In this document: one piece after another, positions 1 through 64,000 of the stretch
Numbering within the stretch: the first letter of the stretch is position 1
Layout of the letters: each line of letters begins with the position of its first letter
Assembly (NCBI GenBank): GCA_047517285.1
Contig: JAKZTE010000004.1
Coordinates: 5,500 to 69,499, forward strand
DNA length: 64,000 nt
Direction: 5' to 3'
DNA from: Nitrososphaerales archaeon
GTDB lineage: Archaea > Thermoproteota > Nitrososphaeria > Nitrososphaerales > UBA57
The notes under the pieces: model-generated
Told to the model about the DNA's origin: nothing
The model's database searches: none
Seen by the model: the letters and a program-made list of their open reading frames with translations, nothing else
Made by a program: the position numbers and the translations under genes

Positions 1-228
1 ACAGATGTAACATCAGATGACGAAGTATGTGTAATATCAATCGTGGGTGCAGGAATGAAGGGCACGAGTGGAGTTGCAGCAAAACTATTTAATGCAATTT
101 CGAAAGTTGATATAAATGTAAAAATGATAGCTCAGGGCTCTTCTGAACAGAACATATCATTCGTAGTACAAGAATCTGATTCTAAATCAGCAATTGAAGC
201 AATTCATAAAGAATTTAATATGGATTAA
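1..228 (+). CDS. lysC: Aspartate kinase, C-terminal ACT domain (5'-truncated)
   Basis: Frame open from base 1; VISIVGAGMKGTSGVAAKLF and MIAQGSSEQNISFVV ACT motifs; upstream of asd. Confidence 0.9.
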   Translation, partial: TDVTSDDEVCVISIVGAGMKGTSGVAAKLFNAISKVDINVKMIAQGSSEQNISFVVQESDSKSAIEAIHKEFNMD

Positions 229-279
229 TCGTTCAAATAACAATACTTTTAAATTTTTTGGGAAATATTTGACAATAAG

Positions 280-1353
280 ATGTATAAAGTAGCAATTTTA
301 GGATCTACTGGAATGGTAGGTCAGCAATTCATTTCGGGTTTACAGAATCATCCATGGTTTGAGGTGACATGTTTAGCAGCATCTGAGAGGTCTGCAGGTA
401 AGAAATATATCGACGCAATAAAGAATAGTGCAGGATCTATTCAGTGGTTTGGAGAAGGAGAAATAAATGAAAACATCAAAGACATGACTGTTAAGAATGT
501 TAACGAAATTGATCCATTAGAATTTGATATTGCATATTCCGCATTAGAAGCAGGGGCAGCTCAAATTGAATCTAAATTTGCAGAACACATTCCTGTTTTG
601 AGTACAGCGTCGGCGTATAGATATGAAGAAGATGTACCAATATTAATTCCAGCAGTAAACGATGAACATGTATCACTCTTAGGGAAACAAAAGAAAAGAG
701 GATGGAAGGGATTTGTTGCACCGCAAGCTAACTGTACAACAACAGGTCTAGTAATAACATTAAAACCGATTTTGGATGAATTTGGTATTGATTCGGTAGT
801 AATAACTTCACTACAAGCAGTATCAGGTGCAGGAAGAAATCCAGGCATACCTCTTTTTGATTTAGTTGATAATATAATTCCATACATTCCAAAAGAGGAA
901 GAGAAGGTATCAATTGAATTAAAAAAGATTCTGGGTAATTATGACGGACAAGGCATAGTTAATGCAAAGTGCAATGTGTCAGCAACATGTACAAGAGTAG
1001 GTGTATTAGATGGACATACAGAATCAGTATTAGTAAATACGAAAGATAAAGCTGAAGTAGAAGATGTAATTAAAGCAATGGATAAATTTGCTGACTCGCT
1101 TGCAGGAAAGGAACTTCCATCAGCTCCGAAGAAATTAATTACAATACATAAAGATCCTTTTAGGCCACAACCTAGATTGGACAGGGAATTAGAAGATGGA
1201 ATGACAACATCTGTAGGAAGAATAAGAAAGGATGAAGTATTTCCAAATGGAATAAAATATGTTTTATTATCTCACAATACAAAAATGGGAGCTGCAAAAG
1301 GAGTAATTCTTACAAGTGAGATGCTTATAAAATCAAATATAATTAAAAATTAG
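280..1353 (+). CDS. asd: Aspartate-semialdehyde dehydrogenase (archaeal type)
   Basis: GSTGMVGQ Rossmann motif, NCTT catalytic Cys, QAVSGAG, SHNTKMGAA. Confidence 0.92.
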   Translation: MYKVAILGSTGMVGQQFISGLQNHPWFEVTCLAASERSAGKKYIDAIKNSAGSIQWFGEGEINENIKDMTVKNVNEIDPLEFDIAYSALEAGAAQIESKFAEHIPVLSTASAYRYEEDVPILIPAVNDEHVSLLGKQKKRGWKGFVAPQANCTTTGLVITLKPILDEFGIDSVVITSLQAVSGAGRNPGIPLFDLVDNIIPYIPKEEEKVSIELKKILGNYDGQGIVNAKCNVSATCTRVGVLDGHTESVLVNTKDKAEVEDVIKAMDKFADSLAGKELPSAPKKLITIHKDPFRPQPRLDRELEDGMTTSVGRIRKDEVFPNGIKYVLLSHNTKMGAAKGVILTSEMLIKSNIIKN

Positions 1354-1417
1354 ATTTTTGCATAGTTTTTAATTATTATTAATATATTTCATCATATTGA
1401 GGAGAAAGTAATCAAAA

Positions 1418-1894
1418 ATGGAGAAGTTTGATAAAATAGATATAATAATTTTAGGGGAATTAACTCAAGAATCAAATATATCAATCCCAAAATTAAGTGA
1501 AAAAATCAGCATTAATTCTTCAGTAGTCTATAGTAGAATAAACAGATTAGTTAGAAAAGGATTCATAAAAAAATATACATTAGAAGTAGATGAAAATTTA
1601 TTAGGATATCCAGTAAAAGCAATGATTGGTTGTAATATAAGTTCAAAACAAAGAGAAACAATTTTAGAAGATATTAAGAACATTGAAGAAACAAGAGAGA
1701 TAATTGAGATTACTGGAAGATTTGATGTATTGATTTGGATAAATGCTAAATCACTAGATGATTTGCATGAATTAGTATCAAAAAAGTTGCCAAAGATAAA
1801 CGGAATTACACACACAGAGGCATTTATTGAGATGAAAAGACACAAATTAAACTTCGTTTCAAGGATAAATTCAGAAATTAATGAAGAAAAATAA
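1418..1894 (+). CDS. Lrp/AsnC family transcriptional regulator
   Basis: N-terminal HTH (DKIDIIILGEL...SRINRL) and C-terminal RAM domain (ITGRFD). Confidence 0.9.
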   Translation: MEKFDKIDIIILGELTQESNISIPKLSEKISINSSVVYSRINRLVRKGFIKKYTLEVDENLLGYPVKAMIGCNISSKQRETILEDIKNIEETREIIEITGRFDVLIWINAKSLDDLHELVSKKLPKINGITHTEAFIEMKRHKLNFVSRINSEINEEK

Positions 1895-1966
1895 GAGAAT
1901 AATTAACCAAACCGTCTAATTATTTTACACCTATTCCATTAGATTATATTAATCAATAAATGATAT

Positions 1967-2746
1967 ATGCAAAAAGTGGATTACGAATCATTCGGGAAAT
2001 CCAAGGGAAATAATTATGAACAAGAGAAGATAATAAAAGATCCATTTGGAAAATTTGATGATGTAAATATACAAAAGGTGATTCCAAGAAAGATAATTAA
2101 AGATATCAAAAGAAAAAAAGAATTTATTGAAAATGGAATAAATAGAATAGAAGAAGCATCAAGAATAAAATATCCAGAATATTATATTGAACCCATATTA
2201 CCAGTTGCCTTTACATCTTTAGAAAGAGGAAGTCCGACGCCGTATTTTGCAAGAAATATATTTCATATATGGAAAGGAGAAGTAAGAATAATCATCCAGT
2301 TATCGGCACCATTAATAGCGTTTGGTCTAAAAGGTACAATCCAAGCAATATTGGCACATGAATTTCTTCACTATATAGAATATGTAAGGAAATTTGAAAA
2401 ATTAGATATTATCTCAGATGAAGTATCGAGTACTTTATTTGAAGCGAAATATGCAGATGCTTGCAGGTCGTTTAAACCAGGATTGATATTTACGCATAGC
2501 AATAAATCACCGCAGATTATAAAACATCTGAGAGAGAAATTCCAGAATCATTCAGTCGGTGAGAGATTAATTAAGAAAACAAAGGAAGACTGGATAAATA
2601 AGAGCCTGCCTGTACGTCGTGTTAATTTAGAGAATAATGTATCTAGTATTCCAATAGAAACAATAATGAAAACGAGATTTGATTCAGATGTAGGAAAAAC
2701 AGTTAGAGGGTTAGAACAAAATGCAAAAAAATCTAGAACTAGATGA
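1967..2746 (+). CDS. Hypothetical protein with HExxH zincin-like motif
   Basis: 259-aa ORF containing LAHEFLHY. Confidence 0.65.
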   Translation: MQKVDYESFGKSKGNNYEQEKIIKDPFGKFDDVNIQKVIPRKIIKDIKRKKEFIENGINRIEEASRIKYPEYYIEPILPVAFTSLERGSPTPYFARNIFHIWKGEVRIIIQLSAPLIAFGLKGTIQAILAHEFLHYIEYVRKFEKLDIISDEVSSTLFEAKYADACRSFKPGLIFTHSNKSPQIIKHLREKFQNHSVGERLIKKTKEDWINKSLPVRRVNLENNVSSIPIETIMKTRFDSDVGKTVRGLEQNAKKSRTR

Positions 2747-3557
2747 TGGAAAAGATAAAATTCTTCGTGTGATTAACAGGGTCACTAAAGGACTCGATAT
2801 AGAAGCAATTTGCATGTATGGATCAAGAGTATCAGGATACGCCAAAGAAGAAAGTGATTATGACCTGATTGTTGTAATCAATAATTACAAGGATAAAGTT
2901 AGATATAGATATATTTCTGATAAGATAGAGATCTCTGCAATTTTTGTTGATAAAGAACATATGATTTCGGATGCAGAAAATGCATCGTTAGGAGAATTCG
3001 TAGTTGGAAGGTTATTAAATCCATATGAGGCGTTAGTAAATAAGAAATTTTTCGAGACAGTAGAAATTGTATATAAAAAGAGAATAATATTAGAAATAAT
3101 TGAGAAATTACAGATTAAATACAGGAGTTTAGGTGAATACTTAAAGATTCCAACTGAATATTTTCTATTTCATAGATTAAACTTTAGAATGAGAATGTAT
3201 CCGCCGGTAAAGTATAGTTACATAATGACATATTCAGGAAAGACTAATGCGAGAAATGTAAAAAATAGTGTAAAAGGGTTCAATGATGCAGCAGAGATAT
3301 TGTATAAAGAGAACTATTTACATTATGAGAAAGAAGGAATAATAAGTATAAACGGTAAGAAAAGAAAGAACAAATCTATACTGAATTTAAAATTAGTTAT
3401 AAGAATAATCAAACATTACTATATACATCTATTAGCGGGAAGAATAAAGTACAATATTGCGTTAAAAGAACTATTCTCAAAAATTAATCGTAAGAAACAT
3501 ATGAAAGAGATGCCAGAATACCTATCAAAACCCGAGAGTTTATTAAAAATTAAGTAA
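2721..3557 (+). CDS. Nucleotidyltransferase (Pol-beta/MNT fold) domain protein
   Basis: YGSRVSG...SDYDL (GS, DxD) motif followed by a basic helical region. Confidence 0.8.
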   Translation: MQKNLELDDGKDKILRVINRVTKGLDIEAICMYGSRVSGYAKEESDYDLIVVINNYKDKVRYRYISDKIEISAIFVDKEHMISDAENASLGEFVVGRLLNPYEALVNKKFFETVEIVYKKRIILEIIEKLQIKYRSLGEYLKIPTEYFLFHRLNFRMRMYPPVKYSYIMTYSGKTNARNVKNSVKGFNDAAEILYKENYLHYEKEGIISINGKKRKNKSILNLKLVIRIIKHYYIHLLAGRIKYNIALKELFSKINRKKHMKEMPEYLSKPESLLKIK

Positions 3558-3563
3558 TCAGAA

Positions 3564-3842
3564 TTATTTTTTTGATTGTTTGAAATCTGCATAACCGCAT
3601 TTGCCGCAAGATAAACGATCAAAATGTTCAGCAAGGAAATTGCCTTTGCCGCAACGAGGGCAGTCCTTACGTAATCTTGTAACTTTTGTATCGTCAACTT
3701 TATAGAATTTGAATATTTGAGGACTAAAACGAGCTTTGCGTTTCTGTCTTTTTCCCTTAGCTTTAGATACAGGCTTTTCTTCGACCGGGGATTCTTCAGA
3801 GGTTTTTTCTACTTCAGTTTTAGTTATTTCTTCTTCGACCAT
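3564..3842 (-). CDS. rps27ae: 30S ribosomal protein S27ae with acidic N-terminal extension
   Basis: [19 protein letters not shown] zinc ribbon. Confidence 0.95.
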
Positions 3843-3856
3843 GATAAATCAACAAA

Positions 3857-4258
3857 CTATTCTTTAGCTTTCTCAGCTGGCTTTTCTTCCGCCTTAGCTT
3901 TCTCAGCTGGCTTTTCTTCCGCCTTAGCTTTCTCAGCTGGCTTTTCTTCCGCCTTAGCTTTCTCAGCTGGCTTTTCTTCCGCCTTCGGAATATTTCTTTT
4001 TAAAATAAATTTTGGTAAATACGTCTTGGCGGTATTTTCATCTTTATAGACATAAAATAAACCAGAAACATAATGTGAACCAGAACTATGAGATAATTTA
4101 ATAGAATAAACTGTGTCAGGATTGATTTTTGCTTCTTTTGCGATTAAAGTAGAAGCTTCACGTCGATTAAATGACGAGTCTTCAACATCGAAAATTGCAG
4201 AGATTTCAGTTCTCTCTAGCAATGGATTTTCTCGTTTTTCAAATTTTGTGAAGTTCAT
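3857..4258 (-). CDS. rps24e: 30S ribosomal protein S24e with repetitive C-terminal tail
   Basis: ENPLLERTEI N-terminus; conserved position between DUF359 and S27ae. Confidence 0.9.
   Translation of the reverse strand: MNFTKFEKRENPLLERTEISAIFDVEDSSFNRREASTLIAKEAKINPDTVYSIKLSHSSGSHYVSGLFYVYKDENTAKTYLPKFILKRNIPKAEEKPAEKAKAEEKPAEKAKAEEKPAEKAKAEEKPAEKAKE
3863..3985 (-). repeat. Four tandem 30-bp coding repeats ([10 protein letters not shown])
   Basis: Unit GGCGGAAGAAAAGCCAGCTGAGAAAGCTAA repeated four times exactly. Confidence 0.97.
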
Positions 4259-4285
4259 CGATACAAGGCTTAATAATTTCAGCTA

Positions 4286-4813
4286 TTAATACTTTAGTGT
4301 ATTTTCACTAAAACCCATTTCTATTAATATACCTTGAACTTTTATTTTTAATGATTCAGTAACAGAGACTACAACTAGGCCTTCATTTGGTTGACCATAG
4401 AGGACATACGAGTTCAACGGAGCAAAAAGGATTGATGGTAAAGCAAGAAGATCTTCTTCTCCGTCAACAACTACAAGAGAATCAATGTTTTGTGTGATTA
4501 AATCATGTATTAGAGTAATCGATTCTGTGGACAGAGTGCCTGGAGGATTATTAATGGATCTTTTTTCAGTCCAATATAATTTAGGAAAAGTACGTTTATG
4601 CCTACGTTCCATTAGATCAATAATTTGTATATTAGCTTTAATTCCTAATTTAGAGATATTTTCAGATGACGCGTCTCCGACAGTAATTAAGAATGAATAA
4701 TTATTTATTATGGAATCTATTTCATGAAATGAAGGATTAGGGGAATTTATCAATTCGCCGAAAGGACGTTTAAGAAAACTTCGATATTTTTTTGGAAGAT
4801 TTTTTACGTCCAA
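4286..4813 (-). CDS. GTP-dependent dephospho-CoA kinase (DUF359)
   Basis: ITVGD, NPPG, VDGEEDLLALP, YGQPNEG motifs. Confidence 0.9.
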   Translation of the reverse strand: MDVKNLPKKYRSFLKRPFGELINSPNPSFHEIDSIINNYSFLITVGDASSENISKLGIKANIQIIDLMERRHKRTFPKLYWTEKRSINNPPGTLSTESITLIHDLITQNIDSLVVVDGEEDLLALPSILFAPLNSYVLYGQPNEGLVVVSVTESLKIKVQGILIEMGFSENTLKY

Positions 4814-4845
4814 TTTACATCATAAGGATTATTAAAAGATTAGAA

Positions 4846-5040
4846 TTAAGATACTTTAATAGCGTATCGACCTGGTTTTGTAAAATCCAATTGTTTAGCA
4901 ACTCGAGATTTATCAGGATTAGATAATACAATTAGACCCGACCAGTCAGTACTTAAATCAGTACCACCGCAACTAGGACAAACACGACCTGAAGATGGTA
5001 TGATGATTTTACATTTTCTGCAGGCGAGTTCTTTAGCCAT
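4846..5040 (-). CDS. spt4: Transcription elongation factor Spt4 (RpoE'')
   Basis: ACRKC..CPSCG..DWSG..PGRYAIKV. Confidence 0.95.
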   Translation of the reverse strand: MAKELACRKCKIIIPSSGRVCPSCGGTDLSTDWSGLIVLSNPDKSRVAKQLDFTKPGRYAIKVS

Positions 5041-5042
5041 TA

Positions 5043-5639
5043 TTATTCAGATTCCTTTTTATTAGAAGCTGTTTTTGAGGTTTTTTTAAGATCTGTTTTT
5101 TTAAGATCTTCTTCAATCCAATCAATTGCGCCAAGAAATGGTTGTCTGCAAGTAACACCAATTTTACCCATAGAACTACCTCGAGCTAGACTCAATGCAG
5201 TTACACGAACTCGCATTTTAGTACCAACACTAATTGTACGACTACTTTGTTGTGCAGTAATCTGACCCTGACGGACATCACTGTTAAGATATTCATCGGT
5301 GATTTGAGACAAGTGTAATAATGCATCGGTCGGTCCAATTCGAATAAATGCGCCAAAATCAGTAATTTCTACAACTTCACCTTCAACAACTTCTTGTAAT
5401 TTAGGCAGGTAAGCAAGAATTTTAAAATTAACATTATGATAAGTAGCTCCATCGCTAGGAAGTATTTTTCCAACCTTATCGGCTTTAACATTAATGATTA
5501 GTATAATATATCCGAATTCAGGAGAAAGCGTACTTTCATACTTAATTTTCAGCATTTTTTCAGCCATTTTATTTAGGGATTCACTAAAGTTTAGTGGTTC
5601 TACACGTACAACGTCTTCGGCGTCTATAATTTGAAACAT
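5043..5639 (-). CDS. rpoE: RNA polymerase subunit Rpo7 (E')
   Basis: S1 domain EGEVVEITDFGAFIRIGPTDALLHLSQI; CRQPFLG. Confidence 0.95.
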   Translation of the reverse strand: MFQIIDAEDVVRVEPLNFSESLNKMAEKMLKIKYESTLSPEFGYIILIINVKADKVGKILPSDGATYHNVNFKILAYLPKLQEVVEGEVVEITDFGAFIRIGPTDALLHLSQITDEYLNSDVRQGQITAQQSSRTISVGTKMRVRVTALSLARGSSMGKIGVTCRQPFLGAIDWIEEDLKKTDLKKTSKTASNKKESE

Positions 5640-5708
5640 ATCTATATACCTAGAATAATGTTAACGCGAAAGGGAACAATATGAATTTTTCGATTTTTGG
5701 GAATCATT

Positions 5709-6107
5709 TCAGCGATTATAACTTATACGCCAGATTAAGCGTTGTTTTTCAATGGTGACCGAATCTATATTGCGATTAACGGCCTTATTGAGTATGCCAC
5801 GGTCTAAACTTGCAATTATATCACGGTTTCTAGTCGTATAAGCAAGGAGTTTATCGTCGGTTGTGCCAGAGCCATCGACCTTTTCTTTTGGAATATCTTT
5901 AATATATTGAAGGGCAAGATTGGCTTCTTTTGAACGTTTAGTTTTAGAGGAATTTTTTCGATCGTGAGAGAGTCCAGATAATTCTTGAACAACGTCGTCA
6001 ATTGTGATGAGATTATAAGATTGGATATCTGACAGGTAATCAGAACTAGGTAGAGGATTATTAGCAACATGAATTAAGAAACTAGTATCAAGTACAATAG
6101 TTCTCAA
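5709..6107 (-). CDS. PIN-domain ribonuclease (Fcf1/Utp24-like)
   Basis: VLDTSFL, VVQEL, TDD, IASLD acidic residues; conserved position next to aIF2-gamma. Confidence 0.85.
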   Translation of the reverse strand: MRTIVLDTSFLIHVANNPLPSSDYLSDIQSYNLITIDDVVQELSGLSHDRKNSSKTKRSKEANLALQYIKDIPKEKVDGSGTTDDKLLAYTTRNRDIIASLDRGILNKAVNRNIDSVTIEKQRLIWRISYNR

Positions 6108-6111
6108 GATG

Positions 6112-7353
6112 TTAAGAGATTACCCCCGCTCCAATCAGACGCCAGCGATCTCCAAGTCTTCGACTAATAGATAATCGACTTTTTTGTTCTGCGGTAATAG
6201 GACGTCGTAAATCAATAGTAGCTTTGTCATTACTCACACTAGTAACCACTCCTGCAGTAACTGCAGTACCCGAGTTTATTCGTAATGCTTCATTTCGCTT
6301 TAATTTTTCTACTTTTACCATATCACCTGAACCAATAGCAAAATCAAAGAGATCGAGGTCGACATTAATAGAATAATATGTTTCAGGAATCTCATTTGGA
6401 TGTCCAACAACTGATCCAACGAAAGAATCGCTTTTTGTTAGAGATGGATCCAAGTCTGTTCCAATTGCAACTAATCCACTAGGATAAACTTTATCCATTA
6501 ATCCAGCACTGCTACTTAAGCTAGAAATTTTGCTGAAGAGAGGTTGATATTTATCAGATTTTTTATTAAGAGATCCAGGTCGGATTTCGATTTCATCTCC
6601 TACTTCAAAAATTCCTTTAGATAGTGAACCTCCTAATACACCACCGACCAGTTTAGTTAATGGTATTCCAGGACGATTTATATCAAAAGAACGTAGGACT
6701 TGGAGAGATGGTGGAGATTGTTCATCTTTGTCAGGAGTTTTGATATTATCTTCTATTGCAGAAATTAAAGCGTCAATATTAAGCCCGTGCTGAGCAGATA
6801 TTGGAATAATAGGAGCTTTTTCAGCAACAGTGCCTTTGATAAATTGTTTAATTTGTTTGTAGTTATTTTTAGCTTCTTTGGTAGATACCAAATCAACTTT
6901 GTTCTGGGCAATGACAATTTGTTTAGTGCCAAGCATCTGTAACGCAAGAAGATGTTCACGCGTTTGAGGTTTTGGAACTTCTTCATTAGCAGATATAATT
7001 AAAATAGCTCCGTCAATTAAAGCGGCGCCAGACAACATGTTGGCCATTAAACTTTCATGTCCAGGAACGTCTACAAAACTTATAACACGTTGTAATTTAC
7101 CTTTAGTTTTACATTTAGAGCAAGATTCTTGAGTTGAATAATTATAAGGTCCTTCACATTTACATTGATAGAAACCGGCGTCTGCATATCCTACTTTAAT
7201 AGTAATTCCTCGACGAAGTTCTTCACTATGAGCACTTGTCCATTTACCTGTAATTGCATCAACGATTGTACTTTTACCATGATCTACATGACCGGCAGTA
7301 CCAATATTTATCTCAGGTTGACATGGAATTTTTTGCATAATATGAATCAGCAT
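6112..7353 (-). CDS. eif2g: Translation initiation factor 2 gamma subunit
   Basis: QPEINIGTAGHVDHGKST, RGITIKVGY, DVPGHE, NKVD, RWRLIG. Confidence 0.97.
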   Translation of the reverse strand: MLIHIMQKIPCQPEINIGTAGHVDHGKSTIVDAITGKWTSAHSEELRRGITIKVGYADAGFYQCKCEGPYNYSTQESCSKCKTKGKLQRVISFVDVPGHESLMANMLSGAALIDGAILIISANEEVPKPQTREHLLALQMLGTKQIVIAQNKVDLVSTKEAKNNYKQIKQFIKGTVAEKAPIIPISAQHGLNIDALISAIEDNIKTPDKDEQSPPSLQVLRSFDINRPGIPLTKLVGGVLGGSLSKGIFEVGDEIEIRPGSLNKKSDKYQPLFSKISSLSSSAGLMDKVYPSGLVAIGTDLDPSLTKSDSFVGSVVGHPNEIPETYYSINVDLDLFDFAIGSGDMVKVEKLKRNEALRINSGTAVTAGVVTSVSNDKATIDLRRPITAEQKSRLSISRRLGDRWRLIGAGVIS

Positions 7354-7373
7354 TAATTGAATTTATTATTATC

Positions 7374-7763
7374 TTATTCTTTGGTCTTAGCTTCTTCAGC
7401 TGGCTTATCAAGAATTAGATTGCCCTTAATTAGAATTGTATTAATTTGGTAGGTTTCGTCAGAAATCATACTGCCACGAACAATTTTTCGTTTTTGCATA
7501 CCTTTAACTTTAGAGCGAAATCCAACACCTGATGTTAAAAGTATGTTATTTCTTGCACTCCCATGAACATCACTTCGCATTGGAAATCCGACTTTATCGC
7601 TTCCTCCACTAATTTTGAGAGTTCCATCAATATCTACAATAGTAGCATCTATTTCTTGACCAATTTTCATACCCATCAAGGTTTGGGCTGATTTATCTTT
7701 AATATCCTTAGTTATGGATTTCCCTGTTTTAGGATCTGAAACTACAATTTTGAATTCTGCCAA
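7374..7763 (-). CDS. rps6e: 30S ribosomal protein S6e
   Basis: FKIVVSDPKTG, GGSDKVGFPMR, RKIVRG. Confidence 0.96.
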   Translation of the reverse strand: MAEFKIVVSDPKTGKSITKDIKDKSAQTLMGMKIGQEIDATIVDIDGTLKISGGSDKVGFPMRSDVHGSARNNILLTSGVGFRSKVKGMQKRKIVRGSMISDETYQINTILIKGNLILDKPAEEAKTKE

Positions 7764-7811
7764 AGTAACATTTCACTTCTTTTTTATATCTATAAATCTT
7801 TTTGAAATATA

Positions 7812-9590
7812 TTAAAATCCATACAAAGGTGAAACTTTACGTCGTAAGGTAATAATTTCGTCTAAAATATTAGATTCATCGTCAGATAATGAATCATGAT
7901 ATCGCCCTTTTAATAATCTGACGCCTATGTTATTAGGCAAAGAATATAAAATTTCACTTTCACGAATAGTACGTCCAATAACAGGTTCGTTCATTGAGAT
8001 AGCGACTTCACTGCCTTTAGCTGCTTGTTTAATATTTTCGCCATTATCTTCAATTTGTTTAATAACGCCAACTTCTTTACCTGTAGAATTTATTATAATA
8101 GATTTTTGTTTTAAGGAACCGCCAAGAATTTTCACACCGCATACGGCAGGACCGTTTCTTCGAAAGACCATTCCTTTTATTAGTTGAAATTTACAGGGCA
8201 TCATTATCGAATCGAGTTCAGTTCTTTGCATGTTTTCCTTATCAGAAGTTACCCAATCCCTATATTCATCGACTAGATCATAAAGGACAGGTTGTGAGAA
8301 TATTCTTATTCCATTTTTATTTGCTTCGTGTTTAGCATCATCAAGAATTTTAACACCAAATGCAAGAATACTTCCTAAATATTTATCAGTTTCAGTAATT
8401 ACTTGAGCCTTAACTACGTCCTTTCTGGAAACCATTCCGGTATCAGCAGTACTAATTGAGATATCATTTTCTTTTAGAGTGTCTACAACAGCTTCAAGGG
8501 AACCAAGGGTGTCAGCTTTTACAATAATACCAACACTATCGGTTTCGACAAAAATTGATTTAATCTCGGATTCGATTTCATTTTTTACTGAATCAATATT
8601 ACCATCAGTAATGCCAATTATCGGTGAACCTCCAAGAACTCCGTCTAAATCAGAAGTAGAAATTTTTACACCAGAAGCAGCCACTACTCGATCAACAGGA
8701 GTGAATTTATCGCGTGGATCTCGCATTTCATCTAACGGTTTTGGCATAAATATCGCTTTAATTTTTGTAGTAACGGCGCCATCTTTCTTTGCTACTGCGA
8801 CTTCGTCGTGTTTATTTAATACTCCATCAGTGAGAATAATATTAGCAGTATCTCCCAAACCAGGTTCTTCAGTAACTTCTAGAACTATTCCTCGAGTATT
8901 ATCACTAACAATAAGTTTTTGTTTTAGGTAACTTTGAGTTAGACCAATCAATAATGAAATTAATTCAGGTATTCCTTCTCCTGTTTTCGCACTAACAGGA
9001 ACTATTGCAACTTGTTTTTGTGGGTCTTGTAATCTATAAAATGCTTCAGATTGTATTCCATATCTCGATAGTTCGCCGACTACATTGTATATTCTTCCAT
9101 CAAGATTATTTTGAGTAGTTTCGTCTAGTTGTTTTAATGATGAAGTTAAGCTTGAAGAAGGTCGCCATCCAGGCACGGTATCAAGTTTGTTAAGTGCTAT
9201 TAGAAAAGGAACCTTACGTTTCCTGAGTATGTCAAGACTTTCACGCGTTTGTACTTCAAGACCTTTCATAGCGTCAATTACAAGAATAGAGATATCTGAA
9301 GCAGAACCTCCACGATTTCTAAGATTAGTAAACACAGCATGTCCAGGCGTGTCGATAACAAGTATACCAGGAATATCAATTTTTCCACCTACTTTTTGGA
9401 GAAGATCGCCGCAAAGTTGTTCTAGAGTTTCAATAGGAAAGAAACTTGCGCCAATATGTTGAGTAATACCTCCTGCTTCACGAGATTGAACAGCTGTTCC
9501 ACGAATTTTATCCAAAAGTGAGGTTTTACCAGAATCAATGTGGCCCAATACTACAACAATTGGTTGTCTAAATTTAGAATTCATTATCAA
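7812..9590 (-). CDS. infB: Translation initiation factor IF-2/aIF5B
   Basis: RQPIVVVLGHIDSGKT, GGITQHIGA, DTPGH, KADTLGSLEA. Confidence 0.97.
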   Translation of the reverse strand: MIMNSKFRQPIVVVLGHIDSGKTSLLDKIRGTAVQSREAGGITQHIGASFFPIETLEQLCGDLLQKVGGKIDIPGILVIDTPGHAVFTNLRNRGGSASDISILVIDAMKGLEVQTRESLDILRKRKVPFLIALNKLDTVPGWRPSSSLTSSLKQLDETTQNNLDGRIYNVVGELSRYGIQSEAFYRLQDPQKQVAIVPVSAKTGEGIPELISLLIGLTQSYLKQKLIVSDNTRGIVLEVTEEPGLGDTANIILTDGVLNKHDEVAVAKKDGAVTTKIKAIFMPKPLDEMRDPRDKFTPVDRVVAASGVKISTSDLDGVLGGSPIIGITDGNIDSVKNEIESEIKSIFVETDSVGIIVKADTLGSLEAVVDTLKENDISISTADTGMVSRKDVVKAQVITETDKYLGSILAFGVKILDDAKHEANKNGIRIFSQPVLYDLVDEYRDWVTSDKENMQRTELDSIMMPCKFQLIKGMVFRRNGPAVCGVKILGGSLKQKSIIINSTGKEVGVIKQIEDNGENIKQAAKGSEVAISMNEPVIGRTIRESEILYSLPNNIGVRLLKGRYHDSLSDDESNILDEIITLRRKVSPLYGF

Positions 9591-9632
9591 TCATCTACAA
9601 TTAGTAATGTAAAAGGTCTTTATTTAGAATTA

Positions 9633-10037
9633 TTAAATATTAGATAAAATATTAAATTCTCTTTCGAAACTATCTACAGAGTCAGATGCATGTATTACAT
9701 TTTCAGTATGACTTAAGCCAAAATCACCTCGAATTGTACCAGATGCTGCTTTAAGAGAGTTTGTTGCTCCAACCATCTGTCTGACAACCTCAATCGCAGA
9801 ATTACCTTCCAAAACAACTTGAACTATTGGACCTGAAGTTACGTAATCAATGAGTTCAGAAAAGAATGGTTTCTCTTTATGTATTGAATAAAGGTCAGAA
9901 GCTTGATCAGAGTTCATTGTTAACATACGAACATGTAAGATGTTAAAACCACGTTCTTCAAAACGACTTATTATATCACCAATGTGTCTTTTTTTTACAC
10001 CGTCCGGTTTGATTAGAATAAGAGTTTTGTCAGTCAA
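9633..10037 (-). CDS. ndk: Nucleoside diphosphate kinase
   Basis: IKPDG, GTIRGDFG, NVIHASDS. Confidence 0.97.
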   Translation of the reverse strand: MTDKTLILIKPDGVKKRHIGDIISRFEERGFNILHVRMLTMNSDQASDLYSIHKEKPFFSELIDYVTSGPIVQVVLEGNSAIEVVRQMVGATNSLKAASGTIRGDFGLSHTENVIHASDSVDSFEREFNILSNI

Positions 10038-10219
10038 ACTACCGACTTTCCTTTTCTAGCCCATTTATATTTTCTATAATCACGTTTAAGATCCAGAACA
10101 TTTTTTCTACACTTAGAAGAACAAAACCAACTAATATCTCCGTTATTTTTAATATACATAGTGCCATTACCGAATTCTATTTCTTTTCCGCAAAAAGTAC
10201 ATTTTTTTAATGATAGCAA
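10034..10219 (-). CDS. rpl24e: 50S ribosomal protein L24e
   Basis: CTFCG..G.GTMY..FCSSKC..KW. Confidence 0.95.
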   Translation of the reverse strand: MLSLKKCTFCGKEIEFGNGTMYIKNNGDISWFCSSKCRKNVLDLKRDYRKYKWARKGKSVV

Positions 10220-10229
10220 ATATAACCGT

Positions 10230-10448
10230 CTACCTTATCTTACGAGCTTCTCTTTCAATTTCACGAAGTATAATTATGTCATTCATACGGACAGGTCCTT
10301 TAACATTTCTTGTGAGAATACGTCCTTTATCTTTTCCATCTAAGATTTTTACTCGAACTTGTGTAATTTCACCAGCAACGCCAGTGCGTCCAACGATTTG
10401 TATTACTTCACAAGGAGTTTTATCTTCGTGAATTTCCTTAGAGCTCAT
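10230..10448 (-). CDS. rps28e: 30S ribosomal protein S28e
   Basis: [27 protein letters not shown]. Confidence 0.97.
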
Positions 10449-10458
10449 GGATTATGAT

Positions 10459-10830
10459 CTAACCTTTTAGATTATTTAGTGAATCAAGAATTTTATCAAG
10501 AGTTGCTTTTGCATCGCCGGGTTCAACAATACAAGCTACTGCTGTGCCTATATCAATACTAATTGCTTGACCAATTAATTCCTTTTGTGGTACAAATACA
10601 AATGGAATTTTCATTTCGTTACATAAAATAGGAATATGTGCAACAACTTCAGGTGGATCTACATCTTCAGCAATAATAACTAATTTAGCAATTCCGCGTT
10701 CAATAGCCTTAGTAGCTTCGTTGGTGCCTTTTCTGATTTTGCCAGTCTGTTTTGCTTGTCGAAGAGCTTCATAACTTGCTTCGGCTATTTCTTTTGGAAT
10801 TTCAACTTTGACGTAATAAGGCTTAGACAT
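10459..10830 (-). CDS. rpl7ae: 50S ribosomal protein L7Ae
   Basis: KIRKGTNEATKAIERG, AEDVDPPEVVAH; start set at MSKPYYV. Confidence 0.97.
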   Translation of the reverse strand: MSKPYYVKVEIPKEIAEASYEALRQAKQTGKIRKGTNEATKAIERGIAKLVIIAEDVDPPEVVAHIPILCNEMKIPFVFVPQKELIGQAISIDIGTAVACIVEPGDAKATLDKILDSLNNLKG

Positions 10831-11023
10831 ACTATCTATTTCTCGCAATTTACTGGAATATAACTTCTTGGTTTAGTATTCAACAAATCAGATTGTCAAT
10901 GAAATATCTTTTTGATATTTTGTTGGATGGCAAGATTATCTGTAATTTATTTAAATATATACAAATTATAATAAGTAATTGTGAGTAATATGGGCGATCG
11001 TTTTTGGCACGAATAAATTTAGA

Positions 11024-12391
11024 GTGAATTTTGAAGAAATAAACATAAAAATTTCTCCATTTGAAACATTTGTCAGGTTATCAGAAAAGTTTGATGATAT
11101 TTACATATTAGAGTCAATATTGGGACCTGAAAAGTTATCAGAATTTTCTTATATTGGATTCAATCCTTCATTAAAGATTACTTTAGACAGCAATACTATC
11201 AGAGTAAGTAAAGATGGTAAAGAGAACGCTACAGATGTTAGTAATTCTTATGATTTATTTAGTAGTTTAAGGGAAATATTAAAAGAAAATTATGTAGACA
11301 ATAATTTTAATAGATTAATTGGTGGATTGGTGGGTTTTATTTCCTACGATATAGTCAGATATTGGGAAGATGTATCGGACAATTATACTAAAAGAACTTA
11401 TGCTGACTTTCAATTTGGATTATTTAATGAAGGAATAATATTTGATCATGAAAGAAATAAATCTTATTATTATTACTCAGGGCAGAACAATCTAAAGGAA
11501 ATATTAGAATCATTAAACTTACAAAGAGAGATTGGAACAATAGATTATACAGAACCTACTTCGAACATAGATAAAGAAAAATTTGAGAAGAATGTTGATG
11601 TTGCAAAAGAATATGTTAGATCAGGAGATATATTCCAAGTTGTATTATCGAGGAAGTATGAATTCGAAATAACAGGAGATTTGTTATCAATATATAAAGC
11701 GCTTAGAACAATAAATCCGTCTCCGTATATGTATTATTACAAGACTAAGAATGTAAATATAATTGGGTCTAGTCCAGAAATGCTTGTAAGGGTTACAGGC
11801 AATCAAATTGAAACATTTCCAATAGCAGGAACTAGACCAAGAGATGAGGACGAAGAGAAAAATAAACAATTAACAGATGAATTATTATCAGATGAGAAAG
11901 AAAGAGCAGAACATGTGATGCTAGTAGATTTAGCAAGAAATGATGTAGGTCAGATTGCTAAATTCGGATCAGTAAAAGTACCAGAATTTATGCAGGTACA
12001 TCAGTTCAGTCACGTACAACATATTGTATCAAAAGTGATTGGAGAGTTAAAGAAGGATAGAGACTGTTTTGATGCAATAAGAGCTATATTTCCTGCAGGA
12101 ACAGTATCAGGCGCGCCAAAGATTCGTGCAATGCAGATAATTCAAGAGTTAGAAGAAGAATCAAGAGGTCCTTATGCAGGAGCGTTAGGTTATTTTTCTA
12201 AGAATATGTGTGCAGATTTTGCAATAACAATCAGAACACTTGTTGTAAAAGGAAATGATGCATACATTCAATCTGGAGCAGGGATAGTTGCAGATTCCAT
12301 TCCAGAAAGAGAGTGGTTTGAAACAGAACAAAAAGCAAGTGCATTAATTGCCGCATTAGAAATGGCTAAAAAAGGAGCTAGTGTAAAATGA
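11024..12391 (+). CDS. trpE: Anthranilate synthase component I (true start may lie about 30 nt upstream)
   Basis: [45 protein letters not shown]. Confidence 0.95.
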
Positions 12392-12978
12392 AATTATTAA
12401 TAATAGACAATTATGATTCTTTTACATACAACCTTGTACAATACTTTGGAGAATTATCAATAGAACCAAAAGTATACAGAAATGATAGAATTAGTGTTGA
12501 GAAGTTTAATCAAATAGAACCAGACAGAGTAGTCATTTCGCCAGGTCCTGGTAATCCGTGTGATGAGAGATATTTTGGAATATGTTCGGAAATTATTAAA
12601 CTGTCGGGAGAAAAATCAATACCTGTATTAGGTGTTTGTCTTGGACATCAAGGAATAGGTCACACTTTTGGAGGAAAGATTAGACGTGCAAAAACATTGA
12701 AACATGGAAAAACTAGTATGATTAAACATGATGGAACTGGTATCTTTAAGAATATTCCAAACCCTTTTAGAGCAACTAGATATCATTCTTTAGTGGTGGA
12801 TGAGGAGACATTGCCAGATGAATTAATTATTTCTGCAAGATCGGAAGATGACAACGAGATTATGGGGCTAAAGCATAAAGAATACAACATACAAGGAATT
12901 CAATGTCATCCAGAATCTATTTTAACTGAATCAGGAAGAAAGTTATTAATGAATTTTATTGAAGGTAATAACGAATGA
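12388..12978 (+). CDS. trpG: Anthranilate synthase component II
   Basis: IDNYDSFTYN, ISPGPG, GVCLGHQ, HPES. Confidence 0.96.
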   Translation: MKLLIIDNYDSFTYNLVQYFGELSIEPKVYRNDRISVEKFNQIEPDRVVISPGPGNPCDERYFGICSEIIKLSGEKSIPVLGVCLGHQGIGHTFGGKIRRAKTLKHGKTSMIKHDGTGIFKNIPNPFRATRYHSLVVDEETLPDELIISARSEDDNEIMGLKHKEYNIQGIQCHPESILTESGRKLLMNFIEGNNE

Positions 12979-14036
12979 TAGTAGACGCAATCAGAAAGAA
13001 TGTAAATAGAGATCCACTTTCGAGTGATGAAGCGGCTCAAGCAATGAAAGAGATTATGTCAGGTTCTGCTACGCCATCGCAAATATCTGCATTTTTAATA
13101 TCTTTGAGTATGAAGGGAGAATCAATTGAAGAGATTGTAGCATTAGCGCAGACTATGAAAGAATTTGCCAATAGAATAAAGCCGAATCACAATAACAGAC
13201 TAGTAGATATAGTAGGAACTGGTGGAGACAAGATTAAAACAATCAATCTGAGTACAATTTCAGCATTTGTTTTAGCAGCGGCAGGAATTATGATAGCGAA
13301 GCATGGAAATAGAGCAGCTACGGGAAAATGTGGAAGTGCAGATGTCCTTGATAGATTAGGGTATCGTCTTGATACAAAACCAGAAAAAGTAGAAGAATCC
13401 ATTGAAAAAAATGGAATAGGATTTATGTTTGCTCCAATATTTCATCCTGCAATGAAAAATGTCATAGGAACTAGAAAAGAAATAGGAGTAAGGACAATCT
13501 TCAATATTTTAGGTCCATTAACAAACCCTGCAGGTGCAGATTCAATGATTGTAGGTGTAGCGAATACCGAATTAGTTGATAAATATGCAGCTGTATTACC
13601 TAAACTTGGTTGTAAACGAGCTATAATCGTACATGGTTTGGATGGTTTAGATGAAATTGCTACATTCGGTGAAACAAAAATGAGATTTATTGGAGATTTA
13701 GAGAATGAAGGAGAAGAGATTATTGTGAAACCAGATGATTTTGGTTTGAAAAAGATCAATGCACAAGACATAGCTGGGACTGGAATAGATTACAATGCCG
13801 AAGTAATGTATAAGATTCTCGCAAATAGATTAGATATAGATAATCCAAATGTTGAAGCGGTAATAGCAAATAGTTCAGTAGGATTTATTGTTGCAGGAAA
13901 AGCATCGTCAATTTCAGAAGGAGTAGAAATGGCAAGAACAATATTGAATTCAGGAAAATGTATTGATAAATTAAAAGAATTTATTCGATTTGTAGATGGA
14001 GACATGGAGAGAATTGAACAATTCGAATCGGTTTGA
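12975..14036 (+). CDS. trpD: Anthranilate phosphoribosyltransferase
   Basis: DIVGTGGD, KHGNR, GSADVL, RTIFNILGPLTNP. Confidence 0.97.
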   Translation: MIVDAIRKNVNRDPLSSDEAAQAMKEIMSGSATPSQISAFLISLSMKGESIEEIVALAQTMKEFANRIKPNHNNRLVDIVGTGGDKIKTINLSTISAFVLAAAGIMIAKHGNRAATGKCGSADVLDRLGYRLDTKPEKVEESIEKNGIGFMFAPIFHPAMKNVIGTRKEIGVRTIFNILGPLTNPAGADSMIVGVANTELVDKYAAVLPKLGCKRAIIVHGLDGLDEIATFGETKMRFIGDLENEGEEIIVKPDDFGLKKINAQDIAGTGIDYNAEVMYKILANRLDIDNPNVEAVIANSSVGFIVAGKASSISEGVEMARTILNSGKCIDKLKEFIRFVDGDMERIEQFESV

Positions 14037-14817
14037 TAATAAGTTTTTAACAGTAATTGCCGATGAGATTAGAGAATTAATCAATAAAGGATATTATAAT
14101 GTATCCGAAAAGATTGAACGTAAAAATATGAGTCTGAAAGATGTATTATTATCAAAAAAAGAAAACTATCCAATTATTACAGAAATTAAATTTTCATCAC
14201 CGTCATTGGGTAAAATAAACAGTAATTCCAACAGTCAGAAAGAAATTCTTGCTAAAATGGAAGTAAATGGCTCATCTGCAATATCAGTTTTGACTCAACC
14301 ATTGTATTTTGATGGATCTTTAGAGAATCTAAAAATTATAAGACAAAATACAGATTTACCAATATTAATGAAGGATATAATTATTGATGAGAAACAAATT
14401 GATGCAGGTTATAATTTAGGGGCGGATGTGATATTATTAATAGAGACTTTATTCGTAGATAATCAAAATAAACTTGAAGAATTGATTGCGTGTGCAAAGA
14501 ATTTGGGATTAGAGATATTATTAGAAGTTAACAGTAAACAAGAGTTTGATAAAGCCGTTACAAGGGATGTAGACATACTGGGCATAAATAATAGAGATCT
14601 TAATACATTAGAATTAGATATGAAAACTACAAACAGAATTTTAGGAGAAGAGTTTAAGATGGATAAACCAATAATAAGTGAGAGTGGAATATTGACTAGT
14701 GAAGATATGAAAATTATTGGTAAATCAGGAGTTAATGGGTTTCTAATAGGAACGTCAATAATGAAGTCAAATAATATTGAAAAGAAGATCAAGGAGTTAA
14801 CAAGTGTAAGAAAATGA
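13996..14817 (+). CDS. trpC: Indole-3-glycerol phosphate synthase
   Basis: [27 protein letters not shown]; start uncertain. Confidence 0.95.
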
Positions 14818-16007
14818 ATTTGAAATCACAACCAATTGATGGAAAATTTGGTATATTTGGTGGAAAGTATGTTCCTGAAACATTAATGCCGGTAGTAGAC
14901 GAATTAGAAGAGAAATATAATGATATTAAAGAAAATAAGGAATTCAATGAAAAATTATCAAAATTATTAAGAGATTATGCGGGGAGATCTACGCCAATTT
15001 ATTTTGCGGAAAATCTTTCAAAAAAATATGGTGGAAAAATATATTTTAAACGTGAAGATTTGCTACATGGTGGTGCACATAAAATCAATAACAGCATTGG
15101 TCAGGCATTGTTAGCGAAATCAATGGGGAAGAAACGTATTATTGCGGAAACGGGGGCAGGTCAACATGGCGTTGCTACTGCAATGGCATGTGCATTATTA
15201 GATTTGAAGTGTGAAATATACATGGGAAGTAATGATGTAGAAAGACAAAGTCCAAATGTATTTAGAATGAGATTATTAGGAGCAGAAGTACACAGTGTGA
15301 AGAGTGGTTCACAGACGCTAAAAGATGCAATAAATGAGGCTATACGAGACTGGGTAACAAATGTAGAATCAACTTATTATCTTATTGGGTCAGTTGTAGG
15401 ACCGCACCCTTATCCAATGATTGTCAGGGATTTTCAGAGCGTAATAGGAAAGGAGATTAAAGAACAATTTCCAAAGATTACGTCTCAAGAGATTCCAGAC
15501 ATACTAATTGCTTGTGTAGGAGGAGGAAGCAATGCAATTGGAACTTTTTATCCATTTTTAGAGGATGAATGTAAACTAGTAGGAGTAGAAGCAGGAGGTC
15601 TAGGAATTGACAAAGGAAAGCATTCTTCGACGTTAGGTGCGGGAAGTGAAGGAGTACTTCATGGCGCACGTAGTTATTTATTACAAGATGAAGAGGGTCA
15701 AATTCAAGAAACACATAGTATATCGGCAGGATTAGATTATCCAGGAGTAGGACCAGAACATTCATTTCTAAAATCTCAAGATAGAGTTGAATACGTCAGT
15801 ATAAATGACGAAGAAGCAGTCAATGCGTTTGTTGAGATGTCAAAATTAGAAGGAATAATTCCTGCATTAGAAACATCTCATGCCATTGCAGAAGCAATAA
15901 AACGTGCACAAGAAGTAGGAGATAAACAATCTATCTTAGTAACATTATCTGGAAGAGGTGATAAAGATATTCCAATAATTACAAAACATCTAGGGAATAA
16001 TTTATGA
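14814..16007 (+). CDS. trpB: Tryptophan synthase beta chain
   Basis: [44 protein letters not shown]. Confidence 0.98.
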
Positions 16008-16810
16008 AGATTTCCGAGAAGTTTAAAGAAGGAAAAGAACAGAAAAGATCATTATTAATTGGTTTTATTACTGCAGGAGATCCATCAATTGAATTAACAC
16101 CAAAATTAGCAAAAGCATTGGTAGAAGGGGGGGTAGACATAATTGAATTAGGAATTCCATTTTCTGATCCGATTGCAGATGGGCCAACTATTCAATCATC
16201 GAGTATGAGATCATTATCAAATGGAACAACGACTAGAGATATTTTAGATATTAGTAAAAAAATTATAGAAGAATTGGACGTACCAGTAGTATTACTAACA
16301 TATTACAACACTATAATGAAGATAGGAATTGAGAAATTTTTACAAGATGCTGAGAAAGCAGGAATTTCGGGCATAGTATCTCCTGATTTGCCACCAGAAG
16401 AAGCTGTAGAATATGTGAGATTAGCAAGATCAAAGTCAATTAATACCATATTTTTAGCTAGTCCAGCAACAAACGATATGAGGTTAGACAGAATAATTGA
16501 TTCAACTAGTGGTTTTCTTTACATGGTAAGTTTATTTGGAGTGACAGGAACGAGAGATTTATTTACAGAGCATTCTTCACAAGCAATAAAAAGAGTAGTA
16601 GAGAAAGTTAACGGAAGAGTACCTGTTGCAGTAGGATTTGGAATATCAAGGCCTGAACATGTTAGTAATTTTACAAAATTAGGAGTGGATGGAATAATAG
16701 TCGGTAGTGCATTTATAAAAATTATAGAAGATAATCTAAATAATACAGATTTGATGATAGATAAATTAAATAATTTAGCAGAAGAATTATCGCAAGCAAC
16801 AAGTAATTAA
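16004..16810 (+). CDS. trpA: Tryptophan synthase alpha chain
   Basis: [27 protein letters not shown]. Confidence 0.97.
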
Positions 16811-18072
16811 TCTAAATTTTTAGGGTTAACAACAAATAAAGGAACAAATAATTCATCATCAGTAAGTCCGCCATGGTAACCAGATAAAGATGCTTTGAAA
16901 TCTGATTTAAATCGGTGCATAAGTACATTGCCCTTACGTGAGAGTATAGTATAGTCTCCTAAGGCTGAAGATATATCACTATTCACAGTTTTTGAGCCAA
17001 AAAATCCTTCTTTAATAAATTTATCACTAGGGAATATATCAAATTGATTTTTATATTTTTGAAAAATATTTTTAAGATTATGATTGGGGTTATCTAATTT
17101 TACAAAAGATGTGCGCGAGTCTCCAGAAGGTGGACGACTTAAATTATCAAGAAATTTTGGTATATTGTTAGTGAACATCCTTCCAGTTTTATTAACTTGA
17201 ACTAATCCATGATCTCCGGTAATAAATATACAAACTTTATTACGATATTGAGTTTTAATATTTTTTATGAATTCATTTAGCAATCCGAATAAGATATTTC
17301 TCAATTCACTTTGGACTTCTGGAGTAAATGGACCATAAACATGTGAGGCAGAATCAAGGGCATCCCAATACACAAACGTAAATGGAGTTTTTTTATTAAC
17401 TATTTTAGAAAGATTGAGAAACATATCGGAAGAATTAACATAAGGCAATACATCTGAACCCTTATGGAGCATGCGCGATAACGCACTTTTCTTATACATC
17501 CAACGGGTTAGGACTTTAGATTTAACATCAATATCAGAAAGTGATTGGTAAAGTGTGTTATTTGTAAGAAAAGTTTCTGGGTCAAACCCAAATTTTGTAA
17601 GTCGGCTGCTATTTCGATCAGATTCAGGACTAAAATTAACCATATTAGCAATAGTTCCGTATTTTCGGAGATACATAGTATGACCAATTATACCGTGTTG
17701 TTGAGGAGTCATGCCAGTATTAACCGTACTAAGTGCAGTTGAGGTAGTTGATGGAAAAGTAGATGTTATTGGAATAACAATATTGTTGTGATAGAGTTTA
17801 TCAAGTAATGGATCATGAAGAGAATTTTTAATTAGATTAAAACCTAAACCATCAATAAGTATGAGAACAATTGATTGACAGCCATCAAGAGAAGTTTGTA
17901 TAAGATTGTCATGAAGGATATTTTTTGATTTTTTACCAAAATGTGTTAATATTGTAGGTGCAAGATTGGCTAAAGAATATTTCTTATAATGAGGTTTATG
18001 ATATGATTTAAAATTAGATTTATTAATTTCATTCCAAACCTTATCTTGATATTCTTGATGAATGTATTTCAA
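16807..18072 (-). CDS. Alkaline phosphatase superfamily nucleotide pyrophosphatase/phosphodiesterase
   Basis: IDGLG, FPSTT (Thr nucleophile), DSASH, GDHG, GYHGG. Confidence 0.88.
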   Translation of the reverse strand: MKYIHQEYQDKVWNEINKSNFKSYHKPHYKKYSLANLAPTILTHFGKKSKNILHDNLIQTSLDGCQSIVLILIDGLGFNLIKNSLHDPLLDKLYHNNIVIPITSTFPSTTSTALSTVNTGMTPQQHGIIGHTMYLRKYGTIANMVNFSPESDRNSSRLTKFGFDPETFLTNNTLYQSLSDIDVKSKVLTRWMYKKSALSRMLHKGSDVLPYVNSSDMFLNLSKIVNKKTPFTFVYWDALDSASHVYGPFTPEVQSELRNILFGLLNEFIKNIKTQYRNKVCIFITGDHGLVQVNKTGRMFTNNIPKFLDNLSRPPSGDSRTSFVKLDNPNHNLKNIFQKYKNQFDIFPSDKFIKEGFFGSKTVNSDISSALGDYTILSRKGNVLMHRFKSDFKASLSGYHGGLTDDELFVPLFVVNPKNLD

Positions 18073-18078
18073 GATGAG

Positions 18079-19809
18079 TCACTTGTGTGATAATATTGCA
18101 GAGTCTGCTGAGATAACACGACAGAAACCAATACGATTAAATTGTAACATATCACCTTCACTAAGATTTTTACATTGGCTTTCTGCAATGCCACTGTGAG
18201 TAGTAAGACTATCTGGTAAGAATTCAAAGGAGCCGTCTGAAGAGACAGTATATTTTTCATTATCAGGAATTAAGAGATTGAAATTGATTCCATCGTGAGG
18301 AACCCAGTGAATTTTTTTCAAAGATGGAATAGGTTCGGTACTTGTATATTCTGCAGTTATAGTACTAGATTTATTGGTTATTTTAATATTGAATAGATCC
18401 ATCAGTCTTACTTCATTGCCCTCGTTTAACGAATCAATATCATCTGGAGAGACAAAAAATTCATCAGATATGTCTATAGTTCTATCGCCAAGGTTTTCGG
18501 TTGGATGATGTTTAAGAGTAACAGATTTTATAGGAATATTATATACCTTTAATTTAATAGGATTAGGCACAAAGAAGTATCTTTTATCGGATTTGTCTCT
18601 AGCTTTTCTGTTAAAAGATGCCAATAACTCAAAATCAGGTGAAGATTCGCTTTTACTCAATCCTAAAGAATCGACAAAATTACTAATTCCTTCAGGAATA
18701 AAACCACGTTTATGAAGTGCAGAAAGGGTAACAAGGCGTATATCATGCCAATTATCAATCTGGCCTTTATCGATAAGAGATTTAATTTTACTTTTTGAAG
18801 TAGGCGAACCTTTCATAGACAATCGAGAAAAACTGACTAAAGAAGGTCTAGATTTGACTTTTCCTTGATCAAATAAAATTTGAGTGATTTCATTGTACAA
18901 TTCATCTCGTAATTCAAATTCTTTTGAACGTAATGCATGACTAACTCCTTCCAGACAATCAGTAATTGGAGCGGCAAGATCATATGTTGGCCAGATACTA
19001 TATTTTTTTCCAGTGCGAGGATGTTCTTCGTCGACAAAACGTAACATTATTGGATCACGCATAGCGGTATTATCCGATTTCATATCTCCTTTAAAGCGAA
19101 CAACGCCATTAATACGAGAAGAAAGGAAATCAGAAATTTTTGCGTCAGAGTTATTGGATAGAGCGTGTTCACAGATTTGTTTTTTAAAACGATTGTTTTT
19201 AATCATGTCAGATTCACATTCACAGATGTAAAGATGATTATCGCGAAACATTTGTGTAGAAATTTTATATATTTCGTCAAGATAATCAGATGCATAAGTA
19301 ATTTGATCAGGTTTAATTCCCATCCAATTTAGGTTCTCCAGTATTTCGTTGTAGAACTTAGTTTTTATAGCAACAGGATTAGTGTCGTCAAATCTTAGAA
19401 ATAATTTACCTGAGTATTTTTGTGTATAGCGAAAATCTAAACGAAATGCTTTAACGTGTCCAATATGAAGATGGCCATTTGGATTAGGAGAAAAACGAGT
19501 AATAATGGTTTCATAAGAATTGAAATTTGGAAGAGAAGGTAAAGGAAATTTTTCAGTATTTTTTGTTTCAGATTTCATATCTGGAAAATCTTTTTGAAGA
19601 AGTTTGATTTGTTCATCTGGACTCATAGAATTAATTTTTTCGATTATAGGCTTAATTTCGTTCATTAAATTTTTAATATCTAATTTTAATTCGGGTTTTT
19701 CTGCGATAATTTTGTTAATAACAGAACCAAGATTTGCTTTACCTTCATGTTGGGATGCATTAAATAAACTGTGTTTGGATATGAGTTCCTCGATTTCTGA
19801 TTTAATCAA
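18079..19809 (-). CDS. gltX: Glutamate--tRNA ligase
   Basis: RFSPNPNGHLHIGH, RFDDTNP, WPTYD, HALRSKE. Confidence 0.96.
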   Translation of the reverse strand: MIKSEIEELISKHSLFNASQHEGKANLGSVINKIIAEKPELKLDIKNLMNEIKPIIEKINSMSPDEQIKLLQKDFPDMKSETKNTEKFPLPSLPNFNSYETIITRFSPNPNGHLHIGHVKAFRLDFRYTQKYSGKLFLRFDDTNPVAIKTKFYNEILENLNWMGIKPDQITYASDYLDEIYKISTQMFRDNHLYICECESDMIKNNRFKKQICEHALSNNSDAKISDFLSSRINGVVRFKGDMKSDNTAMRDPIMLRFVDEEHPRTGKKYSIWPTYDLAAPITDCLEGVSHALRSKEFELRDELYNEITQILFDQGKVKSRPSLVSFSRLSMKGSPTSKSKIKSLIDKGQIDNWHDIRLVTLSALHKRGFIPEGISNFVDSLGLSKSESSPDFELLASFNRKARDKSDKRYFFVPNPIKLKVYNIPIKSVTLKHHPTENLGDRTIDISDEFFVSPDDIDSLNEGNEVRLMDLFNIKITNKSSTITAEYTSTEPIPSLKKIHWVPHDGINFNLLIPDNEKYTVSSDGSFEFLPDSLTTHSGIAESQCKNLSEGDMLQFNRIGFCRVISADSAILSHK

Positions 19810-19812
19810 GAT

Positions 19813-20856
19813 TTACCAGTTCCTTGAAACCATGTATTTAGTAATATTATTCAATAATAAACGGGACCTAGTATCAGGCAAATCAGAAAAGATAATATCG
19901 AATTCATTTAGTGCCTTATCTGAAAGTTCGTTACAAACGTTAGTTGCATAATCTATTGATTTATATTTAGAGATTAGATCTAATAATTTTTTTGAATTAC
20001 TTTCACGGAATTCACGATTATTATTAAAAAAGGATTCAATAAATTCTCGATCAGAAGTATTACAAGATTCTAAAAGATGAATAAGAATCAAAGTGCGCTT
20101 ACCTTCAATTAAATCTCCTGCGTATTCTTTTCCATACTTACCATCTGCAATAAGATTAAGAATATCGTCACGAATTTGAAAGGCAATTCCTAGATTAGTA
20201 CCAAATTCTACAAATTTATTTTTATTAATGTTCTTTTTTTCTGCAATCAGATTACCTAGTCGGAATGGAGTGATGCAAGTATACCATGAAGTTTTTTTAG
20301 TACACATAACTAGATAGTCTTCTTGAGATATATTCAAGTCGTTATTTTGAGACCAGGATAATTCCATATGTTGTCCTTCAGTGGTTTCATTTAGCATATG
20401 AATGAATTCATTAATAATATCTAGTGTTAGTTCGGCACCCAATAATGAATGATTCTTTTGTAATAGAGACCACATTCTACCGTGAAGTGAATCACCTGCG
20501 TTTATTGCAAGTGGGATAGTATGTTTACGATGTAGAACTGGTTGTCCACGTCGTAATTCAGATTCATCTTCAATGTCATCATGAATTAAAATCCAATTTT
20601 GAAATAATTCTAGTGATGAAGCAGTCAAAAGAGCGTCGTCGATTGTGCCACCAAATGCTTGAGAAGTAAATAAACAGATTGATGAGCGTATTCCTTTAGC
20701 AGGACGTAATGGGTAATCGCGCATCATATCATACAACAAATCAATTTCTTTTATTCCGTGATTTGAGGGGAGAAAATCAATTATAATCTCGTCGATAAGT
20801 TTTTTGTTTGCTTGTATTTCAGGTTCAGATAATATATCAGCGATATTGTATGTCAT
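19813..20856 (-). CDS. idsA: Polyprenyl (geranylgeranyl) diphosphate synthase
   Basis: LIHDDIED..RRG, GQHMEL, FQIRDD, DLIEGKRT; in mevalonate cluster. Confidence 0.9.
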   Translation of the reverse strand: MTYNIADILSEPEIQANKKLIDEIIIDFLPSNHGIKEIDLLYDMMRDYPLRPAKGIRSSICLFTSQAFGGTIDDALLTASSLELFQNWILIHDDIEDESELRRGQPVLHRKHTIPLAINAGDSLHGRMWSLLQKNHSLLGAELTLDIINEFIHMLNETTEGQHMELSWSQNNDLNISQEDYLVMCTKKTSWYTCITPFRLGNLIAEKKNINKNKFVEFGTNLGIAFQIRDDILNLIADGKYGKEYAGDLIEGKRTLILIHLLESCNTSDREFIESFFNNNREFRESNSKKLLDLISKYKSIDYATNVCNELSDKALNEFDIIFSDLPDTRSRLLLNNITKYMVSRNW

Positions 20857-21938
20857 TATTTACGAACCTTTGATATCCAGCTAGTAAGTGGTTCAGTCGT
20901 AATATACTCGATAGATTTGAGATCATCAATATTTTTAGCGCCGACCAGAAACATAGTTGATTTAAGTTCTAATATTAATTGATTAATGAAATCTTTTAGG
21001 GAATTATATGATTTAGACGCAGGTGTAAGCATAGGACGAGCAAATCCTCCGACATCAGCACCAAGCGTTATAGTTTTAGCAAGATCCAGTCCATTGCGTA
21101 AACCTCCAGATGCGATAATAGGAGTTTTTACAGAATTACGAGTAAGGAATATAGTAGCAGCAGTAGGAATACCCCAATCCCAGAATAAAAGACCAAGGTT
21201 AGATTTCTGCTTATTATTAAATTTCTTTGCTCGTATTTGTTCTATACCTGCCCAACTAGTACCTCCCATTCCAGCAACGTTTATTGCACCAATTTTAGTT
21301 GCAGATAATTTTTTAGCGACAGATGGAGATATTCCTGAACCAACTTCTTTAACAATTATAGGAACGTCCAAATCAGAAGAGAGTTCGGCAATTCTAGATA
21401 ATACAGACAAATAATTAGATTCGCCTTCGGGTTGAACAAGTTCTTGTAAAGGATTAAGATGAATGGCTAGCGCGTCAGCATCAATCATTTGCAATAATTT
21501 TTTTATTGATTGATAATCAAGTCCTTGAGAAAGTTGTGCACCACCTATATTTGAGAAAATAAATGCATTAGGAGCATTTTTTCGTACAACTTTAAAGCTT
21601 TCAGCAAGTTTGTTAGACAATAAACCAGCTCTCTGGCTACCAACACCCATACCAATACCGAATTCTTCAGCAGCCTGTGCCAATCTAGTATTAATTTTTT
21701 GGGCAGCTGGAGTACCACCAGTCATTGAATCTATTAAGAAAGGGAATTTGAGATTATGACCAAGGAATTTTGTAGATGTATTAATGTCGTCGAAATTGAT
21801 TTCAGGTAGAGCGCAATGCATCAATTCTACGCATTCCAGAAGTGTTGTTTTGGTCATTGCACTAATATTTTTTAATGCAAGTTCAATACCTTCTTTTTTA
21901 CGATCCTCAATAATATCTTTAGGGCTTTTTTTACTCAA
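20856..21938 (-). CDS. fni: Type 2 isopentenyl-diphosphate isomerase
   Basis: SMTGG, GVGSQR, HLNPLQE, KEVG, GGTSW, SGGLR. Confidence 0.96.
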   Translation of the reverse strand: MSKKSPKDIIEDRKKEGIELALKNISAMTKTTLLECVELMHCALPEINFDDINTSTKFLGHNLKFPFLIDSMTGGTPAAQKINTRLAQAAEEFGIGMGVGSQRAGLLSNKLAESFKVVRKNAPNAFIFSNIGGAQLSQGLDYQSIKKLLQMIDADALAIHLNPLQELVQPEGESNYLSVLSRIAELSSDLDVPIIVKEVGSGISPSVAKKLSATKIGAINVAGMGGTSWAGIEQIRAKKFNNKQKSNLGLLFWDWGIPTAATIFLTRNSVKTPIIASGGLRNGLDLAKTITLGADVGGFARPMLTPASKSYNSLKDFINQLILELKSTMFLVGAKNIDDLKSIEYITTEPLTSWISKVRK

Positions 21939-22696
21939 TGTTTATCACCGATAAATAATGTTCCAATATGCTCGCCCTTTAATGCTTTGATTAAATTTTT
22001 AGAGTTCAGTCCATTAGTAATCTGAACTTCAATGCCAAGATTAGCAATTTTTAGACCTTGAGTTATTTTCGTTTTAATACCACCAGTAACATCATAATTG
22101 ATTTTAGAAAATTTAAGATTATTGTTATTGTTCTTAATTATAGGAACTAAACTAGAACTATCATCGAGATTTTGATATATGCCATCAATATTTGATGCAA
22201 AAACAACACGTTTTGGGTTTAGTAATTTACAGAGATCATACACAATAAGATCGCCAGAATGAATATAGAATCCATTATTGCTAAGTAATACATCTCCAAA
22301 GGTCATCGGAACTAAATCAAAAGAGATACTTTTTTGTAATGTATTTTTCCAGATATTAGGAATTTTTCTATTATGATACATGTAAGTGGGTGAAAAAGAA
22401 AATGTGTTAACGCCATTTTGATGGAATATTTCGACAATCTTGTGATTTAATGATTGCATAGAATCTCGAATTTTTACAACGTGTTTAGTGGATCTTGTAA
22501 GTTTACTAGAGATTCCATAACGTTTAGCGTAATAATGTCCAAAGGAACCTGCTCCATGAACAATAATCAAGGGTTCGTTAAATTTTTTAATTACATTAGA
22601 TAGTTTTTCAACAGAATTACGATTAAATGTAAGTGCTTTGGATTTTTTAGTGATTACAGAGCCACCTAATTTAAGAATTGTTAATTTATTGACCAT
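21935..22696 (-). CDS. ipk: Isopentenyl phosphate kinase
   Basis: LKLGGSVIT, HGAGSFGH, SGD, DVTGG. Confidence 0.93.
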   Translation of the reverse strand: MVNKLTILKLGGSVITKKSKALTFNRNSVEKLSNVIKKFNEPLIIVHGAGSFGHYYAKRYGISSKLTRSTKHVVKIRDSMQSLNHKIVEIFHQNGVNTFSFSPTYMYHNRKIPNIWKNTLQKSISFDLVPMTFGDVLLSNNGFYIHSGDLIVYDLCKLLNPKRVVFASNIDGIYQNLDDSSSLVPIIKNNNNNLKFSKINYDVTGGIKTKITQGLKIANLGIEVQITNGLNSKNLIKALKGEHIGTLFIGDKH

Positions 22697-23619
22697 ACCT
22701 TTACACCTTGTTGTGGAATCTTTACAGAAAATGTTTCGAAGTTCATTTTATTTAATTCGTCAATAATTACTTCAATATATTTAGAGGGTGAGATAGCAAT
22801 AATGGAACCGCCTCCTCCACCGCCAGTAATTTTCGCTCCATAAGATCCTAACTCGAGGCATTTTTCTATCATATTATCAGTTACAGTAGAACTTAGACCG
22901 AAACAATTCAGAGTGGAATTAAAGAAATTAAAATAGGAGCCGACAGAAAGATAGTCTTTTTGTGAGAGTGCCGATAATGTTTTTTTAGTCAGTGTATTAG
23001 ACGAGTCTACTAAACTATGAAAAGAATATGGTTTTTCATTTCGGAAATTCGTGAATTTATTTACCATATTTGATGTTTTTCGGCGTTTGCCGCTAATTGA
23101 TACAATTAATTCAGGATTATGTTTAAGATTAATACGTTTAGGAGCATAGCCTTTACGAAATGATACGAGTCCTCCCATTATACTGGTGGCAACGTCGATT
23201 CCTGAGGGATTACCGTGAACTTCCTTTTCCCCGTACATAGCAAGATCAAATAGAGTTTTTCGGTCAAGTTTGGTATTAAAAAGTGATGCAACAGAAGCAG
23301 CAGTAGCCACACATAAGGCGCTAGAAGAACCTAGACCTGAACCACGAGGAATGTTCGATTCGATGTTGATAGAGAGTGTGTTTTTTTTTCCCAGATATTC
23401 TAGGGTTTTATTACGAACAATATAAACAGGATCGTTTTTTATATTGTATTTCGCTAAAGAAATTTTTTGATTTTTATATTTAACAGTATCATGTGATGAG
23501 AAACTACTGGAAATGCGTATATTTTTATTTATTGCAGCGGCCAATGCTTGGGAGCCATGAACAACAAAATGTTCCCCGGTAAGAATAATTTTACCTGGAG
23601 CTTCTGCAATTGATATCAA
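22681..23619 (-). CDS. mvk: Mevalonate kinase
   Basis: PGKIILTGEHFVVHG, PRGSGLGSS, SGID, KITGGGGGG. Confidence 0.95.
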   Translation of the reverse strand: MISIAEAPGKIILTGEHFVVHGSQALAAAINKNIRISSSFSSHDTVKYKNQKISLAKYNIKNDPVYIVRNKTLEYLGKKNTLSINIESNIPRGSGLGSSSALCVATAASVASLFNTKLDRKTLFDLAMYGEKEVHGNPSGIDVATSIMGGLVSFRKGYAPKRINLKHNPELIVSISGKRRKTSNMVNKFTNFRNEKPYSFHSLVDSSNTLTKKTLSALSQKDYLSVGSYFNFFNSTLNCFGLSSTVTDNMIEKCLELGSYGAKITGGGGGGSIIAISPSKYIEVIIDELNKMNFETFSVKIPQQGVKVWSIN

Positions 23620-23686
23620 ATTACTATTTATAATACATTACAACAATAAAAATCAGCGGGTAATTATAATTAGAGAAAGATAGGAA

Positions 23687-24352
23687 TTATTCGTCTTCGA
23701 CTAATTTTGTCTCGAAATCTTCAATTGAATATGGTAATGATTCGTCTAAAGATAATTTACCTGATTGTTGGAGAACAGATTTTGATAATAACCACATAAC
23801 TGCAGCGAGTGCTTTACGTCCTCTATTATTTGCAGGAATAACAAGATCAACATTTTCAGTAAGGTTATCAGTATCACATATAGCAATTACAGGAATACCA
23901 ACTTGAGATGCTTCAATAACTGCTTGTTGATCCATCGAAGGATCTGTTACTATAACTGCTTCAGGGTCTAAGTGTTTAGGATACAAGGGATTAGTAAAAG
24001 TTCCTGGCATGAATCTTCCTGTTAAAGGAATTGTTTCAGTAAGTTCTGTAAATTTTGTTACAGGTGTTTTACCGTATTCTCGGGATGAATAGACGACAAT
24101 ACGGGATAAATCAAAATTAGAAATAAATTTAGAAGCTAATTCAATACGTTGTAAAGTTTTAGCAACATCAATGATATGTAGTCCATCAGGGCGAGTTCTA
24201 CTGATAAAACTAGACATAGATTTAGTTTTAACAAGAGTACCTACACGAATACCTGTAGATAATAGAACTTGTTCAGATACATGTTTAGTAATAGAGCTAT
24301 CTATATTATCGCCTGTGCCTACAACATCTTCGGTTTCGAAATTAACTGACAT
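23687..24352 (-). CDS. rps2: 30S ribosomal protein S2
   Basis: GRFMPGTFTNP, DTDN, IPANNRG; start set at MSVNF. Confidence 0.97.
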   Translation of the reverse strand: MSVNFETEDVVGTGDNIDSSITKHVSEQVLLSTGIRVGTLVKTKSMSSFISRTRPDGLHIIDVAKTLQRIELASKFISNFDLSRIVVYSSREYGKTPVTKFTELTETIPLTGRFMPGTFTNPLYPKHLDPEAVIVTDPSMDQQAVIEASQVGIPVIAICDTDNLTENVDLVIPANNRGRKALAAVMWLLSKSVLQQSGKLSLDESLPYSIEDFETKLVEDE

Positions 24353-25607
24353 ACTTTTTAACCCTCGCAATAGGCATCGACATGTTATTATTTATAAAGT
24401 TAGTTTCCTCAATTCGAATTAATTCATTTAATTTTGAAATTCTTTCTCCGCCAACGACTCCACTTTTCATCATAACAGAACCTGAACCTATAGCAATATG
24501 AGCCAGATGTCTGTCCACTGTATCTCCAGAACGGTGGGAGGCAATAATTGCATAGTTATGTTTATTACACAAATTCGCAAATTCCATTGCGTCACCTAGT
24601 GCTCCAGCCTGATTTACTTTGAGAATAACAGAATTACCAGCATTTTGATCTATACCTGTTTGAAGTATAGATGTATTAGTAACAAAGAGATCATCTCCAA
24701 CTATTAAGCAATTGTCGCTTTTGGATGAGAGTTGAGTAAAATCGGAAAAAGCCTCTTCGTGTAAAGGATCTTCGATATAAATTAAATTATATTTTTCAAT
24801 TAGTTCAAGAACATAAGCGATTTGTTCTTCGGTGTTACGAGTTTTATTTTCACGAGAATATATGTATAGTTCCTTATCGGGATTCCAAAGAGAAGAAGAT
24901 GCAACGTCTAACCCTAATCTAATTTCAAATCCAACTACGTCTGACACTGTATTAATTGCTTCTTGAGCAACTTCAAGCGCTTCAGTATTTGATAATTGTG
25001 GAGCCCATGCTCCCTCGTCGCCTTTTCCGCCAGAAAATTTTGAGTCTTTCTTATCAATAATTTTCTTGATTTCTTTATGAACCATCAAATTAGCTTGTAT
25101 TCCAGAACGTATTGAATCAGCGCCAAGAGGATAAGAAAGAAATTCTTGAATATCAGTAGAGCCGTTTCCTGCATGCATACCGCCACCTAGAACGTTTCCT
25201 AAAGGCAGAGGCATTTCAGCTGGCGTCCCATTCAAAAGTATTTCATAAATCGGTTTATTAAGAATCTGAGAAGCTGCGTCAATAGATGCAAGTGATATTG
25301 CATATGCAGCGGAGCCTCCTATATTGGAATAATTATCTGTCTTATCTGCTTCTTTTAAGATATTCTTAAGATTGTATATATCAGAAGTATCAGCGCCAAT
25401 CAAATGAGATTTATATTTATCAAGGTATTCGATGGTATCTTGACATTTTGAGTTTCTAAAAGAAACAGCCTCGAATTTACCAACGCTAGCACCAGCAGGA
25501 GATGAAGCAGTACCTACAATGTCGTCAACATATACATCAACTTCGATGGTTTCACTGCCACGACTATTATAAATTAAACGGGATTTAATATCAGTAATTT
25601 TTGTCAT
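24342..25607 (-). CDS. eno: Enolase
   Basis: NSRG, GDEG, EDP, VGDDL, LKVNQ, SHRSG. Confidence 0.96.
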   Translation of the reverse strand: MTKITDIKSRLIYNSRGSETIEVDVYVDDIVGTASSPAGASVGKFEAVSFRNSKCQDTIEYLDKYKSHLIGADTSDIYNLKNILKEADKTDNYSNIGGSAAYAISLASIDAASQILNKPIYEILLNGTPAEMPLPLGNVLGGGMHAGNGSTDIQEFLSYPLGADSIRSGIQANLMVHKEIKKIIDKKDSKFSGGKGDEGAWAPQLSNTEALEVAQEAINTVSDVVGFEIRLGLDVASSSLWNPDKELYIYSRENKTRNTEEQIAYVLELIEKYNLIYIEDPLHEEAFSDFTQLSSKSDNCLIVGDDLFVTNTSILQTGIDQNAGNSVILKVNQAGALGDAMEFANLCNKHNYAIIASHRSGDTVDRHLAHIAIGSGSVMMKSGVVGGERISKLNELIRIEETNFINNNMSMPIARVKKYVS

Positions 25608-25635
25608 GAATTAGTATTGCCTCGAGTATATACAA

Positions 25636-25866
25636 TTAGGAAAAATCGAATTCCCTTCTCTTATCATGGAGACTCTGGTGATATTGGAGTATTTGATCAA
25701 TTACATTAGAATTAGATAATAACATTCTTCTACAACAATATCTTATAACTCCAAGATCGTTAAGAATATCTGCGGGACTTTCGCCATTAGATGTTCGAGA
25801 TTCTAAAGTTTCAAGTTTATCTGCAATAACTGCGCCACAACTAAAACAACGAATTGGAATCATCAA
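25636..25866 (-). CDS. rpoN: RNA polymerase subunit Rpo10 (N)
   Basis: IPIRCFSCG, RYCCRRML. Confidence 0.97.
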   Translation of the reverse strand: MMIPIRCFSCGAVIADKLETLESRTSNGESPADILNDLGVIRYCCRRMLLSNSNVIDQILQYHQSLHDKRREFDFS

Positions 25867-25883
25867 GAATAAATATCAACAAC

Positions 25884-26288
25884 CTATCTGTACGATTTTT
25901 GTTTTCTTCTTCGTGCACCTGGACCGCCAAATTTCTTTGATTCGCTTCGACGAGAATCTCCAGAAAGAAGATGTTTATCGAATTCAGAAATTCGAGTTTT
26001 AATATCTTTATTTTTAAAATGTAATATTAACGCTCTTGATATTGCAATTGCACACGCTTCAGCTTGACCCATATATCCACCGCCAGAGACTCGGATACTA
26101 ATATCGACTTTATCTCTATCATCGCCAATTAATTCTAGAGGGGTTAGCATTCTTTCTCTTGCCATTAATGGAGTAACAATTTCAACAGGAGTTTTGTTTA
26201 TAAACACCTTACCAGTTCCTCGACCAATTACAGCAGTAGCTTTAGCAGTTTTTCTGGAAGCAGGTATTAATGTGGATTGCTTTTTCAT
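25884..26288 (-). CDS. rps9: 30S ribosomal protein S9
   Basis: RKTAKA, GGGYMGQA, KKFGGPGARRRKQKSYR; start set at MKKQ. Confidence 0.97.
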   Translation of the reverse strand: MKKQSTLIPASRKTAKATAVIGRGTGKVFINKTPVEIVTPLMARERMLTPLELIGDDRDKVDISIRVSGGGYMGQAEACAIAISRALILHFKNKDIKTRISEFDKHLLSGDSRRSESKKFGGPGARRRKQKSYR

Positions 26289-26737
26289 TCTAATTTTCTC
26301 CATCCCATAGATGAACATAATTCACCAATCGTAGTATAATAAGATAATGACCTTGGCGCCAATGCAGTCTCAACGGTTTTATGTTCGGCTTTTTGGTATT
26401 TTTCTGGAACTGAGATATATACACGTAGACGTTTTTTAGCTGCATTACCTTTAGGTTTTTTATAAGGAAGCATGCCTCTAACCATCTTTTCTATATATGT
26501 ATCAGGACGTCTAGGATGGAAAGGGCCATGTTTTGGATGTACACGGCTAGTGATTTCTAATCGCAATTCATTTTCCTTAAGAATATTAGCTCTACTGCCA
26601 GACATAAGAATTTTTTCAGCGTTAACTAATACAACATGATTGCCATTTAACAGCGTTTTAGCAACTACAGAGCATAAACGTCCTGCGAGATGTTTATCCC
26701 CATTAACTACAATAGTGGATTCAGAATCAGCCAACAA
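26285..26737 (-). CDS. rpl13: 50S ribosomal protein L13
   Basis: AGRLCS, GPFHPRRPD, VRGMLP. Confidence 0.96.
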   Translation of the reverse strand: MLADSESTIVVNGDKHLAGRLCSVVAKTLLNGNHVVLVNAEKILMSGSRANILKENELRLEITSRVHPKHGPFHPRRPDTYIEKMVRGMLPYKKPKGNAAKKRLRVYISVPEKYQKAEHKTVETALAPRSLSYYTTIGELCSSMGWRKLE

Positions 26738-27059
26738 AAATCTTTACACCTTTTCCATCAGGATTTGTTTCAACAAGTTTTTCAATCAACATAGTTGTTC
26801 CACCTGCACTCTTAATTTTTTCTTTTGCGCTTTCAGAGAAAGCTACAGCGCCAATAGTGATTGAATGTTCAATTATACCAGCTCCAAGAACTTTACCTGG
26901 AACAGCGATAACGTCACCGGTTTTTGTAACCTTAGATAATTTTCCAACATTAATTTCATGTTTTTGTTCAAGTCTTTTTACAATATTAATCCAGATTTTT
27001 GCGTGGTTTTTTCGCGCAACGCGTTTTATTGATTCAATACGATAATCATCAAATGTCAT
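26727..27059 (-). CDS. rpl18e: 50S ribosomal protein L18e
   Basis: INVGKL, VPGKVLGAG, FSESAKEKI. Confidence 0.94.
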   Translation of the reverse strand: MTFDDYRIESIKRVARKNHAKIWINIVKRLEQKHEINVGKLSKVTKTGDVIAVPGKVLGAGIIEHSITIGAVAFSESAKEKIKSAGGTTMLIEKLVETNPDGKGVKIFVG

Positions 27060-27060
27060 T

Positions 27061-27696
27061 TCATGCAGATTCCTTAATTGTTTCAGTCATATTCTTTAAT
27101 TTCGTATTTAATATATTTGTAGCTTGTAATAATATTTCTTTTGCAGGTAAACTTCCATTTGATTCTATTGTAAGATGAAATTCAGATGCATTATCAGTAT
27201 CAGTAAGTGTAGAAACAGTAGCAGGTTGCCATTTAGCATGATCACGTCCTTTACCTAGCTTTGCATAAGCTTCTAATTTTATTTTTTGATTTGGTGCAAG
27301 TTTCGCAACTGGAATATTATCAAGATGAGGTTTAACACGAGTGTCTTCAGATACGAGATCGCCAGAGTAAATAGTTTTTACTTCGTCGTTAGCAACAGCA
27401 TCAAGAACTAATAAAACCCGACATTTAGTACAACCTAAAGAGGTCTTACAAGAACAGTCTTGTGGTAGTATGTATCCTTCTAAATCAGTAGTTAGAGGAA
27501 TTAGTCCTAAACGATGAGCAAGTATTTCGTCATATAAAACCGAAGAATTTTCATGAATTACTATTTCGTCTATGGCCATACATGGAACTTCACTAATAGC
27601 AAAGCGTCTCAATGCATTAGCATAAACTCTGTCTATGCCTTTTAGAAGTAATTTTACATGTGAATCAGATGATTCTAAGATTTTGATGGTTACCAA
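27061..27696 (-). CDS. rpoD: RNA polymerase subunit Rpo3 (D)
   Basis: ANALRR, EILAHRLGLIPL, HAKWQP. Confidence 0.96.
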   Translation of the reverse strand: MVTIKILESSDSHVKLLLKGIDRVYANALRRFAISEVPCMAIDEIVIHENSSVLYDEILAHRLGLIPLTTDLEGYILPQDCSCKTSLGCTKCRVLLVLDAVANDEVKTIYSGDLVSEDTRVKPHLDNIPVAKLAPNQKIKLEAYAKLGKGRDHAKWQPATVSTLTDTDNASEFHLTIESNGSLPAKEILLQATNILNTKLKNMTETIKESA

Positions 27697-27799
27697 TTTA
27701 CGTCTCCTTAATACCTTAGTAAACGCAGAATATTGTAATTAAAACCTTATCATTTTTCGAGAAAGATTAATTAGACGCACCATCTAAATAATTATAAAA

Positions 27800-28267
27800 T
27801 TGTCGACCGAATTCAAGTACATAGTAAGAATAATGGGCAAAGACGTCAGTGGTACAAAGAAAGTAATCCCATCGCTCTCAAATATTAAAGGAATAGGCAA
27901 CAATCTAGCACATTATATGGTAAAATCACTAGGAATAGACAAAAATTTAAGAATGGGAATGTTAACTGATGAGCAGGTTAATTCTATAGAAGAAAATATT
28001 AAGAATATGGGCGAGAAATACCCTGAATTTAATCTAAATCGTCGAAAAGATATGCAGACTGGTAAAAATTCACATAATATAGAAACAGATTTGATTGTAG
28101 CAAAGAAACAAGATATAGATTTAGAAAGAATTTTGCAAAGCTGGAGAGGAACAAGGCATTCATTAAACTTGAAAGTAAGAGGCCAAAGAACAAGATGTAC
28201 TGGAAGATCTGGAAAAGTTGTAGGTGTACGTAAATCAACACTAAAACCAGGAAAGGCGAGTAGTTAA
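27800..28267 (+). CDS. rps13: 30S ribosomal protein S13
   Basis: IKGIG, SWRGTRH..LKVRGQRT. Confidence 0.96.
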   Translation: MSTEFKYIVRIMGKDVSGTKKVIPSLSNIKGIGNNLAHYMVKSLGIDKNLRMGMLTDEQVNSIEENIKNMGEKYPEFNLNRRKDMQTGKNSHNIETDLIVAKKQDIDLERILQSWRGTRHSLNLKVRGQRTRCTGRSGKVVGVRKSTLKPGKASS

Positions 28268-28930
28268 ATGGGAGATCCAAAATATTCGCGAAAGAAATCT
28301 GCCAGACCTAGAAATCCATGGCAACGAAATCTATTAAAAGAAGAGTTAGAACTAGTTGGTAATTTTGGTTTAAGAAATAAAAAAGAACTTCATGTAGCAT
28401 CTACTGAATTATCAAGAATCAGAAAACAAGCCAGACAACTTTTAGCTGCAACGACCGAGATTAGAACGACAAGAGAACCGGTTTTATTATCATCACTAAC
28501 AAGGAAAGGAATTGTTAATGAAGATGCAACGTTAGATAATGTATTAGCGCTTAATGTTTCGAATTTTTTGGAAAGAAGATTACAAACAGTAGTATTAAAA
28601 AAAGGATTAGCTAGAACTCCACATCAAGCACGACAATTAGTTACACATGGTCATATAGCAATTGGAGAGAACAGAATAACGATACCAAGTTATACAGTAA
28701 CACGTAATGAAGAACAGTTGATAAAAATGACAGAGAATAGTACATTTGTACTTCAAGAAATAGCAGTAAAAGAAGTAAAAAGTGATACGTATGGAAACCC
28801 AGATGAAAAAGAAGAATTAAATGGTAAAGTAGAAGAAAAGCCAGCTGAGAAAGCTAAGGCGGAAGAAAAGCCAGCTGAGAAAGCTAAGGCGGAAGATATA
28901 AAAACTAAAGAGGAGTCAACAGAGAAATGA
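28268..28930 (+). CDS. rps4: 30S ribosomal protein S4 with acidic C-terminal tail
   Basis: [29 protein letters not shown]. Confidence 0.97.
28832..28896 (+). repeat. About 2.2 copies of the same 30-bp coding repeat found in rps24e
   Basis: GAAGAAAAGCCAGCTGAGAAAGCTAAGGCG twice plus GAAGA, identical to the rps24e unit. Confidence 0.95.
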
Positions 28931-29328
28931 GTATTTCTGATGTATCAAAGAAATGGGGAATAGTGCATATTTTTAGTAGTTATAATAATACAATTGTTCA
29001 TATAACAGACTTGAGTGGTTCGGAAACAATTGCAATAAGTTCTGGTGGAAGGCATGTTAAAGCTGATAGATTCCAAGCGACGCCATATGCCGCAATGAAA
29101 GCTGCCCAAGCAGCGGCAGAAATTGCTAGATCAAAAGGGATAGAACACTTACACATCAGAGTACGTGCAGTTGGAGGAGTAGGTGGAAGAACTCCAGGAC
29201 CTGGAGCACAAGCAGTAATCAGAGCAATTGCAAGAGGAGGATTTAGAGTAGGGAAAATTGAAGATGTAACACCAATTCCTCATGACACGACTAGAAAAGC
29301 TGGCGGTAGAAGAGGAAGAAGAGCATAG
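28927..29328 (+). CDS. rps11: 30S ribosomal protein S11
   Basis: [34 protein letters not shown]. Confidence 0.97.
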
Positions 29329-29364
29329 TTTTTTATCTGTTAATATAGCTTCAAGATTTTAATT

Positions 29365-31131
29365 ATGTGTGGAATAACTGGATATATTGGGAATAAAGAT
29401 GCAGCTCCAATTTTATTAAAATCATTAAAAAGAATGGAATACAGAGGTTATGATTCAGCAGGAATTTCAACTATTTATGAAGATAAGATAATAATAAAGA
29501 AGGATATTGGAAGAATAGATTCAATAAATGAAAAAATTCAATTATGGAAAGCAAAGGGTAAAGTTGGGATCGCCCATACAAGATGGGCTACACATGGAGG
29601 AGTAACAAAAGAAAATGCTCATCCGCATTTATCATGTAATAAAGAAGTAATACTAGTTCATAATGGGATTATAGAAAATTACAGAGAATTATTTAAAGAG
29701 TTATCAGATAATCATAATTTTCAGAGTGAAACAGATTCAGAAGTAATATCACATTTAATTGAAGAAGAATACAATAAATTAAAAGATCCGATAAAAACAT
29801 TACAGAATATTAGTAAGAAATTAAACGGTAGTTTTGCACTAATCATAATTTTTAGCGATAGAACAAATGAAGTCTATGGAGTAAGAAAATATGCACCGTT
29901 AATTGTTGGAATTGGAGAAAAAGAGAATTTTATTTCGAGTGATATTGTTTCTTTCATAGATTATACAGATAATGTAATATTTTTAGAAGACAAGGAAATA
30001 GTAAAAGTTACACCGAATTCAATTGAAATACTAAACTTTGATGGAGATAAAGTAACACGAGATAAAACACATGTAGCCTGGGAAGCAGCAGATATTTCAA
30101 AAGAGGAATTTTCACACCATACTATTAAGGAGATACATGAACAAAGCTCTACGGTAAAAACTGCATTAAATCAAGATAAAGAAAAATTTGAAAAATTTGT
30201 CAAAGAATTATCAAGTGGAAAGGATATTTTTATCACCGGATCGGGTTCAAGTTTTCATATAGCGTTAATATTTAAGAAAATGCTTACAAAATTTGTAAAA
30301 AGTCAGGTACAGGTGTTTTTATCTAGTGAATCAGAAGAATATATAGAATTAATGGATGAAAATTCAATATTAATACCTATATCTCAGAGTGGAGAAACTG
30401 CAGATTTACTTGAAGTAATTCGTAATTTGAAAGACAAAGAAGTTACTATTTTATCAATATACAATACAATAGGTTCCTCATTGTCAAGAGTAAGTAACAT
30501 TAGTCTGAATCTAAATTGTGGGCCAGAGATTGGAGTTGCTGCAACTAAAAGTTTTACATCTCAATTAGCAATAGTATACAAAATAATATTTGAATTAGGG
30601 AAGGTGAAGGATGGTAATGAAAAGATAGAGAAATTATCTGAGCAAATAAAGGAGATTATATCAAACGAAAAATCATTACATGAGATAATAGAATTACTGA
30701 ATGAATCAAATGATGTATATTTCTTAGGTAGATCAATACATCATCCAATTGCATTAGAAGGTGCATTAAAGCTAAAAGAGCTCGCGTATATTCATGCTGA
30801 AGGAATGGCAGCAGGTGAAATTAAACATGGAGCATTAGCTCTTGTTGAGGAAGGGACACCTGCAATAATTATTAATCCAAAAGATGAATCGTATGAGGAT
30901 ACTATGAACAATGCAATAGAAATGAAAGCAAGAGGCGCAAAGATAATAGGAATATCAGTTGAGAATAACGAAGTGTATGATTATTGGATAAAGATTCCCA
31001 AAGTAGATAATATTTTGTATCCGTTGATTGAGCTTATTCCATTACAGCTTTTAGCATACTATACGGCAATAAGAAGAAAGAATAATCCAGATTATCCAAG
31101 AAACTTGGCGAAATCAGTTACAGTAAAATAA
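29365..31131 (+). CDS. glmS: Glutamine--fructose-6-phosphate aminotransferase
   Basis: MCGI, EYRGYDSAG, HTRWATHG, SQSGET, PRNLAKSVTV. Confidence 0.98.
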   Translation: MCGITGYIGNKDAAPILLKSLKRMEYRGYDSAGISTIYEDKIIIKKDIGRIDSINEKIQLWKAKGKVGIAHTRWATHGGVTKENAHPHLSCNKEVILVHNGIIENYRELFKELSDNHNFQSETDSEVISHLIEEEYNKLKDPIKTLQNISKKLNGSFALIIIFSDRTNEVYGVRKYAPLIVGIGEKENFISSDIVSFIDYTDNVIFLEDKEIVKVTPNSIEILNFDGDKVTRDKTHVAWEAADISKEEFSHHTIKEIHEQSSTVKTALNQDKEKFEKFVKELSSGKDIFITGSGSSFHIALIFKKMLTKFVKSQVQVFLSSESEEYIELMDENSILIPISQSGETADLLEVIRNLKDKEVTILSIYNTIGSSLSRVSNISLNLNCGPEIGVAATKSFTSQLAIVYKIIFELGKVKDGNEKIEKLSEQIKEIISNEKSLHEIIELLNESNDVYFLGRSIHHPIALEGALKLKELAYIHAEGMAAGEIKHGALALVEEGTPAIIINPKDESYEDTMNNAIEMKARGAKIIGISVENNEVYDYWIKIPKVDNILYPLIELIPLQLLAYYTAIRRKNNPDYPRNLAKSVTVK

Positions 31132-31134
31132 AAT

Positions 31135-31368
31135 TTAGACGTCAGTGATTTCTTTATCTTCTTGATATGTCCATTCGTCTGAAGAGAGGCGATTACCTTC
31201 TTTGTCGTAACAACATAATTGACCACCTTCATCTTTTGTTTTACTATGTGAAGCATCGCAAAATGGATAGGTTTTACTAATACCGCACATACAGATTTTG
31301 ACTTTATCGCCAGAAGGTGTTATATGAATGAAGGGTTTGTCGGTAGAATGTTTAATTAATCTAGTCAT
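31135..31368 (-). CDS. CDGSH-type [2Fe-2S] protein
   Basis: C-M-C-G-I-S-K-T-Y-P-F-C-D-A-S-H matches the CDGSH consensus. Confidence 0.9.
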   Translation of the reverse strand: MTRLIKHSTDKPFIHITPSGDKVKICMCGISKTYPFCDASHSKTKDEGGQLCCYDKEGNRLSSDEWTYQEDKEITDV

Positions 31369-31427
31369 GAGAAATTCATACTAATAATTGGTAATAAACT
31401 TTGCAAGTAGAACTAGAGGATATTTAG

Positions 31428-31524
31428 TGGGCACGCCCGGATTTGAACCGGGGACCTTCGCCGTGTAAAGGCGACATCCTAACCATTCTAGGAGTTAAAT
31501 CAACTCTGACTAGACGACGCGCCC
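31428..31524 (-). tRNA. tRNA-Val(TAC) with 22-nt D-loop intron (31486-31507)
   Basis: Acceptor GGGCGCG/CGTGCCC+A, anticodon arm TCGCC-TTTACAC-GGCGA, GGTTCAAATCC T-arm; BHB splice motif. Confidence 0.95.
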
Positions 31525-31598
31525 CCTATATAATTTTCATTAATGATTATTTTAAGTCTTCATCCTTAAATTAGATTTTATAATTAATCTAATAGAAC

Positions 31599-32840
31599 AT
31601 GGTAAATGATATTTTAGTAATTGATCCAAGTATCGCAGGTATATCAGGAGATATGCTATTAAGTTCAACAATAGATTTAGGAGCAGATGAAGAGTTAGTA
31701 ATCGACAATATAGAGAGTATTAAAGATTATTTCAAGAATTGTAATCGTCTAGAGATAAGTTTTATCGATGTAATAAAAAATGGGTTTCGTGCGAAAAAAG
31801 CAAATATTGTAATTCAAGAAGATAATACGACGCACAATGTAAATAAATTAAATAATAACTTGGAGAATTGCGTCAAAAATATTTCCATATCTGAAGATGC
31901 CAGGTCGTTCATAAAGAGGTCGTTTGAGAATTTAATTTCTGCAGAAAAGAGATTACACGGAGTGACAAAAGAAGAGATGCATTTACATGAAGCAGGTTCA
32001 ATAGACACATTTGTTGATATTATTGGAACCGGAACTGCGTTAGATAATTTAGGATTATTTAAATTAAAACAGATCATAACTACACCGGTTTCAGTCGGAG
32101 GGGGAGATATAACATTCTCACATGGAAAAATGCAGAATCCAGCACCGGCGGTATTAGAGATTGCTAGAAGAAATAACATAATAATTAAAGGAGGGCCAGG
32201 GATGTATGAAACTGCAACTCCGACAGGCATGTCGATGCTAGCGGCATTGGTAGAAGATAGTCAAGAATTTTTCCCTGGAATAAAACCAGACACAATAGGG
32301 ATAGGAGCAGGTTCGGCTGATTTTAAAGAGATACCAAACATTCTAAGAATTACATTAGGACAGAGATCCAAATTAGTTACTGACGAAGTTGCAATAATTG
32401 AAACAAACATAGATGATAGAACGGGAGAAGAATTAGGTTACGCAATGCAGAAGATAATTGATTATGGTGCATTAGATGTATCATTAATACCAACAATAGG
32501 AAAGAAGGGTCGCCCAAGTAATGTATTAAAAGTAATTACAAACTTAAGCAAAACAGAGTTTTTCTCCGATATTGTTATGCGAGAAACAGGAACACTGGGC
32601 GTGAGAGTATATCCAATATCAAGATTCATACAGATGAGGGAGAATGTGAAGATAAATGTAAGGATAAATGATGATGATGATGAAATTGATGTAAAAGTAG
32701 TCAAATCAGAATCTGGAGAAATTATTCAATTTAAGCCAGAATTTGATCAGATTATCAAATTATCTGAGAAACATAAGATGAATTTAATAGTGTTAAAAGA
32801 TGACATTTCGAAACAGATACAAAAAAAATTATTTAATTGA
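31599..32840 (+). CDS. larC: Nickel-pincer cofactor nickel insertase LarC
   Basis: AGISGDM, HLHE..SIDT..DI, TPTG, ETNIDD, KKGRP, ETGTLGVR, KPEFD. Confidence 0.93.
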   Translation: MVNDILVIDPSIAGISGDMLLSSTIDLGADEELVIDNIESIKDYFKNCNRLEISFIDVIKNGFRAKKANIVIQEDNTTHNVNKLNNNLENCVKNISISEDARSFIKRSFENLISAEKRLHGVTKEEMHLHEAGSIDTFVDIIGTGTALDNLGLFKLKQIITTPVSVGGGDITFSHGKMQNPAPAVLEIARRNNIIIKGGPGMYETATPTGMSMLAALVEDSQEFFPGIKPDTIGIGAGSADFKEIPNILRITLGQRSKLVTDEVAIIETNIDDRTGEELGYAMQKIIDYGALDVSLIPTIGKKGRPSNVLKVITNLSKTEFFSDIVMRETGTLGVRVYPISRFIQMRENVKINVRINDDDDEIDVKVVKSESGEIIQFKPEFDQIIKLSEKHKMNLIVLKDDISKQIQKKLFN

Positions 32841-33593
32841 TTTTTTTTGAACAATAATTGCTGCAAGAACTCCTGCGGCAATACCGGAATCAATATTTAC
32901 AGTTGCAATACCGAGTGCACAGGATTGTAGCATGCTCATCAATGCAGCAGTTCCTTTGTCACCATAACCATAACCGATTGATGTTGGCACTCCAATAACA
33001 GGTATGTCAACCATGCCAGCAATAATAGAAGGCATAGCTCCTTCACGACCTGCAACGGCCACTATCACATCTGCATCGTCTTGAATAACAGATGAAAGTG
33101 AGGAGAATAATCTATGTATTCCCGCAATTCCAACGTCATAATATGTAGTGCTTCTACATCCTACTTCGTCAACTATTACTTTAGCTTCTTCAGCAACAGG
33201 AATATCGGCAGTACCTGCAGTAATAATTGCAACATGTCCATGAACTTTTTGCTTCTTTTTATTAGATATTACAACAGTATTTGCAAGAACATTTTTACGA
33301 ATGTATTTTTTAGTGAAAGACTTGGAGATTGCAGCAATATGAAATTTATCAGTACGACTAATTATCACATGACCTGAAGTTGAGAACATGTTTTTAGCGA
33401 TTTTAACAACTTGATCTGGAGACTTTCCTTCTGCAAGAATGATCTCAGGAACTCCTTTTCGAAATGAACGTCCAGTATCAATCTTTGCGATATTCTGAAC
33501 TTCGTGTATAGAATTTAATTGAATTTGTTTTTTTGCAGTACTAGGAGTAAGTTCGCCAGTTGAAACTTTTTTCAATATTTCATCAATGGTCAT
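32829..33593 (-). CDS. larB: Nickel-pincer cofactor carboxylase/hydrolase LarB
   Basis: R.G.PE...EGK, AGTADIPVAEEA, DVGIAGIHRL, VPTSIGYG, SC, VNIDSG. Confidence 0.94.
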   Translation of the reverse strand: MTIDEILKKVSTGELTPSTAKKQIQLNSIHEVQNIAKIDTGRSFRKGVPEIILAEGKSPDQVVKIAKNMFSTSGHVIISRTDKFHIAAISKSFTKKYIRKNVLANTVVISNKKKQKVHGHVAIITAGTADIPVAEEAKVIVDEVGCRSTTYYDVGIAGIHRLFSSLSSVIQDDADVIVAVAGREGAMPSIIAGMVDIPVIGVPTSIGYGYGDKGTAALMSMLQSCALGIATVNIDSGIAAGVLAAIIVQKKSIK

Positions 33594-33603
33594 TTTTGTA
33601 AGA

Positions 33604-34410
33604 TTATTTATTTAGATTACCTGATTTATAACCTGATAGTTCCAAGGTTATGTACTTGAAACCAATGTGTTTTAATTCTTTGTCGATTCTATCCATTATT
33701 AATTCATCAAACAACAATGAGCGTTCATGTTTTCCCACTTCAATTCTTGCCATATTATTATGATCTCGCACACGTAAAATTTCAATCCCTGTAAGTTCTT
33801 TAATGAATGCTTCAGCTTTTTCGATTTTTGTTAATGTTTTGAGGGTTATAGGCTGGCCATAAGAGACACGTGAAGAAAGACACGGTGCAGATGGTCTATC
33901 TGCAGTTGGTAATTGTAGATGTTTGGAGATATTTCTAATGTCAAGTTTAGTAAATTTAAGATCTACAAAAGGATGATGAATTTGATTTTCATTTGCTGCT
34001 TGTAGACCAGGACGAAAATCAGATAAGTCGTCCATATTTGTGCCATCTATTATAATCTCAATATCTTTTTCCTTTGAAAGATTGGACAAAGTCGAAAATA
34101 ATTCAGACTTGCAATAATAACATCGATTAGATGGATTTTGAGTGTATTGTGGATTTTCCATTTCATTAGTATTTACTACAAGATGTTTGATTCCAATCAT
34201 TTTAGCAAGAGATTTTGCGTTAGTCAATTCACTTCTTGGGATACTAGGTGAATCGGCTGTAACTGCAATTGCTTTTTTACCGATGCTGGTAAATGCTGCT
34301 TTTGCTAACAAAGTACTATCTACTCCGCCTGAAAATGCAATCAAAACGGAATCATAATTTTTAAACCATGATTCTAAATCGTGTAATTTTGAAGTAATAG
34401 TGCTTTGCAA
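33604..34410 (-). CDS. larE: ATP-dependent sulfur transferase LarE
   Basis: PP-loop AFSGGVDS, RCYYCK, DGTN.DD..DFRPG, CLSSR, RVR. Confidence 0.94.
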   Translation of the reverse strand: MQSTITSKLHDLESWFKNYDSVLIAFSGGVDSTLLAKAAFTSIGKKAIAVTADSPSIPRSELTNAKSLAKMIGIKHLVVNTNEMENPQYTQNPSNRCYYCKSELFSTLSNLSKEKDIEIIIDGTNMDDLSDFRPGLQAANENQIHHPFVDLKFTKLDIRNISKHLQLPTADRPSAPCLSSRVSYGQPITLKTLTKIEKAEAFIKELTGIEILRVRDHNNMARIEVGKHERSLLFDELIMDRIDKELKHIGFKYITLELSGYKSGNLNK

Positions 34411-34455
34411 TTTCTATAATCATGTAAACATCACAATAGTTAAAATGTTTATAAT

Positions 34456-35016
34456 TTATCTAACTTTGATTATACGATTTTCAGTAATAATCAGGTCCAT
34501 AGGGACATCATGTTCGATAATATCAATCTCATCAACAACCTGGAAATCAAATGCTAGTGCAATTTTATATCCAACAGATTGAGAATTTAGGAATTTATCA
34601 TAATATCCAGAACCAAAACCTAGCCTATTACCTGATTGATCAAAGGCAAGGCCAGGAACAATAATAACGTCAATATTCATACAAATTTCTCCATCTGTGG
34701 GTTCAAGAATGCCAAGATTATTTGTTTTCAGAGTATCGGTACTGTTGATTATATGAAATATCATATTTTTAGATTCAACATTAATCCTGGGCAGACAAAC
34801 TGTTTTTCCAGCATTCAGGGTTTTATCAATCATATTATGAGTATTAACTTCCGTATTCAAAGAATAATAAAAAGCAGCGCAGTCACTCTTCATGAAGATT
34901 TCATTAGAGAATAATTTATTCTGTATACTTTGAGATTTGAGATTAATATCATCTACAGATTGTGATGTGCGTGTATGTTTAATTTGGCTACGAATTAATT
35001 CACGAGAATCAGTCAT
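34456..35016 (-). CDS. 5-formyltetrahydrofolate cyclo-ligase
   Basis: GILEP, IVPGLAFDQSGNRLGFGSGYYD, HDVPMD.IITE. Confidence 0.93.
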   Translation of the reverse strand: MTDSRELIRSQIKHTRTSQSVDDINLKSQSIQNKLFSNEIFMKSDCAAFYYSLNTEVNTHNMIDKTLNAGKTVCLPRINVESKNMIFHIINSTDTLKTNNLGILEPTDGEICMNIDVIIVPGLAFDQSGNRLGFGSGYYDKFLNSQSVGYKIALAFDFQVVDEIDIIEHDVPMDLIITENRIIKVR

Positions 35017-35020
35017 ATGT

Positions 35021-35395
35021 TTATTGACTATTATCCTTAATCCATGTAATTAATGCTTTTTCATTTGAGTCACTGCTGTTATTAATAACTGGAACAACAA
35101 TATTTTCTTGAGGAGAATTAATAGTAGATGTAAAAGTTGACATTTCTGCATATTCAATGTCCACCCACATAATACCATTGTCAACAAATTGTTCAGTGAG
35201 TCGTTCATCTACTCCACCAAAAGTTAAATTAAGAAGTCGATAAACAACACCGTCAATCCATTTAACATATGGAGAAGTCATTGAATGGGACTGTATTGCA
35301 GTTCGGCGTGCCAAATTATCAGGAGAATCATGTTTAATCAAACTAGAAATAATATATTCTTTAACTGGTCTGGAGCTTATTTTCATCTTTCTCAC
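35021..35395 (-). CDS. Hypothetical archaeal protein
   Basis: 124-aa ORF co-oriented in the operon; no functional motif recognised. Confidence 0.7.
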   Translation of the reverse strand: MRKMKISSRPVKEYIISSLIKHDSPDNLARRTAIQSHSMTSPYVKWIDGVVYRLLNLTFGGVDERLTEQFVDNGIMWVDIEYAEMSTFTSTINSPQENIVVPVINNSSDSNEKALITWIKDNSQ

Positions 35396-35417
35396 TTTGA
35401 GTCTAAATTTCTAATAC

Positions 35418-35921
35418 TTAAATGAATAGTGTCAATGCATCAGGTTCGCTGGCCCATGATAAGAATGCAGATGCTCCAACAATATCATCGACTTCAGGAA
35501 TAAGATCCTCTTCTTTAACATCCATGAATCCCATAGTAGGTGAACAAGCATGGAGTTTGACGCCACTGTCTTTAGCCATTTTAATCATTTCATATATATT
35601 AGGCCAAAATTTTTCGATCTTACTCTTCATCATAGTAGAAGCCACCTTAGTCATACCAGGAATTATACCAACTATATTTGGCATAGGCATGCCAGGATTT
35701 CCGACTGGTGCAATCTTTACAGAATTAACACCGTCTTTAGTTAGCGCTTTAAGACCCCAGAAAGTGAAATACATATCACAAGTCATTCCCATAGCAGGTG
35801 CAGTTGTAGCGAGAACAAGAGCAGGATAAAGCATATCAATAGTCCCTTTAGACACTACTAAGACGAGTCTCTTTTTTTGGATTCCGTTATTGCCAGGCTG
35901 ATTAGTAGTCAAATTTATCAC
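35418..35921 (-). CDS. DsrE/DsrF/DrsH-like sulfur-relay protein (DsrE2 type)
   Basis: SKGTID, YFTFWGL, conserved Cys in LHACSPTM, VGASAFL. Confidence 0.9.
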   Translation of the reverse strand: MINLTTNQPGNNGIQKKRLVLVVSKGTIDMLYPALVLATTAPAMGMTCDMYFTFWGLKALTKDGVNSVKIAPVGNPGMPMPNIVGIIPGMTKVASTMMKSKIEKFWPNIYEMIKMAKDSGVKLHACSPTMGFMDVKEEDLIPEVDDIVGASAFLSWASEPDALTLFI

Positions 35922-36166
35922 TTTTTCTGAATATGAAATATAAAGGTCTTAGGAGAAGTATCTTCCACAGCACTATCAAGTAGAATATTGCCAGTTGTAT
36001 GTGCCCAACCTTCAAAATCTATAGGGGCGCCAGGATCAGTAGTAATAACCTTAAGAATTTGACCCGACGAGAGTTTGGCTATTTCCTTATAAGTATTAAT
36101 GATTGGAAGTGGGCAGAGTAATCCTTTTTGATCTAACGTTTGAGAGATATTAAAATTTTCAGACAT
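35918..36166 (-). CDS. tusA: TusA/SirA family sulfur carrier
   Basis: LD.KGLLCPLP (CPxP), TDPGA..D..W. Confidence 0.92.
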   Translation of the reverse strand: MSENFNISQTLDQKGLLCPLPIINTYKEIAKLSSGQILKVITTDPGAPIDFEGWAHTTGNILLDSAVEDTSPKTFIFHIQKK

Positions 36167-36188
36167 CACCTTGATCAACTCCAATAAA

Positions 36189-36854
36189 CTACTTTGTAGA
36201 TGGATCGGCTATCAAACGAATATATGGCTTTACTGTTCTCCATCCATCTGGAAACAGAGATTTTGCTTCTTCGTCTTTGACTGCAGGAACAATTATAACA
36301 TCGTCTCCTTTTTTCCAATTTGCAGGAGTAGCTAATTTATGCTTTGCAGTCAATTGTAGTGAATCAATAATTCTCAGAATCTCTTTAAAATTACGTCCAG
36401 TAGCCATAGGATAACTTAAATGTAATTTGATTTTTTTATCAGGGCCTATAATGAAAACAGATCGAACAGTTTGATTGTCTGCGGCAGTACGGCCAATGCA
36501 ACTACCTTCCGTAGAAGCTGGTAACATATCATATAGTTTTGCAATACGAAGTTCTGTATCTGCAATAAGCGGATAATTAGGTCGGAACCCTGTAACTTCT
36601 GCAATATCGTCCAGCCAAGCTACGTGATCAGCTACTGGATCAACGCTTAAACCTATAATTTTTGTATTTCTACTAAGAAATTCAGACTCGAGTTCGGCAA
36701 GTGCGCCAAGCTCTGTAGTACATACTGGTGTGAAATCTTTTGGATGTGAAAATAACACAGTCCATCCTTCGCCAATCCAATTATGAAATTCGATTTCTCC
36801 ATGGGTGGTCTCTATTTTAAAATCAGGTGCGATATCATTTATTCTAAGCGACAT
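36189..36854 (-). CDS. 1-Cys peroxiredoxin (Prx6)
   Basis: FSHPKDFTPVCTTE, GRNF.EILR, ATPANW; start set at MSLRI. Confidence 0.95.
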   Translation of the reverse strand: MSLRINDIAPDFKIETTHGEIEFHNWIGEGWTVLFSHPKDFTPVCTTELGALAELESEFLSRNTKIIGLSVDPVADHVAWLDDIAEVTGFRPNYPLIADTELRIAKLYDMLPASTEGSCIGRTAADNQTVRSVFIIGPDKKIKLHLSYPMATGRNFKEILRIIDSLQLTAKHKLATPANWKKGDDVIIVPAVKDEEAKSLFPDGWRTVKPYIRLIADPSTK

Positions 36855-37029
36855 CAGAAGTTCCTCCATTTTTGCTATTTTGTATATTTTGGTTCATTGA
36901 TTATAACCCAGTTATAATTATAATGGCGTTATATATATAAAGATATAGTAAATACAATAAAATAATAAAAATTCATAGAGATAAATTGAGAAAAAATAGT
37001 CGTATATATTTAAACAAAGAATCTCAAGG

Positions 37030-37359
37030 ATGTTTATGAATATAAAAATTGAATTCCCAATAAAGTTTCAAGTTGATGTAAATTTAACAGAATCCAATAT
37101 TTCAGGAAAAATTTTTAATGATGATTTAGAAATTCCAATATATATCAAACATGGAGAAAAAGAAATTCTTATTCCTGAAGAATTTCAGGATGTTGGCAGA
37201 AACATTAAAATAAATTTTACAACCGAAAATGAGAAAATAGTAACTATAACAGGAAAAACAGAAATGAACGACATACAATTAATTCAGATATATGATACTG
37301 AATTATGGAATAAAATGGCAAATGATAATCCTGTATCTATGTACATGGAAAGTATTTAG
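37030..37359 (+). CDS. Hypothetical protein
   Basis: 109-aa ORF filling the gap, preceded by a TATA-like TATTTAAA. Confidence 0.65.
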   Translation: MFMNIKIEFPIKFQVDVNLTESNISGKIFNDDLEIPIYIKHGEKEILIPEEFQDVGRNIKINFTTENEKIVTITGKTEMNDIQLIQIYDTELWNKMANDNPVSMYMESI

Positions 37360-37387
37360 TAATATTATGAAAGAGATAGTGTAAGAA

Positions 37388-38731
37388 ATGAAAATACTGA
37401 TCACGGGAGCAAGTGGTTTTATTGGTAAGAAACTTGTTCGATTTCTATTAGACAAAAAAATATCCGTTCGAGTAATGTCAAGGAATTTAAAGAGTTTAGA
37501 TAATCTAGAACATAATAATCTAGAGAAAATAAAAGCTGATGCACAAGACTATAAACAAGTACTGAAGGCTCTAGAAGGAATTGATGTTGCGTATTACCTT
37601 ATTCATTCAATGGAGGGTAAATCAAAGGATTGGGAAAGATTTGCAGATCTGGATAAAAGGATTGCAAGGAACTTTGCCGATGCGGCAACAGAATGCAATG
37701 TAAAGAGAATAATATATGTAGGAGGATTAGCGAGCATCCCAGATAATGAAATGTCCAAACATATGTCAAGTAGACAAGAAGTAGGCGAGATTTTAAAAAC
37801 GTCGAAAGCTAAGGTCACAGTGTTTCGTGCTTCAGTCATTCTAGGTAAAGGGGGTGGAGGCTTTGAAATGATGAGGTATTTAGTAGAAAGATTACCAATA
37901 ATGGTCTGTCCAAGATGGGTTCTGACAAAATTACAGCCAATATACATAGACGATGTGATACTATATCTCTATGAAAGTTTGAATGTTAAAGAAACTGAAG
38001 CGAGAACATTCGATATTGGAGGACCTGACATACTAGAATATAGAGAAATGATGAAAAAGTATGGAAAAATCAATAATAAATCTATAATAATGATAATTAT
38101 ACCATTTCTAAGCCTGAGATTCACCTCATATTGGGTAGATTTGGTTACGCCGATAAGAGCATCATTAGCGCGGCCATTAGTGGAAGGATTAAAAAATCAA
38201 TCAGTAATGACTGAGAAATCAATAATGGACCTGATACCAATCCCACTAAAAGGAGTAGATGAATCATTAAAGTTAACTTCGTATGAGGAAGATAAAGAAG
38301 ACTTCACAAAAAAAGAAAATTACCTTTCTTATTTATTGATAATATTAGGAATTACAGGGGTCTTACATTATCTCATAGATCAAAGATTGATGACAATGCA
38401 ACCATTAACAGGCATAGTAACATTGGTCTGGTTAACAGTAATTGGAATAGGTTATTATTTCGTAAGAAAGAGAGCTAGACTAGGATCGTTGTTGGCAGGA
38501 ATAGTAGGTTGGACTGCAGCGTTATTCTGGTTAACAGACACAATGTATTTGATTTCATATTTACCAAAAATTGGACCATATCAAGTTAGTGAAGGAATGG
38601 CAATTTTAGGAAGTTTTCCTGATGTAAACACGTCAATATTGAACATAATAGGTCTATGTGTAGTTGCATTATTACTAGTAATAGCACACTTTACATTTTA
38701 TGATAAAGAGATTTACACAACACAGTTATGA
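37388..38731 (+). CDS. Atypical SDR/NAD(P)-dependent epimerase (YbjT-like) fused to a C-terminal ~4-TM domain
   Basis: ITGASGFIG, AYYLIHSM, HMSSRQEVG, FRASVILG, QPI; hydrophobic C-terminus. Confidence 0.85.
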   Translation: MKILITGASGFIGKKLVRFLLDKKISVRVMSRNLKSLDNLEHNNLEKIKADAQDYKQVLKALEGIDVAYYLIHSMEGKSKDWERFADLDKRIARNFADAATECNVKRIIYVGGLASIPDNEMSKHMSSRQEVGEILKTSKAKVTVFRASVILGKGGGGFEMMRYLVERLPIMVCPRWVLTKLQPIYIDDVILYLYESLNVKETEARTFDIGGPDILEYREMMKKYGKINNKSIIMIIIPFLSLRFTSYWVDLVTPIRASLARPLVEGLKNQSVMTEKSIMDLIPIPLKGVDESLKLTSYEEDKEDFTKKENYLSYLLIILGITGVLHYLIDQRLMTMQPLTGIVTLVWLTVIGIGYYFVRKRARLGSLLAGIVGWTAALFWLTDTMYLISYLPKIGPYQVSEGMAILGSFPDVNTSILNIIGLCVVALLLVIAHFTFYDKEIYTTQL

Positions 38732-39181
38732 AATAATAAGAAAATATCCTAATGCAGCGCCATAAATTGCGTGATTTACGAAACTTGCAATAATGGGAAG
38801 ATTTCCTAATGGATGCTGAAGAGGTTTGACTTTTGTAATTGGCTCATGGATAACTAGAACTACTAGAGCAAAAAGAAATCCTAAAACTATTCCAGAGATT
38901 AAATATGACACCTGAAAGTTAATTATACTTACAGCAATAGCAAAAGCTATACCTCCAAGCCCACCGTGTAGAAGATGAAAAAAGAAGCTCGGAATTAACA
39001 GTTCTTCAGGATTATTTTTAATAATTTTAGATGTAATAACCTGGTTTTCGTGCCATTCGAGAACAGAGATCATTCCCCATTTTTTATACATTGGGACTTG
39101 AAGAATGGACATTGCACCTGTTGCGATAAAACCTGCAATCAATCCATTTAAGATAAAATCAATATTCATTTCAAAAACCAC
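38726..39181 (-). CDS. Four-TM membrane protein with conserved histidines (paralog A)
   Basis: GLIAGFIAT..MS, WHE, FHLLHG, IHEP, NHAIYG. Confidence 0.75.
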   Translation of the reverse strand: MVFEMNIDFILNGLIAGFIATGAMSILQVPMYKKWGMISVLEWHENQVITSKIIKNNPEELLIPSFFFHLLHGGLGGIAFAIAVSIINFQVSYLISGIVLGFLFALVVLVIHEPITKVKPLQHPLGNLPIIASFVNHAIYGAALGYFLIIS

Positions 39182-39659
39182 TCCATACAGTAAATACTTT
39201 ATAGAAATTAACAGTTAATTCATAATATTGAACCAAGATAAGACCATAGATAGCATGGCCAGATACACTGATCAAAGCAGGTTTGTAGCCAAATGGACTC
39301 TCGCTCAAAGATTCACCAGTAATCAATTTATGAACGGGTAATAACGTAACAATCCAAACTATAACAGAATAAAGCATTCCAAGCAGAATAGTTGGAAAAG
39401 TATTTGTGTAACTAATGTAAAAAACAAATGGAATTGACAATAATGAACCATTAATCACGTGAGTAAGAAATCCGAATGAAGAGATTTTATTGTGAAATTC
39501 TCGATTTGCCAATTTACAAAACATCATTTCACTTTCATGAAGTTCATAGACTCCTTTGAGTCCCCATTTTTTATAAAATGGATATTCGAAGATAGACATA
39601 GCCACAGTAGGAAGAATTCCTGCGATGAATCCAATAAACAAATAATCTATGTAAGTCAA
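39171..39659 (-). CDS. Four-TM membrane protein with conserved histidines (paralog B)
   Basis: GFIAGILPT..MS, LHE, THVING, VHKL, GHAIYG; aligns with the adjacent paralog (shared P.YKKWG). Confidence 0.75.
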   Translation of the reverse strand: MTYIDYLFIGFIAGILPTVAMSIFEYPFYKKWGLKGVYELHESEMMFCKLANREFHNKISSFGFLTHVINGSLLSIPFVFYISYTNTFPTILLGMLYSVIVWIVTLLPVHKLITGESLSESPFGYKPALISVSGHAIYGLILVQYYELTVNFYKVFTVWSGF

Positions 39660-39708
39660 TATTCAATGAATATTTTGTCATCATTTATAATTATACAAAA
39701 AAAATGAT

Positions 39709-39740
39709 ACATAGTGCCAATAATTTGGTCTAGTGCTAAA
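39709..39740. promoter_or_regulatory. Candidate operator: two TAGTGCYAA repeats in a divergent promoter
   Basis: ATAGTGCCAA (39711) and CTAGTGCTAA (39730) between two TATA-like elements. Confidence 0.35.
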
Positions 39741-39774
39741 TACTATATATATTAGAATGTGATTTATTGTCTCA

Positions 39775-40632
39775 ATGGTCTATATAAGAAATAAACGAGT
39801 AAAGGGAATGAATTATTCGTACCTAGTAAAAAGTGTCTGGGACAAAAAGAAAAAGTCATCAAAACAGGAAACGATAAAATATCTCGGAAGAACTGACAAG
39901 ATCGCATTAGAGGACATTCCAAAAGATTACATAGATGACAAGAATATAATTAAGTTCTTTGCAAGTGATCAGAACGCATCAGGTGAAAATTATAATAAAT
40001 ATGTGGAAAAGGTGCGTAAAGATTTATTCAAAAAATTAGCAGGTCCTGGGCCTGTTAACCTAGATACTGTATATGATGGATACAGTGATGATTTTTCAAT
40101 ACTAGAATTTTATGACAGAATAGTGAAGCACATTCTATATGACGTAGGTGATCTTTGGAAGCGAGATGAATTAATGATAGGAACAGAACATGTTGTAAGT
40201 AATAGATTACTTGGGATGATTAGTGAGATAAATAAAAAAGATATGAAGAAGAAGAAGAAATCTAAATTATTAATATGTAATCCTTCTGGTGAACGTCATA
40301 ATATTGTATGTAATATGCTTGAATCGATATTAACTAACAAGGGTTATAATGTATATAATATATCCCCGTCGACTCCAAGCAAAGATGTGATAAAATACGT
40401 AGCAAATATCGAACCAGATATGGTATTAGTATCTATAACACTTCCTGCAAATGTACAAAGTGGTATAAATCTTGTTAAGAACATATCCAAAGACTATGAC
40501 AAACCCATAGTAGTCGGAGGTCAGGCATTAACAGAAAGTAGCTCAAAGAGATTTCTACCAGCCATAGTAATGTCTAATGAAAATACATTAAACGATAATT
40601 TAAAGGAAATTAAGAATTTAGTTCCTGCTTAA
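39775..40632 (+). CDS. CarH-like cobalamin-binding regulator with non-MerR N-terminal DNA-binding domain
   Basis: W-x9-EH (WKRDELMIGTEH), GERH, SIT, VVGG; N-terminal YIRNKRVKGMNYSYLVKSVWD..KQETIKYLGR. Confidence 0.85.
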   Translation: MVYIRNKRVKGMNYSYLVKSVWDKKKKSSKQETIKYLGRTDKIALEDIPKDYIDDKNIIKFFASDQNASGENYNKYVEKVRKDLFKKLAGPGPVNLDTVYDGYSDDFSILEFYDRIVKHILYDVGDLWKRDELMIGTEHVVSNRLLGMISEINKKDMKKKKKSKLLICNPSGERHNIVCNMLESILTNKGYNVYNISPSTPSKDVIKYVANIEPDMVLVSITLPANVQSGINLVKNISKDYDKPIVVGGQALTESSSKRFLPAIVMSNENTLNDNLKEIKNLVPA

Positions 40633-40679
40633 CATAATCTAATTACGAAATACGTATGCCGTTAAGAAAGAGGAGGAAA

Positions 40680-40838
40680 TGGGGACGGCAGGATTTGAAC
40701 CCACGATCTCCCGGTCACTGCTGCTCCAAAGGTACATCATCCAATAAGTCAGTTTTTACCTAAATTATACTATTAGCTTCTGGAGCCGTTAGCGGCACAA
40801 CAAGTGCTGACGCCATAACCGAGCTAGGCTACGTCCCC
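40680..40838 (-). tRNA. tRNA-Trp(CCA) with two introns (28/29: 40789-40808; 37/38: 40716-40779)
   Basis: Acceptor GGGGACG/CGTCCCC+A; removing both introns gives a 75-nt cloverleaf with TCCGG-CTCCAGA-CCGGG. Confidence 0.93.
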
Positions 40839-40891
40839 CCCTACTTCTTGAATTAATATTCAAGTTATAATATATATCGAATGTACCTATT

Positions 40892-41362
40892 TTAAATTAA
40901 AGAATTGCCATTGGAATCAATTATTCCGTTCTTAATACGAGTTGTTGAGATAGGAAGGCCATCTTTTGCATTAAGAAGTTCAATAATTTCTCCATTAAGT
41001 ATACTTAAACCCCGAGATTTTCTTTCGTCGTTTAAGGAGTCTAAACGATGGGAATTCTCAGGGGTTAGAACGATTACATCTATATTGTCTAGAAAACTTG
41101 CCGGTCCAAAGTAATCGTCTAGTTTATAGATATTATATGGAATATTTGGAAATGTGGATTTTATGAAATACTCTATATTCTTTGTTCGATTTTCGTAGTT
41201 ATTAATGACAGTTTTATTTAATTTATTTACAAAATTATCAGAACTGACTCCGATTATTACTTCGTCAGAAATTCTAAATGTTGTTTCTAATAGATGTTTA
41301 TGACCTATATGTAAAATATCAAATGTCCCGCCGACTGCGCCACGTTTGTATTTACTCATCAT
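40892..41362 (-). CDS. coaD: Phosphopantetheine adenylyltransferase (archaeal type)
   Basis: GGTFDILHIGH, D.FGP, ISTTRI..G.ID. Confidence 0.92.
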   Translation of the reverse strand: MMSKYKRGAVGGTFDILHIGHKHLLETTFRISDEVIIGVSSDNFVNKLNKTVINNYENRTKNIEYFIKSTFPNIPYNIYKLDDYFGPASFLDNIDVIVLTPENSHRLDSLNDERKSRGLSILNGEIIELLNAKDGLPISTTRIKNGIIDSNGNSLI

Positions 41363-41449
41363 AATATATACAACATGAATTGGGATTTAGATGTATCTTA
41401 AGAATATGAATAGATTTTATATTGAAGAAAATAAATTTAGAATCAAATA

Positions 41450-42355
41450 ATGGATAAACTGGAAATAGATGAAAGATTCGTTACAGCAGGAAAAATAGCG
41501 GCGACTGTTAGAGAACATTTTAAGAAAAAAGATTTAGTCGGAATGACAGTAAATCAAGTTTGTGAAGAAGTAGAATCAATGACAAGAAGGTTGGGAGCAG
41601 AGCCGGGTTTTCCATGTGGTGTATCAATCAATAGTGTTACTGCCCACTATAGTGGAGAATTATTTGACGACCAGACAATAAGAGACGATGCCGTAATTAA
41701 ATTAGATTTAGGAGCGCATATTGATGGCTATGTAGCAGATACAGCTACAACAATCTGTTATGATCCAGATTATCAAGAATTAACATTAGCAACCGAAACA
41801 GCACTGAACAATGCGATAAAGATTGTAAAGGATAAGATTTCTTCTTCCAATATCGGAAAAGTAATTTCTGATACGGCAGATAAATTTGGATTCATACCAA
41901 TATCAAATCTTTCAGGTCATTCGATTGAGAGATTCAAAGTTCATGCAGGAGTTTCTATACCTAATGTATGGACTCCAGTAGGTTCAAGTTTAAGAATAGG
42001 AAATGTATATGCAATCGAACCATTTCTTACCGTTAAAGATGGATCAGGACATGTTGTAGATGGGAAAACAAAAACAATTTACATGTTGATAAAAAGAAAG
42101 AAAACCGGCGATAAGAAAATAGATGAATTTACAAAAAAGATTTGGGATAGCAGAAACACTCTGCCATTTTCACCAAGATGGTATCTGGATGATTATAAAA
42201 AAGAGGAATTGAATTCGATGTTGAATAAACTTGTAGCAAAGAAAATCATGCGCGTATATCCTGATTTATTAGAAGCAAATAACCAAACGGTTGCACAATT
42301 TGAACATACAATAACGCCTACAGAGAATGGAGCAGTAATTCTAACAAAGACTTAG
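41450..42355 (+). CDS. map: Type II methionine aminopeptidase
   Basis: AHY, KLDLGAHIDGYVADTA, LSGH, AIEPF, AQFEHT. Confidence 0.96.
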   Translation: MDKLEIDERFVTAGKIAATVREHFKKKDLVGMTVNQVCEEVESMTRRLGAEPGFPCGVSINSVTAHYSGELFDDQTIRDDAVIKLDLGAHIDGYVADTATTICYDPDYQELTLATETALNNAIKIVKDKISSSNIGKVISDTADKFGFIPISNLSGHSIERFKVHAGVSIPNVWTPVGSSLRIGNVYAIEPFLTVKDGSGHVVDGKTKTIYMLIKRKKTGDKKIDEFTKKIWDSRNTLPFSPRWYLDDYKKEELNSMLNKLVAKKIMRVYPDLLEANNQTVAQFEHTITPTENGAVILTKT

Positions 42356-42558
42356 TTCTTTTTTATTTCTTCGCCGTATATTAAAGAAATCATAATGTTA
42401 TTGTCGCAATCTTTGCATTTAGCAAGAATTTTATGAACCAAATCTCCGTCTTTAAATTCTCTTTTAGTTGGTTTTTTACAGTCAATACATTCTTCGATTG
42501 TATAGACTGTGAGTTTTTTTCGTTTCTTGTCGGGTGCACCCATTATTGGTAATGACAT
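42352..42558 (-). CDS. Small zinc-ribbon protein
   Basis: CIDC...REFKDGD...CKDC; abuts the DUF1512 gene. Confidence 0.8.
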   Translation of the reverse strand: MSLPIMGAPDKKRKKLTVYTIEECIDCKKPTKREFKDGDLVHKILAKCKDCDNNIMISLIYGEEIKKN

Positions 42559-43677
42559 CTACTGAATTACTCCTATGGTATTACCAACGCCTACAATTAT
42601 TACTTTATCGTTAGGCTTGGTTCTTTCGTCAATAATTCTATGAATAATATCGTGAACAGAATCAACACTTTCTGCAATATCTTTGGTCATAATAGAGATC
42701 GCTTCAACAATAGTCTGTTTTACAACTATTGCGTAAACAGGGATATTATTATTTGTAGCAGCCTCTTCAATTTTGAATTTATCTACTCCAATTCCTCCTA
42801 TTGCAGCTCCTATCCCTTCGGCAACTTCGCCTGTTTTTTCACCTTCTAGTCTTAGGGCAGCGTCAATCATAATCAAAAGGGATGGATTTTCTTTCTGAAT
42901 TAACTCTTGAACGGCATTACCAGGCTGACCTACAGTTCCAGCAGGTCCTTTGGCAGTAACAAGAATTACTTTACGTCCTGAGATATCAGATTCGGCATAA
43001 ACGGTATCTACAGCGATGTCATGTTTTTCATGCTCTAGCATTAATTTACCAACAACCATAGGTCCAATCGCATCGCCGACAGGCTGATTCTTTTTGAACG
43101 TAGTCATTGCTTGGGTTAATGCGTCAGCTTGTAACATAAGAAATGGTATAATCATTTGTAATTGCGCAAGAATAATAAAATTATTTGTCTTTTTACCAAC
43201 TAGATAGAAATGACGAACAATTTTGTACACAAAGTTAAATGATGTGGCAATTTCAATAACGTTCTCTACAGAGTTCGCCTTAAGTTCATCTAAATCAGGA
43301 AACAATTGTTTAATTTCACTTTTCATTCGCATGTCTCTGCTAGTCATGATATGATCAAGTTTATTTACCACACCGGCGGGATCTAAATCAACAGGCATGA
43401 TGGTAAAATATTCAAGAAATGAATCAAGGCGTTTTATTGTTTCTTCTTTGTTATCTAGGCCTTCAGTAATATGATCAATGGTTTCTTGTCTAGACTTATC
43501 TTTCATTTCCTTTAGACGTCCAACGGTTTTGGATAAGTCATTAGTAATAAGCCAGGTTTGTAATTTTTGTCCGTATAAGATTAAAAGGGCTAACGGGAGA
43601 TAAACAATTGCAAGATTAATAATTGGATTACTTGTTATTTGCGCGTTTCCTGCTCCGATTATAAATATTAGATCCAT
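42559..43677 (-). CDS. DUF1512 family membrane-anchored protein
   Basis: PVDLDPAG, PVGDAIGPMV, IDAALRLEGEKTG, GVGNTIG. Confidence 0.88.
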   Translation of the reverse strand: MDLIFIIGAGNAQITSNPIINLAIVYLPLALLILYGQKLQTWLITNDLSKTVGRLKEMKDKSRQETIDHITEGLDNKEETIKRLDSFLEYFTIMPVDLDPAGVVNKLDHIMTSRDMRMKSEIKQLFPDLDELKANSVENVIEIATSFNFVYKIVRHFYLVGKKTNNFIILAQLQMIIPFLMLQADALTQAMTTFKKNQPVGDAIGPMVVGKLMLEHEKHDIAVDTVYAESDISGRKVILVTAKGPAGTVGQPGNAVQELIQKENPSLLIMIDAALRLEGEKTGEVAEGIGAAIGGIGVDKFKIEEAATNNNIPVYAIVVKQTIVEAISIMTKDIAESVDSVHDIIHRIIDERTKPNDKVIIVGVGNTIGVIQ

Positions 43678-43742
43678 AAAATCAACTTAATTAAGACAGT
43701 TATGTTACCACTAGAAAATAAGCATTATTAGATAAAATAAAG

Positions 43743-43857
43743 TGCCGGCACCATTGCTTCCCGAGACCGTTAGGACCTCAGTAACACATTGGCGTCGACG
43801 GTCTTAACTTCTGGGTTCGGAATGGGACCAGGTGGAACCCCGTCGCTATGGCCGGCA
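43743..43857 (-). rRNA. rrf: 5S rRNA (unlinked)
   Basis: Reverse strand TGCCGGCCATAGC...CCCATTCCGAACCCAGAAGTTAAG...TGCCGGCA with paired termini. Confidence 0.95.
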
Positions 43858-43955
43858 GCAATACATTATAAAAATTACACATAGATTAACTTTTTCATTA
43901 TTCACACGATAAAATCATATTAACGAAAGATAACTTATTATATGCAGGTATAAAA

Positions 43956-45074
43956 TTGGCAGATTATTCAGTAACTCCATGGGAAGTAAAGGGAGACGTA
44001 GATTACGATAGATTGGTAAGGGATTTTGGAACGTCGTACATTGACCAATCATTAATGAATAGGATAGAAAAGCATACTGGAAAACCGCATTTTATGTTAA
44101 AAAGAAAGGTATTTTTTAGTCATAGAGATTTCAACTGGATTCTTGACAAATATGAAAAAGACGAGAAATTCTTTTTATACACGGGAAGAGGGCCTTCAGG
44201 AGATACGCATTTAGGGCATTTACTACCTTGGATTTTTACCAAATATTTACAAGAAAAATTTGGTGTAGAGTTATATTTTCAGATTACTGATGACGAGAAA
44301 TATATGCATGACCGATCATTAACAAGGAAACAAGTATCGGATTTCTCTTATGAAAATATTTTAGACATAATAGCATTGGGTTTTGATCCAGATAAAACGT
44401 TCATTTTCAAGAATACTGAATACATAAAAACTATGTATAAAATTTCAACAGATATAGCAAAACATGTAACATTTTCCACAGCAAAAAGTATCTTTGGTTT
44501 CCAGAACAGTTCAAATATTGGAATGATTTTTTTCCCGTCGTTACAAGCTGCGACTTGTTTTTTGCCTTCAGAACTAAAAGGAAAGAATATTCCATGTTTG
44601 ATCCCAGCAGCAATAGATCAAGATGACTATTGGAGAGGAATTGCTAGAGAGGTTGCTCCAAAACTTGGATACTATAAGCCAGCTCAGATACATTCGAAAT
44701 TTTTGCCAGCATTGCAGAAGGGGGGAAAAATGAGTACGTCAAAACCAAACACTGCAATATTCACAACTGATGAACCAGAAGTAGCTGAGAAGAAAATAAA
44801 AAGTGCATTTACAGGAGGTAGGGATACAATAGAAGAGCATAGAAAACATGGAGGTAATCCAGATATAGATAGCGCATTCCAATACCTTTACATGGTTTTA
44901 GAGGAGGATGACAAGAAAATGGAAGAGATTGAGAGAGATTATAGAGCAGGTAATCTATTATCAGGAGAATTAAAACAAATAGCTGCAGAAAAGATCAAGA
45001 TATTTTTGAAGGAACATCAAAGAAAAAGAGAGTCTGCAAAGAAAACTTTCGATAAATTTATTTTGAGAGATTAA
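43956..45074 (+). CDS. trpS: Tryptophan--tRNA ligase
   Basis: VTPWEV, YTGRGPS..HLGH, IDQD, KMSTS, AFTGGR. Confidence 0.97.
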   Translation: MADYSVTPWEVKGDVDYDRLVRDFGTSYIDQSLMNRIEKHTGKPHFMLKRKVFFSHRDFNWILDKYEKDEKFFLYTGRGPSGDTHLGHLLPWIFTKYLQEKFGVELYFQITDDEKYMHDRSLTRKQVSDFSYENILDIIALGFDPDKTFIFKNTEYIKTMYKISTDIAKHVTFSTAKSIFGFQNSSNIGMIFFPSLQAATCFLPSELKGKNIPCLIPAAIDQDDYWRGIAREVAPKLGYYKPAQIHSKFLPALQKGGKMSTSKPNTAIFTTDEPEVAEKKIKSAFTGGRDTIEEHRKHGGNPDIDSAFQYLYMVLEEDDKKMEEIERDYRAGNLLSGELKQIAAEKIKIFLKEHQRKRESAKKTFDKFILRD

Positions 45075-45084
45075 GTGATTAAGA

Positions 45085-46602
45085 TTGACCGATATGAACA
45101 CAAATAACTTGCATATATTAGAAAGAAAATTATTGCAAGCGATGTCTAGTAGAAACGAGGCTGAGCTTGAGGATTTAGTTAGTGATTCTGGGCTTACTTT
45201 AGACCAAATAAGAAGATCAGTAGAATGGTTGAAAGAGAAGAATCTGATTGAGGTAAAAATAAATGAAATTAAATTAATCGCTCTTGGTAGAGAGGGGGAA
45301 AGTGCAAAGCAGAAAGGATTACCTGAAAAAAGACTTGTAGATAAGTTAAAAACTGGAGAAGATATTGAATTATCGGAATTACCAAAAAAGATAGACTTGG
45401 ATCAAGATGAATTATCAGCGGCATTGGGATATGCAAGATCAGAGAAATGGATCAAGATTTTCAAGAAAAATGACAGAGTCATGATACGAAAGGAAGGTAA
45501 TAGCGCAGTATCAAGAGTGGAAGAGGTATTAAATAAAATTTCCAGGCCTACAGAACTTTCGAATTTCACCTCGGAAGAACAGGAAATACTACGTTCGCTA
45601 GTAAAAAGACCTGATTATATTTCATATGAAATAGTAAAGAAGACACGTATAAAGATTACAAAAGATGGTTTAGAGGTTGCAAAGAATATTAGAGATGATA
45701 ATTACATCGATGTGCTAACGCCGAAGATGTTAGAATCAGGAGAATGGAGAAACAATACTTTAAGACCATTAAATGTAGAATCGCCAGCTCCAACAATATA
45801 TCCTGGAAAGAAACATCCGGTAAGAATATTCATAGATGAAGTAAGAGAGATTTTTGTATCGTTAGGTTTTCAAGAAGTAGAAGGATCGATTGTTCAATCT
45901 TCGTTTTGGAATTTTGATGCTTTGTTTACGCCTCAAGATCATCCTGCAAGAGAGATTCAAGATACTTTTTACATTGCAAATGAGAAGTCGCCTCTTAATG
46001 TAGACAAACAAATATTGAGGAATGTAGAAGGTGTACATAAAAATGGTGCAAATACGGGCTCAAAAGGTTGGGGGTACCAATGGAACATAGAACAAGCACG
46101 AAGAATGGTCATGAGAACGCATACAACGTGTGTATCAGTAAGAAACTTAGCAGACAACAAACCAGATGAGGCGAGGGTATTTTCGGTTGGAAGAGTATTC
46201 CGTAATGAGAAAGTTACTTTCAAGAACTTGGTTGAATTTCATCAGATTGAAGGAATTGTAGTAGGCAAAGATGTAACACTTAGAGATTTAATGGGATTAT
46301 TGACAAAATTCTATAAGAAATTAGGATTTGATAAGATAAAGTTTTGGCCTTCGTTTTTCCCTTATACTGAACCGTCGCTACAGTCAATGGTATATCATGA
46401 AGGTCTAGGTAAGTGGATAGAATTGGGAGGCATGGGAATATTTAGACCTGAAGTTACTAAGCCGCTCGGTGTAAACAATCCAGTTCTTGCATGGGGAAGT
46501 GGATTAGAACGACTTGTCATGTTAAGATATGGAATAGATGATGTTAGAAAGCTTTATGAAAATGATCTTGATTGGTTAAGGGGGGTTCCATTATACCCGT
46601 AA
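45085..46602 (+). CDS. pheS: Phenylalanine--tRNA ligase alpha subunit
   Basis: NFDALFTPQDHPARE.QDTF, RTHTT, EFHQ, FPYTEPS, GLERL. Confidence 0.97.
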   Translation: MTDMNTNNLHILERKLLQAMSSRNEAELEDLVSDSGLTLDQIRRSVEWLKEKNLIEVKINEIKLIALGREGESAKQKGLPEKRLVDKLKTGEDIELSELPKKIDLDQDELSAALGYARSEKWIKIFKKNDRVMIRKEGNSAVSRVEEVLNKISRPTELSNFTSEEQEILRSLVKRPDYISYEIVKKTRIKITKDGLEVAKNIRDDNYIDVLTPKMLESGEWRNNTLRPLNVESPAPTIYPGKKHPVRIFIDEVREIFVSLGFQEVEGSIVQSSFWNFDALFTPQDHPAREIQDTFYIANEKSPLNVDKQILRNVEGVHKNGANTGSKGWGYQWNIEQARRMVMRTHTTCVSVRNLADNKPDEARVFSVGRVFRNEKVTFKNLVEFHQIEGIVVGKDVTLRDLMGLLTKFYKKLGFDKIKFWPSFFPYTEPSLQSMVYHEGLGKWIELGGMGIFRPEVTKPLGVNNPVLAWGSGLERLVMLRYGIDDVRKLYENDLDWLRGVPLYP

Positions 46603-48236
46603 TCACAGTTTATTATGATAGAATATTTTCGATGTTGAAAGGTGAGATATCGAAGGATGAATTAATTGATAAGATCCCGTACCTAGGTTTGGATATTGAA
46701 GAACAAACTGAGGAATACATAAAGATAGAATATAATCCGAATCGTCCAGATTATTCTACTGATTATGGACTAGCAAGATCTTTGAATAGTTTTTTAGATT
46801 TTGAGACTCAATGTTCAAAATATGATGTATATGAAAGTGATTTAGTGATTAATATTGATAAATCAACTAAAAATGTTAGACCGTATATTGTTGCAGCAGT
46901 AATAAAAAATATCAAATTAGAGGATGAAACAATAAGGCAGATCATTACAATGCAGGAGGATCTGCACAATGGTATTGGAAGAAAAAGGAAGAAAGTTGCA
47001 ATAGGAATTCATAATTTGGATGTCATAGAATCACCTTTGGAATACATCACAGTAGATGATTCATTTTCATTTATTCCTTTAAACAAGGATTCAGATATGA
47101 CTATAAAAGAAATATTGGATTCAGAAATAGGAAATCAATATGCAAGTATACTTGCAGGGAATAATCTATATCCTATTATTAGGGATGCAAACAAACAAGT
47201 TTTGTCTTTTCCTCCAATAATTAATGGAGATTTAACTCGATTAGATTCGAAAACAACTAATTTGTTTATAGATGTAACGGGAACTGATTTAGATTCAGTG
47301 TGTAATGCATTATCGGTAATTTTTACAACTCTAAATGATGCAGGTGGAAAGGTTCATACAGTAGAGATTAATTCGGATAACTCCAAGATTAAGACACCGC
47401 AAATCAAAGAAGAGGTAATAGAAGTTGAATTAGAGTATGTAAGATCGCTTCTGGGATTGGAATTATCAGAAAAGGAAATTATTGTATATTTACGTCGATG
47501 TAGGATTTCAGCAAATATAGAAAATAATAAGGTAATAGTAAAAACAGAGCCTTTCAGATTTGATTTGATTCATCCAGTAGATGTAATTGAAGAAATTGTA
47601 CTAGGCTACGGTATACACAACCTAAAACCAACACTTCCAGGTTCGGATATGACTGGTGGATTTGATAGAAATCAACAATTCTTGGATAAAGCAAGAGATG
47701 TTCTTACAGGATTGGGATTAATTGAGATAATGACAATTGGTCTAATCAGTGAAGATATGCTAAAAAAATCTAAAATGAGTACAAATAATTTGTTAAAAGT
47801 TGTTGATACAAAAAGTATTGAACATGAAGTACTAAAAGATTCCAATGTGCCATCTATTCTCAAAACATTTTCAAAAAATATACATAAGAAATATCCTCAA
47901 AGAATCTTTGAGATTTCGAAAGTGTTTAACAAAACCGATAATGAAATACAGGAACATTATCATCTTACGGTAGGGTTAGCACATGCAACAGTGAATTTTA
48001 CAGAAGCAAGTTCATATCTAAATGCATTTGGTAAACAGTTACTTGACATGAATCTGTCGACAAGAGCTGATGAAAGTGAGTTATTTGTAAAAGGACGAGG
48101 GGCTGAAATAATTAATGAGAAGGGAATAAAAATCGGAATAGTGGGAGAAATTAATCCACAGGTTTTAGAGAATTTTGCATTACGAACGCCAATATCATTG
48201 TTTGATATAGATTTAGATGAATTAATGAAGAGATAA
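46572..48236 (+). CDS. pheT: Phenylalanine--tRNA ligase beta subunit (start uncertain; possibly ATA at 46593)
   Basis: NRPD, RPYI, QEDLH..IGRKR, SFPPIIN, DVIEE. Confidence 0.95.
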   Translation: MVKGGSIIPVITVYYDRIFSMLKGEISKDELIDKIPYLGLDIEEQTEEYIKIEYNPNRPDYSTDYGLARSLNSFLDFETQCSKYDVYESDLVINIDKSTKNVRPYIVAAVIKNIKLEDETIRQIITMQEDLHNGIGRKRKKVAIGIHNLDVIESPLEYITVDDSFSFIPLNKDSDMTIKEILDSEIGNQYASILAGNNLYPIIRDANKQVLSFPPIINGDLTRLDSKTTNLFIDVTGTDLDSVCNALSVIFTTLNDAGGKVHTVEINSDNSKIKTPQIKEEVIEVELEYVRSLLGLELSEKEIIVYLRRCRISANIENNKVIVKTEPFRFDLIHPVDVIEEIVLGYGIHNLKPTLPGSDMTGGFDRNQQFLDKARDVLTGLGLIEIMTIGLISEDMLKKSKMSTNNLLKVVDTKSIEHEVLKDSNVPSILKTFSKNIHKKYPQRIFEISKVFNKTDNEIQEHYHLTVGLAHATVNFTEASSYLNAFGKQLLDMNLSTRADESELFVKGRGAEIINEKGIKIGIVGEINPQVLENFALRTPISLFDIDLDELMKR

Positions 48237-48240
48237 ATTT

Positions 48241-48852
48241 CTAGGATCGGATTGTAACTTTCATTGTAACTTTATCGAGAGGATTATCATTAGAATCTCT
48301 TTTGACATTTACAATTTTATCGGCAACGTCCATACCTTTGATTACTTCGCCAAATATAGAATACTGTTTATCTAAGAAATTAGAATCTGCAACAACAATA
48401 AAGAATTGTGAACCTGCGGAATTAGGGTCCTGTGCTCGGGCCATTGATAATATACCTCGTTTATGTGTCAGGTCTTGGCTAAATTCAGCATTAACAGAGG
48501 TATTTGGTCCATTTGCAGAATGTCCTCCTTGACCATCATTACTTCGATCGTCATCTTTAGAATTGGGGTCGCCTCCTTGTATCATAAATCCAGGGATAAC
48601 TCGATGAAAAGTGGTTCCGTCGTAATATCCTTCATTAGCTAATCGTATAAAATTATCAACATGTCCAGGGGCAACATCAGGAAATAGCTTAATCTCTATA
48701 GTGCCATAAGTAGTTTCTATAACTGCTATTGGATCAGGACTAGCACTCATACTATCTGATGGGTCAGAGTTATTATTAAATAATAAGAATCCAGCTCCAA
48801 CTAAAATAACCACACCGACAATAGCGGCGATTCTATTATTTCCACTCAACAT
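48241..48852 (-). CDS. Cyclophilin-type peptidyl-prolyl isomerase with N-terminal membrane anchor
   Basis: FHRVIPGFMIQGGDP, LSMAR, SAGSQFFI; hydrophobic N-terminus. Confidence 0.95.
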   Translation of the reverse strand: MLSGNNRIAAIVGVVILVGAGFLLFNNNSDPSDSMSASPDPIAVIETTYGTIEIKLFPDVAPGHVDNFIRLANEGYYDGTTFHRVIPGFMIQGGDPNSKDDDRSNDGQGGHSANGPNTSVNAEFSQDLTHKRGILSMARAQDPNSAGSQFFIVVADSNFLDKQYSIFGEVIKGMDVADKIVNVKRDSNDNPLDKVTMKVTIRS

Positions 48853-48960
48853 AATAAATAAAAAAGGGCACGATTCTTATTTAATTCTTTAAAAATAGAT
48901 AAATTAGTAGAACATTGGATAGTTGTGGTTATAAATACATTGTGACGGCCGATTATGAAG

Positions 48961-49017
48961 TTGTGTGATATGCACTTTGATGATTTTTTGGCCACCCAGC
49001 GATGTGACAGATCACAA
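48961..49017 (+). ncRNA. Possible small structured RNA (C/D-like)
   Basis: TGTGAT/ATCACA terminal stem, TGATGA box, upstream TTATAAAT; D boxes poor. Confidence 0.3.
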
Positions 49018-49020
49018 ATA

Positions 49021-49093
49021 GCCCCGATTTAAGAGGAGTTGTAAGTACTGGCTTTATGCCAAAACGATGATCTATTTCAGTCAGAGGCGGGGT
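49021..49093 (+). ncRNA. Probable box C/D sRNA
   Basis: GCCCCG/CGGGGT stem; C AAGAGGA, 10-nt guide, D' CTGG, C' ACGATGA, 11-nt guide, D CAGA. Confidence 0.55.
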
Positions 49094-49102
49094 ATAAAAT
49101 CA

Positions 49103-49127
49103 ACATAGTGTTAATAGATAGTGTCAA
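49103..49127. promoter_or_regulatory. Direct repeat ATAGTGTYAA (x2) next to a TATA-like element
   Basis: ATAGTGTTAA (49105) and ATAGTGTCAA (49118), then TTTTAAAA. Confidence 0.35.
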
Positions 49128-49173
49128 CTTTTAAAATTGTAGTTCAAGAATTATAAATAATAAGAAGGATGAT

Positions 49174-50037
49174 GTGTTATTGAATAAAGAAGAATTAATT
49201 ATAGAATTAGAAACTAGATCTGAAGCATACATAATGAGGTTTGACAAAGCTCTTATCAAAGTATTTGACAGTCATTTATGGTCAAGTTTTCATGAACCTT
49301 TATTGTATGCAACACATGGAGGAAAAAGAATTAGACCTCTGATTTTGATGTTATCGGCTGAAGCTGTAGGTGTACCTTCCACTAAAACAGATTTGGCTTC
49401 GGTGGCAGTTGAGCTTTTACATACAGAATCAATAATACATGATGACATAATTGATGAACAAATAAAGAGGCGTGACAGAGATTCATTCCATAAGCGATAT
49501 GGAAATAATACATCAATTTTAAGTGCTGATTTTGTATTTGGTATTATTTTAGAAATTGTGTCTAGATACAATGATCCACGAGTGGCGAAAGAATTATCGT
49601 TAGCAGCAATTAAGATGTGCGAAGGTGAACAAAGAGAATTAAACATGAATGCAAGAAAAGTTCCATGGGTAGAATATTTAACAGTGATTAGCGAGAAAAC
49701 TGCAGTGTTATTCCAGACATCGTCAAAATTAGGTGCAATTATTGGGGGTGGAAATGAAGAAGAAATAGATGGTTTAGCTGGTTTTGGTGTAAATCTTGGT
49801 ATTGCATATCAAATTCATGATGATATTTTAGATTGGGAAACGGACAAAAAGTTCTCAAATGAGATGAAAATTAGCGATGATGATGAAGAGAATGAATATG
49901 TGACTCTGATGAAATTAAAGGAAATGGCAAATGTATATGCAGAAAATGCAAAGAATTCATTAGACGTGATTAGAGATTCTGAACAAAAGGAATTTCTTCA
50001 CGATTTAGCAGATTTTACAATTAGACGGGATTATTAG
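49174..50037 (+). CDS. Polyprenyl diphosphate synthase (second copy)
   Basis: GGKRIRP, HDDIID..RR, KTA, YQIHDD. Confidence 0.92.
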   Translation: MLLNKEELIIELETRSEAYIMRFDKALIKVFDSHLWSSFHEPLLYATHGGKRIRPLILMLSAEAVGVPSTKTDLASVAVELLHTESIIHDDIIDEQIKRRDRDSFHKRYGNNTSILSADFVFGIILEIVSRYNDPRVAKELSLAAIKMCEGEQRELNMNARKVPWVEYLTVISEKTAVLFQTSSKLGAIIGGGNEEEIDGLAGFGVNLGIAYQIHDDILDWETDKKFSNEMKISDDDEENEYVTLMKLKEMANVYAENAKNSLDVIRDSEQKEFLHDLADFTIRRDY

Positions 50038-51469
50038 TCAAGAAAGAGATCGCGATATCTTCGGTAATATCATATAGTACATTTGGAAGTAAACCTGTTA
50101 CTACTATTATAGCAGAAGCAAATACAAGAATTGAAATGAATATGAAGGGTTCTTTTATGGCTTTTATTGATGTTTCGTCCATATACATTCGTTTTATAAC
50201 TAGTAAATAATATGCAACTGATATTGCACTGTTAACTAATCCTGCCAGAGCTAACCAGGCATATCCGCCGTCAACGGCAGCAGAAAATAATATCAATTTA
50301 CTCCAGAATCCATTCAGTGGCGGAATTCCTGCAAGTCCCAACAATGATAATGCTAAACAGAAAGCAGTTATAGGCATAACTTTAGAAAGGCCGTTATAAC
50401 TATCCAAAGAACTACTTGAAGTTTTCAATCTAACTAATGCAACAGCTAAGAAAGCTGAAGCTTGTAAAATTGCATGGTTGAAAGAATGATATAATAAACC
50501 AGTCAGTCCTAGATCGGTATACGGCAACACTACTATACCTATAAGAAGATATCCAGCTTGTGCAATGCTTGAATATGCCAGCATTCTTGTGATTGATTTT
50601 TGAGTAAGTGCAGCAAGATTGCCAAGAGTCATTGTTACCAAAGCAACGATAGACAGTGCAAGCGATAGATCAAAATAGAATAATGGGAATATAACTGCAA
50701 ATATTCTTATTGCCGCGGCAAAACCAGCTTTCTTTGTAGCGGCAGATAATAATGCACTAACAGTTGTAGGTGAACCCTCATAGGTATCTGGAATCCACAT
50801 ATGGAATGGAACAATTGATAATTTAAGTCCGAGACCTGCAAGCATCGAGATAGTAGAAAATACGACAAACGGAAGCATATCAGGAGAGAGAGAAGTAAGA
50901 GATTGTGAGATTATGTCGAGGTTAGTTGAACCTGTTATTCCGAACATGATTGAGATTCCATAGAGAAGAATTCCAGACGATAATGCGCCAAGAATAAAGA
51001 ATTTAACAGCAGCCTCATTTGAGAGTTTGTCTTGTTTATTAAATCCTGCCAAGATGAATGTTGGGAGACTCATCAGTTCCCATGCAACAAACATAACAAG
51101 AAGATCGACTGCAAAGCAGAGCATAGTCATTCCAATTGCTGTAAATAATAACAGCGAATAGTAGATACGCTCATTGGAATTACCTTTCATATAATCAAAG
51201 GAGGTTATAGAAACAAACAATGTTACCAATATAACCATAAGACTGAAGAATGAACCCAGAGTGTCATTACGAAGCAGATGAGGAACAGTAGATTCTTGAG
51301 GTGTTAGAGATAGAGTGGAACTAATCAGTAGAATCAGAGAAACTAACAATGAAAGAGTGGTAATATATTGTACGTATTTTAGAGATTTTTTACCAAATAT
51401 CATTTCGTACAGTGGTGAGGTAACTGCAACGGAAGCTAATACGACAAGAACTACTAGAGGAGTATCCAA
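50021..51469 (-). CDS. nuoN: Complex I subunit N
   Basis: EAAVKFF, PFHMWIPDTYEGSPT, RMLAYSSIAQAGY. Confidence 0.95.
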   Translation of the reverse strand: MDTPLVVLVVLASVAVTSPLYEMIFGKKSLKYVQYITTLSLLVSLILLISSTLSLTPQESTVPHLLRNDTLGSFFSLMVILVTLFVSITSFDYMKGNSNERIYYSLLLFTAIGMTMLCFAVDLLVMFVAWELMSLPTFILAGFNKQDKLSNEAAVKFFILGALSSGILLYGISIMFGITGSTNLDIISQSLTSLSPDMLPFVVFSTISMLAGLGLKLSIVPFHMWIPDTYEGSPTTVSALLSAATKKAGFAAAIRIFAVIFPLFYFDLSLALSIVALVTMTLGNLAALTQKSITRMLAYSSIAQAGYLLIGIVVLPYTDLGLTGLLYHSFNHAILQASAFLAVALVRLKTSSSSLDSYNGLSKVMPITAFCLALSLLGLAGIPPLNGFWSKLILFSAAVDGGYAWLALAGLVNSAISVAYYLLVIKRMYMDETSIKAIKEPFIFISILVFASAIIVVTGLLPNVLYDITEDIAISFLTNNPV

Positions 51470-51470
51470 T

Positions 51471-52964
51471 TTAGGCTGCGCCTCCAGACATTATAGCGGC
51501 ATAAACAGTAGAGAGTGGATTGACGACGTCTAGAATTAACCATGGTGCAATTAGAGTAAGAACCAATGGAACAAGATACAGTACTAAAGATACGGTAGAG
51601 ACATTACTTAGATCCCACTTTTTAACATTTGGTTTTGGATCTGACATTACTACCCTTCTTATCATCCATAGAAAATATCCAACAGTAATAGCAGGTACAG
51701 CAACAATCAATGCATAGATTGCATTAATTTGAATTGCGCCAAGAATTACCATGTATTCGCTTATGAAACTACTAAAGATCGGGATACACATAGCAGCCAT
51801 AGAACCCAATATTAACAAGGTAGCTAATCTAGGACTCGAGAATTTTAGTCCTTTAATAACTGTGATATTTCTTGTTCCGGTAGCTTTGTGTAGATATCCA
51901 GATAGCATGAACATGATTCCAACGGCTGCAGCATGAGTAAACATCTGGAATATTGAACCAGAAATTCCGAAAACAGTTCCAGTGAATGCACCCACCAACA
52001 CAAATCCCATGTGACTGACACTAGTCAATGCAATCATTTTTTTGATATCAATTTGAACAATAGCAACTATTGCGCCGTAGAACATAGTGATTATGCCAAT
52101 AAGTATAAAGATCCAAGCATATTGAGCCGATGCTTCGGGAAGTAAACCTATGTTAAAACGTAGAAATCCATACCCTCCCATTTTCAATAACAAGCCTGCA
52201 AGAAATACACTGATTGGTGCAGGAGCTTCTACATGCGCGTCGGGAAGCCAACTGTGAAATGGAACTACAGGAAGTTTAACGCCAAATCCAATGAAGAAAA
52301 GTACTGAAGAAATAATTTGCAAGCTTAATGGAATTTTTCCAGCTACTTCGGGAATGTTAAATGAATGCGGTGAAACATTAAAGTAAATAAGAATAAACGC
52401 AAGAAGCATGAAAACACTACCTACAAATGTAAACAAGAAGAATTTCATGGCAGCATAACGTCTGCGTGGGCCTCCCCATATTCCGATAAATAGAAACATC
52501 GGAATGAGAACAATGTCCCAGAAAACATAGAATAATATCATATTCAATTGAGTGAAAACACCCATTATCGATCCTTGAAAGAGGAATATCATAGAAAAAT
52601 AAAGGACTTTGCGATCTTCAATCAAGTCACGTGAACCGAATATAACTAACAGAGTTAAAATTGAAGTGATTAAAACAAGAGGTCCGCTAAGTCCATCCAT
52701 ACCAGCGAGATAATCTATGCCGAAATTGCCTAAGATTTCAACAGGGCCCTCGACAAAATTATATTCTCCTCCACTGCCGTTTGAGAGAATTAGGCCGTAT
52801 GAATAGAAAGTGATGATTAATTCAATTAATGCAATAAGAATAGAATAATGAATAATATATTTCTGAGAGTTCTTAAACAATAGTGGAATTGCTAGGCCAG
52901 CTAGAATAGGCAATGCAATTAAAATGGAAATAAGTGGAAAACTAACATCTACCAACATAATCAC
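51471..52964 (-). CDS. nuoM: Complex I subunit M (copy 2)
   Basis: WGGPRRRYAA.KFF, VKLPVVPFHSWLPDAHVEAP, LLKMGGYG. Confidence 0.94.
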   Translation of the reverse strand: MIMLVDVSFPLISILIALPILAGLAIPLLFKNSQKYIIHYSILIALIELIITFYSYGLILSNGSGGEYNFVEGPVEILGNFGIDYLAGMDGLSGPLVLITSILTLLVIFGSRDLIEDRKVLYFSMIFLFQGSIMGVFTQLNMILFYVFWDIVLIPMFLFIGIWGGPRRRYAAMKFFLFTFVGSVFMLLAFILIYFNVSPHSFNIPEVAGKIPLSLQIISSVLFFIGFGVKLPVVPFHSWLPDAHVEAPAPISVFLAGLLLKMGGYGFLRFNIGLLPEASAQYAWIFILIGIITMFYGAIVAIVQIDIKKMIALTSVSHMGFVLVGAFTGTVFGISGSIFQMFTHAAAVGIMFMLSGYLHKATGTRNITVIKGLKFSSPRLATLLILGSMAAMCIPIFSSFISEYMVILGAIQINAIYALIVAVPAITVGYFLWMIRRVVMSDPKPNVKKWDLSNVSTVSLVLYLVPLVLTLIAPWLILDVVNPLSTVYAAIMSGGAA

Positions 52965-55060
52965 CCAAGTAATATTATCAATGCGATAATTCCCATTGTA
53001 AAGACGAAGACATATTGTTCAGCAATACCTGTTTGAAGTTTTCTGATATTACGGGAAAGAAAGAGATTAAGATTAGCAATACGCGTAGCGCTGCCATCAA
53101 CTACATATTTGTCAAATTTACCTCCAATTTGTGAAGAGGTGATTGAATAATCAGGCACGGCAGTATTAAGTTTGGACAGAATTCCGGTTTCTATATATTT
53201 ATCTGTGAATTTTGACAATCTCAAGGAGCCATTAATGAAAACAATGTAATAAAGTGAATTAATGTACCAGCGATTTTCAAAAAAGCTGTGCAGCTTAGAT
53301 AAAAGTGGAATGCTAGTAATTACTTGGTTAGGAGACATTCGGTTACTGATGTAGAACAAATAACTGAATCCACCTCCAATCAACACAGCAATAATAGAAG
53401 TCGATACAGCGATACGGTTAAGAGAAAATACGTGTTCGTGAATTTCCATATTAACTGCGTGTTCAAGATGACGTGCCAAGGAACCTTCAAGGAATACTTC
53501 AACAGTAGGTCCAGTTAGACCAATGGCAACAGTAATTATTGCAAGAACTACATAAGGAGCGTACATTAAGATAGGAGCTTCACGAATATGTTTACCGCTA
53601 GATTCCAGTTTTTTAATATATTTACTTGGTTTTCCAAAGAAGATCATGCCAATCATTCTAAAGCTATAAAACGCAGTCATGACCGCAGTGATGCTTGCTA
53701 TAGCATAAAGAGAGATGAGAGTCATAGAACTTTCTACACCAAGAATAGAAGCTAATATTGCATCTTTGCTCCAGAAACCGCTAAGAAGAGGAATACCAGC
53801 CAGTGAAGCGGCAGCTATCGTCATTGCAACAAAAGTTATAGGCATTTTAGTACGCAGACCTCCCATGTCAGTCATATACTTGGTATGGGTTGCGTGGATT
53901 ATTGCACCAGCTGCCATGAATAATCCAGCCTTGAATACTGCATGACTAGCGAGATGGAAGAATCCTGCAACATAACCTGCAATAAAATTAGAAGTCATCC
54001 CTGCAACTCCAAAGGCCAGCATCATATATCCAATCTGAGAGACAGTAGAATATGCAAGAACTTTCTTTAGTTCCTTAGCCACCATAGCTTGAGATGCCGC
54101 CAAGAATGCAGTAATTGCTCCAATCCAAGCAACAAATTCAAAGAATGGCATTATGGTAGCAACATTTTCTACAGCAGTAATAAAAATAGGACCAATACGT
54201 GCAATTAGAAAAACGCCAGCTTTGACCATTGTTGCTGCGTGAATTAAAGCAGATACAGAAGTTGGACCTGCCATAGCATCAGGTAACCACTCGTGCAATG
54301 GAAACTGTGCAGACTTTCCTATAGCTCCACCGAAGATGAATACAGCAACAGGAATCAATAATCCTGATTGTGCAAGATCTACAGCCCAACTATGGTTTTC
54401 CGATAATTTAACAAAATCAAAAGTTCCAGAGAAGAAGAACAGAGTAAGAATGCCAATAAGAAATGACACATCACCAACTCTTGTCATAAGAAAAGCTTTG
54501 CTACCGGCGTGCGTAGGTGAAAATGCAAGAGGTATTCCCCAGGCTTTTTTTCCGACAGTTCCGACGTAATCTTTCTTGAGGTCTTTGTTCCAGAAACTGA
54601 TCAGGCCATAAGAACATAAACCGACTCCTTCCCATCCAAAGAATAATTGAAGGAAATTATCGGAAAAGATAATGAGTTGCATGCTTCCGATAAAGAATAC
54701 CATCAGGAACCAATATCTGGTCATGTTTTCTTCTCCCTTCATGTAACCAAGACTGTAAATCATAATTGAGAATGATAGCCAGCCAACTATGTTTGACATT
54801 AGTATACTTAATGGGTCAGCTAGGACACCGGCGGTAATATCCAATGCAGCAATCCACATAACTTGGTGATGGAAGGTTTCTCCTGCAATTGCAAGAGGCA
54901 GCATCAATGCACAAAGAATAGCAGAAACTAGTGTCAGAGATATCGCATAATAATCTCGGATTTTGTTACCAGCACGGGCAACTACCGGCATTAATAATGC
55001 TCCAAGAATTGGAACGGCAAACACTAACCAAGGAATAAGAAGATTAATTTCTGCGGACAC
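52961..55060 (-). CDS. nuoL: Complex I subunit L
   Basis: GWEGVGLCSY, GKSAQFPLHEWLPDAMAGPTSVSALIHAATMV, GFWSKD. Confidence 0.96.
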   Translation of the reverse strand: MSAEINLLIPWLVFAVPILGALLMPVVARAGNKIRDYYAISLTLVSAILCALMLPLAIAGETFHHQVMWIAALDITAGVLADPLSILMSNIVGWLSFSIMIYSLGYMKGEENMTRYWFLMVFFIGSMQLIIFSDNFLQLFFGWEGVGLCSYGLISFWNKDLKKDYVGTVGKKAWGIPLAFSPTHAGSKAFLMTRVGDVSFLIGILTLFFFSGTFDFVKLSENHSWAVDLAQSGLLIPVAVFIFGGAIGKSAQFPLHEWLPDAMAGPTSVSALIHAATMVKAGVFLIARIGPIFITAVENVATIMPFFEFVAWIGAITAFLAASQAMVAKELKKVLAYSTVSQIGYMMLAFGVAGMTSNFIAGYVAGFFHLASHAVFKAGLFMAAGAIIHATHTKYMTDMGGLRTKMPITFVAMTIAAASLAGIPLLSGFWSKDAILASILGVESSMTLISLYAIASITAVMTAFYSFRMIGMIFFGKPSKYIKKLESSGKHIREAPILMYAPYVVLAIITVAIGLTGPTVEVFLEGSLARHLEHAVNMEIHEHVFSLNRIAVSTSIIAVLIGGGFSYLFYISNRMSPNQVITSIPLLSKLHSFFENRWYINSLYYIVFINGSLRLSKFTDKYIETGILSKLNTAVPDYSITSSQIGGKFDKYVVDGSATRIANLNLFLSRNIRKLQTGIAEQYVFVFTMGIIALIILLG

Positions 55061-56589
55061 TATTTCATTCCTCCGAAAGCAGATTGAAGCAATGGAATAA
55101 GACCATCAGTGATAACTGAAGGGAATATACCAAGTAGAAGAGTTAAAGCACAAAGAAATAGTAATGGAATGGTCATTAACAAAGAAGGATCTTTTATATT
55201 TTCAAAATCTTTTGGGAGTTTTCCAAAGAAGACTTTACGCATAGTAAGTAAAGCATAGCCTGCAGTTATCGGAGTTACAGCTAATGCCAGAGCAGCAATA
55301 ATTAACTTAGATGTAGAACCGCTTTCCAAAGCACCGCCAAATGCACCAGCAAATATCATCCATTCAGATTGAAAACCATTGGTAGGTGGAACTCCAACGA
55401 TAGCGAGAAAACCAATCATTGCAGCAATACCTGTTATAGGAAGTTTACTGCCAAGGCCTCCTAATTTTCGAATACTTCTGACACCTCCTGTTTGCATAAT
55501 TATAGAACCTGCTGCCATAAACAGCAGAGCTTTTCCAGTACCATGACTTACATAATGGAAAACTGATCCAGTTACACCAAGATAGTAAAGAGATCCCATA
55601 CCAAAGATGATATAGCCCATTTGACTGACGCTTGAATAAGCAAGTAGTCGTTTAATATCGTCTTGCGCATAAGCCATAATTCCTCCGTAAATCATAGTTA
55701 GTAATCCCCAGAGAGTAATGACTACAACAATACTTTGATAGACTGATGGAAGAATGAATACAAATATTCTAAGAAAGGCATAAGCGCCAATGCCAATCAT
55801 GGCAGGAGAAAGTAATGCACTAATTGGAGTCGGGGATTCAGCATGTGCATATGGCAACCAAACATGAAGACCTGCAGCTGCTAGTTTCATAAGTAATCCG
55901 AAACTAATGGCAATTGCAACCCATACTCTAATCGAACTAGGTAATCCGCTTTCAGCTATTTCGACAAAGTTGAAGCTGCCGCCATAATATCCTACAGTCA
56001 ATATTCCAGCAAGTAAAGAAACTGCACCTACATGTGTCCATAAGAAATACATAACAGAGATTTTTGCTCTTTCGCCGTAACCGAATTCAGAGATTAAAAA
56101 GAATGATGGAATCAACATTAGTTCGAAGAAGATATAGAATTGAATTAAATTAGTTGCAAGTACCGTACCCAACATACCGGCGGCATAGATGACATAGAGA
56201 CTATAGTATAAAGCCATCTTTCGGTTGAAGGCATCTGCAGAGAATTTCTTATTAGTTTCACGGAATTCTTCTTTTACTCTATGTTCCATGTATGGCATAG
56301 AGTAAACTGCCAAAGTAGTTGATAAGATAAGTATGATTGCGGCAAATGGAAAACTTAGTCCGTCAAGATAAAGTCCAAAATTACCAATAGGGTTCCAAGA
56401 ATAGGTTTCCAGTCTTGTATTAGTGAATAATGAGCCATTATTGGACATTCCAGAATATAGCACTAGACCAGTACTATAGAGCATAATCAGGAATGCAAGC
56501 CATCCAACATTCTTGCCCATACGCAAACCAACCAGATAAACTACTGGAGCGAGAATTATTGGTAAGAAAACAGCTTGGAGTAATAACAA
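55060..56589 (-). CDS. nuoM: Complex I subunit M (copy 1)
   Basis: FYIFFELMLIP, HVWLPYAHAESPTP, KRLLAYSSVSQMGY. Confidence 0.9.
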   Translation of the reverse strand: MLLLQAVFLPIILAPVVYLVGLRMGKNVGWLAFLIMLYSTGLVLYSGMSNNGSLFTNTRLETYSWNPIGNFGLYLDGLSFPFAAIILILSTTLAVYSMPYMEHRVKEEFRETNKKFSADAFNRKMALYYSLYVIYAAGMLGTVLATNLIQFYIFFELMLIPSFFLISEFGYGERAKISVMYFLWTHVGAVSLLAGILTVGYYGGSFNFVEIAESGLPSSIRVWVAIAISFGLLMKLAAAGLHVWLPYAHAESPTPISALLSPAMIGIGAYAFLRIFVFILPSVYQSIVVVITLWGLLTMIYGGIMAYAQDDIKRLLAYSSVSQMGYIIFGMGSLYYLGVTGSVFHYVSHGTGKALLFMAAGSIIMQTGGVRSIRKLGGLGSKLPITGIAAMIGFLAIVGVPPTNGFQSEWMIFAGAFGGALESGSTSKLIIAALALAVTPITAGYALLTMRKVFFGKLPKDFENIKDPSLLMTIPLLFLCALTLLLGIFPSVITDGLIPLLQSAFGGMK

Positions 56590-56596
56590 ACTCAGA

Positions 56597-56914
56597 TCAG
56601 CCTCGTAATCTCTTCAATTCTAGGACATCAATGTCGTTATTGAGCCTAAAAGCCTGAACAATAATAGCTAGGCCAACTGCTGCTTCAGTAGCAGCTAGTG
56701 CAATAGCAAACAACGAGAAGGTTTGGCCGGTGATCAATGGAGTGTCATGATATCTTGCAAAGGCAACAAAATTGATAATAGCTGCATTAATAATGATTTC
56801 AACTGAGAATAGTAAGCGTATTGCATTTCGTTTTGCAATTAAACCATAGATACCTACACACAATAATGCTGATGATAAAATAAAGTAATTGATAAGAGGC
56901 TCCAACAGGTTCAC
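56597..56914 (-). CDS. nuoK: Complex I subunit K
   Basis: RNAIRLLFSVE, GQTF, AATEAAVGLAI. Confidence 0.95.
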   Translation of the reverse strand: MNLLEPLINYFILSSALLCVGIYGLIAKRNAIRLLFSVEIIINAAIINFVAFARYHDTPLITGQTFSLFAIALAATEAAVGLAIIVQAFRLNNDIDVLELKRLRG

Positions 56915-57402
56915 CGATTTTCAAATTTTGCCATGGTAAGTGCGCCGATAATAGAAACAGCTAGAGCTAAACCAGTCAACTGAAGGATTAGCCAATAGTC
57001 GTTGATTAATTGTGAACCAATTTCATAAAAGTTAGGGATTGCTGTTGGATTAGGATATTGACTAGTTAAGCCAGATGAGAGAGAGAAATAAGTCATTGTA
57101 GAGAATAATAAAACTGCTGCAATGATGCCAAGAATTCTTTCGTTGCCGCCTGTTACATTTGCCCATTTTTCTCTGCGGACAAGCATGATAACGAAAACTA
57201 TTAGAATTGCAATTGAACCGACATAAACTAGAACTTGGAATATAGCAATGTAAAGAGAATCAAGAAGAATGAAGAGTCCTGCTACACCTAAAAAAGAAAG
57301 TGATAAAGCTACTGCGCCATAAACTAATTCACGAGATTCAAGAGCTAAGATAGCGAAGAAAACAGTAAGCAATGATACAACAAGAAAAACGACATCAGTC
57401 AT
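56911..57402 (-). CDS. nuoJ: Complex I subunit J
   Basis: QVLVYVGSIAILIVFVIML. Confidence 0.94.
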   Translation of the reverse strand: MTDVVFLVVSLLTVFFAILALESRELVYGAVALSLSFLGVAGLFILLDSLYIAIFQVLVYVGSIAILIVFVIMLVRREKWANVTGGNERILGIIAAVLLFSTMTYFSLSSGLTSQYPNPTAIPNFYEIGSQLINDYWLILQLTGLALAVSIIGALTMAKFENR

Positions 57403-57895
57403 GATAAGCTACTCCATCATCAGAAATTAATTTTACATTTCCTTTCTTTTCAGGAAATACAGCGAGTTGGAACGGAGTATGAACTAATTTTCTTTTATCT
57501 GTCACAGATAGTTCATATTCAGGAGTCATAAACAAGCAATCAAAAGGACATGCGTCAACACAGAATCCACAGAAAACGCATCTGCCATAGTCTATTTGCG
57601 GCATAATATTTTTGGGATTTGTAGGCCAATTACCCTCAACTTGTACCATATCAATACAATCAGCGATATTTTCACAGGCGATGGCGCAAAGAGAACAGCC
57701 AGTACATTTGTCAGTATATAGGATGTGTCTTCCTTTGAATCCAGCGCTGCCAGTATTAGATTTTGCATCAAATGTATAACCTGATTCGATATCTAAGCGC
57801 TGTTCAGGATATCTCAAAGTCATACGTCTTTTGAATAGGTTTCGAAATCCTACAGCGAATGCCCCCAATATTCCGGAAATAAGTTTGTAGTTCAT
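57395..57895 (-). CDS. nuoI: Complex I subunit I
   Basis: T.RYPE, CTGCSLCAIAC, CVFCGFCVDACP. Confidence 0.95.
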   Translation of the reverse strand: MNYKLISGILGAFAVGFRNLFKRRMTLRYPEQRLDIESGYTFDAKSNTGSAGFKGRHILYTDKCTGCSLCAIACENIADCIDMVQVEGNWPTNPKNIMPQIDYGRCVFCGFCVDACPFDCLFMTPEYELSVTDKRKLVHTPFQLAVFPEKKGNVKLISDDGVAYHD

Positions 57896-59055
57896 TAGAT
57901 TACACCAAGTGATGATTCAATTACTGCAATAAAGATATTAATAAATGATAATGCGATTAGCCAAGCCCATCCAATTCTAATTAATTGATCCATACGTAAA
58001 CGAGGAAGAACCGCGCGCGGAAATATTATTATAGTAATTACGAAAAACAATTTGCCTAGTAGCCAGACTATGGGGGGGAGAAAAGCAGGTCCATTCCATC
58101 CTCCTAAGAATAGTAGTGTAAAGAGTAAGGCAAGCGCATAGAACTTCATGTATACGCCAAGTTGTAATAAGCCAAAGTGCATTCCCGTGTATTCAGTCAA
58201 CCATCCAGAAACTATTTCAGTCTCGGCTTCAGGCAAGTCAAAAGGAATTCTTTCTAATTCAGAGAGAATGGTGATATAAAATATAATAGCTGCAAGAAAT
58301 TGTGGAAATATAAACCACATATCTTTTTGCGCCTCTACAATTTTCATTAAATCGAAAGAGCCAGTAAGAATTACAATTCCTAAGATTGAGAGAAGCATAG
58401 GAATTTCATAAGCTGCAAGTTGATGCAGTGCTCTTAACCCGCCAATAAATGCAAATTTATTACTGCTAGCCCATGCCGCAATCAGAACAACCAGAGGACT
58501 GAATCCGAGAATAGCAAAAGGAATCAGTAGACTAAACTCAGAACGTGCAATGTAGATTGTTGGGGATAAAGGAATTACTGCAAGTAGTGATGCTGCAAGC
58601 CCTATGCTAAGAATTGGAGCAGCCCAGAAAAACATTTTATCTGCTTTTTCAGGAACAACTAGTTCTTTACCAAGTAATTTGAACAAGTCGGCGATAGGTT
58701 GTAAAATTCCTTCAAATCGTCCAGCGTACAATGGGCCAACACGAAGTTGTACTTTAGCCATTAATTTACGCTCGTAAAGAATTGTAAGTGTTGCAACAAG
58801 AGCCGCAAATGTAAATCCAGGAAAAGCAGCTATTTTAAAGAATGTAGAAGAAAATCCTAGTCCATATCTTTCAGCTAGTTTGATAGCTTTCAAAGGGTCT
58901 ATTGCAGCAGTCAGGATTTCATTGACTATAGTTACATCAATACCTAACAAGCCAACAACAACGAACAATATAGGAAAAATTATGAGAGGCGAGATAATGA
59001 TGAGCCAGAATAATATTGTAAGTATTCGTTTAACAAACTCTTCAAATGTTTCCAA
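57895..59055 (-). CDS. nuoH: Complex I subunit H
   Basis: ERK...Q.RVGP, QPIADLFKL, RIPFDLPEAE, RLRMDQ. Confidence 0.96.
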   Translation of the reverse strand: METFEEFVKRILTILFWLIIISPLIIFPILFVVVGLLGIDVTIVNEILTAAIDPLKAIKLAERYGLGFSSTFFKIAAFPGFTFAALVATLTILYERKLMAKVQLRVGPLYAGRFEGILQPIADLFKLLGKELVVPEKADKMFFWAAPILSIGLAASLLAVIPLSPTIYIARSEFSLLIPFAILGFSPLVVLIAAWASSNKFAFIGGLRALHQLAAYEIPMLLSILGIVILTGSFDLMKIVEAQKDMWFIFPQFLAAIIFYITILSELERIPFDLPEAETEIVSGWLTEYTGMHFGLLQLGVYMKFYALALLFTLLFLGGWNGPAFLPPIVWLLGKLFFVITIIIFPRAVLPRLRMDQLIRIGWAWLIALSFINIFIAVIESSLGVI

Positions 59056-59060
59056 CTATT

Positions 59061-60182
59061 TCACCTATCGGCTTCTACTGGCCAGTAATCAAGACTCCAA
59101 TAAATAGCAGGCATGTCTGCCAATTTTGAGCCAACCAATAAATGAGTCATACCAATCAGATTTCGAAATGAAGGGACACTAATTTTTACTCTGTACGGTT
59201 GTTTTTCTCCATCACTAACAATATGATAAAACATTGTTCCTCTTGCAGCTTCTGTACGGACAAATGCCTCACCTGGTTCGCCACGCATAACCCCTCCAAT
59301 GACTTGTTTGATTGGGCCAGGTTCGATGAGATCAAGGACTTGTTTTATAATGTTCATACTTTGTTGGAGTTCTTCTAATCGGACAATACATCTTGCATAT
59401 GAATCTCCTTCTTTACGTGTTGGTATTTCAAAATCAACTCTATCATATAGACAATATGGTTCGTCTTTGCGAGTATCAGAATCTATTCCGGTAGCACGAA
59501 GATTGGAACCGGTTATGCCAAGTTTAATTGCATCTGCTTGACTCATTGTTCCAATAGATTCAGTTCTTGCTGTCATTATGGGATTATTGAAGAATATTTT
59601 TTTGTATTCTTCGATACGTTTTTCGAAATAATCAAATGTCTTTAATGCTCTTTCTTTAAGATTAGTAGGTATGTCGTTTCGTACTCCGCCAGGAACAACA
59701 TATGAGAAAGTTACACGGGTTCCGCCAATAGATTCTGCAAGGTCAATAAACAGCTCTCTGTCTCCCATAGGCCACATAAACATAGTAGAGTGCCCAAGGA
59801 ATATGCCGTATATTCCAAGCCAATATAGGTGGGAGATAATACGATTCAATTCAGCCATTATCATACGAATGTACTGAGCACGTTCAGGAGCTTCTACGTC
59901 GATGATTCTTTCAGCAGTAAGAACGTATGGGAGAGTTACTCCTGTTGCGTCTATTATAACTGGTCGTTCAAGATGTGGAATATTTTGAATATAATCTCGG
60001 TATTCCGCCATTTTTTCTGCGCCCCTATGCACATACCCTGGATCAGGTTTAGCTCCTACTATGTAATCTCCATCAACGGTAATAATTAGACGAAAGTGTC
60101 CAGAACCTGGATGTTGCGGTCCAACATGAAGAACTAATTGGTCTCCGCCTTTATCTTCAATATTCATTCCTGCGTTTTGCAT
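59061..60182 (-). CDS. nuoD: Complex I subunit D
   Basis: GPQHPG, GYVHRGAEK, ELNRI.SHL; no NiFe CxxC motifs. Confidence 0.95.
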   Translation of the reverse strand: MQNAGMNIEDKGGDQLVLHVGPQHPGSGHFRLIITVDGDYIVGAKPDPGYVHRGAEKMAEYRDYIQNIPHLERPVIIDATGVTLPYVLTAERIIDVEAPERAQYIRMIMAELNRIISHLYWLGIYGIFLGHSTMFMWPMGDRELFIDLAESIGGTRVTFSYVVPGGVRNDIPTNLKERALKTFDYFEKRIEEYKKIFFNNPIMTARTESIGTMSQADAIKLGITGSNLRATGIDSDTRKDEPYCLYDRVDFEIPTRKEGDSYARCIVRLEELQQSMNIIKQVLDLIEPGPIKQVIGGVMRGEPGEAFVRTEAARGTMFYHIVSDGEKQPYRVKISVPSFRNLIGMTHLLVGSKLADMPAIYWSLDYWPVEADR

Positions 60183-60183
60183 A

Positions 60184-60663
60184 TCATCCTCTTCCAGGTA
60201 AAATATAGTCTTTCCTTAATGGAGGTATATCATTCCAATCTTCCGGAAGAAGTAATTTCTCCATTCTAGGATGGCCAATAAATGTTATTCCGAAATTTTC
60301 GAAAGTCTCTTGTTCATGAAATTCTGCACTAGGTAATACGTCAATTAAAGTTTCGATTTCAGGTTTATCCTTTGGAATCTCAGTCATTATAGAAAAAATA
60401 ATACTCCGAAGTTTTTTCTTGGATACGCAGATAATGTGATATTCTATACGATAGACGTTGTTTTCTGGATAGTCGGTTCCACCCTGAGACATTACTTGTT
60501 CGAAACCCAATTCCTTGACTGCAATTGCTAGGTTTTTTAGATTCTCTGGACCAGTAGAAATCTTTATTCGGTTAGATTCAATGTATTCTTCTTTAATTTT
60601 ATTTTTAAATTGATCTTTTAAGCTTTTTGCAAGCTGATTTTCAGTAACGAATTTAGCAGACAT
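60184..60663 (-). CDS. nuoC: Complex I subunit C
   Basis: E.ETFE.FGI.F.GHP, LLPEDW..PPLRKDY. Confidence 0.94.
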   Translation of the reverse strand: MSAKFVTENQLAKSLKDQFKNKIKEEYIESNRIKISTGPENLKNLAIAVKELGFEQVMSQGGTDYPENNVYRIEYHIICVSKKKLRSIIFSIMTEIPKDKPEIETLIDVLPSAEFHEQETFENFGITFIGHPRMEKLLLPEDWNDIPPLRKDYILPGRG

Positions 60664-60675
60664 CGAGTATGTATA

Positions 60676-61188
60676 TTACACCTTGGATTTCCTTATTTTG
60701 TTTTGCAGTTCAATGATTCCTTGAATAAGTGTTTCTGGTCTAGGAGGACAACCTGGAACGTAAACATCCACAGGTACAATTTTATCAACTCCTTGGAGGA
60801 CATTATACGAGTCCATGTACAAACCACCAGAGATTGCACATGCTCCCATTGCAATTACCCATTTAGGTTCTGGCATTTGTTCATAAACCCATTTCATCCT
60901 AGGTGCCATTTTTCGAGTTACTGTGCCTTGAACAACTAAGACGTCGCATTGTCTTAGTGAACCGAAGGCTTCTAACATTCCAAATCGTTCAATATCGTGT
61001 CTTGGTCCTGATGCTGCACCAAATTCAATACTGCAGCAAGCTGTTTCCAAATGAACAGGCCATAAAGAGTATAATCTACCCCAATTAACAAGAAATCTAA
61101 TAGGTTCCCGTACATTTTTTTCTATAGTGGTATCAAGTATGTCGCTTACTTTACCAACAAGTAGATTTAGAGTTGGATCGTTTACCAA
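60676..61188 (-). CDS. nuoB: Complex I subunit B
   Basis: [30 protein letters not shown]; start set at TTG 61188. Confidence 0.96.
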
Positions 61189-61544
61189 TTTTCTCGTCTT
61201 CCTGCTAAATGTAAAGCATAAATCATTGGACAAAGTATGACGGCAAGAAATGGTAACAGACTAACAAGACTTTGAATACCCAAGGTTGTAAATGACAGTC
61301 CCCATGCAAATAAGAACATTACAGTGACGTCAAATATAACAAACATAATCAAATAAGAATAATACTGCATAATCAAATGGATACGAGATTCTCCTGTAGG
61401 CGGTTGCCCTGATTCAAATGTCTGTAATTTGATAGGATTGCGTTTTTTGGGAGCAAAGAAATAAGGAATGATCAAAGTAGGTAGTGAGAACATAACTCCT
61501 GCTAGAGCCATTGCCAGAATAATTCCAAACTCAGATGAAACCAT
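61182..61544 (-). CDS. nuoA: Complex I subunit A
   Basis: FESG, QYY..MFVIFDV..FLFAW; start set at MVSSE. Confidence 0.94.
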
Positions 61545-61655
61545 ATTAGAATACACGCAATATGGCTGTTTAAATTTATTTAAAGCTTGAGTCAAAATTC
61601 AGTATTTGAATAGTATTTGTTAACTTTGTTGCTAATTAGAACATCTAGTCCGGAA

Positions 61656-62003
61656 TCAACTTGCGCGCCAAGTATGTTCGCATTTTGCACATCTGAAGAA
61701 TTGAGTAGAGGCTTCTTCAAGACTACTTGTCTGTTTTTCCCAGAAATATGCAGAATCATGACCGCATTTGGAACAAGTTGCTTTTGTAGTGGGCATAGAT
61801 TGGAGCTTTCGCGTTTTACTGTCAACGACTTTGATGTTCTTAGAATCTTCAAATTCTATTTCTTTAACCGTGACAAGTTTTGATTTCTCTTGATATCCGC
61901 ATGAAGAACAGACAATAACAGGTTTTGGGCGAGTTTTTGAACTAGATTCGTCTACTATTTTCTTAGGCCTCATCTTCGAACTACATTCAGGACAAAACTT
62001 CAC
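61656..62003 (-). CDS. tfs: Transcription factor S (TFS/RpoM family)
   Basis: MKFCPEC..CSSCG and C-terminal CSKCGH..QTSSLEE..FFRCAKCEHTWR ribbon. Confidence 0.9.
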   Translation of the reverse strand: MKFCPECSSKMRPKKIVDESSSKTRPKPVIVCSSCGYQEKSKLVTVKEIEFEDSKNIKVVDSKTRKLQSMPTTKATCSKCGHDSAYFWEKQTSSLEEASTQFFRCAKCEHTWRAS

Positions 62004-62043
62004 TACACAAACACCAAAAGATTGTGTATTATTTAGTACATAA

Positions 62044-62454
62044 TTATATAAAATTTTCTGTTAAAACGATATAAGGACTAAAATTAGAAAGTTCTTCAAT
62101 TCTTTTGATACAATTATTCGACATAAAGGAGAGGTTACGCCTATATTTTAATTCAATAACAGATGTTTTATTTAACCTGAGAAGAACTTTTCGTGTAAGT
62201 CTTCTACCTTCGGCATCATAATCAAATAAAATGATGATTTTATCGTATACTTGTGTTTTTAGTTCGATTTTTGACAGGTTATTGTTGTTACAATACTCAA
62301 TTGTTTTTCCTATAAAACCAAGAGAAACTAATGCATTAGTATCTTTTTTCCCTTCAACAAGTATAATTGCTCCGTTCACATATTCAGAATTAAGTTGATT
62401 AATAAAATCGAAGAGAAATTTATTGAATTCAATATTCTGTTGTAGAATATTCAT
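62044..62454 (-). CDS. Small Toprim-domain protein
   Basis: VEGKKD and DYDAEG motifs. Confidence 0.88.
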   Translation of the reverse strand: MNILQQNIEFNKFLFDFINQLNSEYVNGAIILVEGKKDTNALVSLGFIGKTIEYCNNNNLSKIELKTQVYDKIIILFDYDAEGRRLTRKVLLRLNKTSVIELKYRRNLSFMSNNCIKRIEELSNFSPYIVLTENFI

Positions 62455-62486
62455 TATAGATATTATAACAAGATCGGTATATTAAT

Positions 62487-62831
62487 TTAAACATCAGAAA
62501 TTCTTTGAGATTTATATTTTTCAATGATTGGAATGAAGAGTACGGGTATTAGAGTTCCAAATGCTATTCCAAGAACCATATTCCTCATAGTAGGATCAAG
62601 ATATGCACCCAATCCATTAGAGACAACATGAGCTAGACCAGCTCCTACAAGTCCGCCAATTGCTCCTTTAGAATTTTTTTTAAGAAAATTTCGAAGTTTT
62701 CTAGCACGTTTATGATCATGAGTTAGACGATGAAGACGGTGCTCTACTGTAATGCCAAAATAAGCCCCAAGGATTAGAAGGAAATTATCAAAGAAGCCAA
62801 AGATAAAACCGTCAGGAAGTATCATATTCAT
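62487..62831 (-). CDS. Small TMEM65-like membrane protein (variant copy)
   Basis: GFIFGFFDN..LILGA, GAGLAHVVSNGLGA; His/basic loop. Confidence 0.65.
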   Translation of the reverse strand: MNMILPDGFIFGFFDNFLLILGAYFGITVEHRLHRLTHDHKRARKLRNFLKKNSKGAIGGLVGAGLAHVVSNGLGAYLDPTMRNMVLGIAFGTLIPVLFIPIIEKYKSQRISDV

Positions 62832-62886
62832 AGTTACGTATTTCGAATATATTATTGTTGTTAATTAACAGTGTTAAGTGAAAGAA

Positions 62887-63192
62887 TTATTTTCGTAGTT
62901 TTTCAATGATTGGAATTAAGAGTAAAGGAAGGGCAGTTCCCATAACTATCCCAAAAAACATTTCATTCATATTTGGATCGATAAGTGCGCCAATACCATC
63001 AGAGATAGAATTAGCTAAACCAGCTCCAATAACCCCGCCAAGCACACCGCTTGCTTTATTATCAATGTATTTTTCGATATTTATGCCGGTATAAGCACCA
63101 ATGAGTAGAATGAAATTATCAAAGAAGCCAAAGATAAAACCTGCTGGTAGAAAATCAACGAATTCCCAGAGAAGATTAAGTTCAGATACCAT
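62887..63192 (-). CDS. Small TMEM65-like membrane protein (canonical copy)
   Basis: GFIFGFFDN..LIGA...IE, GAGLANSISDGIGA. Confidence 0.7.
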   Translation of the reverse strand: MVSELNLLWEFVDFLPAGFIFGFFDNFILLIGAYTGINIEKYIDNKASGVLGGVIGAGLANSISDGIGALIDPNMNEMFFGIVMGTALPLLLIPIIEKLRK

Positions 63193-63193
63193 A

Positions 63194-64000
63194 TCAAAGA
63201 CCTAATCCCAGTAACTCCTTAGCAATAATCATACGTTGAATGTCATTTGTTCCTTCGTAAATCTCAGCAATAAATGAATCCCTAAAACCGCGTTCAATTT
63301 CAGAACCATCAGTAATACCAGCTAATCCCTGTATTTCTATAGCCGTGGCGATAGCACGAGATGCAACTTCAGAAACATATGCCTTAGATATTGCAGAACC
63401 ACGAGATACGCGATCGCGTAATTGTCGAGGAACTTTTTCTTTAGACTCGATAACTTCATAATATTTTTCTAATTCAGTCAGATTGTTATAACACATAAAT
63501 TTCGATGCATAGACTTCCATAGCTACATCAGCTAATTTCCACTGTATAGATTGACGATTTGATAGATTGCCTCCCTCGCTTTGATTTTGTCGAAGATAAT
63601 CGACAGACAAGTCAAGAGCGCGTTGAGCTGCGCCCAAAGAACCAACAGCTAATGTAACACGACCTCCGTCAAGTGTTGAAAGTGCAACCATAAAACCCGC
63701 TCCTATATCGCCAAGAATATTTTCTTTTGGTACTCTACAGTTTTCAAATATTAATTCGACTGTGGATGAAGCTCTTAATCCGAGCTTTTTCTCCTTTTTT
63801 CCTACAGAGAAACCATCCATATTTTTTTCTATAATAAATGCTGTAATTCCTCCCATCGGTCCAAGTGACTTGTCATTAGCTGCAAAAACTACAATATATT
63901 CAGCTTGATCTCCATTAGTACAAAAGATTTTACTGCCATTAAGAATGAAATCATCGCCGTCAGGAGTAGCGGTGGTTTGGAGATTTGCTGCGTCACTACC
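63194..64000 (-). CDS. Acyl-CoA dehydrogenase (5'-truncated by window end)
   Basis: Frame open to the window end: GSDAANL, LNGSKIFCTNG, KLGLRAS, IYEGTNDIQR. Confidence 0.95.
   Translation of the reverse strand, partial: GSDAANLQTTATPDGDDFILNGSKIFCTNGDQAEYIVVFAANDKSLGPMGGITAFIIEKNMDGFSVGKKEKKLGLRASSTVELIFENCRVPKENILGDIGAGFMVALSTLDGGRVTLAVGSLGAAQRALDLSVDYLRQNQSEGGNLSNRQSIQWKLADVAMEVYASKFMCYNNLTELEKYYEVIESKEKVPRQLRDRVSRGSAISKAYVSEVASRAIATAIEIQGLAGITDGSEIERGFRDSFIAEIYEGTNDIQRMIIAKELLGLGL

Follow-up and report, generated by a model that had tools for sequence, protein, structure and literature searches.

The window, a 64,000-nt stretch of one Nitrososphaerales contig, contains a putative regulator gene (REG) separated by a 115-nt spacer from two divergently oriented, tandem membrane-protein ORFs (Table 1). 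The product of REG is predicted to consist of an N-terminal beta domain of DNA-binding type, a linker, a four-helix bundle and a Rossmann B12-binding domain. AlphaFold2 models the whole protein with a pLDDT of 87, and full-length homologues exist. Both membrane proteins match DUF6789 (PF20587) below its gathering score of 27.1 bits, protein a at 1.8e-05 and 25.3 bits over model positions 5-135 (131/144) and protein b at 4.5e-05 and 24.0 bits over positions 4-132 (129/144). The two genes are probably co-transcribed. RNA libraries from two runs contain pieces of gene a at ≥99 %; positions 39656-39791 and gene b are not covered by RNA-library contigs, which cannot reveal transcript ends or absence. 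Beyond the pair lies an SDR-type enzyme, the most conserved neighbour of REG (beside it in 44/80 loci). The small ORF that precedes it, hyp109, is given no family by Pfam and is weakly related to a ~110-aa family ('c4') preceding the SDR in relatives (phmmer of c4 against the host's own genome, 8.2e-07).

Table 1. Features of the REG locus (window positions)
Feature	Position	Strand	Description
Small protein (hyp109)	37030-37359	+	109-aa ORF, precedes SDR
SDR / NAD(P)-binding enzyme	37388-38731	+	447 aa; NAD_binding_10 6.8e-19; C-terminal membrane domain
DUF6789-like membrane protein b	38726-39181	-	151 aa; 11-nt overlap with gene a
DUF6789-like membrane protein a	39171-39659	-	162 aa; first of divergent pair; probable operator target
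TATA-like box of divergent DUF6789 operon (putative)	39684-39695	-	TATAATTATAAA; 24 nt before TTG start
Predicted operator	39711-39739	-	direct repeats TTAGCACTAG (39739-39730) - N9 - TTGGCACTAT (39720-39711)
TATA-like box of REG promoter (putative)	39744-39751	+	TATATATA; 4 nt past operator, 23 nt before ATG
Putative regulator gene (REG)	39775-40632	+	285-aa ORF, starts MVYIRNKRVKG
Three-stranded basic beta domain (head), residues 1-45	39775-39909	+	predicted DNA-binding head
Helical bundle, residues ~70-155	39982-40239	+	predicted helices 70-89, 96-102, 109-129, 135-155
Wx9EH motif	W128 = 40156-40158; E138 + H139 = 40186-40191	+	WKRDELMIGTEH; in helical bundle
Rossmann B12-binding domain, residues ~160-260	40252-40554	+	PF02310 5.2e-10 over residues 166-253, above cut-off
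GERH lower-ligand loop, E173-x-H175	H175 = 40297-40299	+

Homologues of REG are widespread in Nitrososphaerales. As an earlier, sequence-only reading of this DNA had anticipated, they are mostly labelled just 'B12-binding' (270 confirmed loci). In the literature we found no publication on the family, nor any account of a regulator that senses light or B12 in Thaumarchaeota.

Cobalamin module and N-terminal head of REG

The sequence-only reading had assigned REG a CarH-type light-sensor domain on the strength of a W-x9-EH motif and a GERH cobalt-ligand loop. The wider comparison agrees, placing the domain with B12 photoreceptors and not with corrinoid methyltransferase partners. W128, E138, H139, E173, H175, S220, T222, G248 and G249 are invariant in 30/30 aligned homologues, and the E138, H139, ExH, S, T and GG positions are invariant in a 17-member GC-rich clade too. 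One source gives the classic B12 motif as D/ExHx2G/Px41SxT/Vx22-27GG and describes Wx9EH as crucial to photoreceptor activity (PMC9304148). REG fits the classic spacing, with S220-x-T222 after x41 and G248-G249 after x25. The sole deviation is the changed downstream Gly remarked on earlier (HNIVC), which in this clade places V178 at the G/P position, a site occupied by G, A or S elsewhere in the family. Judged by alignment, REG carries every residue that holds adenosylcobalamin in CarH: Trp/Glu/His above and His175 below. Its best NCBIfam match is CarH (NF052513), at 54.3 bits against a 400-bit cut-off and over residues 114-273 alone. The best PDB sequence match is photoreceptor domain 8jbs (8.3e-11, residues 102-252), with W-x9-EH aligned residue for residue. 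Foldseek ranks 1-31 are all B12 photoreceptor structures, headed by the Chloracidobacterium MerR-B12 domain, TtCarH, photocobilin and AerR. MerR, DDE and tyrosine-recombinase domains were each sought in REG with Pfam and NCBIfam and, apart from the C-terminal CarH match, gave no match at E ≤ 1, in line with the earlier statement that it has neither a winged helix nor a catalytic domain. A homodimer prediction for residues 66-285 scored 0.00, which we count neither for nor against.

The head is predicted to form three strands (residues 2-9, 12-23 and 28-39; AlphaFold2 pLDDT 94) and carries 13 K/R against 3 D/E (pI 10.2), much as the basic three-stranded N-terminus had been described from the letters. 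It is the best-conserved part of REG, with a mean identity to the query of 66 % against 31-51 % elsewhere. The likeness to IS1634-like transposase N-termini proposed at the same time also stands. Aligned by hhalign with nine such N-termini, the head scores 78.1 (98.7 %, E 1.5e-16) over 47 columns that begin at residue 1-2 of both. Of 40 column shuffles none exceeds 12.5, and reversal gives 7.9; with 28 Nitrososphaerales-type sequences alone the probability is still 96.7 %. A tblastn search with the N-terminus of a homologue agrees: 12 of the 17 matched plasmid records have the match under an IS1634 transposase CDS, and in the nine records opened it begins at the first codons of that CDS. The compared transposases reach 309-398 bits on NF033559. 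By these profile comparisons, the head is a homologue of the N-terminal ~45 residues in IS1634 transposases and is related to this front end, not to any known regulator family. The N-terminus is the usual place of end-binding domains in transposases.

A fold search of the head by itself had been suggested by the sequence-only reading; Foldseek on the head alone gave no match at E ≤ 0.001. VIA-align on the head likewise yielded nothing significant (best Z 4.3), and no Pfam or PHROGs family matched residues 1-100 at E ≤ 10. Since the fold has no significant structural match, it is from charge, homology and operator alone that we infer DNA binding by the head. For the claimed likeness to archaeal integrase N-termini we found no support; the arm-type domain of HPI integrase (3jtz) aligns at Z 2.6 (rmsd 3.9, 48 aligned, rank 39). 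An ESM Atlas search with residues 1-62 was uninformative (best score 0.79, unnamed clusters). Proteins >499 aa with residues 1-58 in common were also sought by word index; none of the four candidates scored, which is weak evidence, and tblastn later found the transposases. An N-terminal HMM found no paralogue among 8602 host-genome ORFs. DUF4277 (PF14104), considered as a relative, is a different, helical transposase domain present in 1/201 genomes of the phylum.

REG shares with CarH/LitR proteins (for example Thermus thermophilus CarH, PDB 5C8D/5C8E) the four-helix bundle with Wx9EH, the Rossmann B12 domain and the lower-ligand His, along with a genomic link to photolyase, a small local regulon to which the regulator gene itself belongs and a direct-repeat operator at the core promoter (regulon and operator being predictions for REG). 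It differs in its predicted beta head, where CarH/LitR have a MerR-family winged helix. The best match by both sequence and Foldseek, the MerR-family B12 domain of Chloracidobacterium thermophilum (PDB 8JBS/8JBT), is bacterial and MerR-attached and has 16-17 % identity to REG in the fold alignment. With IS1634 transposases (NF033559) REG shares, at the very N-terminus, the pattern M-[FV]-x-[RK]-x5-G-x-x-Y-x-[YQ]-L-V-E/K-S-x-[WR]-[DN]-x4-5-[PS]-[RK]-Q-x5-LG. Unlike these proteins of 548-586 aa, however, REG has 285 residues and no DDE_Tnp_1 or NF033559 match at E ≤ 1, and its gene lacks the flanking inverted repeats of an element. AerR (PDB 7TE2) and the photocobilins (8J2W/8J2X) have the same B12 photoreceptor fold with non-MerR outputs, a precedent for reuse of the module. 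Neither has the REG head: photocobilins are equipped with a bilin-binding domain, and AerR, which lacks a domain for DNA binding, acts via CrtJ.

A predicted direct-repeat operator

New here is a conserved predicted operator of two direct 10-bp repeats. In the family, the repeats are 19-20 bp apart and abut the TATA box, in the BRE position, with the consensus TTAGCACTAG-N9-TTAnCACTAG-TTTAAATA-~22 nt-ATG; REG in the window has the same TATA-to-ATG spacing. The CarH operator consists of three contiguous 11-bp repeats, unlike this predicted pair in its archaeal BRE/TATA context. The window operator, a conserved block in close relatives, points towards the DUF6789-like gene a, 52 nt from its start. 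It provides the only exact half-site of the window, and no other good pair occurs in the 861-kb genome.

Counted in the same loci from which the consensus repeat was derived, and with kinship among loci and genomes making the counts overstate independence, sites with ≤2 mismatches lie ≤150 nt upstream of REG in 61/79 loci (shuffles: mean 10, maximum 17), and same-strand pairs 18-21 nt apart lie upstream of REG in 31/79 (shuffles: mean 0.04, maximum 1). Under the same reservation about kinship, eight pairs with ≤2 mismatches are spread across 5/5 REG-positive complete genomes, against none in five REG-negative ones. The 791,661 nt of 81 loci hold 112 pairs, 78 of which have a start codon in the same orientation no more than 120 nt away, with a modal gap of 30 nt (28 cases). 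Placed against the TATA box, the operator lies about 31 nt ahead of putatively leaderless starts. Because neither the exact 9-mer TAGTGCYAA genome-wide (11 found, 16.8 expected) nor single half-sites in the window (68 against 52.9 +/- 7.3) are enriched, the pair alone is informative.

The position of this conserved predicted operator within the shared spacer speaks for the earlier proposal that REG controls the divergent membrane genes. The SDR, which had been named as perhaps controlled as well, is conserved beside REG and is operator-preceded in relatives; ahead of the hyp109-SDR operon in the window no operator was found. Other operator-preceded genes in relatives are REG, those for DUF6789 proteins, a secreted ~290-aa protein and an amine-oxidase-type flavoprotein, and others.

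Candidate mechanism and signals

Thaumarchaeota are major B12 producers and are inhibited by light. We regard REG as a probable B12-based light (or B12) switch of gene expression in marine and soil members of this group. The B12 module, the IS1634-like head and the conserved predicted operator are consistent with the archaeal light- or B12-responsive regulator put forward by the sequence-only reading. Specifically, we think it fairly likely that REG is a cobalamin-dependent, CarH-like transcription factor with a different DNA-binding head, whose dark oligomer would occupy the operator until released by light. In the dark, the AdoCbl-loaded protein would oligomerise, and two heads could then sit on both repeats, on one DNA face, excluding TFB/TBP. 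Light would cleave the Co-C bond, the oligomer would dissociate and the promoters would fire. In the host, a single operator would serve REG and the divergent DUF6789 pair alike. Among relatives that oxidise ammonia, it also precedes the SDR-membrane operon, the genes for the secreted protein and the flavoprotein, and others, and photolyase genes cluster nearby. We favour repression over activation by operator binding because of the analogy and because the site would work in either orientation.

Some features run against the light-switch model. After W128, REG has K129 and not the His present there in many CarH proteins, which in TtCarH is the upper ligand of the light state, and V178 stands in place of the motif's G/P. 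In the host clade, moreover, the operator is inverted relative to REG, and 16 nt, instead of 0, separate it from the divergent TATA box.

Recurrent REG neighbours include photolyase, DUF1722 and the amine-oxidase flavoprotein. Photolyase occurs in 26/301 genomes, and 25 of these 26 have REG. The two share a contig in 14 genomes, ≤10 kb apart in 12. Photolyase is absent from the host genome (81 % complete) and from its genus (0/7); the host also lacks amoA and is not an ammonia oxidiser. The named relatives closest to it are MAGs of a clade that one source describes as dark-ocean heterotrophs without cobalamin biosynthesis (PMC7300363). Given the absence of photolyase and these dark-ocean relatives, a light sensor is less obviously useful in the host.

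The same protein and operator could instead report cobalamin availability, with holo-REG binding DNA at high AdoCbl and apo-REG releasing it at low B12, and to this we give a modest chance. In favour, the host appears to be a B12 scavenger: CobS was not found in its genome and its clade is reported to lack cobalamin biosynthesis (PMC7300363), yet it retains a PduO-type adenosyltransferase and AdoCbl-dependent methylmalonyl-CoA mutase. This genome holds just two B12-binding domains in all, and REG is kept in 7/7 genomes of the streamlined, ~1-Mb genus without photolyase. Counter to this, Wx9EH, which PMC9304148 calls crucial for photoreceptor activity, is invariant, and the linked genes (photolyase, DUF1722, flavoprotein, SDR) are of light-damage type, not for B12 transport or synthesis. 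The two roles are not mutually exclusive. If availability is the signal, REG would be an archaeal counterpart to bacterial B12 riboswitches, tuning DUF6789 proteins to B12 supply in the host. To our knowledge, archaea largely lack riboswitches.

Readings in which REG does not itself bind the repeats seem less probable. We doubt that the head is used for oligomerisation or protein contact, such that the B12 protein acts indirectly, like AerR on CrtJ, while a nearby winged-helix protein or TFB paralogue reads the repeats. wHTH genes (HTH_45, HVO_A0261_N) and TFB paralogues do recur beside REG in some loci, the proximal repeat occupies the BRE position, and fold searches with the head matched no DNA-binding domain significantly. 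However, these neighbours belong to a minority of loci (the wHTH cluster comprises 12 ORFs and TFB is found in 4/81 loci), neither lies in the window, and the operator accompanies REG. The head, moreover, is better conserved and more basic than the rest of REG, and its counterpart in transposases occupies the usual place of end-binding domains. It is very improbable that REG is a corrinoid carrier for a methyltransferase system with no regulatory role, although it carries the name 'methanogenic corrinoid protein MtbC1' in some sources and NCBIfam gives weak matches to MtgC, MtaC and MtbC. These reach 26-33 bits against cut-offs of 350-450, below CarH, and Wx9EH is invariant. No methyltransferase partner occurs among the recurrent neighbour clusters scanned with Pfam, and the basic N-terminal domain and matching operator would go unexplained.

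Returning to REG as a DNA-binding switch, the family supplies a candidate regulator, a defined predicted operator and a short target list that includes several genes with no assigned function. If the proposal is true, a B12 photoreceptor module operates with an archaeal BRE/TATA promoter, and the unannotated N-terminal domain of IS1634 transposases gains a function. A more speculative extension, to which we attach a rather small chance, is that REG serves as a cobalamin-availability sensor over DUF6789 proteins in dark-ocean heterotrophs and as a light sensor too in sunlit ammonia oxidisers, its head derived from a transposase end-binding domain and its operator from an element end. In that case the DUF6789 membrane proteins could serve corrinoid handling or uptake, and REG could underlie the known light sensitivity of ammonia oxidisers. 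REG is also a small, new candidate for a green-light-type DNA-binding switch in optogenetics. Proteins of ~838 aa in REG-negative genomes that match residues ~75-259 proved to be split methionine synthase and not a second photoreceptor.

A photoreceptor-type cobalamin module behind a transposase-like head

The cobalamin module of the 285-residue regulator is, as judged from its sequence and predicted structure, of the photoreceptor type. Pfam places a B12-binding domain at residues 166-253 (5.2e-10, above the cut-off), and a B12-binding_2 cap at residues 108-143 falls below the Pfam threshold. Among NCBIfam models the CarH equivalog ranks first (1.2e-14, residues 114-273). Its score of 54 bits falls short of the 400-bit cut-off, and thus the regulator is not a CarH orthologue. 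Nor does the protein group with corrinoid methyltransferase partners, the case that the sequence-only reading had named as fatal to its view. Specifically, corrinoid-protein NCBIfam models score 26-33 bits, below the CarH model, and Foldseek with the AlphaFold2 model (pLDDT 87, pTM 0.72) puts 8jbt/8jbs, TtCarH, photocobilin and AerR on top, with MttC the first non-photoreceptor at rank 32. By sequence, the closest solved relative is 8jbs, a Chloracidobacterium MerR-family B12 photoreceptor domain (8.3e-11) with which the W-x9-EH stretch aligns; methionine synthase (3.7e-10) lies near it and TtCarH matches at 6e-7.

Invariant in a 30-sequence alignment (36-91 % identity) are W128, E138, H139, P170, G172, E173, H175, S220, T222, G248 and G249. 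These include the W-x9-EH and E-x-H motifs recognized from the outset, and the altered downstream Gly noted with them is V178. Set against the motif definitions quoted in PMC9304148 (Wx9EH and D/ExHx2G/Px41SxT/Vx22-27GG), the regulator has the first intact and the spacings of the second exact, with V178 at the G/P position as the sole deviation. It lacks the His that often comes after the Trp.

Nowhere else is the protein as conserved (66 % mean identity) or as basic as in the head (residues 1-45), which has 13 K/R against 3 D/E and a pI of 10.2. Folded alone with 45 homologues, it is modelled as three long antiparallel strands and a short helix (pLDDT 94). Neither Pfam nor PHROG matches it at E <= 10, and no solved fold is a convincing match: Foldseek finds none at E <= 0.001, the best VIA-align Z is 4.3, and an integrase arm-type domain reaches a Z of only 2.6. 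A tblastn search of 72,556 plasmids, with residues 1-62 of a distant homologue from a GC-rich clade as query, matched 17 records; 12 of these have a CDS annotated as 'IS1634 family transposase' at the matched position. The match starts at the first CDS codons in all nine IS1634 records opened, and the three of these that were scanned are all genuine IS1634 transposases (NF033559 at 309-398 bits, DDE_Tnp_1). The libraries are silent on the head because the curated models do not cover the first ~27 residues of these transposases.

When the profiles of 45 regulator heads and nine transposase N-termini were compared, the match had a probability of 98.7 % (E 1.5e-16) over 47 columns that start at residue 1-2 in each. 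The real score was 78.1, compared with at most 12.5 in 40 column shuffles and 7.9 for the reversed alignment. The match persisted (96.7 %, 4.7e-10) without the GC-rich clade that had supplied the tblastn query, and hmmsearch scored eight of the nine transposases above all 8602 background ORFs. Given these comparisons and controls, homology of the head to the IS1634 transposase N-terminus is well supported. The likeness to these transposases that had been proposed at the outset is thereby borne out.

The regulator would be a CarH-like switch in function. The two have B12 modules alike in type and differ in their heads; the regulator is not a CarH-family member because an IS1634-type head replaces the MerR head. 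No publication on this family turned up in literature searches that covered CarH, B12 photoreceptors and Thaumarchaeota, Nitrosopumilus or archaea, and the main text of a 2024 paper on mining cobalamin photoreceptors contains none of 'archae', 'Nitroso' or 'transposase'.

Locus layout and neighbouring genes

The locus has a G+C content of 32-35 % in the window, and the membrane pair matches DUF6789 close to the Pfam threshold.

Features of the regulator locus, in window coordinates
Feature	Position	Strand	Remarks
Regulator ORF, 285 aa	39775-40632	+	ORF call
Two tandem membrane ORFs (DUF6789a, DUF6789b), slight overlap	39171-39659 and 38726-39181	-	ORF call; 115-nt spacer to regulator
NAD(P)-binding SDR, 447 aa, membrane C-terminus	37388-38731	+	Tail-to-tail with membrane pair
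109-aa ORF (hyp109)	37030-37359	+	ORF call; precedes SDR
Predicted operator pair	39711-39739	read on -	Ends 4 nt before regulator TATA-like box
TATA-like box of regulator	39744-39751		23 nt before ATG
TATA-like box, other strand	39684-39695		24 nt before TTG of DUF6789a; 16 nt past operator pair

Just upstream of the hyp109-SDR operon, the other strand encodes a 226-aa peroxiredoxin and a TusA-like protein (35918-36869), a context kept in the closest relatives L003-L005. The spacer 5' of hyp109-SDR lacks the regulator operator and holds an imperfect palindrome, TATAACCCAGTTATAATT / AATTATAATGGCGTTATA (36902-36933), which may be a site for another factor. At two of the closest relatives (L001:4997-5887 and L002), an epimerase/DUF1731 (YfcH-like) gene lies between the DUF6789 genes and the regulator, adjoining the operator; DUF6789a has shrunk to 89 aa in L001, and the operator block is unchanged in both.

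The survey of synteny that the sequence-only reading had proposed identified the SDR-membrane protein as the most frequent neighbour, beside the regulator in 44 of 80 loci by phmmer, with DUF6789 in 9 of 80; many of these loci have short flanks. Clustering all ORFs of 81 loci, with Pfam run on one representative per cluster, revealed further recurrent neighbours: c3 (~290 aa, with a signal-peptide-like start), c2 (~190 aa), c4 (~110 aa, preceding the SDR), DNA photolyase, DUF1722, an amine-oxidase flavoprotein, a MEDS-domain protein, wHTH proteins, a TFB paralogue, a Pyr_redox_2 enzyme, a cyclase-like protein and epimerase/DUF1731. Two proteins are encoded between SDR and regulator in Nitrosopelagicus-type loci (L066/L070 5001-5907 and others), a MEDS-domain protein of 183 aa (PF14417 4e-8) and a small winged-helix protein of the HTH_45 type; they may form a second regulatory layer.

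In four seawater RNA libraries, one from each of four studies, contigs match parts of the regulator in 4/4 runs, of DUF6789a in two and of the SDR in three. These contigs are short (at least 99 % identity), may reflect DNA carry-over, and reveal neither transcript ends nor expression level.

A predicted operator and its local regulon

A newly defined, predicted operator and a small putative local regulon accompany the regulator. Upstream alignment of the closest relatives revealed a conserved G+C-containing block, ATAGTGCCAA-N9-CTAGTGCTAA, right before the TATA-like run, and its reverse complement, TTAGCACTAG, recurs 5' of the regulator in distant genera. Among the 79 loci with at least 100 nt upstream, a site with at most two mismatches occurs within 150 nt in 61 (200 shuffles: mean 10, maximum 17), and a same-strand pair 18-21 nt apart in 31 (shuffles: mean 0.04, maximum 1). 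The two repeats are 19 nt apart in 19 loci and 20 nt apart in 10.

Across all 81 loci (791,661 nt) there are 112 pairs, nearly all intergenic. For 78 of them, a start codon in the same orientation lies within 120 nt, and the commonest distance is exactly 30 nt (28 cases). By count, the pairs serve the regulator (24), c3 (17), c2 (9), the cyclase-like gene (7), c4 (6), DUF6789 (4), SDR (3) and others. In the consensus, TTAGCACTAG-N9-TTAnCACTAG-TTTAAATA-~22 nt-ATG, the proximal repeat would sit next to the TATA box in the place of a BRE, and the transcripts are probably leaderless.

Eight pairs with at most two mismatches were found over five complete regulator-positive genomes, at least one in each. 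Five complete genomes of the same family that lack the regulator have none at this threshold. Seven of the eight were located (the one left out is the divergent site L098 in G092), and six of the seven lie beside regulator, SDR, c3, amine-oxidase or photolyase genes. The seventh, a 0-mismatch site in G084 (L095), lies elsewhere in the genome, without a clear downstream gene.

The host genome has a single convincing pair, the one that precedes the regulator; loose matches number seven, versus 2-8 in shuffles. The repeats in the host's clade are directed at the membrane genes, away from the regulator. Of the targets first proposed, the divergent membrane pair has a predicted operator pointing at it from the spacer, whereas the window has no site before the hyp109-SDR operon.

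The second commonest operator target, c3 (~250-310 aa; L094:1560-2315, L100:578-1519, L049:4852-5724 and 16 more loci), mostly starts ~30 nt past its repeat pair; searches of Pfam, NCBIfam and PDB gave no match to it. At Nitrososphaera-type loci (L017, L019, L024, L026, L035, L040, L044), four consecutive operator pairs serve a c25 / c2 / Pyr_redox_2 / cyclase-like cluster beside the regulator, which suggests a larger local regulon in soil lineages.

Distribution, and light or cobalamin as the signal

Relatives had been expected in other Nitrososphaerota, and they are widespread in Nitrososphaerales. Two cultured strains with a homologue are Nitrosotenuis chungbukensis MY2 (L042) and Nitrosopumilus sp. 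b1 (L032). A word-index search returned 382 homologues, an exhaustive search 41 cluster representatives at E <= 1e-30 (almost all full-length), and species-representative genomes 270 confirmed loci, the best 80 of which all have Nitrososphaerales-type titles, cultured strains among them. Of 301 sampled genomes of the order, 105 match at E <= 1e-20, five of them through a ~75-bit match in a 664-874-aa ORF alone and one more through a fragment alone. One ORF of that kind (~830 aa), in a genome that lacks the regulator, encodes methionine synthase. The regulator occurs in 7 of 14 genomes of the host's family (7/7 in its genus), in 47/74 and 43/73 of two large amoA-bearing families, and in 0/74 of another large family. 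Several Nitrososphaeraceae-type soil genomes (G263, G391, G394 and others) carry 2-4 copies. A GC-rich clade of ~30 proteins (P0166-P0234, P0270-P0294) has the same head and B12 architecture at 23-29 % identity, and its single named member is a Thermoplasmatota MAG.

A link with light is suggested by photolyase: of 26 sampled genomes with this gene, 25 carry the regulator, compared with roughly half of the photolyase-negative genomes in the same two families. Of the 14 genomes with both genes on one contig, 12 have them no more than 10 kb apart. The genomes counted are related and hence not independent. Several observations weigh against light alone as the signal in the host. To judge from gene content, the host does not oxidise ammonia: amoA occurs in 0/14 genomes of its family, compared with 24/24 and 22/23 in ammonia-oxidising families. 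Photolyase is found in 0/7 genomes of its genus, whose sizes are 0.8-1.0 Mb. The nearest named loci belong to the MAGs ATL_1 and ASW8_bin1 (91 % and 89 % identity), which PMC7300363 describes as heterotrophic dark-ocean Thaumarchaeota with small genomes and without cobalamin biosynthesis. CobS was not found in the host genome (81 % complete). The host has a PduO-type adenosyltransferase and methylmalonyl-CoA mutase and therefore uses AdoCbl; its only B12-binding domains are those of the mutase small subunit and the regulator. On these grounds, a role in sensing B12 status stays a live rival to light in this lineage.
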